In this document: positions 1-64,000 of the stretch, piece by piece
Position numbering within the stretch: position 1 is the first letter of the stretch
Layout of the letters: every line of letters begins with the position of its first letter
From: Octopus vulgaris
Lineage: Eukaryota
DNA: 64,000 nt
Direction of reading: 5' to 3'
Assembly (NCBI GenBank): GCA_951406725.2
Contig: OX597822.1
Span: 50,840,001-50,904,000 of the forward strand
Program-made: the position numbers and the translations under genes
Notes under the pieces: model-generated
Told to the model about the DNA's origin: nothing
The model's input: the letters and a program-made list of their open reading frames with translations, nothing else
Database searches by the model: none

Positions 1-19
1 CAGTAGTCAGCTGGCACGC

Positions 20-142
20 ATTTTAGCAAACGCAGAAGGATGAAAAGCAAGGTTGACCTCTGTGGAATTTGAATTCAGAACGTTAAAAAATCCCGCTAAG
101 CACGTTGCTTCGACACGCAAAAGATTTTGCTAGCTCACCGCC
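20..142 (-). mobile_element. tRNA-derived SINE, Meta-domain type (degraded)
   Basis: Minus strand reads ggcggtgagctagc...gttctgaattcaaattcc-acagaggtcaaccttgcttttcatccttc: A/B-box-like head plus the GGTCGACT..GCCTTTCATCCTT central domain; homologous copies elsewhere in window. Confidence 0.7.
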
Positions 143-1072
143 GCGCTAAAGATTTAAATAATGCGGAGTGATATAAGTCCTTCAGTTCATTAGAAAACAT
201 TTAAGTAAATATAATTCTTAAAGAGTATTAAAATATTTTATATAGGTTTTATAGATTTAATTGTATACAGAAAAGATAATAACTGAGATGGTACAGAAGG
301 AGACTACTGATATAACATGCCAGTGCTAGAATCGAGCGAGAAAATTAATACATTGCGCTGTATATAGAGAAAAATAACATGGGAATTTATTTCGAGTAAA
401 CGTATTACGAAAATCAGAAATCTCACTAAAATAACACAATCTTACTAAGAATAGACAGCGTCATTATGCATATTATTTGTAAATATAAACTTTTTTTGAT
501 TCTTTCGAGATATGCCACAAATAAACCACAAAATGCAGGTTTCTGCCAATGTTTTATAAGCACACAGAGCAGTAGAAAATGAAACAGAATTATGAGGAGA
601 AACGGAAATCAATAATATCAGGATTAAAAATATAAATAACCAATATATTTTTCCCCATTTAAGAATGAAATACAATATCCAAAATGTCAAATAGATACAA
701 ATATGAAGAAAAAACTAAAATTATAGCGATATACAGTAATATAAAATACACCATATTTGTATCCAGAATATATAAACGAACGAAATAGAAAACATCCAAG
801 AGTGTAGCTGCTTAAAAATAGCAAAAGAAAGTGTACGGTGGAAGGCAAACAATACTATAGTAGTTGTGTTCAAATAAATGTCTGAAATAAAATGAGGAGA
901 ACATGGCTTCAAATTCAAAATTAGTGCTTAAGAAGTGTTAGTAACACTTGAATTGTGACTACATATTGAACACGATCCCTATATGTTTTAAAATAATATC
1001 AAATTTACACTCAATAACATTTGAACTCAGAATGTTAAGGAACGGTATTTTTCAGCTTTATATATGTTAAGG

Positions 1073-1122
<50 letters not shown>

Positions 1123-1163
1123 AACGGTATTCTTCAGTTCTATATCAGCTGTGCCATACAACT

Positions 1164-1204
<41 letters not shown>

Positions 1205-1769
1205 CTCTCACTTACTCTTTCTTCATGAGCCATGACTGTTTAGATGCGTAGGTGATCGTGGATGTTTTTTGCAATGTCTTGCCATTCGATAATTTTCTTG
1301 TTTAAACAAGAATTGCAGTTTCCCTTTCACTTCTGCTGATTTATTTACATTTTCGTTGATGTTAAATAGGCGCACACCATATTTAACATAGCCCTCTTTT
1401 GAATCATGTATGCCTTTTCGCAGGATCTTCTTCAACTCTATGTCACAATAACTGGGACATTTGACAGACACTACGACACATAACGATTGTAACATATAGT
1501 TTAAATTCTCTTCCAGGACATACAATATATTAGCCACGTAATAATTTCTAAGTTAGGAAACTTATCGAATGTTTTGGCGAAATGGATATGATAAATTTAT
1601 TTGATTTTGCTATTTCACTAGTATTGAATTTGAAAGAACAAAATTCCTAATCGGCTTCACTGTGATTTGAAATAAGAATTCAAGGGAATATAAACAATCA
1701 ACGCATACTTTTCATAAATTACGTTAACCATTTTGTAAATCAGTACGCTTGTATATCTAACGTTTTTCT

Positions 1770-1983
1770 CATTTTTGGCACAAAGCCCAAATTTTGGAGG
1801 ATAGGGGTTAAGTCGATTAGATCGAGCCCAGTGTTCAACTGATATTTTCATCCTTCCAAGACTAAAAGGATGAAAGGAAAAGTCGATCTAGGGAGAATTT
1901 AAACTCACACCATAAACAGGGACGCATTGCTTGCCGCTAAGCGTTTTGTCCCACGCATAAACTATTCCGCTGCTCATCACCCT
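1770..1983 (-). mobile_element. tRNA-derived SINE, Meta-domain type
   Basis: Minus strand gagtttaaattctccctagatcgacttttcctttcatccttt...ctgggctcgatctaatcgactt matches the copies at 25.5 and 46.2 kb. Confidence 0.7.
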
Positions 1984-2707
1984 GAACGCTTACATTTCTA
2001 ATAGCAGTTTCTTATAAAGGCGAACCGGCGGAATCATTAGCAGTTTTCCACAAAGGTTCTCTGGTTATAAATGCACACTGGTTTCGCTGTTGTTGCTGTT
2101 ATTGTTTTTATCTTGTACACGTGCCTCTGATTGTTTTTGTTTTTTTTCGTTCTTCTTCTTCACGTGCTTGCTGTAGTTTTTGCTGATGCTGTTGCTTTTA
2201 CTGTTGTCCCTGTCACCACCACTGCTTCAACTTTAGGTGTTACTGTTTTACACATTGCCATTATTGTTGTTCATACTGTTATTGCTGCTCCTTGTATGAT
2301 TGCAGGTGTTGCTGTTGTCATAGCAAGAAGACGAAATTCTATTGCTTTGTGTCGATAAAATAATTTTAACTATGTTCATGCTTACAATTAGAGTTTAATC
2401 TGGTTCGTTAGAATGCTGTTCAATGTCGATTATTTTCCATGTTCCGACATTTTTTATAATCGCAAAATATACAAATTTCTTGTTTTCACACTAATAAAAT
2501 TCACACAAGTAAAATAAAAATCACTGGGTTACAGACAGAGGGTTACCTGTACAGAAATGTTACCACCACGATCCAGACAACATTAGCAAAATAGTTACCA
2601 CAAAATGATTGACTGAACAGTCTTTAACGCGCCGAAATGATTGACGAAACACTTTAAACTTACAGAGCACCAACTCTGTGCATCTTCGCAGTAAGGCAGC
2701 AGCAGCA

Positions 2708-2719
2708 ATAATAATAATA

Positions 2720-2756
<37 letters not shown>

Positions 2757-2763
2757 TAATAAT
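2708..2763. repeat. (AAT)n microsatellite
   Basis: Direct reading. Confidence 0.95.
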
Positions 2764-3088
2764 ATGTCAACGAATATTTTATTAGACCTTGGATGAAATA
2801 TGATTTATTAAGTTTTATATTAATTGCTATTTAGTTGGGCTGAAATGATTTTTCAGTTAAAAATAATAATTGAAACAATATCTTTCTTTCCTTTGATGTT
2901 AGGAAATTGTAAAATATTTCGTAATTTTTAATGAGACTTGAACAATGAGTAATACAAATCATGCCATATTGATCTCACACTGCATACCTAAATAATGTCA
3001 GAATCATTAAAACACTATGTTCACCACAGAACAATATTATTTTAATATCAATGTAGCAGATAGAGAGGAGTCACTGGCATAGGTTTAT

Positions 3089-3480
3089 GTATTAGGTTGG
3101 AAAATAGGACCTGATGCATTGCTAAAATCACAGTTTAGATACTTTGCAATATTTACACTATGATAAGCATCAATGTTTACTTTCAAATATTGCTTTCACC
3201 TCTGAAAATTATTTTATACCTCCCGTATTTTATGTTTTCTCACTCTCTCTTTTCCTTTTTCCGCTAAACTGAATTTATATCAGGCCCTTATCAAACACTG
3301 CATGGATTTTATCAGCAACGGAAGCAGCAAGAAATACTCGTTCTATGGAAATGAAACTTTAATTGTCCAGGCATACCAACGATGTCTTGGCCAGTTTCGA
3401 TCTGGAAATTTGTCTCTCGCACCCTCGAACTAATCCACTACTTTCTCTAAGTATGTAGCTTCTGAAAACCGTAGCAGAGG
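3089..3480 (+). mobile_element. mariner-type DNA transposon relic (5' TIR plus N-terminal HTH remnant)
   Basis: TA-TTAGGTTGGAAAATAG terminus; degenerate SATEAARN...QFRSGNLSL resembles the mariner transposase HTH. Confidence 0.55.
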
Positions 3481-4580
3481 TATATGCTAGACAGTTCAAT
3501 TTAGGTCACTTTTCTATAACATGCTGTCATGAACAAGTAAAAGAGTTTAAACTTGGTGGATTCTAAAGAATTCTTAAAGTAAACTACAGAAGAAATATTC
3601 TAACATTATGTGGAGGTGGAAAGTAACATATGTTTATCGGGTGTATTATTTATGTACCAGAAGTAATATGCCATCTCATTCACTGACATTTATCCAGTTA
3701 ACATAAATTCGGTCCGTAGCGTAATAATTATGTATAAGCTCATAGTTGACTTTATAAATAATATAGGTACCAAGATATTTTATTAAACTACAGTAAAAAG
3801 AAAGAATTTTAAAAATATTTGAAGTAGCTGATCCATCATTGATTTCTAGATTTTACTTTTTATTTCTGTAAAGAAAAACATTTCTCTCTTCATTACGACA
3901 GGGTAGTTTTTTGGCAAATTTTTAATGAATAATAAACTTGCTTGGAATAAATTTGCTTTAGTTGTATTTTATACGTCTTTAATGTTTATTTATCAATGCA
4001 AAATCAGAATTATTCTGTCGCTAAATATTGTTGAGAATGCATACTTAAAGAAATACCACTAGGAGATATAAAAATAACATATTCCATAAACAGATGATCT
4101 GTTATTCCTTATAAATAATCTAGTTTTTAAAACATGTACAACTGCACAACGTTGCAGCTGTTTTTATAGGCATATTTGGATACAGATAAACTTGTTTGTC
4201 ATAACGTTGATACGTGTTTATGATGTAATGCACAAAGTACAGATAAGAAGAATATGGATTCTATAGTCTATTCAGAAACATTAAAAAAATTGATTTATCT
4301 AAATCGGATACTTCATAACAGAATATGCAATTATTATGACTATTTATATTTTTTTACACTTTCGTGCATTCTCTCCTTTATTGCAACAACTTATTCCGTT
4401 CCAAATTATAAAAAGCATTACGTGTGTGTTTATGTATGTATGTATGTGAGTGTGTTTATGCGTAAAAATAGATTGTGTAAATATGCATGTACACATGTAT
4501 CTACCTATCTGCTTCTCTGACAATCTATTTCTGTGAGTTTGTATGCCTGTCTATCTATATATCTATATATCTATCTATCT

Positions 4581-4634
<54 letters not shown>

Positions 4635-5714
4635 GGCGTCCAAAGCCCAGCTCCAAAGTCCCAGTACTGGTTCCAGGTAAGCACGAAAGTAACGAATCAC
4701 TTGGCTGTGTCGCTACGATAGCATTGACGTCTTGTCAAGAATCTTGAAACAGTAGGCTGAAAGAGCGCTGGTACCGCCAGTTCGACGCTGTTACATTGTT
4801 CAATACTGTCTAAATCCCTTGATGAATCACAGAGTGAGTCTTGGAACGAAGTGCGTGGGCATCGGGTACGCGATCTGTCGTCGACCATAATAAAAGACAA
4901 GCAGGCAGTCTATCTGTGTATTACATAATGCTTCCCAACTCTACTTCTACTGCAAGCCCAATGCTGATGCCTCCATGAGCGGCAGTTGCAGATCTGATAC
5001 TCAGAAAGCTTCCAGCTCCTAAAAACACTTTGGCTACGTGCACGTGATGGTAATTTCCTCTCTAGTTCTACTTTCGAAGAAACGAGAAAGACTCAAAAGA
5101 AATAAAAAGAAGACAAAGCAAGGTCTGTCAACTCCGGTCAAGACGACCACCTGCCGTGCCAAGGATATAGAATATGGAGACTTATTCATCCTTAAAACTT
5201 ATTTCTTTTCATTTTACAATTTCTAGCAGCGTATGCTGAAGGCTATTACGACCCACACGTGTTTCCACCTACACGTGCCTCGACGTTAGCTGCCTGAACG
5301 AAGCTACACTGAACGAAATTACCTGAACGAAGCTGCACAGAAAATTATAGCCGGTTGCATGTGCAACTGCCTATATTCTGCACAGGGGAAAAGCGTGTAG
5401 GTGGCAATAGCCACAAAAATATGCTATATTAAATTGCAAAATAAAAAGGAATAAAGTTTGAGGATGATGAAGCCTAAATATTCTCTATCATTATAATTAT
5501 TGCTAATATTCATTCGAGATAATATTACGATCTACAGAAGCAAACACAGAATTATCCATCGTAGGAATTTACTGCGTGAATTATCATTCATAAGAGTCAT
5601 AGATGTTAAATACTAACTAGCCGTAACCAGGAACAAAACTGAGATCTACTACGATAACAGCCCGGATAATATATCCCTTTAAGCTCTCTCTCACAGACAC
5701 ACAGACGCACACAC

Positions 5715-5911
5715 GCGCCACTGATGCTATAGAAGGGAATGCCAAAGCCTATACGACTTGGCTGCAGTGACATCACGACTCGTTTCTAGAGCTGAGTGAA
5801 CTGGAGCAACGAGAAATAAAGTTTCATACTCAGGAGGACAACATACAGTCCTCTCCAGGTCTCGAACTCATTACCTGATGAGTGTGAGCCCGACGCTCTA
5901 ACCACTGGGCT
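5715..5911 (-). mobile_element. tRNA-derived SINE (third family)
   Basis: Minus strand agcccagtggttagagcg (A box) ... gagttcgagacc (B box), then ttgctccagttcactcagct. Confidence 0.65.
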
Positions 5912-5925
5912 ATATCTATCTATCT

Positions 5926-5956
<31 letters not shown>

Positions 5957-5957
<1 letters not shown>

Positions 5958-7384
5958 CATATCATCAAGGTATTTGAGAGGGTGGTGAGATCTCAAATAA
6001 CCCAATTTCTGGAAAGCAGCAGACGGCTGATCTCCAACCAACATGGGTTCCGTAATGGAAGGGACTGCCTAACGCAGCTCCTGCATCAATTTGAGGACAT
6101 TTTGAGAGCTTTGGGAGAGGGCTCCAACACCGATGTCATCTACCTTGATTTCAGTAAGGCCTTCGACAGGGTCGATCACAAGATCCTATTGAAAAAACTA
6201 TCCAACATTGGTGTCTCTGGAAAGTTACTGAAATGGATTAAGTGTTTCCTGACAGACAGATCTCAACATGTTGTAGTTGAAGGGGTAAAATCAAGCCCAG
6301 CCAAAGTCAGTAGTGGCGTTCCGCAAGGCACTGTGCTGGGCCCACTTCTTTTCATCATTTACATTAATGACATTAATGACATCATCAAGCACAGCAACAT
6401 AAAAATCTTTGCAGATGACTCCAAGCTACAGAAGGTCATAAATGAGGCGAGTGACCGGACATGCCTTCAGTCAGATCTACTGGCTGTTATCCAATGGGCA
6501 GAAAAAAACAATATGCTGCTGAACGAGGATAAATTTGAGCTAATCCACTTTGGAAAAGAGGATGCCCTGAAACTCCCATACTCCCTTCCTTCAGGTGAAA
6601 CTCTCGCGGCGTCCAACAACATCAGAGACTTGGGAGTAATTGTGGACAACAACGTAAGCTGGGCCACTCATATAAACACCAAAGTTGACATGGCCCGCAG
6701 AATGTGTTCCTGGATTCTCAGAACTTTCCAGTCGAGAGATATCCACACCATTATCCTTCTCTTCTCCACTTTTGCCCGACCCCACCTTGAATACTGTTGT
6801 CCACTGTGGTCTCCCCACACAATACAAGGTATCATAAAAGTCGAAGCACCTCAAAGGGCAATCACAAAAAAGATAGATGGCATGACAGGCCTCGACTATT
6901 GGGGTCGACTAGAAAAGCTAAAACTCTATTCTCTCCAACGTCGTCGTGAGCGCTACATCATCTGCATGATGTGGAAAATATTCCATCAGCATTGCCCAAA
7001 TGATGTTGGCATCACCTTTAAGGTACATCCAAGGCTTGGGCCCCGTGCCATCCGCCCAAAACAAAAATCGCACTCTCATCTCATAACAACAATACGGCAC
7101 AATTATTTCACCTCAATTGGCCCCGCTCTCTTTAACATTACACCAAAACACATTAAAACAGAAACTGACCCTATAGGGTTCAAGAAGTCTTTGGACAGAT
7201 TCCTTCAAGAAATCCCGGATAAACCCCCTACACCCGGATATGTCTCTGTAAACAATAACTCTCTACTTGAGTGGGCCATAGTGCCCAAATTCTGACTTGA
7301 AAGACTTCACCAGGTGGTGCTATTAAGTTAGACATGGCCTGGGCCAATAATGGCCGAAACCTATCAAAGTATCAAAGTATCAAA

Positions 7385-7386
<2 letters not shown>
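5957..7386 (+). mobile_element. 5'-truncated CR1-group non-LTR retrotransposon, young copy
   Basis: Begins mid-ORF directly after (TA)n; uninterrupted RT frame; short 3'UTR ending in (TATCAAAG)3 then (TA)n. Confidence 0.92.
5982..7295 (+). CDS. Reverse transcriptase, C-terminal part of ORF2 of a CR1-group LINE (no native start)
   Basis: Motifs QHGFR, YLDFSKAFDRVDH, SGVPQGTVLGPLLF, FADDSKL, RPHLEYC..WSP, LYSLQRRRER. Confidence 0.92.
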   Translation: MVRSQITQFLESSRRLISNQHGFRNGRDCLTQLLHQFEDILRALGEGSNTDVIYLDFSKAFDRVDHKILLKKLSNIGVSGKLLKWIKCFLTDRSQHVVVEGVKSSPAKVSSGVPQGTVLGPLLFIIYINDINDIIKHSNIKIFADDSKLQKVINEASDRTCLQSDLLAVIQWAEKNNMLLNEDKFELIHFGKEDALKLPYSLPSGETLAASNNIRDLGVIVDNNVSWATHINTKVDMARRMCSWILRTFQSRDIHTIILLFSTFARPHLEYCCPLWSPHTIQGIIKVEAPQRAITKKIDGMTGLDYWGRLEKLKLYSLQRRRERYIICMMWKIFHQHCPNDVGITFKVHPRLGPRAIRPKQKSHSHLITTIRHNYFTSIGPALFNITPKHIKTETDPIGFKKSLDRFLQEIPDKPPTPGYVSVNNNSLLEWAIVPKF

Positions 7387-7441
<55 letters not shown>

Positions 7442-8026
7442 TTATACGAAAAGGAATTAGAAAAGAACTGCACGTTTCATTATGGTATCCTCTAAATTTA
7501 TTCCATTGAATACGATAAACTGTAATCACTTGCCTGAAGCACCACTGTCAGGGCTTTCGTCAATAAAGTATTCCACGCTGCATGCAAAGAATTTCAGCAG
7601 ATTCAATAAAATGTATGCAGCTTGTGTCAATGCTTTAGACTGCAAGACGTGCAAGGATCCTCTGACTTGAAAATTAATAATAATAGCTACCCAGCTTAAT
7701 ATGAGAGAAGATAGGAAAATTTGATGAAATTGACGTTAAATGCATGGCATGATAAAGGACTCTCGTCATTTATCGCGCAAGCTTCTAGTGATTTCAAGTT
7801 TCCAGTAATTGCAACTTTCTAGTGACTTATTTTAAGTTCAGAGAGTATAAATGTGGTTTAAATATGAACAAACTATGACATACCATTTCATTCCATACAT
7901 CTAAGCATATTTTGAAACCTGGCATCAATAGTGGAATGTTTCAGAAGATAAAATATAAATAAAAAAAACAATACTTAACACTTCCTTCACTGCTTAACAC
8001 GAGCAGTGAAGGAAGGAATGCAAAAA

Positions 8027-8114
<88 letters not shown>

Positions 8115-10362
8115 CTACATATATACATATATACATACTTGTGCATATATGGTGGAGTGTTGCTTTAATAGAGTTCCTATCCAGAAATGCTTAGCATTTT
8201 ATCCATATCTATCTGTTCACATATATGACTTAGAATTACATAATGGCTGCTGAACCGTCCTCAATATGTGGCAGGTTTTTTTGCTTCTAGCATCATTGTA
8301 AGTATTTCATTTATTGATCAAATGCTATTTTATGTTATGATAGAACCTTCTATCTTTCTTAGTTCGAGTAGTTTCCACTAATTTCGTAGTTGAGTTTCAA
8401 ATGTCTACATAACTGTTTTCCACTTTAATTATTGAGGAAACATCTGCATAATATATAATATACACGTATAAACTATATTCACTTTTGTTTTGTAAATAGC
8501 CACACTGAGCTTTATTTCTTTTGTTATTATGGTAGTTTTATTTGTCATTATGGTAGTGGATCTGACTAATTTTCACGGTACACGTATTGCGGATCTTACT
8601 ATATCAATATTGTCCTGCGAAATGTTTATTGAAATATCAAAAAATGTTTATTGAAATATCAAAAATCTCCACCTAAATTACCTTTAACGTTTATAGACGA
8701 AAGTGATGCAAAACAAACTTTTCTTGTATATAGTATTTTCTACAACAACAAACTTAGGTTCCATAGTAAATCTGTTTCTTCAGTCTGCTTTACTGTTGTG
8801 TCTAGTTACAGCAATGAGTGCTTTCTGAAGAATTATTTAGAAACAACTAGATTGTATATCCTCCCAATTATGGTGCTTCTAAAAATTATAGCAATATATG
8901 GGAATGCCTATTCCATGGCCTTATGATAAGATGTTTACTGTATTTTTCTGAAAATATGTCGAGTGAATAGTCAGAAATCAGCCATAACAAAATTAGTACG
9001 TACGCTTGGTTTGAGCCCTAGCTTATTAATTGCTGTGATTAGTTTCTTTCGGGAGTTATCTACAACATTTTATGAGACAGTCGTAAAACAGATGGGCCAT
9101 CGTCTCGGTATAGATCAATACTTTGATTTTAGAATATATTAATTAATTTTGCCATTATAAATAAATTCCTTAAACTTAAACTCTCATTTCTTCGAACTAT
9201 TCAAACAGTTCAATTAGAATTTTGTTTAGTCTACGGGAGAAAAAAATTTCAGTCATGAAATTTCAGCGCATCTCTCAATACCTTTAGCCAGAAATGTACT
9301 GTTATACTATTTGAGTTTTTCCATTAGATAATTCTATATATCATATACCATTATGTTTGCAAAAGTGTTCCCAAAATATTTGCTACAATGATTTTTGTAT
9401 TTTATTGCTCTGAAAAGATCGCTAATGCATCAGTGTCTTTAATAAAAATGAAACCGGCATAAATACTAGGGCAAAAAAAAATCAAATTTGCTTTTAGTTA
9501 CGAATATTACAAACAACACATTTTCTCATGCAACATACTGCTGTACGGCTAACATTTCTCAAAAAGCCTTATATATTTGATATTTGCTACTCTGTCTTCC
9601 TTGGAGTGCTTGAACTCCAGCAGTTGTCAAAACGTATTAGATTTCTTTTCAATATATGCATTGTTTACGATTTCCTAAGGAGAATACTTTATGAAAACTT
9701 GTATTCTGCTAATTTGTCTTGTCACAATATATCTACGGTTTTGCTATTTTTCCCCAGAAAAAAACACATAGATATGTATTATTGCATATGATTTTCCTTG
9801 ACATGTATTCTTAATTCACTGTTCATATTATTTAGTTTTAGCATGAAGAAGTACTTATGAGACTTGTTACCTCTGTTAGACTCCCCATTCAATTATTTTA
9901 GTTTCCTGTTCTAACATGTTTAATCTACTAAATTCTTTTTACACTTTTCTTTCAAAATAAATAGAATACAATATATGTTCCATGTGCGATCACATTCGAT
10001 GCAAAAAGGATAAATACATTCATGTTGTGCTTATTGCATTGTTGTTCACATAATAATTTATGTTATTAATATTTGACAGATTTTGTAATACACTCACACA
10101 CACAAAAACACACTCACTCACTCACTAGCTCACTCACTCAAACACACACACACACACATAAAATACTTCAAATGCAACTTAGACTAAATGAGCTTCTAAG
10201 AAAAGTAGGATAACAAAAACAATTCCAAACTAAATAAATAGGCGTGTATACAATACATTTCTAAAAACATGAAAACAACAGCATATAGGAAATTTACAGG
10301 TTTATAAGAATTAACTACAAGCCTATAGACTTGTAAGTATAACTATATATATATATATATAT

Positions 10363-10740
10363 TGGCGCGGGAGTGGCTGTGGGGTAAGTAGCATGCTAAC
10401 CAACCGCATGGTTCCACGGTGTGGCACCTTGGGCAAGTGTCTTCTATTTTAGCCTCGGACCGACCAAAGACATGTGGGGGGATTTGGTAGACGGAAACTA
10501 AAAGAAGCCCGTCATATATGTATACGTATATATGTATGTAAGTCATGTATCTGTGTTTGTCACCCCAGCATCGCTTGACAATGTTGGTGTGTTTACCTCC
10601 CCGTAATTAGCTGTTCGGCAAAAGAGACCGATAGAATAAGTACTAGGTCTCCAAAGGATAAGTCTTGGGGCTGATTTATTCGACTACAAGGCAGTGCTCT
10701 AACATGGCGGCAATCAAACGATTGAAATAAATAAAAGAAT
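10363..10740 (+). mobile_element. CORE-type tRNA-derived SINE, near full length
   Basis: ggcgcgggagtggctgtggggtaag head, tggcaccttgggcaagtgtctt core, 3' tail ggcagtgctctaacatggcggcaatcaaacgattgaaata. Confidence 0.8.
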
Positions 10741-10769
10741 ATATATACATATAAGGAATGGGAGATTTT

Positions 10770-11120
10770 CATGGGACCCTAAGCAAAAGATTCTTTAAAA
10801 AAGTGCCTGTAGTGATATCCGAAAATAGCCAGAAGGACAGAACATCTGTCTCTCGACAGGGGTAGGACAGTGAGATTTCTTTCGACGCCTGGAGGTTTCC
10901 TTCAGGCTTCTCAACATTCAGTAGTAATGGGTGACTGGATCTTGAACGCACGTTTAGATTGTGTAGGCTACCGTGTACAAGACGGGGTGCAAAAGCTTCA
11001 CAAACTAACTGAGACGCTATCCACTGAGGGGAACCCTCCGGATTTCCTGAACGTGCCAGCGTGGACAAGGATCAAGTGCATCGGGTCATGTATGGCGTAC
11101 TTTGTAATCCAGTAACGTAA
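10770..11120 (+). pseudogene. Degenerate apurinic-like endonuclease fragment of an L1/Tx1-type LINE
   Basis: VVMGDW..LNARLDCVG resembles the APE GD(F/W)N..LD motif; frameshifted. Confidence 0.4.
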
Positions 11121-12484
11121 GCTATACATTTTCCAAAAATGTGGGCTAAATAGACTACAAAATTTTCATCCGCACGTTTGTACTAGATAGAGTTCGTTGG
11201 CGAGGATCCGGCTAGTGGAAGGTGACCGCGTCAATCATAGCATGACAAGGTTACAGAAACCAGATTTGAGAATTAGTTAAGCGGGCGTTGACGGGCAAAA
11301 TCCTCAACGTCAAATGTTGGTCTGCCTGAAAGGGGGAAATAGAGTAGAATATGTTAGATTTCACTAAACATTAGCGATAGAAAGCAAGATAATAGAGAAA
11401 ATTTTAGAAACATAGAAGATACGCTTTGGAAGGCAAACCAAGCGAAGTGCTTGCGACCAGATTAACCCTTTAATATCAATGATACATTTTCAGGATACAT
11501 CTTCTTGTTTAAACGAGCCTGGTTCATTTAACATAGAATCAACTACTATTCGTCGATAAGTGAGCCAGGGGGTTCATCGACGTGTAACGATGTTCAAGTG
11601 AAGCATGTGGGAGAGAAACTGGGACATAGTTTTCGAAGCCATGTAGGACCGGTTTTAGAGCGGACTTACAATCTGCACGCACAAATTTGCTTTGATCTTC
11701 TTTGAGAAACCACTAGTATTAGTCATTCAAACGTAATAATGAGAGACATGATTAGTTGGCTCACGCCATACCACTGGCGCAGCGAAAGGCATTCCCTTCC
11801 GTTTTCCATTCAGCCACTGTGTAAGCTCTGTGTAACACACAGTGCAGCATATATGAGGTGTCCATGTCTTGTCTTGGTCCCCACATTTACACCCGAAATA
11901 ATATTTATGGGCAGTTTTTAATTTGGTGGCAATGTTCTTCCGCTAGTGACGTGGAGCCAATTTTACACAGATATAACAAAAGTTGTCCGAGTGATCCACA
12001 CAGCCTTTCCTGTCCATGATCTAACACAATGAATACAATTAAAACAGTAATCACGTAGAGCGGGAGATATGCATACCCCACGTGACGGCAGCGCAAAAGA
12101 CACTGTCAGTTACCAACAACAAAATGATGTATTTGTCATTGCTCACAATACATGAGCGTCATCTATTGCTAAACCAAATAACGAACTTCCTCATCGTTTC
12201 TTTTATTGTTGTTGTATCTTTAATTTTGAATCAATATCGCTTTCATTTTACCAAAGTTTATAATACGGCATTTTATAATACGTCTTGGTAACTCTCAGTG
12301 AAATAACTGGTCATTTTTATTGTTTTGAAATTGTTTTTCCCTCCTACATTCAACGTGCTATAAATAAGAATGTATTTTTTGTAGTTTCGGGTTTTGACAT
12401 CATTCAGCATGCAAGCAGACCACTTAGTGGCTCTCCTCTCAATGTGTAATTCATACAAACGCATAATGGTATGCTGACCCTTCC

Positions 12485-12515
<31 letters not shown>

Positions 12516-12581
12516 GGTCCCGGGTTGATTCGGGGTTAACCACAGTAAATAAGGTACTCAATACATAGCAGAGTAAAATTA

Positions 12582-12695
12582 ATTTATTATATAGAAGGAG
12601 TTTACAGGACTAGAACTGTTTCATTCAAGAGAAATCTTCAGGAAGATTTCTCTTGAATGAAACAGTTCTAGTCCTGTAGAAGTTCCTTCTATATA

Positions 12696-12701
<6 letters not shown>
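12582..12701. repeat. Near-perfect ~120-bp palindrome in a (TA)n-flanked PLE-terminal-repeat-like fragment (12513-12701)
   Basis: ...gtttcattcaagagaaatcttc-ag-gaagatttctcttgaatgaaac... with a 2-nt centre at 12640-12641. Confidence 0.9.
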
Positions 12702-12742
<41 letters not shown>

Positions 12743-12747
<5 letters not shown>

Positions 12748-13420
12748 AGGGTCAGCATACCATTTGAAACAAGGGCAACACTATAAAATGAAATCAGATT
12801 TCACTTGTGTGTCCGAAAATCTATTTTATCCGACCAAATGCTCGGGCTGCCAGAAAAATTATGTCAGAAGTACAGGAAACTCTATTTGCCGCCGCTGTAC
12901 GGTGCACCGGCAACAAATAACTTCACCACAATATCGCCAGATACATCTCAGCGAACATATTGACGCATGTGCTAAAAAATTGCAACCACAATTCTATATA
13001 TATCCTCTGTAAAAATTTGCTGACTGGATTTAAATACAAACGCGTCTTGTTAACGTAGCCTCAGTCATCCAGAAATATAAACCAGAACTGAACATTAATT
13101 CATTTTAGTAACAACCAGCCCCCACAAGAACAGAACAACATTCAATTTCTCTCTCTACCCTTGAATTTTTTGTAAATAACCCCTAAAACCTATGTATATG
13201 TCTCACAAATCTACATGCATTAAAAATATCACTCCAAAGACTCTGACAATACAAGTAACTTGTAATTTTCAGATATATTGAAGAGTTACATCAAAATTTA
13301 TTGTCAACAACAACAAAAATGACGCATCTTTGAGTCAAATCTGAGATAAGTTTGATAAGCGTAAGACGCGAAACCGGTACTCCCAGTTTATTATATAATG
13401 GTATACTACAACTCTTTGTG
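12743..13420 (+). mobile_element. 3' fragment of a Neptune-type Penelope-like element (GIY-YIG remnant, 3'UTR, HHR-like motif)
   Basis: KSDFTCVSENLFY..KCSGCQKNYV is homologous to the GIY-YIG at 20457-20723; starts after (TA)n; HHR-like core at 13352-13379. Confidence 0.8.
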
Positions 13421-14219
13421 TCATTATGATATTAATACTAGCATAAATTTTATTATACAAATCTGCTGAGAGATAAGAAGAAAGGAAATGATTGCTGGAT
13501 CCCTTGTGGGCTTTTGAATAGACACTTCCATGCAAGAACTGGTCTCTTTAGTCAGAGGTATAAACACGGACAGAGGGGAAGGAGCGGTCAATAAGAGGCC
13601 AAATAAATTATCGGAGACACGATAAAACGCCACCTCCGTCGACTTCTAGATACTAGCAAACACTTCTGCTTTGACAGTTGCTATATAGATTTATTCATTG
13701 CTAAGAACTGAACTCCCCTAGGAATTAGCTGTATGGAAATATCCGAATGAAAATATTTACACAATTCCCCTCTCAATTTACTCAATTCCCTACATATTAT
13801 ATAGTAAACCATTTGAAAAACTACAGAATTATATTGAGAACATTATCTATATTATCTTACGTAACGTGAAATATGGTGATAGCGTTTAAACAATTATTAA
13901 ATCATATGACCCGAAGAAGGTCTTTGCGAATTTCAATAATTAGTTAGTAGGTACGTAGAAATACACTGATGACCGAGCACGTGGTGTCTCTTTTGCAGAA
14001 GTGCTTGTATTTTGAGTCAACATATTTGTCTAGGCGATGGAAAACTGACGCAAACGTCACCACGGCCAGATTAGAGATGTCTGGTGATTTAGTCAACTGT
14101 TGAACGTCAGTCAAAACATATTTAGTGCGTAAAGTCCGGCATTTGCAAAGTCTTGGTGGTTAGATTACGAAGTATCAAAATCGGTAAGTTATGTTTATGT
14201 ATCAGATTGTTTAGCATCA

Positions 14220-15000
14220 TACCGGGGCTTTCCGAAAATCCGCCCATCCATTAGATCGTCGATGGGTGCTTATTTGGATGGGCGGTTATTTGTGGTTAAA
14301 AATTGAAACAGGGTCTGTGTTCTTGTTTGCATTCAGTTTAGACGTTCATTTGCTCTACATCCGCGGATAAATTCAAAGGATTTTTCTTCTCAGTAATGAA
14401 GTCGAAGGAAAATATGTCAAAACGTATTCAACGATCATATACTATTAATGAAAAATTGAGTGCTATTAAATGAGTGAAAGTACATTTTGGCAATTTGTCA
14501 GTTGCATCAAGGTACTTAGGTATTGATAGAAAACAATTGAGAGAATGGTGCACAAAATGAACTGAATTAATCAATATGTCAAACAAGAGGAAGCGCAGAT
14601 CAATTGTTGGATGTAGAGGACCAACACATAGAGATCTACAAAGTGAGCTCTTACAGTGGATTGATACTCAGCGTGCGAACAATATAATTATAAATGATCG
14701 TCGTGTACGGGAATATACTTTTGAATTGAAATGAAGAACTTTAGATGTTCTGATGAAACAAAATAAACTGACTTTGAGAAAGATTACATATGTTGGGCAA
14801 GCAAACAATAAAACACTTGGAGAAAAGGCACAAATCGCAAGTGACTATCTGGATAGCATTCCAGTATTAACAGCAGATAAGAATGCTGACCAGATTTATA
14901 ATATGGATGAAAAGCCTGTATTCGTTGACATGTGTTCAACAACCATGAATTTTTGTTGGCAATAAAAATGTATTTCTAGCCACCTACCATATATCTAGAC
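14220..15000 (+). mobile_element. pogo-family (Tc1/mariner superfamily) transposon relic
   Basis: From ATG 14414: RSYTINEKLSAIK...LGIDRKQLREW (Brinker/Psq-like HTH), ELLQWIDTQRANN (CENP-B HTH), QIYNMDEKPV (first DDE Asp); in-frame stops; subterminal inverted motif ccgcccatcca/tggatgggcgg. Confidence 0.8.
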
Positions 15001-16212
15001 ATCTACCATATATTCTTGTTCCTTGTTTAATTCTGATATATTGTTCCGTAATCCTGCCACATTAAAGTGTTATAGGAAACAACTAACTTATCTTACTTAC
15101 CATAACAGTAACTTTCATTTTCCATAGTCATGCAACACTCTAGAAAAAATTTAATTCTCTGCATACTGTGTACATCTCTGCAAATCATTTGAAATCCTTA
15201 GATTACTACTTTTTGGTGAACTTGAAAAAGTAATGCAAGCAAAAGTGCACAAGCTTATTTGTAAGGTATGTGTAGATGCGTCATATACATGTCCTGATGC
15301 CTTGATATCTATCTAAAAATTGTCTATGCTTCTTTCGATGCCTTTTTATTGGTTAAGTACAAATATGGAAGGTGGGAATCTTTGTATGTAGTAGGGATCG
15401 AGCAAAAACTGCTTCCGTGCAAACCTTTGAACAATAGCTGTTAGAATAATTCCGGTTAATTTTGCGGAGACTAATGGTCCTTAGGGCAGTTATATACCTT
15501 TTGCTACCATGTCCCAGATGATCTGCTAAGTTGACTACTGATGGTTGATGTAGCTCTGTCAAATCAAGCACAAAAGGCCCATTATTTGTAATATTTCATC
15601 CTGCCTGATATCATATTAAGTAATTTCACGATATGATCGTTACGTTCCTTGCCAGAAGCAAAGTTAACCGTGAGAGTAATTGATAGTTGAATTGAAAGAC
15701 ACCAATTAACAATTATAGAAATTAGATGGACATGATGAAAGCAAGTATGTGCACGGAAAACATATCTTTAGACAAATTTGTAAATTGTAAATGAAGATGT
15801 GAATAAAAAACAATTTAAATTAGTTCAACTTTATTTTTACAAAGAAATCGTTCAGTAAAGACAGTAGTGAGGGATTGCTAAGCATAAGTATCATTAATCT
15901 CCCAGTATTTTAATAAGGATGACCTACCTAATATTAGTTATATCTCATACTCTAACGTACCCACTCAGCCAAGTGGTTCGTAATTACTCTGTCCATTTCT
16001 TCTCTCTTTATTAGTCTCTACCCTACCTACCCATCCATCCACCTATTTATTCGAATATCTATCTAGCTTCCTAGCTCGCTATCTACACATATATACATAT
16101 TTGTTATAGATAGAGAGATAGATACATGCATATATATTCATATGTATGTGTACATGTACCCCATCGTGTATATATATATATGTATATATATAGATATATA
16201 CACACACACACG

Positions 16213-16268
<56 letters not shown>

Positions 16269-16944
16269 AACTTTATATATGCGTAATTGAATATATGTGT
16301 GTGGGTGTTTGTGTTTCCGTGTGCGAGTATGTACGTGTTTGTTTGTGTCTGCGCGCGACCGTGTGTTATATGATTATGAGTGCTTAAAATATAGTAGAAT
16401 GTTATGTATGAAAAAGCATGTGAGGTTCGGTTCCCTTTATGTCCACGAGAATTGCTTAGAGATGAGTAAACAATAAATCTCAGAGCATGAAGTGTAGTTT
16501 TCTTAACTCAAAAAATGAAGTCTTTAAGTTTACATTTCAATGAGAATTTCATTTTCCATCTGTAAATGTAATTAACAATAAATTTACAAACACATAAATA
16601 AATTAATCACTTCCGAACGTTGCCATTTTATAAAAATGTTTTTCTTTATGAATATTTTTGGGAGATTGGAAATCATGAATATGTAATTTTAATATGATAC
16701 TTATGCATACCAGATATATTTTAGACAATGTATATCATTTAAAAATTTAATCATTTCTCGTATTTACTAGAATTATTTATTAATATAAATTCCATTATAT
16801 AAAGATTACTCAAATCAAACCTTTCCCTTACAATCTATTAATGCTATATCTATACCATAATAAAGTAAGCTGCTTACAAATTTCTTATGAGTATGGAACT
16901 TTTACTGGAGTCTATAATAATTCACACATTCTACTTTTATCTTT

Positions 16945-17130
16945 TATATTTTACTTGTTTCAGAAATTAAACTGTAGCCATGCTGGGCCACTGCCTAAAA
17001 AGTTTTAGTCAAATGAATCGACCCATTACATATTTTCTCTTATTTTATAAGGCCTAATTTTAAATTCTATCTTTCTTTTTGGCTGAACGGCTAAGATACA
17101 GGAGCGTAAACATATCAACAGCAGTTGATG
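16945..17130 (-). mobile_element. 3' part of CORE-type SINE
   Basis: Minus strand aggcagtggcccagcatggctacagtt...tgaaacaagtaaaa tail as in the 10.4-kb copy. Confidence 0.6.
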
Positions 17131-17821
17131 CACAGGCACAACGACACATGCCCAAATACATTCACACATACGTTAAAACATACACGACCTCGATGAGAAA
17201 CAAACTTCTTACCACACGGTCACGTGTTTTTATTTAAATTCTTTTGTAATCGATAATTTCAACTAGACGCTTGAATCAGAAAACTAATTTCCTTCATTGC
17301 GAAAAAATTAGCATATTTTAATGACATATTTTTCTACTCCTGTTATTCTTTCTATTTTATTATCCTTATAGATTTTTTTCTCTCCTACTCTTAGCATCAT
17401 TTTTTTTTCTTTTCAGTATCTTTGTACTTTCCGTCTTTCATGTTTGTCTCCGTCACAAACTGCCTTTATATCAGTTCGACTGTTATTTCATGTAGTGATA
17501 TTTCATTGTTTGGTGACGTACTGATGCCATTTAAGATATTGATTGCTATAAAATAAAATTATATACACAACAGCGCTGTTCATTTCCCTATTCGAATACT
17601 TTAATTCAGCATGACTCGCCCCACCCGACAAAAGTATACGAATAAAACAACACTTGGCAGCAATGGCAAAAGGCACATAAAACCAGGGTAAAAAAAACTG
17701 GAAGAAATATTCATTAGTTTTTCCCTGGCTTTCTCAGACTCAGGACACTCACGAATGTAATCCTTACCTATAGGTATCTGTAACTATGCTTGTGTCTGAG
17801 TGCAAACGCATTTATCCATGA

Positions 17822-17873
<52 letters not shown>

Positions 17874-17874
17874 G

Positions 17875-17925
<51 letters not shown>

Positions 17926-17962
17926 GTATATATATATATGTATGTATATGTATATATGTATG

Positions 17963-18004
<42 letters not shown>

Positions 18005-18546
18005 TATATATTATAGCTTGCAAGTTGCCACATAATATTCAGCTTTATTTATTAGGCTATACACAGAATTCATGAACACAAATATATCTAAATATCTTCA
18101 ATTCATATACAGCTTACATTTGAATGATACATACATCATTAAGACGCTGTACTTATTACCGATATCGATTAGTATATTTTATGTGATAGAGACTTTTCAG
18201 AATACTAAGTGAGATTTAGGCATTAATGGCTATTGTTTTTGTAAGTTAATAGCAATAACTGTGTAGGACAGTATATACTAATCGATTAAGAGGTTGTTCT
18301 TTAGCGACATATACCTTGAGGCCTGGTATTTCTGAATGGAATTTGCTGATATAAAGTTCTAATGTATAAGTGTTCTTGGAAAATCTGTCTTGCATATTGT
18401 TCGGTAAAGTTCTGTATACATCCGGTCGAGATGTGCTTAACACTTAGCATTGCAACTCTGACCTGTGAAGTGAAGTGCATGCATTTATGTATGTGTACAT
18501 GTGCATACATACATATATACATATATAAAACATACATACATAAAGT

Positions 18547-18584
<38 letters not shown>

Positions 18585-18747
18585 GTTATCACCATACTAA
18601 TATGGCATTCTTATAAAAATAAGAATAAAGCTGTCCGCTTATTAGCTCCATGAGGCCATCGCCTTAAGTTAGCTATTTGATACACAAACTGTATCCATAT
18701 AACCTTCGAACAAGGGAGGTCAGTCGCTCCACACTATTTGACCGGCA

Positions 18748-18789
18748 GCTACAGACGCGTTTCGGGGTATTGCCCCTTTTCAATGCAGC
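18748..18789 (-). ncRNA. Minimal type I hammerhead ribozyme, U3-A8 core variant
   Basis: gctgca-TTGAAAA-gggg caata cccc-GAAAC gc GTC-tgtagc. Confidence 0.75.
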
Positions 18790-19131
18790 GTAGCCAGCCA
18801 GTAGGTGTCGCTTCCGACAATCTCTGTTCGATGGTTTTATTTACCTAGTTTCGGTGGAATACATCCACTTGTTTTCAATAATAGAAATATTAAAATTACT
18901 AAGTCTCTCTAAAAGAGAACAGCGGCAGCGTTCCCGGAAAATAATAGTTATCGCCATACTAATATGGCATTCTTATAAAAATAAGAATAAAGCTGTCCGC
19001 TTATTAGCTCCATGAGACTTAGTAATTTTAATATTTCTATTATTGAAAACAAGTGGATGTATTCCACCGAAACTAGGTAAATAAAACCATCGAACAGAGA
19101 TTGTCGGAAGCGACACCTACTGGCTGGCTAC

Positions 19132-19173
19132 GCTGCATTGAAAAGGGGCAATACCCCGAAACGCGTATGTAGC
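19132..19173 (+). ncRNA. Minimal type I hammerhead ribozyme, U3-A8 core variant
   Basis: gctgca-TTGAAAA-gggg caata cccc-GAAAC gc GTA-tgtagc. Confidence 0.75.
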
Positions 19174-19404
19174 TGCCGGTCAAGTAGTGTGGAGCGACTG
19201 GCCTCCCTTGTTCGAAGGTTATATGGATACAGTTTGTGTATCAAATAGCTAACTTAAGGCGATGGCCTCATGGAGCTAATAAGCGGACAGCTTTATTCTT
19301 ATTTTTATAAGAATGCCATATTAGTATGGCGATAACTATTATTTTCCGGGAACGCTGCCGCTGTTCTCTTTTAGAGAGACTTAGTAATTTTAATATTTCT
19401 ATTA

Positions 19405-19513
<109 letters not shown>

Positions 19514-19997
19514 GGTAAAAAGGAGCACACGAGTTGATATATATGAAAAAACAAGTCAAGATAGAAAATGCTAAAATAATTTTATAAAGAACATTTCAGT
19601 ATCGGTTTCGGTCATTTTGAGACCTTTTCAACTGTAACGATTAAATAATTAAATTTAGAAAAATTAAAAGAAAAGTTTTTTTAAAGGAATATTTGTATAG
19701 TGTTCAAATATAAGTGGCATTTTTCTTGTTTCTGCCTTTCTCTGTCTCTTTTGTTTGCACTTGTGTGTTCGAGGTCGTTGTGAATTCTTGGTAGGGTAGA
19801 AGAAGAAGAAGGATGATGAGGAGAAGGGGTGGAAAAATTCGGGAGTGCCTTGATTGTCGTATTTTGAATGGTCAGTGGCGGCTAGATGTTGCAGTTCAAT
19901 TCAGGAGAATATTTCTATTCAAAGGTTTGTTTATAGAATTTGCGTAGGTGTTATACTAAAAAGCATTAGTGATAAAGTTAAGAATTAGAAGGTGGAG

Positions 19998-20240
19998 CAG
20001 AAGAAGAAGAAGAAGAAGAAGAAGAAGAAGAAGAAGAAGAAGAAGAAGATGATGATGATGATGACGACGATGTTGATGATGATGATGAAGAAGAAGAAGA
20101 AGAAGAAGACGAAGAAGAAGAAGAAGAAGAAGAAGAAGAAGAAGAAGAAGAAGAAGAAGAAGAAGATGATGATGGTGGTGATGACGACGATGATGATGAT
20201 AATGATGATGATGAAGAAGAGGAAGAAGAAGAAGAAAGAG
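19998..20240. repeat. Compound (AAG)n/(ATG)n microsatellite within the PLE 3'UTR
   Basis: Direct reading; explains the poly-K/M and poly-L/H ORFs. Confidence 0.95.
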
Positions 20241-20419
20241 AAGGGAGAATATGAATGAGTGGAAGTAGTGAGGTGTTGTATGACTTGAAGTTGGCACGTT
20301 ATGGATTATAGCTGTGATTGGGGCTGATTTGTAATGGATTCTTTGGAAAAATAATATTTGCGTGTGTATTTGTGTTATTCTAATGCTGAGGTATATAAAT
20401 CGTTTGTCGTAGACCCGTT

Positions 20420-21671
20420 AAGAAGTGGCCTGTATTTTGTAATAAAGAGAGTTTCTTTACTTATTCGTTGTCTCGAGGTTGTATCGTCCCTGAATTGGTA
20501 GAGGGGGGAAATCCTTAAGCCTGGTGTTTTGTTGTTGGCGCAAGTATCTATGTGTTGGCTGAAAGCTATTTTTTCTGTTTTGGGGAATTTTTATCTGGGA
20601 TCTGTGCAGGGCCATTCTTTTACGCAAACTATTTTTTGTTTGGCCTATGTACTGCTCTTGACACCCAGAGCAGGTTAGTGTGTATATCAGGTTCTCCGAA
20701 GCACATGTGAAGTTGCTTTTCACTGTAAACCGTTGTCCCTGTTTGATGGAGAACTCTGATCTCTCGATTAGATAATCGCATATCCCGCAATTGGGTCTTC
20801 CACATTTTTTTACTGTTGGCTTCTGTGTTCAAGAGTGTATTCGGGCTTGTGTTAGGAGACTTTTCATAGATTTAGGCTGTCTCTTGCTTTTTATGATCGT
20901 ATGTGTTTGGAGTATTATGTTCATTCTGTGGTCTTTTTTAGGAGGGTTATGTTTATGAGGATGGTGCCGAAGGCTCCATTGTTGAGAGGATTGTGTGTTG
21001 AGATGTATGGTAAGGCTTTTGGTCGTAAATTTGTCTTTGATTTGGGATGTCTCAGTTCCTGGATGTTAAGTTGAAGGGCACGTTGTATGCATATGTCAAT
21101 AAGTGAAGGTGGATAGTTCCTGGTGATGAGGGTATCTTTTATTTCTTGTAGTCGTGTGTCTCTGGTGTTAGCATTAGAAACTATAGTACATATCAGTTTT
21201 GCTAGATTGAATGTGATATTCATTCTGGTGTGTCTGGGGTGGCATGAATTGAATTCTTTGAGTTTCTCTATATTTTCATGCCAAAGAATGAAACAGTTAT
21301 CTAGAAATCTCTTCCAGTTGTTTTCTATGTAGATGGAGAAAGGGCTGCCATATCTTTCTACGATACAGACTGATTTCTAGATATCCTATGACTAGGTTGG
21401 CAAAGGAGGGAGCCATTCGTGTACCCATCGCAGTCCCCGATTTTTGTCGGTAGAAGTTGTCTTTGAAGGCGAAGAAGTTATTTTCCAGGATGATTTTAAC
21501 CCCTTCTATTACGAATTCTTTTTTGATGCGATGTGGGAGTTCGTTGGCGTAATTCTCTAGCCAGAATTGAATTGCCTCTATTCCTAGGTTGTGGGGGATA
21601 TTGGAGTAGAGGTTGACTACACCGAAGGATACCTGTAGGGTGTTTTTGTTTATAGTATTCGGTAGGTGCAA
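20420..21671 (-). pseudogene. Disrupted PLE RT + Cys linker + GIY-YIG endonuclease
   Basis: VVNLYSNIPH, YRQKSGTAMGTRMAPSFANL, WKRFLDN (catalytic DD changed to DN), KCGRPNCGIC linker, NLIYTLTCSGCQEQYIGQT; frameshifts and an internal deletion. Confidence 0.88.
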
Positions 21672-21791
21672 ACAAGAGAGACAGAGAAATGCAGAAACAA
21701 GGAAAACGCCACTTATATTTGAACACTATACAAATATTCCTTTAAAAGAACTTTTCTTTTAATTTTTCTAAATTTAATTATTTAATCGTTA

Positions 21792-21829
21792 CAGTTGAAA
21801 AGGTCTCAAAATGTCCGAAACCGGTACTG
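21792..21829 (+). ncRNA. Minimal type I hammerhead, U3-A8 variant, in Neptune pLTR (second copy on minus strand 19597-19634)
   Basis: cag-TTGAAAA-ggtc tcaaaat g(a/t)cc-GAAAC cg GTA-ctg; palindromic stem III ACCGGT. Confidence 0.7.
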
Positions 21830-21902
21830 AAATGTTCTTTATAAAATTATTTTAGCATTTTCTATCTTGGCTTGTTTTTTCATATATATATATATATATA
21901 TA

Positions 21903-23387
21903 CTAGCAGTATCGCCCGGCGTTGCTCGGGTTGTAAGGGAAATAACTATATAAGCATTTTTAGAGAGTTATAGCCAAAAAGTAGCAAAAAAATGCATTAA
22001 AAATTGAAAAAAAATTAAGGTAAATTTTTCTTTAAATCGTTGACACATCGTAGATATTTTTAGAGAGTTACTTCCCTTATATAAAAGCGAAAAAATGCAT
22101 TAAAATGGAAAAATATGATGGTAATTTTTTTTTAAATCGTAGACTCATCGTAGACGCGCGCTAATACCCAGAAGGGCTCGTTTGTTATTCTGGGTAACTT
22201 TCTGTAAAATTATTAAAATTTTGTTCAAACATCGCTATAGAAAATGGGTTATTAGCTAATATTCAATTGGGTGTACAACAAAATTTTACGATAGAATTTG
22301 TTATTCTGGGTAACTTTCTGTAAAATTATTAAAATTTTGTTCAAACATCGCTATAGAAAATGGGTTATTAGCTAATATTCAATTGGGTATACAACAAAAT
22401 TTTACAATAGAATTTGTTATTCTGGGTAACTTTCTGTAAAATTATTAAAATTTTGTTCAAACATCGCTATAGAAAATGGGTTATTAGCTAATATTCAATT
22501 GGGTATACAACAAAATTTTACGATAGAATTTGTTATTCTGGGTAACTTTCTGTAAAATTATTAAAATTTTGTTCAAACATCGCTATAGAAAATGGGTTAT
22601 TAGCTAATATTCAATTGGGTATACAACAAAATTTTACAATAGAATTTGTTATTCTGGGTAACTTTCTGTAAAATTATTAAAATTTTGTTCAAACATCGCT
22701 ATAGAAAATGGGTTATTAGCTAATATTCAATTGGGTATACAACAAAATTTTACGATAGAATTTGTTATTCTGGGTAACTTTCTGATACCCATAATAATAT
22801 TTATGGCAAAATAGGCCTTAATTTCATTTAAGATTGTGGGAAATAACAAACTATCCTTTCTTTCGGTTTGTTTACGTTTAGCGTAATGATTTCAAATAGG
22901 CTCATTCGAAAAAGTAAATAGAAATAGTCTAAGGCTTTACTCTTCTGGGAAAGTCAGTGGCTTGGTCCAGTTTCTTCAGAAAACTCACCGAAAGAAACAG
23001 TTTTTAAATTTTCACTCCATTCAGGTACCAATTCGTTTTCTTTATCGCTGTCGGATTCACTGTTTTCACTTTAATAGCTGCCAACTTGCAAAACAAAGGA
23101 GGAGAAGGGTGATAGCGTCAGTGAAACAATTCGCTCCCTTTGTGTGTGTGTGCGTTTGCGTGTGGTGTAAACCAGACTAAGAAAAACATTTGACACGCAC
23201 ACCAGAATGTGAGTTTTCTGTAAATTTTGCTTAATTGGAGTTTAAATTTTAAAAACTGGACCTGGCATGACGCGATGCATTGTACTCTTAAAATTGCTAG
23301 GTAAATTGTAATTGAAGAAATCCTATATTGTAGATTTGTATAACTCCCAAAGGGAGGCAGATAAAATCTGCCTTTTATAATAAGAGA
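21903..23387 (-). mobile_element. Complete non-autonomous Helitron (1485 bp)
   Basis: Minus strand starts A|TCTCTTATTATAAAAGG and ends CCCGAGCAACGCCGGG hairpin ... CTAG|T; inserted between A and T with no TSD. Confidence 0.88.
22181..22784. repeat. Tandem array, 116-bp unit x ~5.2, inside the Helitron
   Basis: tttgttattctgggtaactttctg recurs at 22181, 22297, 22413, 22529, 22645, 22761. Confidence 0.97.
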
Positions 23388-23399
23388 TATATATATATA

Positions 23400-23432
<33 letters not shown>

Positions 23433-24489
23433 TTTATGTATGTATGTTGTGAAAATGTGTTGCTGAAAATGCACTTAAATTCCAAAACCTCGTAAAGGTT
23501 TAAAATACATTTATTTACATATATACCAAACTAGTTTGAACAAATTTTTTTGTTTATCAATGGTAACAGTGTAAAATTCGAAAAACATCGTTATAAGTTT
23601 CAATGTTGACAAATCAAAATGTTTCAATGTTGTTAAATTAAATGTTTCAAAGTCGATAAATTATCATGTTCAAAACAGAAGGTGTAAGTTTGAAATTTAA
23701 ACTGTATATTGATTTGTTAGAATGTACAAGGTTCATGAATTTCAGTGGTGGTCGACAAGTCATACTGAAACAAAAACTGTGAGAATTGAAATAGTAAAAA
23801 AGGGGGAAATTACGGTTTCTCAGATCTTTAAACAGTCGAAGCGACTGTTTAAAGAAACACCCGGAATGATATAACTTTATAAAATTCAAAATTGTCTTTG
23901 CTTAAAGATGATATATATGGCGCAAGATTTCCTGTATTGCATTATTTTTGCACTGATCAGAATTTAAATTTACATTCTATCGTAGGAGAAATTTAACAAT
24001 TTGTTTCATTATGAGCAAAGTTGCTTCAATGAAATCATGACTACTTCAAGCAAGTTTGTATTGATGCTCGTAACACTTCATAGATAGACATTGAAAAAAA
24101 AAACTTAGCCAGAGAATATATTATTATGACAGCTGTACATGTAGCTTTCAAAATACTTGAGATCACTGACCATTGATATATAAAATTCCCTATCAGGAGA
24201 TGGAGTCGCAACTATTGTCAATCAACAACTTTTCAGGAGACGTCTATAAATTGGAAAATAAGAATCATTTTTGTTATTTGCAGCACATCGATACCGAGTT
24301 TTGTCTTACTACCTTACTAATGTTTTTATCTTTATTACCAATTGTGTTGCAGCGGAAAGGGCATCACTTGTTCTTAATTTAAAACAATGGACAGGCCGAT
24401 ATGAGTTCGATGTATTTTGTTGTTAAGTTTTCATTATTTGGTTTAGCCATAATCTTACATCTGTATCAAGCAATTCGACTTTCTTATTC

Positions 24490-24660
24490 TATGCACCTTT
24501 ACATCCACCCCAGTGATTCAATGGTTTGTATTTTATCGAGGGCGAAACGGTGAAAGACAAAATTGATCTTGGCGAAAGTTGAACTCACAAAGTGCAGAGG
24601 CACGAAATACCGCTAAGCAGTTTTTCTTGGCGTGTAATGATTCTGCCAGCTTGCCGACTT
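24490..24660 (-). mobile_element. Meta-domain SINE (degraded)
   Basis: Minus strand ggcaagctggcagaatc...gcttagcggtatttcg...gagttcaac. Confidence 0.65.
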
Positions 24661-25291
24661 TTAATAACAAAAAACATGGAGAGAATGCTTTATAGAAAGT
24701 ATGAAACATTGGAATACTAAACTGATCGGATAGAAACAAAAAACTCCGAAAAATGAACATCACACGTGGAATAGCCATTATCTCCATTATTTGTATTGGT
24801 CATCAGAAATACTTCGATACAGTAACTGACCAACAGAAAATTTGTAACCAACAACGGTCGAATTTCTAGAAGATAACTAAATTAGGAAATGACATCACTC
24901 AGGACATAGACAAAGACTTAATGCCGCGATCTGAGCTTTGTAACACCGTATTCATAATTACAAATTTCCCTCAATTTTTGTCAGTTGAAAATAGAGTCGT
25001 TGTCAATTTCAGGAGTTAACTAGATTCTTAACACATAATTTTATAAAATAGATGCATTATAACAGGGAAAATCAATAATATATAACTCATTAGAATTAAG
25101 TGACATCGTAGCGAAACGACAGCGTAGTACATCACTTTTGATATTGTGAGCTGTTTCCAGTTAAATATAATTCAATAGGTTCATTTAGTACGAGACGAAA
25201 AGCATTCGTCTAGCACAAAGCAATTACTGGCTCCTATGACAAGACGTATACATTATTAAGTAAGATGAAGAGCAACACGCACAGTAAGAAA

Positions 25292-25376
25292 ATGATGTTG
25301 ATGATGATGCTGATGATGCTGATGATGATGGTGGTGGTGGTGGTGGTGGTGGTGGTGGTGGTGGTGATGATGATGT

Positions 25377-25426
<50 letters not shown>
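25292..25426. repeat. (GAT)n/(GGT)n microsatellite
   Basis: Direct reading. Confidence 0.95.
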
Positions 25427-25427
<1 letters not shown>

Positions 25428-25466
25428 CCACAGCAACAACGTAAACTGGACATTTGTTAAAGTTTC

Positions 25467-25660
25467 CGAGCTGGCAGAATCGTTAACACGTCGGAGAAAA
25501 TGTTTGGCGGCATTTCATCTAACTTTTCATTTTGAGTTCGAATTCAATCGGGCTTTGCTTTTCTTGCTTTCAAGATCGATGAAATACATTGTAGTCGAGC
25601 ACTCGGGTCGATGTAATTGTCTGGCCCTTCACCCCTAATTTTCTGGCCTTGTGCCCATGG
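25467..25660 (+). mobile_element. Meta-domain SINE
   Basis: gagctggcagaatcgttaacacg...gagttcgaattc...gggtcgatgtaattg...ggccttgtgcc. Confidence 0.7.
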
Positions 25661-25667
25661 TAGACGG

Positions 25668-26170
25668 GATTATTATCATTATTTTTCTTTGGTTCAGGTT
25701 TGGTCGTATTCCTGGTAGGATTTATTTAGGTAGCAGGTCACTACCTGTAAATCCACATGTTTTCAGCAGTCTTGCAAGAACTCTCCTAATAATCCTTGTT
25801 GACCATAAGAGACACACTTTCTGCGGGAGATGTACTGAATATTCTATGTCAATCTCACACAGCCACTTCTCTATAACTTGACTCACTGTTCCAAACACAC
25901 CAATTACCATTGGCACGATCTTTAGTGTTCTCATGCTCCAAACTCTTCCTTTATCAAATTTTGAGGGATCGTATTCTTTTTACTTTTCTGCCTCTTTCTT
26001 TACGATCTTAGACTTAAATGCTCCTGATGGTTCGATAAGTAGGCAACTTCACTTATCAATTATTATCTCCGGTTTATTATTTTACAACTTCTTGTCCGTT
26101 TGAATAGGAAAGTTCCACAAAATCTTACACTTCTCCGACTGTAGGACTCTTTTCATTCGATGAACTTAAC
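25668..26170 (-). mobile_element. 3' fragment of an R4/Dong-type (restriction-like endonuclease) non-LTR element
   Basis: KILWNFPIQTDK..KPEIII, IVPMVIGVFGTV, QKVCLLWSTRIIRRVL; ends in AAT-type repeats. Confidence 0.75.
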
Positions 26171-26420
26171 AAGTGTTTCCAGTTTCAAAATCTCCATTCA
26201 ACATCCTTAAACAATCCTTATTCAGGGGACTTCTAACTGGGTCCCGCCTGCAAGGTCATGTGCTATTTATCTTGATATGAGATCACCATGCCGCGCACTT
26301 ATGGTTGTGGTGCAGTTGCCTAGTATACCCTTATCAGATAGGTAATCATGGTGGGTATACTTGGCTTCGTATACTTTACCCCAGTGTCACTTTGATGGCA
26401 TGCACTGCTCTCTCCCTCAT

Positions 26421-26479
26421 TAATAATAATAATGATAATAATAATAATAATAATACTAATACTAATACTAATACTAATG

Positions 26480-26543
<64 letters not shown>

Positions 26544-26601
26544 TAATAATAATAATAATAATCTATATAATAATGATAATAATAATAATAATAATAATCT
26601 A

Positions 26602-26640
<39 letters not shown>

Positions 26641-26650
26641 TATAATAATA
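26421..26650. repeat. (AAT)n microsatellite
   Basis: Direct reading; source of the poly-N/poly-Y ORFs. Confidence 0.95.
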
Positions 26651-27010
26651 TAGCATGCCCAGCTGACAACACTGTGTACGATAGGGAAGAAAAAAATGTT
26701 GAGAGATATGAGAGGTTAGCTTAGGACGTTAAGCAGTTGTGATCGATGAAAAAGGTAGCAGTAGTACCAATAATTGTCGGAGTCTTGGGAAGAGTGAGAA
26801 AAAAATCTCGAGGGGTACGTTGAACAAATGGGGGCTGTAATAACAGTGGAGTACTTGCAGAAAACAGCACTGCTTGGAACCGCTAGAATACCGCTCGGAA
26901 GGTGCTCGTAAAATAAGAGGTGTTACCTTATTTCAATGGTATTGAACAACTGGCAGATTAGTACATATCCAGCATTAGAATTTGTGCAAAGGCAATGATA
27001 ATAATAATTG
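26650..27010 (+). mobile_element. Second R4/Dong-type 3' fragment inserted in (AAT)n
   Basis: IACPAD...EEKNVERYERLA, VVPIIVGVLG, LQKTALLGTARI; bounded by AAT repeats. Confidence 0.75.
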
Positions 27011-27014
27011 CTGC

Positions 27015-27222
27015 TTTATATTTTAGAGATGAGGAATTCTGTACATTATTCTGTATATTATTTACATTGGATGGATATGTGTCCTCATTTTGTTTGTTAT
27101 TACCACAACGTTTCGGCTGATTTACTTTCCAGCCTTCATCGGTATCCTGGTAGAATTTCGAACCTAACCTTGGCTTTTCATTCCTAAGGTACTCACTTCT
27201 AGATAGATGACTCTTTCTTTCA
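27015..27222 (-). mobile_element. Solo PLE-terminal-repeat-like fragment with a degenerate HHR (27102-27148)
   Basis: Minus strand CCGATGA-a-ggctg...cagcc-GAAAC GTT; adjacent to (TA)n. Confidence 0.55.
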
Positions 27223-27224
27223 TC

Positions 27225-27298
<74 letters not shown>

Positions 27299-28363
27299 TG
27301 CTTTTTAAAAAATATTTTGATAAAAAATGAAAATCACCTGTATTAAGTATCAACTATATCAAATGATTCTCATAAACTTTGAGATACTTAAACAACTGAT
27401 ACACGATCAGGGTAGCACTCACCTGATCGAAATCAGCGACAAATGTTAAGTCAAGTGACACAATTTTGGAAGTAATTTCGGACAAAATAACAATTCTCAC
27501 AAACAGATATGATTCACATCAATTGGAACAGCAAAACACGTATTTACAGAGAAAAAGAAGAATCTCGACTAACATTAAAAGACACGACAAACACTTCTAA
27601 AACTTTGAATACAACATTACTCTACCAACAATAGAACATTCCAATACAGAATTTATCTTTCAGGAATGGATCGAAATTCATTTAGAGTATGAAGCACTCA
27701 AGAAAAAGAACCAGATGTAAAAGATCTGGAATAATTTATCAAATCAAAGAAAACAAGCGTATTGGAAAGCAATTAGGAACGAAAATTTAACAAACATACG
27801 CATAATGGATGAACTGACGACAAGTGATATTTCCGCGAAAATTCTGTCCCATTAGAACCAAATGAAGAAACGAGAATCAGAATAAATTTTGCAAACCAAA
27901 GATTCGAAGGAGAGATTAACATTCTAAAGCTTCGCACGCCACGCTTTAAAGAGAAATTTGGGAAATGTGAGACCGTAATGCAAAAAGAAATCTCCGAACA
28001 AATCAGCGTAAAATTACGTGGAAAAGTACTGGACTTATAGAGAAAAGACAGAGATAAAAGCAGCCAAATCAAACAAAGTACTTGAGTCGAAAACTCGATG
28101 TCTGCAAAACTACGAACACAATTATGAAACGGAATTAATGAAAACTAATAATAAAACAGAGATTCGTGTGTAGACAGACTTTCTTTACAATAACAAGAAC
28201 AACAAAATGAAACATAACCCCATCCATATCATTTTCGCTGTCTGACCGAAAAATACACACTAGAAAAAAAAATTCTTCCCCAAAAAGATTTGTAACATCC
28301 TCATAACAGATTTCCTAACAAAATTCAACAGTGCACATTAAAAACATAGATTTTCACACACAC

Positions 28364-28416
<53 letters not shown>

Positions 28417-28417
28417 C

Positions 28418-28453
<36 letters not shown>

Positions 28454-28487
28454 ACGTATGTATGTATGTATATATATATACAAACTT

Positions 28488-29173
28488 TTTGAGGTGTTCC
28501 ACAGGGCACTGTCTTTGTGTCACTGCTCTTCATAGTGGCCCTTTCAGACATGCCCTCAGTTGCTTAGATGGCCACCCTTGTTAGCTATGCATATGACACA
28601 AAAGTCTCCCACACAATACAAAACCCTGGAAATATTGCACATCTGCAACAGGAGTTGCAACATATCAGCTACTGGGAAAGACTGAAAGAATTAAAACACT
28701 TCTCCCTAGAGCGAAGGCGGGAGAGATATGCGGTGATATACATCTGGAAAATTCTGGAAGGTCTTGTCCCAAACTTTGGCATTCAAAGTTAGCCCAACCG
28801 CAGAACGGGGAGCCACTGCATGGTACGAAATATTCCAACATCACCGTCCAGATACAGGACCTGATACTGCAACAGCTTGAGTTTCAGAGGACCACAGCTC
28901 TTCAACATCCTCCCTAAATGCCTGAGAGACTTGCATGCTGTGGATGTGGGTTTCTTTAAAACTAAACTGGATCTCTTCTGTCGGGGGTCCCAGATGAACC
29001 TACCCCACGACAGGAGACACAGATGCGGGCAGCGGCATCGAACACCCTTGTTGACCCAGTGCCACGTATCAGAGGTGGATTCACATATTAGTGTAGCTCA
29101 TTCAGCGGTGGTGCCCCAGCATAGCAGCAGCCTTCGGGCTGAAACATTTTAAAGGATTTTTAAGGATTTAAGG

Positions 29174-29175
<2 letters not shown>
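28488..29175 (+). mobile_element. Internally deleted CR1-group LINE 3' fragment (different family from 5957-7386)
   Basis: GVPQGT, YAYDTK, ISYWERLKELKHFSLERRRERYAVIYIWKI, FRGPQLFNILPK; tail of (T)TTAAGGA repeats then (TA)n. Confidence 0.85.
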
Positions 29176-29221
<46 letters not shown>

Positions 29222-29499
29222 GTGTGTGTGTGCGATGTGAGCATTTTCCCCTTGTTTACAATTTACACGGAAAAATAGATAAACAGTTACCAGGGAAGCA
29301 AATCATCGCACAAGTAATGAGGATGTAATACTATGTTTGTAAAGGTAGAAAATCCATGTATTGTTGGGAACGTTCTTGACTTCCAGTCCATCTACTTTAG
29401 CTCCTCATCTGTCTACTTCAGGATTCCAGCACCATTTACATGTATACACACACACACATATATATATATCATATTTCATAATTATATACATAATTATAA

Positions 29500-29660
29500 C
29501 AAGGAGTCAGCTTTATGCAGCTCGGTAAAACAAACCGATAGAATAATTACCAAGATTAAAACATAAGTGCTGGTGTTCTTTCATTTGGCAGAGAAAAATT
29601 CAAGGAGGTGCCGTAGCATGGCCGCAGTCAAATGATTGAAATAGGCAAAAGATAAAAGAT
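29500..29660 (+). mobile_element. 3' part of CORE-type SINE
   Basis: accgatagaataa...ggaggtgccgtagcatggccgcagtcaaatgattgaaatagg. Confidence 0.6.
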
Positions 29661-29779
29661 GCATTTGTGTGTGTGCGTGTGTGTGTGTGCACATAGAGAA
29701 TCTTGCAGACAAAATCTTGTTTGATTCAAAATCTTATCCTCCTCTTTATTTTTCAGGTAAATAGTCAAAAGATTGTCAT

Positions 29780-30140
29780 GCAACAATTGAATCGTCCGCG
29801 CCGGGAACAATGTCAACAAAATCGTAAAATTGATGAAACTTCAAAAGCAACTGTTTTTTCGAGTGTATAAATCGTTTAAAGAAGAGAAAAAAGATTGACG
29901 GAAAAGAACGCAAGACTTGAAGTGATTCCAAGTGCAATCCAAAGTTTCTCTCTGGCCTCATACGCTCGACTGAAGCACTCTATGACAGCTCTTACAAACA
30001 GACGCAATGTGTGCCTTTCCACAGTGTCCGTAACTGTGAAGAGGATCCTTGGCATGACTAGCTATGGATCGACGATACCGTCACCTCCTAACAGCCAAAA
30101 CTAAAGCATCATTCGTCAAGTACCAGGGTGTAGAAAACTT
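29780..30140 (+). mobile_element. Tc1/mariner transposase N-terminal relic
   Basis: HSMTAL...NVCLSTVSVTVK..LGMTSY / RRYRHLLTAKTK resembles the second HTH and linker of Tc1/mariner transposases. Confidence 0.55.
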
Positions 30141-30242
30141 GCTCGTGTTTGTGTACGAGATGTTCACTGAGGACGCTGAGCTGAATCGCAGGAATTCTCG
30201 AGTGATTGCATACTTTCCCGTGGTGCTATATTTAATGACAAT

Positions 30243-30288
<46 letters not shown>

Positions 30289-30444
30289 CGAAGTCCAATG
30301 ATACCCTACACACTTATTTGGTTATGAAGATTTACAAACATACTTTCTCAGTAGGACTCGATATACCTACCATTATGGGTAATACCAAATGTACCTTTCG
30401 GATCATTCATAATGAGATGTAAGTCTTTGGTATAGCAATAGTAT

Positions 30445-30537
30445 GCGGCTGAAGAGAGCTTTAAACTATCCTTTATGTCGATTATACAATGATGTAAGAA
30501 TATGTCATTTTATAAAGCTTGAAACACGTGTCACCGC
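30445..30537 (+). ncRNA. Type I hammerhead-like motif in a (TA)n-flanked ~365-bp island (30285-30650)
   Basis: gcgg-CTGAAGA-gagcttta...taaagctt-GAAAC acgt GTC-a-ccgc; palindromic stem III; one extra A after the cleavage triplet. Confidence 0.65.
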
Positions 30538-30648
30538 GACATCCTTTGTGTTCTGTTTTTGATTTCATTTGATGCATATACCCTCTCACCTCTGCTACTA
30601 GCTGGCGTTTACAGGTGCTTACACTTATCAAGTATTCACCCTGAATTT

Positions 30649-30734
<86 letters not shown>

Positions 30735-31951
30735 TCAGTGTGTTTCAAATGCCTATATGTTTATGTATAATATACATAAGAGTATGTACGTATATGGGTG
30801 TGTATTTTCATATTTATAATGTAAGTTTACTGTTCCTGTATATTAAACTTGTCTTTTACTCATCTATGGCCACTGCAGAATCTTTAAATTTTCGGCTGTT
30901 TCACTTTAACTGTCCTATCTATATACTTACCTTAGCTAAAAATTCATTTATATTGTTGCTTACATCTTATACACCATTTTATGCTAATTCCTTTTAATTA
31001 AAAAAAAAATAGTTACTCTTCTTATTTCGTGCTTTTTGGTAACATTAAGGTTGGATAAAACCTTTAATATTGAATATGAAGCAATATATCTTTACTTTTA
31101 CTGATGTAACTCTGACCAATTTCGACTATCTCTACATGTTATGTATATATATGTATATACACACACACACACTCACTCAAACGTACGCACATGTACACAC
31201 ATATACACACACACATGTATGTGTATATAAATTATGTGGTAATGCTTCAACAAGAATTAAAACACCCGATCACTTGGATTTAAAATGATTTGCGGTTCCT
31301 TTATGTGTGTGCGAGGGTTTGTAAGAATTTGTATGCATATTCAAAGATGGATTGTTGGTGTAACCATTATGCTTCTGAGGTCTGATAAGCTACCTTAATT
31401 TTTTTCATTAAGGTGAGTATATAAATGCGTATTGTATAATGCCCGGCAGGCAACAGATTCGCATTGCTTCTTCTGCACTGAAATTGATAGTACAAGAAGT
31501 TGGCAAAACGGTCTGAATGTCAGTGTAAGTCATTCAGTTAAATGCATTTTCAGTTATCGATCTTCTGAATTAATGGTTTTATATAGTCGTCATGAAATAA
31601 TTTAATTGATCGGATTTTCTGGAATTCTAGTCACATTGATCCTCTATATGAAATACCGATTTCAATTGATTACTATATGAGCTATTAACCTAGTTCAAGC
31701 ATTTTATGATATGAACACGATTCTCTGAAGCCACGTCATTTTACTACTGAAACATACATATGTACATATATATATGCACACACATACGCACACATAGACA
31801 TGTATCATATGTATAAGCATATATACATGTATGTATATATACGTACGTATACACATATATATATGTATATATATATGTATATTTGAAAATACATACATAT
31901 ATATATATAGATAAATGAAAGAATGGAGTCGAACGACGATTTAACAAAGTT

Positions 31952-32039
31952 CCTTTATTCTCGACATATGTTTCGAAGACTGCATATTCTTAATTCCGAA
32001 GGAATAAAGGGTGCATTATGCCGTCTTCTCATCAGGAAA
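31952..32039 (-). ncRNA. Type I hammerhead ribozyme (left arm copy)
   Basis: Reverse complement of 36660-36747. Confidence 0.8.
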
Positions 32040-32617
32040 GACAAAGAACTTATGTCAGCATCATGAGGACCAAAATCTTTTAGATGACTACCCACACGGA
32101 GTCCATAGTGATAATGAGTGTTTCGTTAAAATATTCCGTTAAAAGCAGTGACGTCAAAATTGGTTGGATGGATAAGATTATAAAAAGTTCAAGAGTTCAA
32201 AAATGGTTGGACGGGGCAAGTTCTTAGAATAGGGGGGTGACAGAGTGCAAGTCGTATGTATCGTGATGCGTTGTTGTTTGCTTTTGCCAATGAGATTGAG
32301 TGCCTATGTGTGTGTATGTATATAATTGCATTCGTGTCTATGTGTGTGTATATGTGTGCGTGATTGTTTGTGTGGGGGGATAAATGCCAAATACATCTAG
32401 TGGTGAAGTGACAAGTTTGTGTTTGTGTGCTTGATTGTGCTTATGATAGAGAGAGAGAAAGAGAGAGAGGGGGAGAGGTAGAGAGACAAAGGTAGAACAT
32501 ACCCCAACGAATTTGGAAGTAGGCCTTCAAGTAACGGAGTATAAAATAATTTGTCTATGGTCTTGTTGTAGATGTGGAACCAAATTAGTAAATTCAAGGA
32601 GGTTCTCTATATTAATA

Positions 32618-34090
32618 ATCATTCATATGAGTGGAAAGTGTGTTTCTGCCAGTGCATGCACCTATAGGATTTTTCTACCATTGTGTTTACTGAAGGGAAT
32701 TTGGCGAAAAGTATATAGAAAAGTTCGGAATTACAGACGGCACAATATTTTCTGCCCTTATCAAAAGGAAAGGATACAGACTATATGGACCATTCCAGCT
32801 TGAAATTTATATTGCTGACCTTAAGACGCCAAACTAATTTATTTAGTCCTGTACTTTGTTGTTTCCTCTTATCTCGGAAAGTTGAAAAATGATTGGAAAT
32901 CCTCTGGGGTAATTTAGATGTAGTCGCCCAAACATAGATGAAGACACCGGTACCAGAAGAAACCTTACACTGGTAAATGGAATTTCTAATTTTGGAATTA
33001 CTGGACAATAACTTTTTATCTGTTAGGGTTTACCTCCGAGACTAAGATGGAGTTTTTATTGTTATGATTGCTGTTAATATAACTGCTAGCACTGACCACT
33101 ATACTGTTTCTATTATTGTTATTATTATTATTAATTGTACTATTTCCTGTAATATCCCTGACTATAGAAATGCTGCCGTTGTTATCATCAATGCTACCAC
33201 TGTTATTAGAAATGCTGTCGTTGTTACCACTAACACTACCACTGTTAATAATCCGACTAATATTATTATTAATATTACCACTGTAAACGCCAACGCTGTT
33301 ATGAATGTTGCTATTATCAATACTATTTCTATTATTATTATTGTATGTTTGGTTGGAATTGGTAAGAATAGTGTTGAACTCCCGGGTGAAGAATCCTTGT
33401 TTAGCAGCTTGTTATTATGGGAGGCAATAATTTGCGATAGATTTCTAGTGTTGGAGAATGCAATCCTTAGCTTATGCGAATTGATAGTAGAGTAATACAT
33501 AGAATTCCTGGGAAAGTTCCTAGCTACGGCTTCACGGAACTGAAAAGGAAGGTTTGACTTGCTTTGTTTTCCGAAAGGTATGACAAACCAGATATAGCTT
33601 GTAGTGGACTTAGAATTGTTCAAGGTGTTACCAGTTACATTAAAGGGAATATTTCTGTGCTGGAAAATTGGGGTTGGTTGCCAATTTTTCTTAAGTATAC
33701 TGGTGCCGACGTTGTTAGAGCTGAAATCATTATTCTCACTATTTCTATTGTTATTAGTTTTCTCATCCTGAGAATATAGATTCCGACCAAATCGGCTATC
33801 TGGGCGCTGTCTGTACTTTCCATTAGCACATCGAACGCGTTGGGGCTATCTCTGCGGACCCACAACTTATAATCGAACTGTATGAAAGACATTCTAGCTG
33901 CTAATATCACATTAATTTCCTCCCTGGAGAGGCCTGCCTTATTATGTGCGTCCCATAAGGCCTTATTGAGTACACTAGGGTTTTTCGAAGGGTAGAAACT
34001 AGATATATCGAATTGTATAAATTTTGTGTTTTGCTTATTAGTAATAGAAGTAAACCACTCTACGACCTGAGTGGAGTTAGACCACAAGCT
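32618..34090 (-). pseudogene. Deleted copy of the PLE RT-GIY-YIG ORF (left arm)
   Basis: Mirrors the right arm but lacks the YRDD-containing segment. Confidence 0.85.
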
Positions 34091-36081
34091 AGTCCAAAAT
34101 ACATACCTATTTTAATCAATAAGTTAAAACTCAGCTTGTGGTCTAACACCACTCAGGTCGTAGAGTGGTTTACTTCTATTACTAATAAGCAAAACACAAA
34201 ATTTATACAATTCGATATATCTAGTTTCTACCCTTCGAAAAACCCTAGTGTACTCAATAAGGCCCTACGGCACGCACATAATAAGGCAGGCCTCTCCAGG
34301 GAGGAAATTAATGTGATGTTAGCAGCTAGAATATCTTTCATGCAGTTCGATAATAAGTTGTGGGTCCGCAGAGATAGCCCCAACGCGTTCGATGTGCTAA
34401 TGGGAAGTACAGACAGCACCCAGATAGCCGATTTGGTCGGAATCTATATTCTCTATGAATTGGCCGACCAATTCCCGGACATCTGTGGCGGTCTATATCG
34501 AGACGATTGTCTACTTTACCTCCAGAATGCTCCGAACAATAGGATACAGAAGATTAAGAACAGATTAGCTACATTTTTTAGCAGAATGGGCTTGAGCATA
34601 GTTTTTGACGACGAATTAACTAAAGCCAACTTCTTAGATGTTACCCTAAATCTGCAGAATAATTCATACTTCCCTTATCATAAGCCTTCTACTAATCTTA
34701 AATATATGAGCATTTTCAGTAACCATGCCAAAAATATTACCGATAATTTAGTTAAAAATATTTCATTAAGACTGTCAAAATTATCTGCTAAGGTCGACAT
34801 CTTTAACCAGAAAGCGGAATTTTATAACGCCGCCCTGTCAAAAGCCGGTTATAGAGATAAAGTATCAAATAACGGCCCGGCCCATTCTAAACCTATATAT
34901 ACTTCTCAGGATAAGAAACTAATAACAATAGAAATAGTGAGAATAATGATTTCAGCTCTAACAACGTCGGCACCACTATACTTAAGAAAAATAATTTACG
35001 GACCAGGGGAGGCAATCGGCAACCAACCCCAATTTTCCAGCACAGAAATATTCCCTTTAATGTAACTGGTAACACCTTGAACAATTCTAAGTCCACTACA
35101 AGCTATATCTGGTTTGTCATACCTTTCGGAAAACAAAGCAAGTCAAACCTTCCTTTGCAATTCCGTGAAGCCGTAGCTAGGAACTTTCCCAGGAATTCTA
35201 TGTATTACTCTACTATCAATTCGCATAAGCTAAGGATTGCATTCTCCAACACTAGAAATCTATCGCAAATTATTGCCTCCCATAATAACAAGCTGCTAAA
35301 CAAGGATTCTTCACCCGGGAGTTCAACACTATTCTTACCAATTCCAACCAAACATACAATAAATAATAATAGAAATAGTATTGATAATAGCAACATTCAT
35401 AACAGCGTTGGCGTTTACAGTGGTAATATTAATAATAATATTAGTCGGATTATTAACAGTGGTAGTGTTAGTGGTAACAACGACAGCATTTCTAATAACA
35501 GTGGTAGTATTGATGATAACAACGGCAGCATTTCTATAGTCAGGGATATTACAGGAGATAGTACAATTAATAATAATAATAACAATAATAGAAATAGTAT
35601 AGTGGTCAGTGCTAGCAGTTATATTAACAGCAATCATAACAATAAAAACTCCGTCTTAGTCTCGGAGGTAAACCCTAACAGATTAAAGTTCTTGTCCAGT
35701 AATTCCAAAATTAGAAATTCCATTTACCAGTGTAGGGTTTCTTCCGGTACCTGTGTCTTCTTCTATGTTGGGGCGACTACTTCTAAATTATCCCAGAGGA
35801 TTTCCAATCATTATTCAACTTTCCGAGATAAGAGTGAACAACAAAGTACAGGGCTAAGTAAATTAGTTTGGCGTCTTAAGGTCAGCAATATAAATTTCAA
35901 GCTGGAATGATCCATATAGTCTGTATCCTTTCCTTTTCATAAAGGCAGAAAATATTGTGCCGTCTGTAATTCCGAACTTTTCTATATACTTTTCGCCAAA
36001 TTCCCTTTAGTAAACACAATGGTAGAAAAATCCTACAGGTGCATGCACTGGCAGAAACACACCTTCCACTCATATGAATGA
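34091..36081 (+). pseudogene. 5'-truncated PLE RT + Asn-rich linker + C-terminal GIY-YIG (one frameshift, two stops)
   Basis: WSNTTQVVEWF, FIQFDISSFYPS, FDVLMGSTDSTQIADLVG, GLYRDD, NFLDVTLNL, SIYQC..YVGAT..QRISNH, CAVC..E, CMH; RT signature is Naiad-like rather than Neptune/Poseidon. Confidence 0.88.
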
Positions 36082-36659
36082 TGATTAATATAGAGAACCT
36101 CCTTGAATTTAATAATTTGGTTCCACATCTACAACAAGACCATAGACAAATTATTTTATACTCCGTTACTTGAAGGCCTACTTCCAAATTCGTTGGGGTA
36201 TGTTCTACCTTTGTCTCTCTACCTCTCCCCCTCTCTCTCTTCTCTCTCTCTATCATAAGCACAATCAAGCACACAAACACAAACTTGTCACTTCACCACT
36301 AGATGTATTTGGCATTTATCCCCCCACACAAACAATCACGCACACATATACACACACATAGACACGAATGCAATTATATACATACACACACATAGGCACT
36401 CAATCTCATTGGCAAAAGCAAACAACAACGCATCACGATACATACGACTTGCACTCTGTCACCCCCCTATTCTAAGAACTTGCCCCGTCCAACCATTTTT
36501 GAACTCTTGAACTTTTTATAATCTTATCCATCCAACCAATTTTGACGTCACTGCTTTTAACGGAATATTTTAACGAAACACTCATTATCACTATGGACTC
36601 CGTGTGGGTAGTCATCTAAAAGATTTTGGTCCTCATGATGCTGACATAAGTTCTTTGTC

Positions 36660-36747
36660 TTTCCTGATGAGAAGACGGCATAATGCACCCTTTATTCCTT
36701 CGGAATTAAGAATATGCAGTCTTCGAAACATATGTCGAGAATAAAGG
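36660..36747 (+). ncRNA. Type I hammerhead ribozyme with extended stem II, in the PLE 3' repeat
   Basis: tttc-CTGATGA-gaagac...gtcttc-GAAAC atat GTC-gaga; intact core. Confidence 0.8.
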
Positions 36748-36950
36748 AACTTTGTTAAATCGTCGTTCGACTCCATTCTTTCATTTATCTATTGTAAAAA
36801 AACACACAAATTCCCACACGAAAGCACGTGATTTTTGCCCTTGGCATGCAGCTTCAACCATGCTTTCTGACGTAAATTTGCTACCCGGGTATCGGTTAAC
36901 AAAATTATCCATACTAGGATAATTCATTCAACTACTTAAACATTTATATA

Positions 36951-37021
<71 letters not shown>

Positions 37022-37148
37022 CAAAAACTGTCTGATGAACGGCAACGAGAAACTCAGAGTAACAGATTTTGTTGAATTTTCTGCTGCTTAAAATAAAGTA
37101 TATATATATATATATTATGTATATATATATATATATGTATATACATAC

Positions 37149-37199
<51 letters not shown>

Positions 37200-37214
37200 A
37201 ATATATATATACAC

Positions 37215-37252
<38 letters not shown>

Positions 37253-37734
37253 AACCAGACACATTGCAAGCTACCAAAGTATTATGAGGTTGAACAGATG
37301 CCCATAGATTCTTCTACAATGGAGAATCAGGCTTGTAATGCTATCTTTTATCAAGAGTGAATATAATTCTTTATCAGTGGTGTGGAGACAACTAGTGGTT
37401 ACATCTAAACCAAGAAAATAATCGTTTTATCATATATGGCAGAATTAGAAATATGAATTCAAAATTATATAAGTACAGAGATGTATAAAATTCAAAAATT
37501 TATGTTTCTCTTTTCACACATTTTTTAATGCGGTAATATTTCTTAAACTTGATTTAAGCTACAACATTCAAGATTGGCATAATTATTGTGAATTTTGTGT
37601 GTATGTATATATATATATATATGTGTGTGTGTGTGCGTCAGTGTCTTTGATTTTCTATGCGCATACATATATGTGCGTGTGTGTAGATACACATACATAA
37701 ATGTGGAGTTGGAAGAATCGTTTGCACAACGGTC

Positions 37735-37900
37735 AAAGTGGCATTTCTTTCTGTTTTGTAGTTTGAGCTCAAATATCGCCGAAGCCATAACCATCCATCC
37801 TTTCACGGTTGACAAAATACAGTACCAGTAATGTAAAGAGGTTAATATAATCTACTTACCAACAGGTACTAAATTTTTCTGTCTCGTGCCAAAATTCAAA
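37735..37900 (+). mobile_element. Degraded Meta-domain SINE
   Basis: gagctcaaatatcgccgaag...ccatcctttcacggttgacaaaatacagtaccag. Confidence 0.5.
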
Positions 37901-38413
37901 AGAATTATTTTTTATGGACTGCCCTCAGTAGAGAGACTACAACATGAAGCTTTAATTGACATATACGCTTGATACATTATTTAGGTTTATTAATAGGACA
38001 ACGCCAAAGAGAGGGCTACTCTATTTCATGAACCTTGTGTTATAATAGCATCATTTTGTGCATTCGTACACGTTCAGAATATGCTGAGTAGTTGATTATG
38101 TATAACATTTAACATTATAATCTATGTTTGTACTTCCGCAAATGAATGTGTAAAGTTGATGCAGGTATGGTATTATTGCTTTTGCCTAATGGAAGTATTT
38201 TGCTTTATACTCTGTTCCGGTGCCGGTGTGCGTGAATGTGTGTAAATGTGCGTGTATGCGTGTGGGTTTATGTGGTTATTTTAGATTTACTGTATTATTG
38301 AACGTGGGTTCGTTCGTAAATGTATGTGACGGTTATGTATGTGTTGGGTATTTTTGGAATGTGGGTACATGTACAATGTACGTATATGTGTGTATTTCTG
38401 TATGTATTTTCTT

Positions 38414-38473
<60 letters not shown>

Positions 38474-39443
38474 GTGCCGTTTCTGGAGTAGAAGTTGATT
38501 GTAAGCAAAGTTGATTGTAAGGAAAATTTGGTTGCAGAGAGAAAAAGCAGCCATAAAAACTATATTACTTTGCCTGGAGTTTAGTGGGAGCTATTATTTC
38601 CGTCGTTTGCGTGCATGTGTGTGTATGTGTGTGTCTTCTGTGTGTGAGTGTGTGTCATTGTTAGAAGGTGACGCTGTGAACGAGTAGATATAAGGATTGT
38701 CGTACATTGCCTGAAAGCGTTTCGCTGTGCTTATTCATATGCTTTGGCTTTGACAATAATCGTAAAAAATGCAATTTGGATAATAGTTTTCGACAAGGGT
38801 ACACTTCATATTTGATGGATCATCATAAAAGCTCGCAACATGGATAAGTCCATTATTTACTAAGTGTTTGAAGTTCAATTGTATTTTGTTTCCAGGTAGT
38901 CGTCTCTGAAAATCAATGTATTAACGTTATTTTTAGACCTACCACCAGGGAAACAGATCGAAGTTGACCTTAGTATACTTACATAAGCCCTTTCAGTTTG
39001 CACTACACTATAATACACTTCTACAATCCGTTGAATACACACTTCTCTTGCTCTATAAAACGACATATTACTGCCATATCTAGTTACTTATAATCCATGT
39101 CTATATTTCCCTTTCTATTTCAGTATATTTCTCGAGCAAAATCTTTTTTCCATATCAAAGAAGGTCTTGCACAGCGATACAAATTATAGTATTTGAACCT
39201 AAAATATTTTATTTCTGCATCTAAGTGGGAACGGAAGTACATTATCATTTATATATATAATATGATATTGAATCCTTTTATTTATGACTAGATATTTACA
39301 GCTGTGAATTACACGAGTGCAAACAAACACAGTTGTTCCACAGATTCACGCACGCATCAATAAACAAATAAATATACATGCATAAATCCACTCCACAACT
39401 ATATACATACTATACATACACACAAGCACATACACATACACCA

Positions 39444-39498
<55 letters not shown>

Positions 39499-39982
39499 AG
39501 TGTATGTGTGTCTGTGTCTGTGTGTGTATATATATAAATAGAGAGAGAGAGAAAGAGAGAGAGACAGATGCTTACATGCAATGAACATGAATAATTTGGG
39601 ATCCTGAAATATTATCCTGATTAATCATTTACAAAAATAATTATCGAGAAATCAAAATGTTAATTAAGTTCCATAAAGCAGACCCACGGGAAAGGTTGAA
39701 GTATTTTCAGTAGGTTTCAAATTACATATTCTTTCTAAATACTTATACGGCCTTCTGCAGCCGCTGCCAGCATGCAATCTGTGGAATTTTATGTGGGTTG
39801 ACAGCAACCACAGAGCTCTTCGGGTCTTATTTCTAGCAGTAGATATTTTAACACCTGCAATCATATTTAATGACATTTATTGCCTTCATTTTTGCTGAAA
39901 CTGCTATGTGTGCGCGCGCGTGAATGTGTGTGTGTGTGTGTGTGTGTGTTTGTGTGCTTTTGTGTGTGTGTGATTATTCAGC

Positions 39983-40332
39983 AGTATCAGCGCCAAACAG
40001 TGTTTAGGCATAAGCGAAATTTGTGTGAGTTAAATATCTTTGTGTGACATTTTAACTTCTAAACGCAAATTCACTTCAGTTACCGTGGAGAAAAACATTC
40101 TGTCTTCTAGTAAAAAGTGTCACGAGATGTATCTTTCGACATGACTAAAGCAAAAGCTTTAACTAAAACACAGTTAATAACATTGATTGAGTTGTGATAT
40201 TGAACTGCAAGTAGTATTAGCGCCAGGCAGTTTAGGATTAAGAGAACTTTAGGTTAGTTAAAATATATATTTGTGACATATTTCAACTTCTAAATGCAAA
40301 TTCACTGCAGTGACCGTCGAGAAAAGAATTCT
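39983..40332 (+). repeat. Diverged direct duplication, ~120-bp blocks with 230-bp period
   Basis: agtat(c/t)agcgcca...gtgacat...aacttctaaa.gcaaattcact.cagt.accgt.gagaaaa at 39983 and 40213. Confidence 0.8.
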
Positions 40333-41793
40333 TTATTATGGTACCAGGTGTAAAATTACAATATCTGCCCTGCTCTTCGCATTCTCGGCCTTCCCGACGC
40401 TGCGGTACTGATACCCATTCAATTTCTTCCCACCTGGCAGTCTAATAGCGCAACTTAGTCTATGTTGACTGTGTATTAGTTACATCTAAGGCTTTAGAAC
40501 TCTCCAGAATTACCACACTTCGTATCTTGAAATGATAAAAGCTAAATAGCTAGAATTACAGCATCTGGAAATCAGACAGGGGCCAACACTGGGACGATAT
40601 GGATTATTTTACGTTATCATCAGAGAAAATCTTTCTTCATGGTAACTTCAGTGAATTTCCATTGAGAAGGTGAAATAATCCACAAACATATTTTAACTAA
40701 AGTTAAGTTCACACCCACTCATACACCCATACACACACACTCGCACGCGAACACACACGCACGCACACGCACACTATTGGTTAGGGTCTTGTTATAGTAG
40801 GGGGCAACTATGACGAAAATTTCTTTGAGAGAAGAGAGCTTAGACACTCTCTTGATAATATTAGCTATAAGATTTTTAAATACTACAGGAGGGTGAAAAG
40901 ACTGCTTATGTATATATGTGAGTCTCTCATTAGGTTTATGGTAAGTTTTATACGAGGTGGAGTTCAGATCTAGGGAAACATTTAAATAATCAAAACTATA
41001 CAGACATTAGTAGTTATTGTGATTTTAAATCCTAATCGATTAAAGGTTGAAATTAGCTCTTCCTAACTCTATAACGGGTGTGACCATTACGCGTCTCATC
41101 TAAGCATTCAACGAAAGAGAAATATAGACAAATTTGTTGCTGAAAATCCACCTAGTACTTGTTCAAAATAAATTTATTTACATATATATCAAACTAGTTC
41201 CAATTTCTTTTTTTGCTTATGAATGGTAAAATTTAGAATTATGCATTAGAAAAACAACTTTAAAAGTTTCAATGTTGATAAGTTTAAATGTTCATAACAG
41301 AAAAATTTAGAATTATGAATTTAAAAAATATGTTTAAAAATTACGTTTAAAAATTATGTTTAAAAAACAGTCAATAGCATTAAAACTGTGCATCAATTTG
41401 TTTGAATATACATTAGTATTAGTAGTGATCAACAAGAACTGAATATCACAAACGTTTCAGTCACACTTAGTTAAGAGGAGAAAAAACAAGGGAGAAATGA
41501 AGATAGAAAAAGGTGGTTTCGGGTTACAATTTCTCTGATCCTGTTTCCGACCTGTAGGATCTTTCGTTTGTAACAGTGTGTTTTGGAATCCGGTGTAGTT
41601 ATAATTATTTTTTCTTCCGCGAGCGGATCTGATTTTGGATTCTTTAAAGTACTGGTGATGTCTTGTTTTCCAGCGATCAAGTTTGTATTTCTGCCTCATT
41701 GGCTTCCCTGTGGGGAACGGTCATGAGTCGTTCCGGTTTGTTGATTCACTTAAATGTCCATTGTGTTGTATTTCTGAAGTTCGGTTTTGATTG

Positions 41794-41880
<87 letters not shown>

Positions 41881-41971
41881 CATATATATATATATATATA
41901 ATATTAATTAAGGATAGAAATTGATATTAGTCAATTAAAACCAGTGGTCTAGCTTATTAAAAAGAATCCAA

Positions 41972-42221
41972 ATTAAGGACTGGACACGAAAAGTGGACAG
42001 TCAACATGCTAGATATAGACGTCAAATCGCCATCCTCCACAAAGAGTATGTTCTCAAATAAACCTCAGCACAAAACCAAAGCATTAAACAGGAGAAAGGA
42101 AAATATAATGCTTTGGGTTTGTGCTGAGTTTTATTTGAGAACATACTCTTTCTGGAGAATGGTGATTTGACGTCTATATCTAGCATGTTGACTGTCCACT
42201 TTTCGTGTCCAGTCCTTAATT
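41972..42221. repeat. Inverted repeat, ~115-bp arms and ~19-bp spacer, within (TA)n
   Basis: aattaaggactggacacgaaaagtggacag... / ...ctgtccacttttcgtgtccagtccttaatt. Confidence 0.92.
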
Positions 42222-42273
<52 letters not shown>

Positions 42274-42300
42274 AACACACAAACATACATGCTCGCACTA

Positions 42301-42366
<66 letters not shown>

Positions 42367-43505
42367 TTTATGTATGTATATATATTTATACATACCTTTA
42401 GCAGTTTGTGTTGCAAGTGGAACAAGAACACACACGAAAACGGGAAGTCTCGGAGAAGAGGTTACAGATATGTGACTAAAGATTATCGGACATTGGACGT
42501 GAGTTAAAATAAAAAGAATATAAGAACAGTAATAAACGAGTGAAGAGCAAATATATAGTTCGTGTGTTTATTTGGCAAAAACAATTGACCAACCAGAAAT
42601 ACAACAATATATATAAGTATATATATAAATTCATATATATGCATACATAAATACATTTATGTACCTGTGAGTGTGTGTGCGTGTGTGTGTGCGTGTGTGT
42701 GTGCGAGTGCGTATGTTAGTGTGTTCGTGTATATATTAGTGTGTGTGTGTGTCTGTTTCTGTGTGCGTATGTGCGTGTCTGTGTATCTGTGTGTGTGTGT
42801 GTGTGTGTGCGTGCGTGTGTGTGTTCGTGAGTGTGTGTTTGTGTGTGAGTGTGCGCGCGCGCGCGTACGTGCGTGTATGCAATTCCTGAACATCAAATTC
42901 TGATTTTGATCATCCATATATAGCATTCCAAATGGGAATTTAGTTTAGAATGCGTTCTGGAATACATATATGTACACACACACACACACACACACACACA
43001 CCAATTTCTCTTTAGGAAAGCGTACTTTTCGTTTTTATTTCTCTTCTCCTTCATTTCTTTTCTCTTCTTTCCTCTCTTTTGACTTCTTTTTCAGCGTGCA
43101 GTTAGGCGCTTTGTGACATTTTGTGAATGGCCTAAGATATCATCGGTTAATAGGATTGAATTGCTATCGTTATTTTATTTATTCATTGCTTCATATATAC
43201 ATACATATACACACACACAGAGATATACATACATATATATACACTATTTTCTTTCGTATATACAAAGTATCTTTATTTATCTGCTTGCAATTATATTCAA
43301 ACATCCAGCCATGGAAATGCTTCCGTTTTCCTTTCTTTTTCTGAACATTCCTTTTAACTGTATCGTTCTTTGTCGACAAGATTTCGCTTGACAATCGCAC
43401 GAGCGTATGTATGTTTGTAAGTATACATGTATATATAAATAAATATATATACATGTGAGTATGTGTCTGAGTTTGTGTGCCTGTGTGTGCGTGTGTCTGT
43501 GTGTT

Positions 43506-43560
<55 letters not shown>

Positions 43561-44001
43561 TGACAATCCTTGAACAGACACATTCATTTCATGTTGATTC
43601 AACAGAAGCATTTTATCAGCGTGCGTATTACATTAAAATATCAATACTCATATATGGGTACACACAGACATACACACTCACACAAACATATATAGATGCA
43701 TAGAGATATATGTATATATATATAATTAATAAATATACACACACATACACACATATATATATATATATATATAAATTCTCGCCATCCACAATGATGTACA
43801 AAAGACAATCACGTGGCATTAAATGAAGTGCAGTTGGATAGATTAAAAATATTTTTACTGTATGAAGAGAGTGGTTCACCTTTTAGATAAAAATATAAAT
43901 TAATCTTCAAATCAGTATGGAGTTCACTCTTGCATAATATTTATAAGGTGTGTATATAAGTAAACGCGTGTATGTAGAGCGTATGTATGAATGTATCTAT
44001 C

Positions 44002-44071
<70 letters not shown>

Positions 44072-44430
44072 TGCATACCTCCCTCTATGCAGTATTTTAT
44101 TGTTTTGCTCTAATAGCACTTGTGTTCATGTAGAATAATTTCATAGAAACGCACACATGCACATATACACACACACACGCTCATACATGCACCAACACAT
44201 GCATACATACACAAACACAGAGACACGCACATACCCACATACATATGTATACCACAAGAAATTAATAGACGTTTTATCTATGATGATACTTTTATGACTG
44301 GTTCTAAATATGTGCTTTTACAAATCTAACAGAATCTGTTCCATATTTAGATGAGTTGGTGTGCACCTATATTGCTTTTGTATCTGCGTGGCTGCTGAAT
44401 CGACACGGCAGATATAGGTAAATATGTTTC

Positions 44431-45335
44431 TATAATAATATAAATAATATATAAATATGTGCATATATACATACATATATGTACATACCTACATATATCT
44501 GTATATATACATGCATATATGGGTACAAGACATCAAAAGAAAGAAAAATGTTGAACACACTGAGAAATGAAAACATAAAAACAAAAACATAGAAAACGAA
44601 CTTCTTTCTAACAACGAAAAAAAAACCCAAACAAACAGAGAAAGGAGACATGCAACATTAAGAATAGCCCCCTTCACCAGTTGTCCCTACTCCGCATTTG
44701 GAAAGCAAGGACAAAACGCGACTTTGTTGAAATAGTCCTTCCCTTAAAGCAAATTAAATAAAATTTGTGATTTTTTTTCGCGGAGGGTTAAATTGTTAAC
44801 AAGAACAATACAGTAAAAACAAACGGTGAGAGCTGTTAAGCTAAGGCGATAGAAAAATTATTATGAACGCTAGGAAAGCGAGCTTATTAGAGGAGACAGG
44901 TATAAGCACTTGTTGCCTTTTGGAAGGAAATGAGCAGAAAGATTGATTCTCTTTCATCACGTGTCATCGACGACAGAGTCAAGGAGGAAGAGGGAGAGAG
45001 AGGGAACGATGAAGAGGAGAGAAGAAGGACAGGGAAGGGTGGGAGAGAAAAACCAGAAAGGATGAAGAACAAGAGAGGGAGATAGATAGACAGAGAAGAG
45101 ATAATAGCGATAGAGAGTAGTAGAGATAGTTTAAGAAGGAGAGAGGGAGAGAGAAAAGGCAGAGAAGAGATAGTAGAGATAGAAAAGTGCGCATCGTAAT
45201 TATTAAGACAAATTTACTTGGAAAAGGATGCGCGGCGTTCGATCATATAATAATATAAATAATATATAAATATATGCATATATACATACATATATGTACA
45301 TACATACATATATATGTATATATACATGCATATAT
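44431..45335 (-). mobile_element. Non-coding ~815-bp-unit element with terminal redundancy; relative of 60.5-61.8 kb
   Basis: ~90-bp direct repeat at 44431 and 45246; minus strand ttattatatgatcgaac...ccaagtaa...aataattacgatgcgcact aligns with 61040-61112. Confidence 0.75.
44668..44720 (-). ncRNA. Decayed non-circularly permuted hammerhead-like motif
   Basis: cgcGTT-ttgtcctt-g-ctttc-CAAA tgcg-gagt-agggacaa-CTGGTGA-agggg; two core substitutions. Confidence 0.45.
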
Positions 45336-46209
45336 GAGTACTCTCCCATCCTTCCCTATTCCAAGTAAATATTTTTCTCTGCGTCTTGACAAAAATTGTT
45401 TACTTTGAAACCAATTGATTTGAATGTTCAAGTGTTTTGATTCTCTATATGAGGGTTTTTTCAGGTTCTCATTATCGTCTTTGCACGTGTGGGAATATTT
45501 TTCTATTATTAAGCGTGTATTTTTTAGTATTTGCCTATACACGTTTACATGCACCGATGTCTATATTTGTTTCAACTGCTTCAAGTATGTGCTTATATAT
45601 ATTTCATGGAAAATTGCGAGCAAGAGAAATGATGTTCTTAAGATTATAATAAACCTGGAAATGTACAGACAAGTTATTACACCTGGAAAAGTTCACGAAT
45701 ATGAATTTCTAAATATTTTTGTTTTTCATTTCTATGATTGAATTATTATTCTTATTAAATTAAAATAAAAATTTCTAATCTAAGAAATAAGAATAAGATT
45801 AGTAATTCCACGGTTTGTGTTGTATTAATTAAGCTTAGTTAAATATATTTAGCTTATAAAATAAAATAAATAGTTAATTATACTTAAATCCAAGTTTTTG
45901 CCTTGCTTATATTTTTTCATGTTATCTTACCTCACAATATATTTTAATACAAATTTATGTTGCGTGTGACCAAAAATATGAAATTTTTCATGCTTTTTTT
46001 CTATATTACAGTCCTATTGAATCCAGGGTTTTATTTAAATAAACTCTATTTACAAATTCTATACTTGGAATGACCAATTTTATATACTATTGGATTTTAC
46101 TCACAAGGTATTAGAATCTTATATATATACCATTCTGCCTAAATAATGGATCTGCAAATGCAATATCCCTGCATATTTCACATCTATTTTCATTCCTCCA
46201 CTTCCCTCT

Positions 46210-46395
46210 CTATTGGCATGCCGGGAGAAATTCATAACGGTATTTCGTCTGTCGTTACGTTCTGAGTTCAAATTCCATCGAGGTCGACATTGCTTTTCAA
46301 TCCATTTGGGGTTGATAAAAAAGTACCAGTTGAGGTCGATATAATCGAGTATTCCTCTCCGCAAAAAATATTTCAGACATTGTGACTATAATAGA
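46210..46395 (+). mobile_element. Meta-domain SINE
   Basis: cggtatttcgtctgtcgttacgttctgagttcaaattccatcgaggtcgacattgcttttcaatccatttggggttgataaa. Confidence 0.75.
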
Positions 46396-47339
46396 AAAAT
46401 CATTATAGAAGTAATTTGAATCAGAGGTAATTAGTTATAAAATTAAACTCCTGTAGAATATATGTCATTCACATCAGTAACACGTAGTAAATTTTTCTTT
46501 TAAAGAAACATCAGAATTATTTTCTTTAAAGCATCATTACATAACAAAATATTTTCTATTTGCTGTTAGAAAAAATTTCAAAAAATTCAAGCGAATGAAG
46601 AAATTGAGTGAAAAATGTAGAAATGTTTCTCCAGGTTTTTTTAAAGAAACTTTTAGGGGTTATGATTGCCAATGTTACTTCAGTTGCTTTTTTGGGGGTT
46701 TTTTCAGATATATGAATTTGTGATATCAAATGTTTAATGTGTAAACTTGCTGACAATTTGTCTTTTCACTGGAATTAGAATAGCTTCTTGAGTAATTTAT
46801 TTTAAACTTTGAAGCAAAAATAAGAAATATTGCAATATTTTAAGTTTTTTGTCTTATTCTTCTAAGAACATTTTAGGAAACTGCGCTCGCAGTTTTGATA
46901 CTAGCATAACCATTTGTGTACCGCTACCTGAAATAATGTCAGCTTCCGCACCTCCACACTCTATTGTGATCACACTGGAACTTTTGCTAAATGGGTAGAT
47001 TCCTCTTATTCCGAGTACTAGAGGTCCCATGATTTAATACAGCTATACAAGCAACCACAGTCTCGACTAGAAAACACACAAACACACACACACACACATA
47101 TCCATGTGTGTGTGTGAAAGAGAAAAAGAGAGAGACAGAAAAAAGAAAGAGAGAGAGAAAGTGTGAGAATGCACCGTGTTGTGCGGGTTACTAATACGTC
47201 ACTAATTTTCACAACGTAGTCAGCCGTATTCCATTTGAAGATAACCACGTCTTTAGCAATACGCTGTCTCTCATTCTCCTATCTAAGTATCTACCTCTCT
47301 CTCTCTCTCTCTCTTTTTGTGTTTCTCTCCCGCTATATG

Positions 47340-47406
<67 letters not shown>

Positions 47407-48489
47407 ATATACATAGAATGGGAAAGAGAGAGAATTGTATTTATAGATAAAGAATCTTACAATCTTACAATTATTTTTTGTATATATTCTTAAATTCACG
47501 CTAAAGCAAGCAAGTGAATGCAATTCTTAACACATGCTATAAATCTACACTGTGTATCAACGCTCTATAATATTAAGCTTTTATTGATTTTCTACATCAC
47601 AATGGATATCACTAGCGGGATTGCTGTTGTGTGAATTAGATTGTTTTACTGCCATACATTTATTTGAGGGGATGATGACATTTGTAGGTCAACATACCTG
47701 TGAGTTCTGTTTACTCGCGATAACACCTTAATTGTCCGCATTTACTATCCATTTCTTTATATAAACACCCATTATATTTACGAAGACCCTGTTCTGCTGT
47801 AGCGTAGCCGTTAATCTCTCTACTCTTATTTTTTTCAACTTCTTATCCTTTCTTTCATATTTGAATTGTATTTGTTTAGCGTTCGTTCGATTAATGATCT
47901 TTGTGACGTGTAAATCCTTCATTGTACTGAATTGAATTTTTGCTCTATATAACCTTTGTCATCTGTTCTTTTTCTGCAATCGATACATTATACTCACAGT
48001 GATCTGCCCTCTTCTACATTAATTACAAACTGTCAGTCAACACCAGTTAAATGAATAATCCCAGATGTACAGCTCTGAAAACCGATTAAATGTTGCCGTA
48101 CTATTTACATAAGTTGACTGCTGGTTACATTTGTCGATTGGGACATGTCTGAGAATAAAATCAATTATAGATTGCTATAATTTACAATTCATTTGTTTAT
48201 CAAAGTTTGACGTAATTTCCGACGGAATTAGGCAGATCTTGAAATAACAGACACGTCCATTTCCATGCTGATGTTGAGAGGTCAATTTGAAAATACTAAA
48301 CAGGTTACAAACAATCTGAGTTTAGGGGCGCAGAAATATATCATTTTTTCCGGAATCATTTCAGGTTTCAGAAAAAAACTTCATGAGAACTATATTATAT
48401 TTAAGTTTAAAATATTGTTAAAATAAATTATTAATTCTATTAACGATTTACTTCATGGCAGGTCTTTGAGAACATTGTCACTTTCACAT

Positions 48490-50870
48490 ACTCGAAACCC
48501 GATCCTATGAAACTCAAAAGTATTAGTAGAAAATGCTTCCACGAGAGAAAACTCACTAAAAATATCTACCAATTCAAATACCATCTGCATTCAAATCACC
48601 AACAGCATCCGCATTCAACAGCAGTAAGAAAGCTTGAGTTGGAAAAACATCATCTGCAGATCGTGATGAAAATCTACAGTGACACACAGATTTGTAGAAG
48701 GGAAACCGAGTAATTAAAGGAAAAAGAATTCAACAGAACCCGTAAGTGTTCTATACATACGCTAATAAGTATAGAACCGCTGCCTCTCCCGTTGCTCCAT
48801 TAGTTGATAATAGCAGTATTCCCCAACACAATGCTGAAGAAATTACGGAAATACTGCAGGAAAATATTGCCATGTCATTAGTGATCCTACAGATATTGAT
48901 GGAAGGGATGTGAACGGAAAAATCACTGATATAGCTAAATCCTTTAAAGTCGGGCTATATACCAAAATAGTTCTTATCCCAATCCATCATCCCGGTTTTC
49001 AAACAGGAAAGCAGGTTTCTTGCAGTTAAGTATAGCCCAATATCACTCACTTCTCGTATAATCGAAGTTTTTGAAAGTATTACCAGACCAACCATAAGCG
49101 ACTTCCTGAAGAACAACAATCTTATAACTTCCAGCCAGCATGGCTTTCGCTGCGGCATAGACGCCTAACCCAGCTTTATATTATATCTATGTTGCTTTAA
49201 AAGCTTTCGGATAAAGTTCGAACTGTGATGTCAATATATATCTTGACTTCAGAAAAGCGTTCCATATTGTCGACTGCGACATCCTGCTGCTAAAATTGTC
49301 CAATATTGGAATCCATGATAAATTGATACTATTACCTGGTGAATAGAATATATACTATTACCTGGTGAATAGAACAAACGTTGTGATTGGTAAATCTCAG
49401 TAAAATCACCAGTAAATACCCCACCGAGGACTGCTTATACCCTGTTCTCTTTATCTGTGTATATAAAACATTAGAGGTGTGTTTGTGTGTTTGTCGTATC
49501 GTTATAACTCGAGATCCACCCAACCGATTTTAATGAAATTTAATACATGTATTACATCGGGTCCATGGAGTGCCATGTGCCTAACCATTTTCAACCTCTT
49601 GCCTAATGTGGACCCAGGGGTAGATAAACCGCATTTTAAGCATTTTCACAGCGTTAATGCCCGTGATTTGAAGAGTATCTAGTCGCTTTTCTCCAAATTT
49701 GCAAAAAGCATTTATCAAGCTCCTCGAATTGCTGTTGACTAAAACAAATTTCCCATACCGACTATGGGCCCACATTCAAAATGCAAATTAATCAGATCTG
49801 AGTATACTGCACTGTGTTTTATCTGTTTTACGCTATTCTCCGACGAAAAAATGTTGACACTTCTTATGAATTTTAAGTAGCGTATAATATTTCACGAAAA
49901 CATTTTTTGACCAATTCGGCGGTCTGTTGATGCTTCATGTTACCATCTCGCGTACCACCGAGCCTTGTCCGTGTTTGTGCGGCTGGGTAAAGGCGCAACA
50001 AACCATTCTCTAGAAGCGTCCCGTTGATGTTTCACGTTTCCAATCCTGAACAACGCTGCATGGCCCTGCAGCATACCTGCTTTCTATGTCATCCATATCT
50101 GAACTATATAATGCAACAACTTCATACAAAAAAAACCCAGCTTTTGTGACTCACAGCCATTTGAGATTGACTGCGTGATCACTCCCGGAAGCTACGCTCG
50201 CCACCTGCAATTAGTTCTCCACTTCGTGTTCCCGTGCTCCCTCCCACATTTTGTCGGACGAGAAAATACAGGGTGTCGCAGAATTAATGATGATTCGAGT
50301 AAAATCGGATGCATTTTTATTTATGTTTCTCATGATTAATATGTGTTAACAGTGTATAAATTTAGAATTTTGTTTCTAATTTTATTTTCATTCCTGTTGG
50401 ACCCCATTTATTTGTCCATGACAGCTATTTTTACAGAATACTGCTACCCCCATTTGCCTCCCGTGACCAAAGAAAACATTAAGAGAATAGTGCTTTCCCG
50501 GAGAGCTATCACTAAAGATCTAAAAGTCATGACTGACCTCGATTATTGAGATCACATTAAAACATTAAAATTTTATTCTCTCGAACGTCGCGGCGAATGT
50601 TACATCATTTACACAATGTGGAGGGTATACAACCAGTAATGCCCAAGCGACCTTAATATCAGATTTATAATTCAACCAAGGCTCGAGCTACATGCAATTC
50701 AATCTCACAACGAACAAATCCACAGCAATAGTTTCTTTTCCTCAATAGGCCCTGCCCTATTCAACATTATGTAAAAACAAATCAAACGAAAGAGCCATGC
50801 TACCATGGAACGGGATTGAAAATTACTTAACATATCCTATCTTGTGATGTAATTAAGTTAGACATGGCCT
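48490..50870 (+). mobile_element. Old, fragmented CR1-group LINE related to 5957-7386, interrupted by an insertion
   Basis: YSPISLTSRIIEVFE..SQHGFR, YLDFRKAF, LKFYSLERR remnants; 3'UTR attaagttagacatggcct identical to 7322-7340. Confidence 0.8.
49454..50350 (+). mobile_element. Insertion with a Helitron-like 5' end (3' end not identified), possibly composite
   Basis: A|TCTGTGTATATAAAA..gtgtgtttgtgtgtttgt..accgattttaatgaaattt, typical of animal non-autonomous Helitron 5' ends; interrupts the LINE RT. Confidence 0.45.
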
Positions 50871-52345
50871 AATATAGTTTTGGCTGTAACATATCTAAAT
50901 TAATTATATGGAAACAAATGGAAAAAAATTGTTTCGATCCTCTTTAATGTGCTCTATAAGTTGTTGGTTCAAAAGATGTGAATAAAGTGCAGCTATCGAT
51001 TATTGATCTATTTGAAGTAAACGTAGTGGAAAGTTCACACGCTGTAGAAAAGCTGCTACAGTGACCTCACCTACTATAGGCTCATACATATGTGCATCGA
51101 CTGAAATTGGTTCGGAAAAACCGCACATACACTCACGCACGCACGCACACACACGCACATATATATATATATGGAGAAGAATTTAATAGTTGGCAAATAC
51201 TCTGACAACACTTTTTCAATTTGAGTCTTTTGAAAGAGGGTGTTTGTGTTGAGCGATTTCGAGTAAGTGCTTAACACCACTGTCCTCTCTTCAAAGTCTT
51301 TTATCCACTGTTTGGTTGGGACAATCCCCCACTACAATGCAGTGTTTCTGTCTTTATTGCTCATTTTTGGGGAAAAATTCACAAAAAACAAATGTGCACA
51401 AAGTTAAAAAAATGCAGGTAGGAAAGAAGAAGACAAGAAACAGTTCAAAAACACAGCAAACTATTCTGGCCTTTCTGGTACTCCTGGCCATCTCGGTAAT
51501 CCTTTGGGTAATCAAGTGCACAAACCAGTGACACAAGAATTTCACCAAAAAATGTTAAAAAATAAGCATAATTATAGGAGGAGGGATACAACCCCAAACA
51601 CACTTCCCACCGTTAAGTGAAACTTTGAACACAACTACAGTCAGACAATTTGCTAGGAACTCAGTGGAGATTTTTTCTTCGACAAAATAAACACGAGCAA
51701 CAAACCCCCACTGAATCCTCACCCAAAAAACAAATGTCTTACCTGGTAGTCGTGCTTCACTTGTTCAATGAATCACGACGTTGGTGTACAACGACGTGAC
51801 TCCTAGCAGTGCAAAGAAAACACTGACCAACGCATGCGCAGGAAGCAAGCTTCTTTATTTTATCAAATTATCCATATATTATTTCTTTCGACTTCTCCCT
51901 TAGCGCTTTTTCCGTTTCAGCTCCCACCTGCTCGGCCTTTTTTTCCTTTTAACGAGAACACCTTATAGGTGATCGTTTTACTCTCCAGCTGCTACATAAT
52001 TCCTTTAGGGTGCGACAACCTCACGGCCCCTCCCACCATCTGTATTCCCTTCTCATATTCCTTCACACCAGCCAAGTCCAACTCCCTTCACTTCTACTCC
52101 GTGGCATCAGCAAGATTCCTTGCCCCTCTCCAATACTCCATCTTTATGACCGCCCTTACCATCTCCTCCCCTGCTGAAGACAACTCCGTCTCGTTAAAGT
52201 TTGAGTACATTGTCTCTAACCTCATAGCAGCACATAACACATCCGACTTGCACAAAAACGACAATCCAAATGAACTCTGGGGGACGCAGGCTCGGAAGCA
52301 ATCTTCTTAGCAAACAGCAAATCCTGCGCCTATATATATATACAT

Positions 52346-52408
<63 letters not shown>

Positions 52409-55400
52409 TGTATGTGTGTGTGTATATACATATGTACACACATACATTTGTGTCTGCTAGTCTGTGTACAGGTTTCTAGCTATCCCTCTGTATATATATA
52501 TATACCTATATGTATACCTATATATATATGTGCATACACCAATGAACATGCATACATAAATTTAGAAGTTTGTTTTATTGGACCATAATCTTGTATGTTA
52601 GAGGCAAATATTCAATCTGTTCTAGAAAAAAACAAATCTAAATTTTTGTCTTAATATGTAAACGCCAAGTGTAAATATAACTGAGTTAGGTTGGTGCATT
52701 CTCTAGTAATTTAATGTTAATCAATAACAGTCCATGCAAGCAAATACAATTTGCAATGTAATTGAAAACATGTGATGAAATGCTCCTCTAGATTTCTGCA
52801 CTGGAAAACAATTTATCTGTCGAAGGAGAAAAGGAGGGTGAGAGAAATGAAGGAAGGGAAAGAGATAGATTGGAAGAGAGAGGGCAGCAGAGAGAGAAAG
52901 AGAAAGACGGTAAGATAAAGAGGCAGAGAAAGAGAAAGAAAGAATTTCTGTTTGTATTGCATGCTCATATTCTCTTTGTTCATGCTATGACGTTAATTAA
53001 TTCTCGGGTTTGCTGAATTCGGTGTATGTTGAATGAATCCGAAGATTAAACTTTTATTATACTAAAATAGTTCTATTTCCATGCATTATACAATCGAAAG
53101 ATTACAACAGGATGTTCAAAGGGTAATTTCACCAACTCTAATTAAGCTATGAGAAGGTTCTGGTTTGGTAGAATCGTTCGACTTAGATATAAAACACAGG
53201 GCATTTGCGACGGATTGTTACGTTTACTTTCGAAGTCCCAATAGCGCTACGGTCAACATTGATTTCCATACTTTAGCAATTAAAAGAATTATGTGCCAAA
53301 AAAATACTGCTTCGTAAAACTTAGGGTGGTGTTTTAATTACAAATGGTAATATCCTAGCATTATAGAGAAAACATGAAAGTTTTAACAATTTGGCTACGG
53401 TGGAAGGTTATTTGATTTTGAGTGCATCAATTATATTCATCAGTAGAAATCTCAATGGAATGTTAACACAACACGCACTTACATTTAGACATGCACATCA
53501 TTTCTCTCTTGAAACTGTTAACGCAACAACTTCGAAATTTTTATCTTAGCATCTGTTTAAATTCTACATTGAAACTTGAAAAGAAACATGATTTATTGCA
53601 TAGAGAGAAGGGCTATAATTCTGTGAAGAAGGGAAGAGTACATTAAATACAACCAGTACATGATGGGGGTTTATGTTATAAAACCCTATGTATGCTACTG
53701 TGATATTAGAGGGTTTTACGACTGGAAATGTAATATCACGTAACTGAATGCAAGGATGAATTTAGTTCTAACGTACCATGAAATGGTTTTATGCTAATAC
53801 GCTAATACATGTACATTTATGCTATTAGTGTAATCTCTCTATTATATTGCATATACAATAATATATAAAGTAATTCAGTGAGGGACACTAAGAATGAGGA
53901 TGATAGAAATGAAGGACAAAAACAAGATAGAGAGAGAGAGAGAGAGATGCTAGGAGAGATAATGAGAAAGAAAGTGAGAGAGAGGAAAAAGGATGGAGAA
54001 AAAGAGAAAGAGAGTAACGTGCTCATTTCTCTTATTTGCTTGTATAATCTACTGATATTTACTGCTTGTCTGTTACCGAACACGATGAATGACACGTGCT
54101 TGAATTTAATATCTTCAGAATTTAAACATGTATTACAGCAAAATGGTTGTATTTATAAGTATTTTGCACACGATTTCGATAGATATTTATTCAAAATTGT
54201 AATAAAGTTACTCACTGCTACATTTAATGCTCTAGAGTAGGATGATTTAAATATAATCAAATGATAACCAGGAATGGTATAATATTTTGTAAGTACTTAT
54301 GAATAAGACATCTTTTGACAGAAGATACTGTGGGTTTTGGAAATGTTTTTAACCCTCGGTATATGAGATAGTATACCATTAGAAAAGGATTAAGATAAAG
54401 AAAATATAATACAAAGTGATAGATTATCCTTTGGCATTAAAATCGGTCATGTAGTGTACATAACCAAGCATATGTTTGAACCTATACAATGTATTGATTA
54501 CAAGGTATTTCTAACCTCGTGTATAGAACACATGGAATTATCATGTCCATGTGACTTCATAGCATGATTTAAAACATCTTATCACGCATGGAAATCAGTC
54601 GTCATTACATCTCAATAAATCGACGAAATTTGAGATAAAGTAAACATATTCTCTTTTATTTTCTTAACATTCGGTGATTTTTGATATAGCTGCGATCATA
54701 TCAAATGGTAACCTTGTGCTGAGAAAAAATGAAGACACCATGTGTGAAAATGTTTTAGATTTGTTTATAGAAAGCAAAACAATTCGAGTTGCGATATATG
54801 TACAGACACCACGAGGCAGACATTTATCTTCTAAACATATTTATAATTTACTACTGAAGTTTATTTTCTCTGTCACCATTTCAAAAATATTTCATACCGT
54901 ACAGGAATATCGAAGATAAATATTTTTAAACAAATTGTTAGTGATTAAAATTTTTATCAATTTTTCAAATTATTTAAATTTCTCAAACTTTACAATAATT
55001 TTGATAAGGATTTTAAATAGTAAAATGATATCAACGCTATTTATACCGATTTCCGATCTCAGGTGAAAAGAGGAAGGTTTATTGGGAGTACGCTTTTATT
55101 ATGTAGTTTAAGGAAGTTGCACGTAGATTCAGTTATATTTAGCATTCGCTCATAAAGATAAATGAAGATATGTCACTCATATAACAGATTACAAACAAGA
55201 TTTCATAGAAGATTCTCTAATACCGTGACAAGTGAAAATTATTATGTATTATTATGTATTGCAAAAAATAGAAGAAAACAATTCAATAGATTTACGTTTA
55301 AAAAGTAATCTTAGATGTTGCAACAAAGTTCTATAAGATGAATTATATTTACAATTGTTGAAACAATTTGTTCAAGTGGAAGGATGCCTTTGGAGGAAAT

Positions 55401-56265
55401 AATGGACATATAATCAATCAAATGTCAAGGAAAACATACATGAACGTCTTAAAGGGATGACGAAAGAACAATAATGGATTTGATTTGCTTTTCAGATACT
55501 CTATATTGAAAAGTATTTGGTTCTCAAGCAATATATTTTTTGATACATTACACGGTTACGTACAACAATAGGATGATGGTTCTTATTTGAATGTTTCCAT
55601 ATATGTGCTATGAATAATTTAATGTAAAACAAATGAGATTGAGTGATATGAATTAGAAGTATATTTCAAAATAAAATAAAATAAACGCGGAAATATATGT
55701 ACAGATTTTAATAGATTCGCAAGGCGAGAAAAGTGAAACTGTCAGATTTTTTGGAAAAATCATGAGTGACAGAAAATATCACAATACAGTTCTGAAAATT
55801 ATAATAAACGCGAGAGAAATAGAAACAAAATGTGTGTAGATGAGATGAATATTTGAGGGTAATAAACAAAATCATTAAAAAAAATGATATAAAAAGCAGA
55901 TGTGATAAAAATTACAAATATTTACGCTTATAACTGTTATATGTGTGTCACTGTGTGTGGGAATTCCTTTGTAAAATTATACTAATTGTTCCAAAACTAA
56001 AATGCTTGGTGTGTAGAATAGAAAGATGTCAAAGAACCGTGTAAAACAAAAGTGAAAGCAAAAAAACATTCGTTGAAATGAGACTCAAGAGTATTCATGA
56101 TGCATTAATTTCCTTCTTGTTTATTCAAAATCTAAACAAAGATGTAACCAGCTACACAGATAACGTTAATCTCTAAAGTAAAATAATGAGTACCGGTGTT
56201 TTCTTTTAGACCTCACAAATTCACAAAGCAACAATGAAATTTCTTGCGTATTTGAACATATTTAC

Positions 56266-56431
56266 AGGCGCAGGAGTCGTTGTGTGGTAAGAAGCTTGCA
56301 TTCCATCTAAACGGTTCCAGGTTTAGTCCCACTGCTTGGAACCTTGGGCCAGTGACTTCTACTCAAACTTCGGGTAGAACAAAGCTTTGTGAGTGGATTC
56401 GGTAGATAGAAACGGAAAGGAGCCCTTCGTA
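56266..56431 (+). mobile_element. 5' half of CORE-type SINE
   Basis: aggcgcaggagtcgttgtgtggtaagaagcttgc...accttgggccagtgacttctac; homologous to 10363. Confidence 0.75.
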
Positions 56432-57515
56432 ATATATAAATATATATATATATATATGTTTGTGTGTGTGCGTGTGTATTATTACAAATTTGTGATTTTA
56501 CCAATAAAACCTCACCTCCTATTTCAGGATAGCCTTATTGTATGGAATACACATAGAAAGTTATATCTAATAAAATAATATAAGCATTTAAAAACCTATA
56601 TAAAATAGAATAACATTATCTTTTTTAATATTTGAAAAAATATATATAACTTACCTGTTATTAGTCTGTGGGGAAAGAAGATATTTTTTATCGAAGCTAC
56701 ACATAATTCTGCGCTGGAGGGGTGTTTATCATACCTATACCTAATACATAAATCCACCAGTGCGTCCTCAGGCTATTTATGTTATTGTTATTGTTATTAA
56801 CGGATCAAAGTTAAAACTAAATATTATAAATCATATTAAATAGAAAAATAAGAATATGAATAAAATATAATAATATTATATAAATATAATAAAAATATAT
56901 CAATTACAAATATATTTTTTTAAATTTCAAAAATTTAAAAAATTTAAAAAAAATTATATACATAAATTAACAACCTGTTTGTACAGTCACAAAATATTAT
57001 TTGAGAAGTTCGAGAAAGGAACAAGAGCGCTGAGGATAATGAAGAAATAAAAAGATATTTTTTCCAATATTCTAACGACTTTTTTCTTAACCCACACGCA
57101 CACGCACACATACACACACACATATGCGTATGTATATACATAAATTTGTATTCTTTCATTTTGTCCTTCTTTCTATCAGCACTTTCACTCTTCCTTCATT
57201 CCAATCTTCATTATTTCGTTCCCCCTCTCTCACATTTCCTGGCCTTCTCTTCAAGCTCACTTTCTCTCCTCTTTCACTTCACTGTGTCTGTTTCATTTTC
57301 CCTCGCCCCTCCTTCATTCTTCTATCCCTCTGCCTCTACCTCCGTTTCTTCTCTCCCGCTGTGACTGGTGTTCGGCCAGGCCTGACCTTTCTTTCTTGGT
57401 TTGACTACCATCAGTGCAAAATCTATATTCCTCTTTGTGCATGTTAAATCACATGTCCCTGCCGTAAGGCTTTACTTCCATACATGCCAGCTAAATTAAA
57501 TTCGTCCTTAGTCGA

Positions 57516-57575
57516 GCAATCTCGAATATAACCAGCCGAAATTGGAAAGATAATCTGGAACTCGACTGAGGATAG
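57516..57575 (+). ncRNA. Non-circularly permuted hammerhead-like motif, family B
   Basis: gcaATC-tcgaat-ataaccagcc-GAAA ttg...actcga-CTGAGGA. Confidence 0.45.
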
Positions 57576-57677
57576 AAAACTCCGACGGACCTGCCCTTAT
57601 TTTCCTTGTATCGTCTGTATGGATATTTTGTTGTTCCTTTTTTGTATCTCAAAACTGTTTAGATGCTTTGCGTTCTT

Positions 57678-57753
<76 letters not shown>

Positions 57754-57788
57754 GTATGTATACTTGACAAGATCAAATATATATATAC

Positions 57789-58027
57789 TTGCTAAAATCA
57801 AATAATTCTTTAGAAGGATTCCACAATCCTTTGCGCTCATCACTAACATCCACACATTCAAATTTGTCGAAACTGTGCACTACCCTTAAAGCTGTGGAGG
57901 GATTTAAGTCAGACAATAATTGCACACTTTCGACATGGAGACTCAACAACAATAGAAAAACAAGACCTATCAAATTACTGATGCGGGACTGAGGAATCAA
58001 GTTCAAGAACAACAAAATGAAAACCAT
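57789..58027 (-). CDS. Candidate host coding exon (hydrophobic, signal-peptide-like N-terminus); product unknown
   Basis: ttgcAG|ATG acceptor, 79 open non-repetitive codons (MVFILLFLNL...LIGLVFLLLLSLHVES...), AA|GTATAT possible donor; no family recognised. Confidence 0.3.
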
Positions 58028-58416
58028 CTGCAATGTTGATGTAATATAGTAAAAATTTGTTTTAAGAATTAAAAAAAAAAATTAATTAAACTTTCTTATC
58101 CTAACTCTGCTTCACAATGTACTCGCTGTTATTTTATAATAAAATATGTGCTAAAATTCAAGCTTATCTTTCTTTATTCCAAATTATGCTATTTTTGAAA
58201 TTTTGTGATGAGCCTTTTTCATAGATTCTTGCTCGATGGGAGTACATTAAAGTGAGCCCATCTCAATATATATATATATATATATAAAGAAATAATTGAT
58301 ATTCAGTAGAATTAGGTACATAATTTGAAGTACCAGACCCGGGCGTTATTATCCGTACAGCTCAAAGGTGAATAAAATCAAAAGAAACAACACGATATCG
58401 TGTTGCTTATTTTCAT

Positions 58417-58506
<90 letters not shown>

Positions 58507-58619
58507 TGGATGGATGGATGGATGGATGGATGGATGTATACATACATATATGCATGTATATATGGAGAGAGACATTTACTTTTAGTACCCTATTAATTTA
58601 ACACACTCACTTGTCCAAT

Positions 58620-59660
58620 TTTCATACGTTTACTTTTCAACAGTCGTTGACAGTGTTCGTTATCAGAACTGCGTTCTTTTTGGGCTTTTTGCTTTTTTTG
58701 TGCGTATCCGTGCTCGTCAGCGTGTGTGTGCATATACATATGTATGCATGTGTGTATGTATGCATGTGTGTGCATGCATATATAAGTATTTATGTGTAAA
58801 CGGTTGTATGTATATATACTCTGCATGTATGTGTGTGTGTTTGTGCATGGATGTGTGTATGCATATCCATGTGCTTGTGTTTTCATGTTAGCGTGTGTAT
58901 TTAGGTGTGTGTTTGTGTGTGTGTGTCTCTGTATTTGTGTGTACCTCTTTTTTTGTGTGCATATTTGTGTGTTTACTGCTTATGGGTTTGTGTGATTATG
59001 TATGTACGTTTGATATTTATCGATGTGTGTCTCCTTGTGTGAATTGTGCGTGTGTGCATATGGTCATGTGTGTCATACTGCATTTGTATGTATCTATGTA
59101 CATACATACATGCACATACATACATACAAACATAACGCATACATACAAATGAAGACTGAAACACATGACCATATACACACGTACATTTCACACAAGGACA
59201 CATATGGAGACACACATCCATACGTAACAGATGAACATATATAATCACACATACCTATACACAGACACACACAAACGTGCACACAAACGGAGACACAGTT
59301 ACACACACAAACACACACACATACAAACACACAGACATATCCAAACACACAAACATGAACACACAAGCACATTGTTATGCAGAATACATAAAAACCACAA
59401 ACGTGCACACATGTATATATGCGCATGCACATAATGCAGAGTACAAACATACTAACGTGCACACATGCATACATATACATATGCATACACATATACGTGC
59501 ATACACACTCATACATACATGCATACATATATATGTGTATGCGCACGCATATTGATGTATGCGCATGCGCACAAAGAAACAAACAAATCAAAAGAACACA
59601 GTTCCGATAATAGACAGAGTCAACAAATATTTCAAAAGTTGCAAGACGCAACGAAAATTT
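58620..59660. repeat. Old ~1-kb inverted duplication of low-complexity DNA
   Basis: gttatcagaactgcgttctttt vs aaaagaacacagttccgataa; ccttgtgtgaa..atatggtcatgtgt vs acacatgaccatat..ttcacacaagg; centre ~59100-59135. Confidence 0.75.
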
Positions 59661-59811
59661 TAGTAAAATAAATACGCAAATCAGTGGAAATCTGCTCGGT
59701 CAGTTTGTTAAATTAAATAAGCACTAAAAGAGAATTAATCTCCCCAGACACAATGAAATATGCTTCAAAAGACGAATTCACATAAAGAATCATGCAAACT
59801 AAATATAAGAA

Positions 59812-59869
<58 letters not shown>

Positions 59870-59872
<3 letters not shown>

Positions 59873-60460
59873 GGACAGATGATACAAAAAAGGGGACAAC
59901 AAAACATCCAGACAGATGATTTAAAAAACGAAACACGAAAAAGCAAGGACGAGTCATTCTAGGTTTTTGTTTCCTTGGTCGAGTTCTAGATTATCTTTGC
60001 AATTTCGGGTGGTTATACTCGAGATTGCTCTAATCTGGCCAGCCCCAAAGAAAAACTAAGCTAAGAGCACTAGATTCCTTGGATGAAAGCCGCGAATGTT
60101 CCACTACAATCCGTGGAATATCTATATTCCACCCCATGCCTGTCATCTCTTATGTCCCTGCCGTATGGCTTCACTTCCATCGAACTTCATTTAATTCGTA
60201 CTTAGTCAAAAGTCACCTGTTGTTAATTTCCAGTTATTTGTATTTCTATTTCTCCCTGTTTTTCCGTCATTGTTTTCCTATACATTCGCTGCTTTCTTCC
60301 AAGGGATATAGCGCTCTTAGATTAGATTTTCCACGGGACTGGCCAGATTGGAACAATCTCGAGTATAACCTGCCGAAATTACAGAGATAATCTGGAACTC
60401 GACTGAGGAAAGAAAACTCCGAATGTCTTACCCCATTTGTGTATTCTTTCTTTTTTATAT
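59870..60460. mobile_element. Inverted pair of family-B repeats (also at 57480-57675)
   Basis: ~59950-60090 is the diverged reverse complement of ~60291-60430; each contains the permuted HHR-like motif (59972-60028 minus, 60354-60420 plus). Confidence 0.75.
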
Positions 60461-60505
60461 ACATATGGCGGCGTACGTACAATTTGGTCTCAAACTTACT
60501 TGAAG

Positions 60506-60885
60506 ATGCGTTCTAACTTATTTTTCCACCGTCTAGGCCTAAAAAAAAGCCCTTATTGTTGGTTTCCTTGTCCTGTTATTCTTTATTTGTACTGTTTTTT
60601 CTACTGTTTTTTCTTCATTTGTATTGCTTTTACGTCCTGTTCTTGTCACTTGTTTTACCCCTCTGCAAAATAATTTTATTTACTTCCTTTTGCAGGAAGG
60701 ACTGCTTCGGCTGGCCGTGTTCTGCCCTTACCTTCGAAACACGCATTGAATCGAACTGAAAGGGAATTTTCCTTGTATTGTTTGTCATGTACTCTGTTTT
60801 TTCGTGGTTAAAAAAATGTCCGTTTCCTTGTTTGATTTAATGTTTTCGTTTCTCGTTGTTCTACGTTTATTTCTGGTGTCCTGTA

Positions 60886-60964
<79 letters not shown>

Positions 60965-61813
60965 TTGTATATATACATATAGATGTAAGTATGTACATAT
61001 ATGTATATATGCATATGTTTTATTTATTTATTATATTGTTATTATATGACCGAACACACGCGTTGTTTCTCTTCTCCAAGTAAGTTTTTATTTGAATAAT
61101 CATGACCCGCACTCTTATTCTTTACTTGACCTTTCCTCCCTGCCGGTCTGTCTTCCTCTCTACTTGTCTCTCTCCTTCTTATTTTTCACGCTTTCTGGTT
61201 TCTTTTCCTCTCTCTCTCTCTCTTTCTCCTCCTCCTCCTCTGTCTGGCCGTTGACCGGTGTGCTACTAAAACTTTCTTTCAGCTCGTGCTTTCAACAAGC
61301 ATACATCGACTTCTCTGTCTTTCGCAAGCCGCTTTTTCACATGCGTTCTAACTTATTTTTCCACCGTCTAGGCCTAAAAAAGCCCATATTGTTGGTTTCC
61401 TTGTCCTGTTATTCTTTATTTGTACTGTTTTTTCTTCATTTGTATTGCTTTTACGCCCTGTTCTTGTCACTTGTTTTACTCCTCTGCAAAAGAATTTTAT
61501 TTAATTGCTTTTGCAGGAAGGACTACTTCGGCCTGGCCGGGTTCTGCCCTTACCTTTGAAACACTCATTGAGTCGAACCAGGGGCAGCTGATGAAGGGGA
61601 ATTTTCCTTGTATTGTTTGTCCTATACTCTGTTTTTTCGTTGATAAAAAAGTCCGTTTCCTTGTTTGATTTTATGCTTTCCTTTCTCGTTGTGTTCTACG
61701 TTTATTTGTGGTGTCATGTATTCATATATATATGCATGTATATATACATATAGATGTAAGTATGTACATATATGTACGTATATAAGCATATGTTTTATTT
61801 ATTTATTTATTAT

Positions 61814-61817
<4 letters not shown>
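60506..61817 (+). mobile_element. Partial tandem (~1.6 units) of a ~0.82-kb non-coding element, family A
   Basis: atgcgttctaacttatttttccaccgtctaggcct at 60506 and 61341, with ~470 bp of continued similarity; ends in (TA)n. Confidence 0.85.
61538..61599 (+). ncRNA. Non-circularly permuted hammerhead-like motif, family A (partial second copy 60716-60765)
   Basis: GTT-ctgccctt-a-ccttt-GAAAC...aggggcag-CTGATGA-agggg. Confidence 0.55.
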
Positions 61818-61860
<43 letters not shown>

Positions 61861-62441
61861 GGTGCAAATAATTGATTTATCAAGACACAACAGCTAACAG
61901 CACTCAAAGGCTCTAGAAGACTTATTGCTTGTGTTTTATGTGAATTCTCTTCTTGGTGTCTCGTCTGATAATTAATCGTATTTGAATTATTTCTAGTATG
62001 AAGAAAATCTCGAAATTTTATACGGGATATTTTGATATATTTCGTTTGTGGTTCGCTTACGAATACTGCAATTTGGGGGGTAGGTGGGGTTTTCTTTAAA
62101 TTTTCACTTATGCGTTCAGAATTTAACACTCATTTAGAGTTAGTCAATCCAAGAATTGCCCTTGTATTCCAAAATTAACAATTACTTAAGAATTAGTTGA
62201 ATGCATTATTTCTGAAATATTTCAAAACTATCTTTTTTTTCCTACGCACGAAGTCAAATATCATGGATATTGTGAAATACACAAAATATATTTCAAGCCA
62301 TACATACTAGATGCAAATAATTCTTTTCTTTCTACAACACGTTATATTCTTGAATTTTTAAAATGCATCTAATATTTATACACTATTTGTATGAGTTGCA
62401 TATATAGATATATATATATACTCACACACACACAAATACTT

Positions 62442-62495
<54 letters not shown>

Positions 62496-62948
62496 AGTAT
62501 ACGCATAAATATAATATTTATATATGCGTAAATGTATCTAAGTTTCTAGCAATATTAAAAGCAGATTAGCCGCCATAGATAACAATTTGTTTCATGTCAA
62601 CACACATTTGACGAGTTTATTGCGCACCACATTCTATACATATTCATTGATTGTGGTCCTTTTGGTCATCCGCACTCGTAAGAAATGAGTAATTCATTGA
62701 TTATGAATAAAGAAGTTGCTTACTTTTAACTGTACTTTGAACTCTAAAGCAAGGCTTGTGGTAAATAAATATAAAAGAATGAAGAGAATATTAATCGTTA
62801 AATCAGAAAAGAAAAGAAAACACCGTAAAAAATTTGAAAGGCAACATTTGTGTCGGAAAGAATGCGTGAAACTATTGATTAATAATAATCGGAAATATAT
62901 GTATACACCCACCCATATGCATACATACATACATACACATATATACAT

Positions 62949-62979
<31 letters not shown>

Positions 62980-63076
62980 CATATGCATATATATTCAAAA
63001 GTATGTATGCATCTATATATGCCTACGTATTCATTACACACCCATATAAATATATATGTATATATATGTACGCATG

Positions 63077-63150
<74 letters not shown>

Positions 63151-63468
63151 TATATCTGTGTGTGTGTATGCATATGCATGTATATATGTACATATATGTA
63201 TGTATATGTGTGTGGTGTGTGTGTGTGTGAATATGTACAAATTTGGCTGTGTGTTTGTGTATGTCTACATTTATTAGGTAACGTTATGTATGGGAACAAT
63301 TTGAAAATTAGATAGCTATAGTGCCAGTAAGACAAAATGTTATTTCTCCAAATGTCAGAGTTTCTAAAACGAAAAATGTAGCAATTGATCATTCCATTAG
63401 CTTCTATTTGATGATGCTTGCATGCAAGCAGTATTGTCATATTTTTCCTGAAGATTTGCTGCTGCTGA

Positions 63469-63486
63469 TACTACTACTACTACTAC

Positions 63487-63552
<66 letters not shown>
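63469..63552. repeat. (CTA)n followed by (TAG)n trinucleotide repeat
   Basis: Direct reading; the two tracts are reverse complements. Confidence 0.9.
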
Positions 63553-64000
63553 AATATTTAGGTAACATGATTATTAAATGTGCCAAGCAGTCGATAATAC
63601 TACATTACATTGTGGTTACATGATTGATCTGAAGTTACCGTTCTAAAATACTTGTTATACAAGACGAATAATAATGCTTCATATATATATATGAAGCATT
63701 TAAACCAAATATATATATGAAGCATTTAAACCAAATAAGAAACCACTGCCCTCTTCCCCCACATCACCACCTCAATACTACTGCAGTAACAAAAACTTAA
63801 AGAAACATAGGAAGCAGAATGCGCCCCCCACGGCACAAACAAGAAATCCCCAAATATGCCGCTATTCACTGCGCCAGAGACTCTGCACAAATAGTGACTG
63901 CATCTTCACGCATCTACCCGGCACTAGACGCACTACTGGCCAAGGCCAAAGCACGCATCCCACAATAACATCAACACCACCAAATAGTAAATCGAAATTC

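Follow-up and report, generated by a model that had tools for sequence, protein, structure and literature searches.

A non-circular hammerhead ribozyme relic in an Octopus vulgaris repeat and a possible split-core wiring in Naiad Penelope-like elements

Known non-circular hammerheads and the elements related to them

Hammerhead ribozymes can be written as three blocks: S (stem III strand, cleavage site, stem I strand), G (stem II strand, GAAA, stem III strand) and C (stem I strand, CUGAnGA). The canonical types I, II and III have the cyclic order S-C-G. Eckert et al. (2023; PMC10085705) described a permuted form, type SGC, comprising HRIMA-1 and a variant, all given examples of which come from metatranscriptome contigs. 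Their scheme of six permutations explicitly assumes that a stem II strand follows directly after CUGAnGA and is inseparable from it, and a single-base insertion between A9 and G10.1 is tolerated in their descriptor as an optional U. Another form, type CSG, is represented by two metagenome sequences. In that study no genome of a known organism yielded a convincing non-circular form, and one bacterial case was doubtful. The term 'type-SGC' occurs in this one paper within the literature searched, and the available parts of PMC3088659, PMC13725137, PMC10162972, PMC7936874 and bioRxiv 10.64898/2026.09.16.752053 deal with other hammerhead variants only.

Craig et al. published 54 consensus sequences of Naiads, a clade of Penelope-like elements whose stated target is (TA)n (PMC8557442). 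The available text reports no canonical hammerhead in them; it flags only 'HHR_core' or 'HHR_half_core', cores that fit no descriptor, and notes that Naiads thrive without canonical hammerheads. Non-LTR retrozymes, by comparison, are low-GC, non-coding tandem units of typically 150-450 bp with one type I hammerhead per unit, for which an origin from the ends of Penelope-like elements and movement via circular RNA have been proposed (PMC7229834; bioRxiv 10.64898/2026.07.22.740005). The descriptors given in the available text of the 2026 preprint are of type I only.

The octopus repeat considered here, called family A, resembles each of these systems in part. With type SGC it shares the order of the cleavage, GAAA and CUGAnGA blocks, a short linker between stems I and II, and a helix joining the far ends of these two stems. 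Unlike type SGC as published, its stem II strand appears to lie upstream, two helices (X and H) are added, and it is a genomic repeat of an animal. The cyclic order and the joining helix recur in type CSG; there the opening lies between stem III and this helix, and in family A it would lie between A9 and G10.1. Features in common with the Naiads described are (TA)n targets, insertion as partial tandems and inverted copies, and a pyrimidine-rich 3' region, and stem I and the core are nearly identical to those of the Octopus Naiad consensus; unlike Naiads, the unit has no EN-RT ORF. Like non-LTR retrozymes, it is a non-coding, low-GC tandem unit with a single hammerhead relic. That relic is not of type I, in contrast to retrozymes, and sits in a longer unit (815-835 nt) as a predicted non-circular split-core ribozyme.

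The family-A repeat and its ribozyme relics

The window, that is, the whole 64-kb stretch of DNA analysed, is AT-rich and filled with microsatellites, and it holds LINE and Penelope-like remnants. One Penelope-like remnant (31907-37095), Hydra clade-like by eye, contains an RT-like frame at 33959-35062 without a Pfam match and a 1.9-kb inverted copy at 97% identity. A decayed hammerhead in canonical order lies at about 37028-37066, adjoining (TA)n. Another such remnant, on the minus strand at 19537-21889, shows broken frames, a C-terminal GIY-YIG (Pfam E 1e-4) and a 224-nt inverted repeat. A reverse transcriptase frame of LINE type, 490 aa long (RVT_1, E 1e-25), is found at 5820-7292 on the plus strand. 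The window also contains a near-perfect tandem array (22181-22784), in which a 116-bp unit is repeated 5.2 times with 98% identity, and a 139-nt perfect inverted repeat (18878-19016 versus 19267-19405) accompanied by a 76-nt direct duplicate at 18579 (together 18579-19405).

Family A occurs at two places. The copy C44, on the minus strand at 44431..45341, amounts to 1.12 units of the non-coding monomer, namely one 815-nt unit plus a 96-nt terminal repeat. Its TA-rich 5' terminal repeat (45246..45341, minus) is identical at 92 of 96 positions to the 3' terminal repeat (44431..44526, minus), the end of which aligns with 61814, also the end of the second occurrence. The latter is a partial tandem of about 1.6 units on the plus strand at 60506..61817, with copies A60 and B61 that agree at 345 of 367 positions when the TA tract is left out. 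The original prediction held that C44 is homologous to this tandem, and this is confirmed: 45335 to 44431 (minus) and 60957-61814 (plus) can be aligned over their entire length, with 617 of 776 columns identical and many gaps, and without the TA tracts and the ribozyme the alignment score is 137, a value that 200 shuffles do not approach (91 at most). The predicted period of 815 bp is correct as the spacing of C44's own terminal repeats, but the tandem repeats at 833-835. Both occurrences stop at a common homologous point in TA-rich DNA and start at differing points, and no target-site duplication is evident by eye at the ends of C44. Only low-complexity reading frames are present in the unit, the longest without a Pfam match. 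Inspection of the frames and a Pfam scan of one of them revealed no Naiad coding remnant, and the ORF with N-terminal GIY-YIG and RT that marks Naiads is absent. The Naiad mode of insertion is present: partial tandems of 1.1 and 1.6 units end in TA-rich DNA, and an inverted pair occurs in a second repeat, family B.

The relic in C44 is read on the minus strand throughout. The 5' strand of helix X (44784..44788) makes four of five pairs with 44669-44673 and is followed by hairpin H (44742..44783), of which the outer stem keeps five of eight pairs and the inner 6-bp hairpin (44750-44767) is retained. Next comes the proposed upstream 5' strand of stem II at 44737..44741, whose first base would be G10.1; it pairs 5/5 with 44701-44705 and has the same sequence in all three family-A copies (44741-44737; 60696-60700; 61517-61521). 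Block S, with a stem III strand, GUU and a stem I strand, occupies 44707..44721, and the predicted cut site is 44715/44714. Block G (44692..44705) consists of a stem II strand, CAAA instead of GAAA (G12C at 44700) and a stem III strand. The split block C (44669..44691) consists of a 3-bp remnant of helix P, a stem I strand, CUGGUGA with the A6G change at 44677, and the X' strand. The stems of C44 close on the core in register, I with 8/8, III with 6/6 and II, via the upstream strand, with 5/5 pairs, and about 10 nt are missing between stem III and stem I'.

Several details of the original prediction are reproduced. Stem I pairs 8/8 as claimed both in C44 (44714-44707/44688-44681) and in B61 (61544-61551/61580-61587), GUU stands at the predicted cleavage site in all three copies (H17 at 44715, 60721 and 61543), and C44 has CAAA at 44700-44697 and CUGGUGA at 44680-44674. 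Stem III, claimed likewise, is found in C44 and A60 (60716-60720/60739-60743), but has two mismatches in five pairs in B61.

The relic of A60 (60658..60765, plus) has helix X, H 8/8, II 5/5, III 5/5 and intact GUU and GAAA; a 13-nt deletion has cost it stem I' (the 3' strand of stem I), and with it stem I, as well as most of CUGAUGA including C3-A6. B61 (61479..61599, plus) has both cores intact and complete helices (X 5/5, H 8/8, II 5/5, P 6/6, I 8/8) except stem III with 3/5. Unconstrained RNAfold of B61 yields X, H, P and I with a z of -2.44, two of 200 shuffles being equally stable; z for C44 is only -1.65. None of the family-A copies in the window (C44, A60, B61) is intact.

G12 is the general base of the hammerhead. 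As had been supposed, C44 is very probably dead, judging from its sequence: it would be unable to cut because G12 and A6 are both changed and because stem I, extendable to 12 bp (-15.5 kcal/mol), would sequester IIb, the stem II strand of block G. Four differences between the terminal repeats of C44, a low-complexity repeat, place its decay after insertion at about 2% (95% interval 0.6-5%), and two changes among 12 core nucleotides at such decay have P=0.025 (0.002-0.12). The core may have been lost before C44 inserted. That a subfamily consensus should restore GAAA and CUGAUGA, as originally proposed, is an unsafe prediction. The full hammerhead core (C3 U4 G5 A6 N7 G8 A9, G12 A13 A14 A15, U16 H17; PMC3088659) is present in B61 and in the family-B relics F60 and D57, while C44 (A6G, G12C) and A60 (without C3-A6) lack it; in turn, the stems do not all close in register in B61 (III 3/5) or A60 (I lost).

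Family B, which has the S-G-C hammerhead layout and no hairpin H, is found at 57404-57733 (plus), 59814-60099 (minus) and 60103-60460 (plus). The inverted copy is 5'-truncated and abuts the direct one in the manner of Penelope-like insertions, and family A lies directly downstream. Relic F60 (60325..60418, plus) has intact cores, an AUC site at 60358 and helices I 5/5, P 7/7, upstream II 4/6 and X 6/9, with no hairpin H. In the inverted copy, relic E60 (59963..60056, minus) has a broken CUGA core and pairs 5/6 in upstream II, 8/9 in X, 5/5 in I and 4/4 in III. Relic D57 (57514..57580, plus) combines intact cores, III 4/4 and I 4/5 with deletion of the upstream X, II and P strands. From copy to copy, the length of helix X changes (5 versus 4), and the change is matched on its two strands; its duplex energies are near zero, and each copy is damaged. 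Family B weakly fits the split-core layout.

Pairing kept across copies and the position of stem II

Covariation was assessed by simulation, not R-scape: helices were defined on A60 and B61 only, and C44 was then scored. MAFFT misplaces the stem I' strand of C44, and pair counts are therefore based on coordinates. Because of the 13-nt deletion in A60 and the stem III mismatches in B61, stem I can be compared only between C44 and B61, and an intact stem III only between C44 and A60; the reference is a patchwork of two copies and the test a single comparison with three copies overall. Among the 18 pairs of stems I, III and upstream II, C44 keeps 13 unchanged, has three compensatory changes and two G-U wobbles, and breaks none. 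Random placement of its eight substitutions gives P=8e-5 with the substitution spectrum of the flank and 2.7e-3 if all are transitions. Losses in C44 fall in the added helices (one of five pairs in X, three of eight in H), and the joint P with X and H included is about 2e-4. These values bear out, for stems I and III, the earlier claim that pairing is kept while sequence changes. The upstream stem II shows only conservation and wobbles in the three family-A copies, without a compensatory change.

As a stand-alone descriptor match, C44 is only moderately unusual. With a cut of stem I at least 8, III at least 4, II at least 5 and at most two core changes, it is the only match among 15 raw matches in the real window, and the cut is reached in 73 of 1985 dinucleotide shuffles of the window. 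What counts strongly is that diverged copies keep their pairing, not the descriptor match. B61 and F60 are missed by the descriptor owing to their stem III mismatches. A looser cut was dropped, being satisfied by 1380 of 1985 shuffles, and a pattern scan of bacterial and archaeal genomes returned 10 loci that were taken as chance, with stem III in 0/10. An exact-core type I scan gave no match in the window. Neither did Rfam at gathering score, and E-value scans of the window returned mostly TA-repeat microRNA noise and no hammerhead. The silence of Rfam is uninformative because, as a control, the canonical-order relic at 37032 was missed too.

The original prediction spoke of a permuted hammerhead. 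The relic does have the non-circular order S-G-C (III'-GUU-I, II-GAAA-III, I'-CUGAUGA), as do all six relics of families A and B in the window, none of which shows the canonical order. Since the partner of stem II appears upstream, it probably does not belong to the published type SGC. The upstream strand directly follows the 8-bp hairpin H, H directly follows strand X, and strand X is complementary to the stretch downstream of CUGAUGA. Stem II thus seems to have its 5' strand ahead of the cleavage block and not after CUGAUGA; the chain would then be opened between A9 and G10.1 and clamped by the extra helix X. If the layout holds, this opening breaks the rule behind the six published permutations, that block C is uninterruptible. 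No report of a hammerhead tolerating an opening between A9 and G10.1 was found in the literature searched. The joining helix of type SGC is recognizable as P, with 6 bp in B61, 7 bp in F60 and a 3-bp remnant in C44. A type SGC with its ends joined and reopened between A9 and G10.1 is exactly the family-A layout, and reopened before P' it is type CSG.

It is unlikely that family A is an ordinary type SGC, with the purine run after CUGAUGA as the 5' strand of stem II and with X and the upstream strand either incidental or forming a competing off-state. Weak downstream pairing can form, X' being partly complementary to IIb: five pairs (two wobble) are possible in B61 and six (three wobble), with one extra A, in C44, and type SGC is of proven activity (PMC10085705). 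However, in fixed register the duplex energies of upstream II and X are -3.0 and -4.4 kcal/mol in B61 vs. -1.9 kcal/mol for the downstream stem II, and -1.9 and -5.7 vs. -3.9 kcal/mol in C44. Furthermore, the published descriptor requires CGAAA and CUGAUGA(U)G and is matched by no copy in the window, and a plain SGC is impossible in family B (at most 2/6 pairs) and in seven Naiad types read by eye.

Naiad consensus sequences, proposed origin and significance

The Naiad consensus supplement (PMC8557442) was read at its CUGAnGA matches, with pairing judged by eye and counts not machine-checked; motifs split by a line end are missed, and type names follow from the following header and the metadata order. 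The matches listed for the four CUGAnGA variants numbered 52/62, 43/43, 19/23 and 19/25, the rest lying beyond the Naiad file. At least 10 of the 54 consensus sequences show, by eye, the layout X-H-IIa-P-S-G-P'-C-X' with intact cores, in seven types from five phyla (Bfor; Chem-3; Amil/Aacu/Anas; Movir-2; Plae; Dst-4; Obim/Ovul; 3' UTRs). Helix lengths by eye are 5-8 bp for X, 6-9 for H, 4-6 for II, 5-16 for P, 5-13 for III and 2-6 for I, with a UH site; the stem I of only 2 bp belongs to Bfor. Stem II is fully paired except for one mismatch in Aacu, which has another in stem I. No two of the seven types have the same upstream strand sequence, and the strand begins 0-1 nt after hairpin H. In all seven it opens with a G opposite the C before GAAA, which we take to be the conserved G10.1-C11.1 pair. 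For the bases after CUGAnGA, three consecutive pairs with IIb are possible in none of the seven.

Among the other records of this supplement, Esco fits in part (stem II 4/5 pairs at best), and six from the nematode section (Nbra-1, -2, -3, Hcon and two more) fit type CSG with a joining helix by eye. About seven arthropod and hemichordate CUGAnGA matches in non-coding context show neither layout on first reading; one of these (supplement part 17) looks close to plain SGC. In the bivalve records, no such motif was seen among the CUGAnGA matches read by eye. The motifs of split-core and CSG layout share one non-circular cyclic order, because reopening of type SGC gives either of the two. B61 and the Octopus Naiad consensus have 14 consecutive bases in common by eye, spanning stem I' and the core, and the link of family A to Naiads rests on the RNA motif.

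We consider it likely that C44 is a dead copy of a Penelope-like unit, non-autonomous and related to Naiads, the active relatives of which would have a hammerhead opened between A9 and G10.1 and clamped by X. This best explains the observed homology, block order, kept pairing and core damage of C44 together with the layout read by eye in Naiads. The wiring in active relatives would run 5'-X, hairpin H, IIa, P, III', UH (cut) I, linker, IIb-GAAA-III, P', I'-CUGAUGA, X'-3'. It would have the cyclic order of the non-circular types SGC and CSG with a new opening point, helix X clamping the loose ends and helix P connecting stems I and II at their far ends, like the 'I' helix of type SGC. Active family-A copies would presumably be catalytic. 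Cutting of a tandem transcript after GUU would release unit-length RNA with ends held paired by X, II, P and III, and paired ends would favour ligation into a circle; RtcB-type ligation has been shown for type I retrozymes (PMC7229834). A Naiad RT/endonuclease acting in trans would then use a TA-rich target for priming and start at a fixed point, about 270-285 nt beyond the cut (the end of B61 lies about 271-274 nt past its cut site), and copying for more than one round would yield the 1.1- and 1.6-unit insertions with a common 3' end. Template jumping or a tandem master would also explain fixed 3' ends with 1.1 and 1.6 units.

A broader reading appears to us evenly balanced between right and wrong: Naiads and their non-autonomous offspring would form a large reservoir, spread across animals, of hammerheads that are active and non-circularly permuted, including a seventh wiring, and non-circular permutation would be ancestral to the clade. 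On the reservoir reading, the seventh wiring, opened between A9 and G10.1, would have been rebuilt via a junction of helices, and this junction would clamp the cut ends so that they can circularise. Later re-opening would have given CSG in nematodes and the split-core form in ctenophores, cnidarians, acanthocephalans, ostracods and cephalopods.

It seems quite improbable that the fold is conserved but non-catalytic in this lineage, either because it serves the RT as an RNA handle or because the lineage descends from a core-dead master, in which case the subfamily consensus would keep CAAA and CUGGUGA. The two core changes, the 10-nt loss in P and the damaged H of C44 do exceed what decay of about 2% after insertion would lead one to expect, its stem I is extendable to 12 bp, and Naiads are said in PMC8557442 to thrive without canonical hammerheads. 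However, the age behind this argument comes from only four differences in a low-complexity repeat (interval to 5%, P to 0.12), and the intact cores of B61, F60, D57 and the published consensus sequences point to selection for catalysis in relatives. We regard as very improbable an assembly of the ribozyme between neighbouring tandem units or molecules with a more conventional junction, like the minimal Penelope and newt dimers: the unit is found in partial tandems and dimeric hammerheads are known in animal repeats (PMC7229834), but about 125 nt of a single copy suffice for all six helices to form, and the single-copy 3' UTRs of autonomous Naiads offer, by eye, an equally closed set of pairings. 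Chance pairing in a pyrimidine-rich repeat, for which the shuffled-window matches and the lack of an Rfam hit might speak, is scarcely credible given the compensatory changes, the fact that a second family and published elements show it again, and the uninformative silence of Rfam.

The split-core wiring appears to be an order for which no description was found, in a known ribozyme and a known retroelement setting. Neither a split-core hammerhead nor non-circular hammerheads in Naiads are reported in the literature searched, a search that left most subscription papers and preprint supplements outside. The C44 locus itself is a dead copy, and its value lies in the covariation and in the pointer to the wiring, for which RNAs of about 120 nt would give a direct test. 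If the layout is active, the inseparability of CUGAnGA and stem II falls, and the limit of six wirings with it. The lack of canonical hammerheads in Naiads would then be explained, and a large class of animal ribozymes would have been missed by genome searches. The question of the hammerhead's role in Penelope-like elements would, if the wiring is active, gain the Naiads, the clade that seemed to be the exception.

Follow-up and report, generated by a model that had tools for sequence, protein, structure and literature searches.

The window (the whole 64-kb stretch of DNA that was analysed) holds, at positions 60506–61832 of the plus strand, 1.6 units of a non-coding repeat with a ~782-nt monomer, designated family A and delimited by alignment to a family consensus built from 60 loci. 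Two copies of a predicted hammerhead with a split core lie within it. Hammerhead position numbers follow standard hammerhead numbering. The features, in window positions, are as follows.

60506–61832, plus strand: family A element, with 1.6 non-coding monomers in tandem, truncated at its 5' end and finishing in (TA)n (consensus alignment).
60658–60765, plus strand: hammerhead of copy 1, with perfect V, II and III; a 13-nt deletion takes the end of helix P, stem Ib and CUGA; predicted dead.
60889–61010, plus strand: internal TA-rich tract of the monomer, expanded at this locus (window repeats).
61080–61371, plus strand: possible retained intron, with a GTAAGT donor at 61080, a CTAAC branch-like site at 61348 and an acceptor-like TAG ending at 61371 (from sequence only).
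61479–61599, plus strand: copy 2 split-core hammerhead, every block present; two mismatches each in stem III and helix P; C11.1 is T.
61479–61483, plus strand: 5' strand of helix IV, whose partner at 61595–61599 directly follows A9 (alignment, pairing).
61484–61516, plus strand: hairpin V, with a stem of 8 bp, directly abutting helix IV on one side and G10.1 on the other (a compensatory U-A/C-G change separates subfamilies).
61517–61521, plus strand: G10.1 strand of stem II (IIa, the upstream partner), pairing with 61553–61557 (pairing).
61523–61530, plus strand: 5' strand of helix P, which joins the ends of stems I and II and pairs with 61574–61581 (pairing).
61538–61549, plus strand: block S, comprising a stem III strand, U16.1, U17 (predicted cut after 61543) and a stem I strand.
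61553–61565, plus strand: block G, comprising a stem II strand, GAAA (61558–61561) and a stem III strand.
61582–61599, plus strand: stem I strand, CUGAUGA core (61588–61594) and 3' strand of helix IV.

A segment of ~500 nt is present twice in the window, 821 nt apart. The original prediction had taken this spacing, ~0.82 kb, for the unit length; the spacing stands, and it reflects a TA expansion over the ~782-nt family monomer. The genome (2.8 Gb in 227 contigs) was searched with a 25-nt family A marker, which gave 1013 exact matches versus 0 for its reversed control. On comparison with the consensus, copies wrap round a closed unit of 782 nt to which nothing further is added. Their 3' ends are concentrated at monomer positions 7, 18 and 62–64, beside (TA)n, their 5' ends are variable, and an inverted 5' piece was found in 8 of 30 copies taken in positional order. 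(TA)n flanks both ends of the unit in the window. Truncation at the 5' end, inverted 5' pieces, partial tandems and (TA)n targets make up the insertion pattern of Penelope-like elements (PLEs), and the proposal of a terminally redundant, TA-associated, PLE-type non-autonomous element was thus borne out. Among the ORFs listed, reading frames in the locus were short and of low complexity only. No splice joint for the candidate intron at 61080–61371 was present among the listed joints of four contig sets. The motif TTTTGCAG at 61509–61516 was considered as a splice acceptor and rejected, being explained by hairpin V. Elsewhere in the window, 18846–19075 is a long near-perfect inverted repeat, possibly a MITE (with an Rfam MIR6217 match below the gathering score), and 22181–22784 is a 116-nt tandem repeat of 5.2 copies with 98% matches.

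The fold runs, 5' to 3', through helix IV, hairpin V, stem IIa, helix P, stem III, the UH cleavage site, stem I, a short linker, stem IIb, GAAA, stem III, helix P, stem I, CUGANGA and helix IV. In this predicted fold stems I, II and III cross one another. Helix IV adjoins hairpin V without a gap, as does hairpin V G10.1, and helix P begins one base 3' of IIa and stops at stem I. The RNA chain therefore enters and exits the ribozyme between A9 and G10.1. Pairing and alignment make it very probable that the A9–G10.1 backbone link is replaced by the two flush helices IV and V; these would stack, so that the nick between them keeps A9 beside G10.1. In RNAfold, the minimum-energy structure of an intact copy contains both IV and V, and the family A ribozyme is predicted to be a knotted form competent as a monomer. 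A decoy pairing of IIb with G8-A9-AGG has the same energy as the true stem II (-4.6 kcal/mol), and helix IV (-7.4) competes for those bases.

The blocks follow the order UH, GAAA, CUGAUGA (S-G-C) across family A, and none of the circular orders of hammerhead types I–III (CGS, GSC or SCG) is present. The non-circular C-B-A order described earlier for this locus was therefore seen, and it corresponds to type SGC of Eckert et al. (2023). Type I and type III readings by way of the downstream hairpin were rejected, since no GAAA follows it, as the original prediction had noted for type III. Its expectation that searches for types I–III would miss the motif also held: an Rfam scan gave 188 matches, and the 150 of these that were listed include no hammerhead. 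Other assignments had to be revised. Stem II had been drawn between CCTTY and the AGGGG after the core, which contains two G-U pairs and leaves C11.1 without a partner in all 10 aligned copies; IIb pairs perfectly with the upstream GAAGG (61517–61521). The AGGGG pairs with an upstream CCCCT as the separate helix IV, and the downstream hairpin is no alternative stem II. Stem I, given as 8 bp, is present; a length of 6 bp describes it better, the final two pairs being in competition with helix P.

The core (CUGANGA, GAAA, UH) is present in the family A consensus and in 60 of 73 scorable copies, and core plus stems I–III are intact in 41 of those 73 (95 copies were found). Neither window copy is among them. 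As anticipated, copy 1 has a perfect stem III and has lost the CUGA-bearing strand, to the 13-nt deletion that removes stem Ib and CUGA, and copy 2 has a damaged stem III, with two mismatches. The strict split-fold descriptor gave no match in the window because both copies are damaged. Predicted cuts fall after 60721 (copy 1) and after 61543 (copy 2), in agreement with the positions first proposed.

A genome-wide descriptor search for the C-B-A order, proposed in advance, gave 736 matches to the S-G-C pattern versus 1 in the control. The split-fold descriptor gave 88 distinct matches in 1.31 Mb of loci, mostly selected and fetched for these families, versus 0 in a 51.1-Mb Markov control. Five families (A–E) were distinguished in this genome. 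Family C, ~75% identical to A, is its sister family (1835 exact matches versus 7 in the control) and has a tandem period of 764 nt; family B has only the ribozyme (stem I and core) in common with A; families D and E, both multi-copy, surfaced unselected in flanks by way of the descriptor. Ancestors of family A in which extra bases would restore a direct stem II were rejected: the form with an extra GA had 0 matches, and the eight matches to the form with an extra TGA were a different family, B. The 64-kb window itself holds three different split-hammerhead families, family E lying beside the family A element as follows.

60283–60425, plus strand: neighbouring family E copy with the same split-core hammerhead; core at 60403–60409, predicted cut after 60358; stems II and III decayed.
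59965–60098, minus strand: the ribozyme region of family E once more, in inverted orientation.

A third, partial family E copy covers the ribozyme core at 57514–57585 (plus strand), and a diverged family C copy lies at 44687–44792 (minus strand). At another family E locus (L204) a tandem repeat with a period of 882 nt suggests a further retrozyme-like unit. Four loci (L145–L148) hold diverged relatives of family B whose conserved part is mainly the ribozyme core.

Pairing was scored in ten copies of families A and C. In this set, 10 of 31 pairs changed on both sides, in stems I and III, hairpin V and helix P, and 95.8% of cells pair versus 40–49% with slid partners; the copies come from few related lineages in an alignment chosen by the author, and related sequences can beat the shuffles of the tool. 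Helices II and IV are invariant in these ten copies and show no covariation there. Family D was left out of this count and included in the comparison across families, in which the sequence of every helix differs among the five families and still pairs, and in which the paired sequences of II, IV and V vary across families A–E and five metagenome loci. Stem II is GAAGG/CCTTC in A and C, GAGCA/TGCTC in D, GACACC/GGTGTC in B and GGCTGG/CCAGCC in E; helix IV occurs as CCCCT/AGGGG, GACCCT/AGGGTC, CCA/TGG and TTTCTT/AAGAAA. The family E representative L182 gave no match in the helix comparison, owing to a stem II mismatch. An upstream stem II of 5–6 bp was found in 14 of 14 scored representatives, where a direct stem II would have 0–4 bp. 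The core is kept in all families, with variation at N7 (T, A, G or C; A in subfamily A2) and H17 (A, C and U only). Conservation of the core with covariation in stems I and III, on which the prediction had been staked, was thus found, stem II covarying across families.

Comparisons with published systems draw on the accessible parts of the cited sources. Family B connects the ribozyme with the Naiad clade of PLEs. Two of its copies continue 5' into a degenerate reverse transcriptase (RT) with DKA and CxC motifs, the ribozyme lying ~850 nt behind the RT; the C-terminal RT, DKA motif and CxC linker are those of a Naiad PLE, and an N-terminal GIY-YIG-type domain was found in two of the three best full-length relatives of this RT. 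The 3' ends of the published Naiad_Obim and Naiad_Ovul, given in the supplement of Craig et al. (2021; PMC8557442), also match family B. In that source Naiads are described as lacking canonical hammerheads, carrying 'HHR_core' or 'HHR_half_core' flags only (eight families are flagged 'half core', Naiad_Ovul among them), and this absence is used to suggest that hammerheads may merely parasitise PLEs. Read by eye, 15 of the 54 Naiad consensi in the supplement, from five phyla, show a reverse-order hammerhead; the reading covered 57 of 81 CGAAAC matches, including the whole Naiad file, with some names taken from file order, and the other 37 Naiad consensi were not caught by the CGAAAC string. The split form was seen in seven consensi (Beroe, with a stem I of only 2 bp; three Acropora; one Morbakka; two Octopus), CSG in seven nematode consensi and SGC with a U3-A8 core in one spider consensus. 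Two hemichordate ends did not fit a hammerhead by eye; these 3' ends, from Saccoglossus and Ptychodera (File S5), carry a conserved structured motif of another kind.

The strict descriptor was also applied to 25 partly redundant metagenomic loci with a Naiad-like RT. It gave six matches (four CSG and two split), each lying downstream of the RT in sense orientation, versus 0 in 23.0 Mb of control sequence; the other 19 loci had no strict match, and a type I–III hammerhead was found in none of the 25. Of the 19, 16 were inspected by eye (the remaining three have <160 nt of 3' flank), and five gave near matches (L228, L233, which is truncated, L235, L244 and L248) and L243 a partial one. Rewired hammerheads are a likely explanation of why Naiads were reported to lack one.

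Family A encodes no EN-RT and its tie to Naiads is the shared ribozyme, so the identity of its mobilising enzyme was considered separately. The ribozyme could be active in an element moved by a non-Naiad PLE, or family A could be what remains of the terminal repeat of an autonomous element since lost, without a circular RNA stage of its own. A Naiad-like RT was found in none of the sampled loci of families A, C, D and E, fragments of the GIY-YIG and RT domains of other elements lie in flanks, other PLE types occur in the genome, and cephalopod Naiads are reported to be long inactive (PMC8557442). Against these explanations, copies wrap the closed unit with nothing added, family C has its own tandem period, and both ribozyme type and (TA)n preference agree with Naiads. 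They are accordingly unlikely, and mobilisation of family A by a Naiad enzyme is the probable one. Family A resembles the Naiad clade (PMC8557442) in its (TA)n targets, partial tandems and inverted 5' pieces, and differs from it in being non-coding; an 11-nt family A marker is absent from the supplement files of that source.

The 5' ends of family A were taken from the first 90 listed matches of a downstream 25-mer in positional order, a sample that contains inverted pieces and in which one locus was counted twice, once per orientation. Measured from the predicted cut, 35 ends lay at -2 to +27, 18 further downstream and 37 upstream. Among the 72 copies reaching the site region, 35 end at -2 to +27, versus 1 of 37 in the 30 nt before it (Fisher p = 2.6e-7). 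Only three ends lay at +28 to +57, where RT would first meet structure. In family C, 12 of 30 ends lay at +6 to +31 (four of these being near-identical duplicates and two a single locus) and none from -42 to +5. The simplest reading of the pile-up is run-off of RT at a cleaved RNA end; the distribution points to cleavage in vivo, for which it would be DNA-only evidence, and self-cleavage by the hammerhead is judged highly probable. Because 37 of the 90 copies run through the predicted cut, an uncleaved or re-ligated template is needed for them; they are compatible with circles or uncleaved tandem RNA equally, and a circular RNA stage is suggested only tentatively.

A fold kept as a protein-binding or RT-pausing structure that no longer cleaves could also produce a pile-up, by stalling of RT in the pseudoknot. 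Most ends do lie 4–27 nt inside the site and not exactly at the cut, and hammerhead cleavage was dispensable for insertion of a Poseidon PLE in vitro (Frangieh et al., 2024; PMC11167929), a result that warns against taking cleavage to be required; RNA-seq of another PLE in the same source showed no cleavage in vivo. Stalling is nonetheless improbable here: ends are few where RT would first contact the structure, they cease abruptly at the cut while the fold extends ~65 nt further upstream, and every catalytic base is kept, H17 being limited to A, C and U. Self-cleavage remains the preferred reading. Internal RT initiation, found in another PLE (PMC11167929), fits the fixed internal 3' ends of family A.

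The type-SGC non-circularly permuted hammerhead was described by Eckert et al. (2023; PMC10085705), and the permutation as such was therefore already known. Six permutations are given there, with the A9–G10.1 link assumed obligatory; in the accessible text the permuted RNAs come from metatranscriptomes or metagenomes and none from an animal genome, where family A sits in a genomic retroelement. Family A resembles the SGC and CSG forms in its S-G-C order, its complete set of core bases, its short stem I–stem II linker and its extra helix between stems I and II, a position occupied here by helix P. It differs in that block C of the published forms is unbroken, with at most 1–2 inserted bases at A9/G10.1 before the stem II strand that follows CUGANGA; in family A the block is opened at this point, helices IV and V are present, and the best partner of stem II lies upstream. 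The SGC, CSG and split forms would share one cyclic order and could interconvert by a shift of the opening. A plain type-SGC hammerhead, with stem II formed by the G-run after the core, a PLE-type extra nucleotide at A9/G10.1 and merely accessory upstream helices, is very improbable: a 4-bp direct stem II (G-C/G-U/G-U/G-C) is possible in A, C and D and a 3-bp one in metagenome locus L248, and an extra base at this junction is typical of PLE hammerheads (PMC4209133) and HRIMA-1 oligonucleotides (PMC10085705), but the duplex energy is 0.0 versus -4.6 kcal/mol for the upstream stem, and the direct stem shrinks to 2 bp in B and is absent in E2 and in four of five metagenome examples, where the upstream stem has 6 bp and IV covaries.

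The split fold was further compared with other hammerheads. The pistol-like pseudoknotted hammerhead (PDB 8YDC; Zhan et al., 2024; PMC11300833) likewise has an extra helix and a pseudoknot replacing peripheral contacts round a standard core; its G10.1 directly follows A9 and its block order is circular, neither of which holds for family A. The minimal type I hammerheads in the pLTRs of PLEs (Cervera and de la Pena, 2014; PMC4209133), in which a one-base insertion between A9 and G10.1 is described, share with family A the location in a PLE terminal repeat and the conserved G10.1-C11.1, and are unlike it in their circular order, palindromic minimal stem III and weak monomer activity. No form broken at A9–G10.1 was found in the accessible parts of PMC3088659, PMC13725137 (which mentions hammerhead variants 'containing additional helices'), PMC10162972 or a 2026 zeta-virus preprint. 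The literature covered, largely outside subscription journals, contained no description of a permuted hammerhead in a Naiad or an animal or of an A9–G10.1 break, and no experimental precedent for a hammerhead without this covalent link.

Where the original prediction proposed a candidate new retrozyme class, family A is a new variant among the non-LTR retrozymes, not an unrelated class. Like the non-LTR retrozymes of animals (Li, Clavereau and Pollet, 2026; Cervera and de la Pena, 2020), it consists of non-coding tandem units with one hammerhead each, is dispersed and is PLE-associated, and its unit length is within the 51–972 bp reported for them (Li et al., 2026). Those elements are defined by type I hammerheads, often dimer-dependent, and family A has no type I hammerhead; the descriptors of Li et al. 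(2026, bioRxiv), type I only in the accessible text, would miss its form. The locus is best read, with a probability of about 0.8, as a decayed copy of a multi-copy non-coding repeat with a predicted split-core hammerhead, likely copied into (TA)n by the RT/endonuclease of a Naiad-clade PLE. Under the proposed life cycle, tandem copies would be transcribed and the ribozyme would cut once per unit, after GUU. Reverse transcription would begin at fixed TA-rich positions ~280–330 nt 3' of the cut; RT running off the cleaved 5' end would leave short copies, and RT passing the site, on a template left uncleaved or re-ligated into a circle, would leave copies of more than one unit, such as that in the window. 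The Naiad-clade RT/endonuclease would act on family A in trans at (TA)n sites, and autonomous Naiads would have a ribozyme of this class close to the 3' end.

A wider proposal is put forward with somewhat less assurance than the Naiad mobilisation of family A: that permuted hammerheads reside in genomes mainly in Naiads and their non-autonomous satellites, across five animal phyla or more, and cut the element RNA in vivo, so that self-cleavage would be general to PLEs and the core would tolerate a break between A9 and G10.1. If true, this would resolve the puzzle of Naiads, which are dominant in many invertebrate genomes and reportedly without canonical hammerheads. Non-circular hammerheads, so far almost only from anonymous metatranscriptome contigs, would gain a genomic host class, and a connectivity beyond the six permutations of Eckert et al. 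would bear on ribozyme structure and engineering.

Sequences of other PLEs were also encountered in the flanks of the sampled loci. In those of L016, L090 and L094 there are fragments of ORFs similar to the RT or GIY-YIG domains of other PLEs. Minimal type I hammerheads were seen by eye in other repeats upstream of a family B copy (L066 flank) and in the downstream flank of L068; both are of the ordinary PLE form, with the core, an extra A, a 4-bp stem II and a palindromic stem III.
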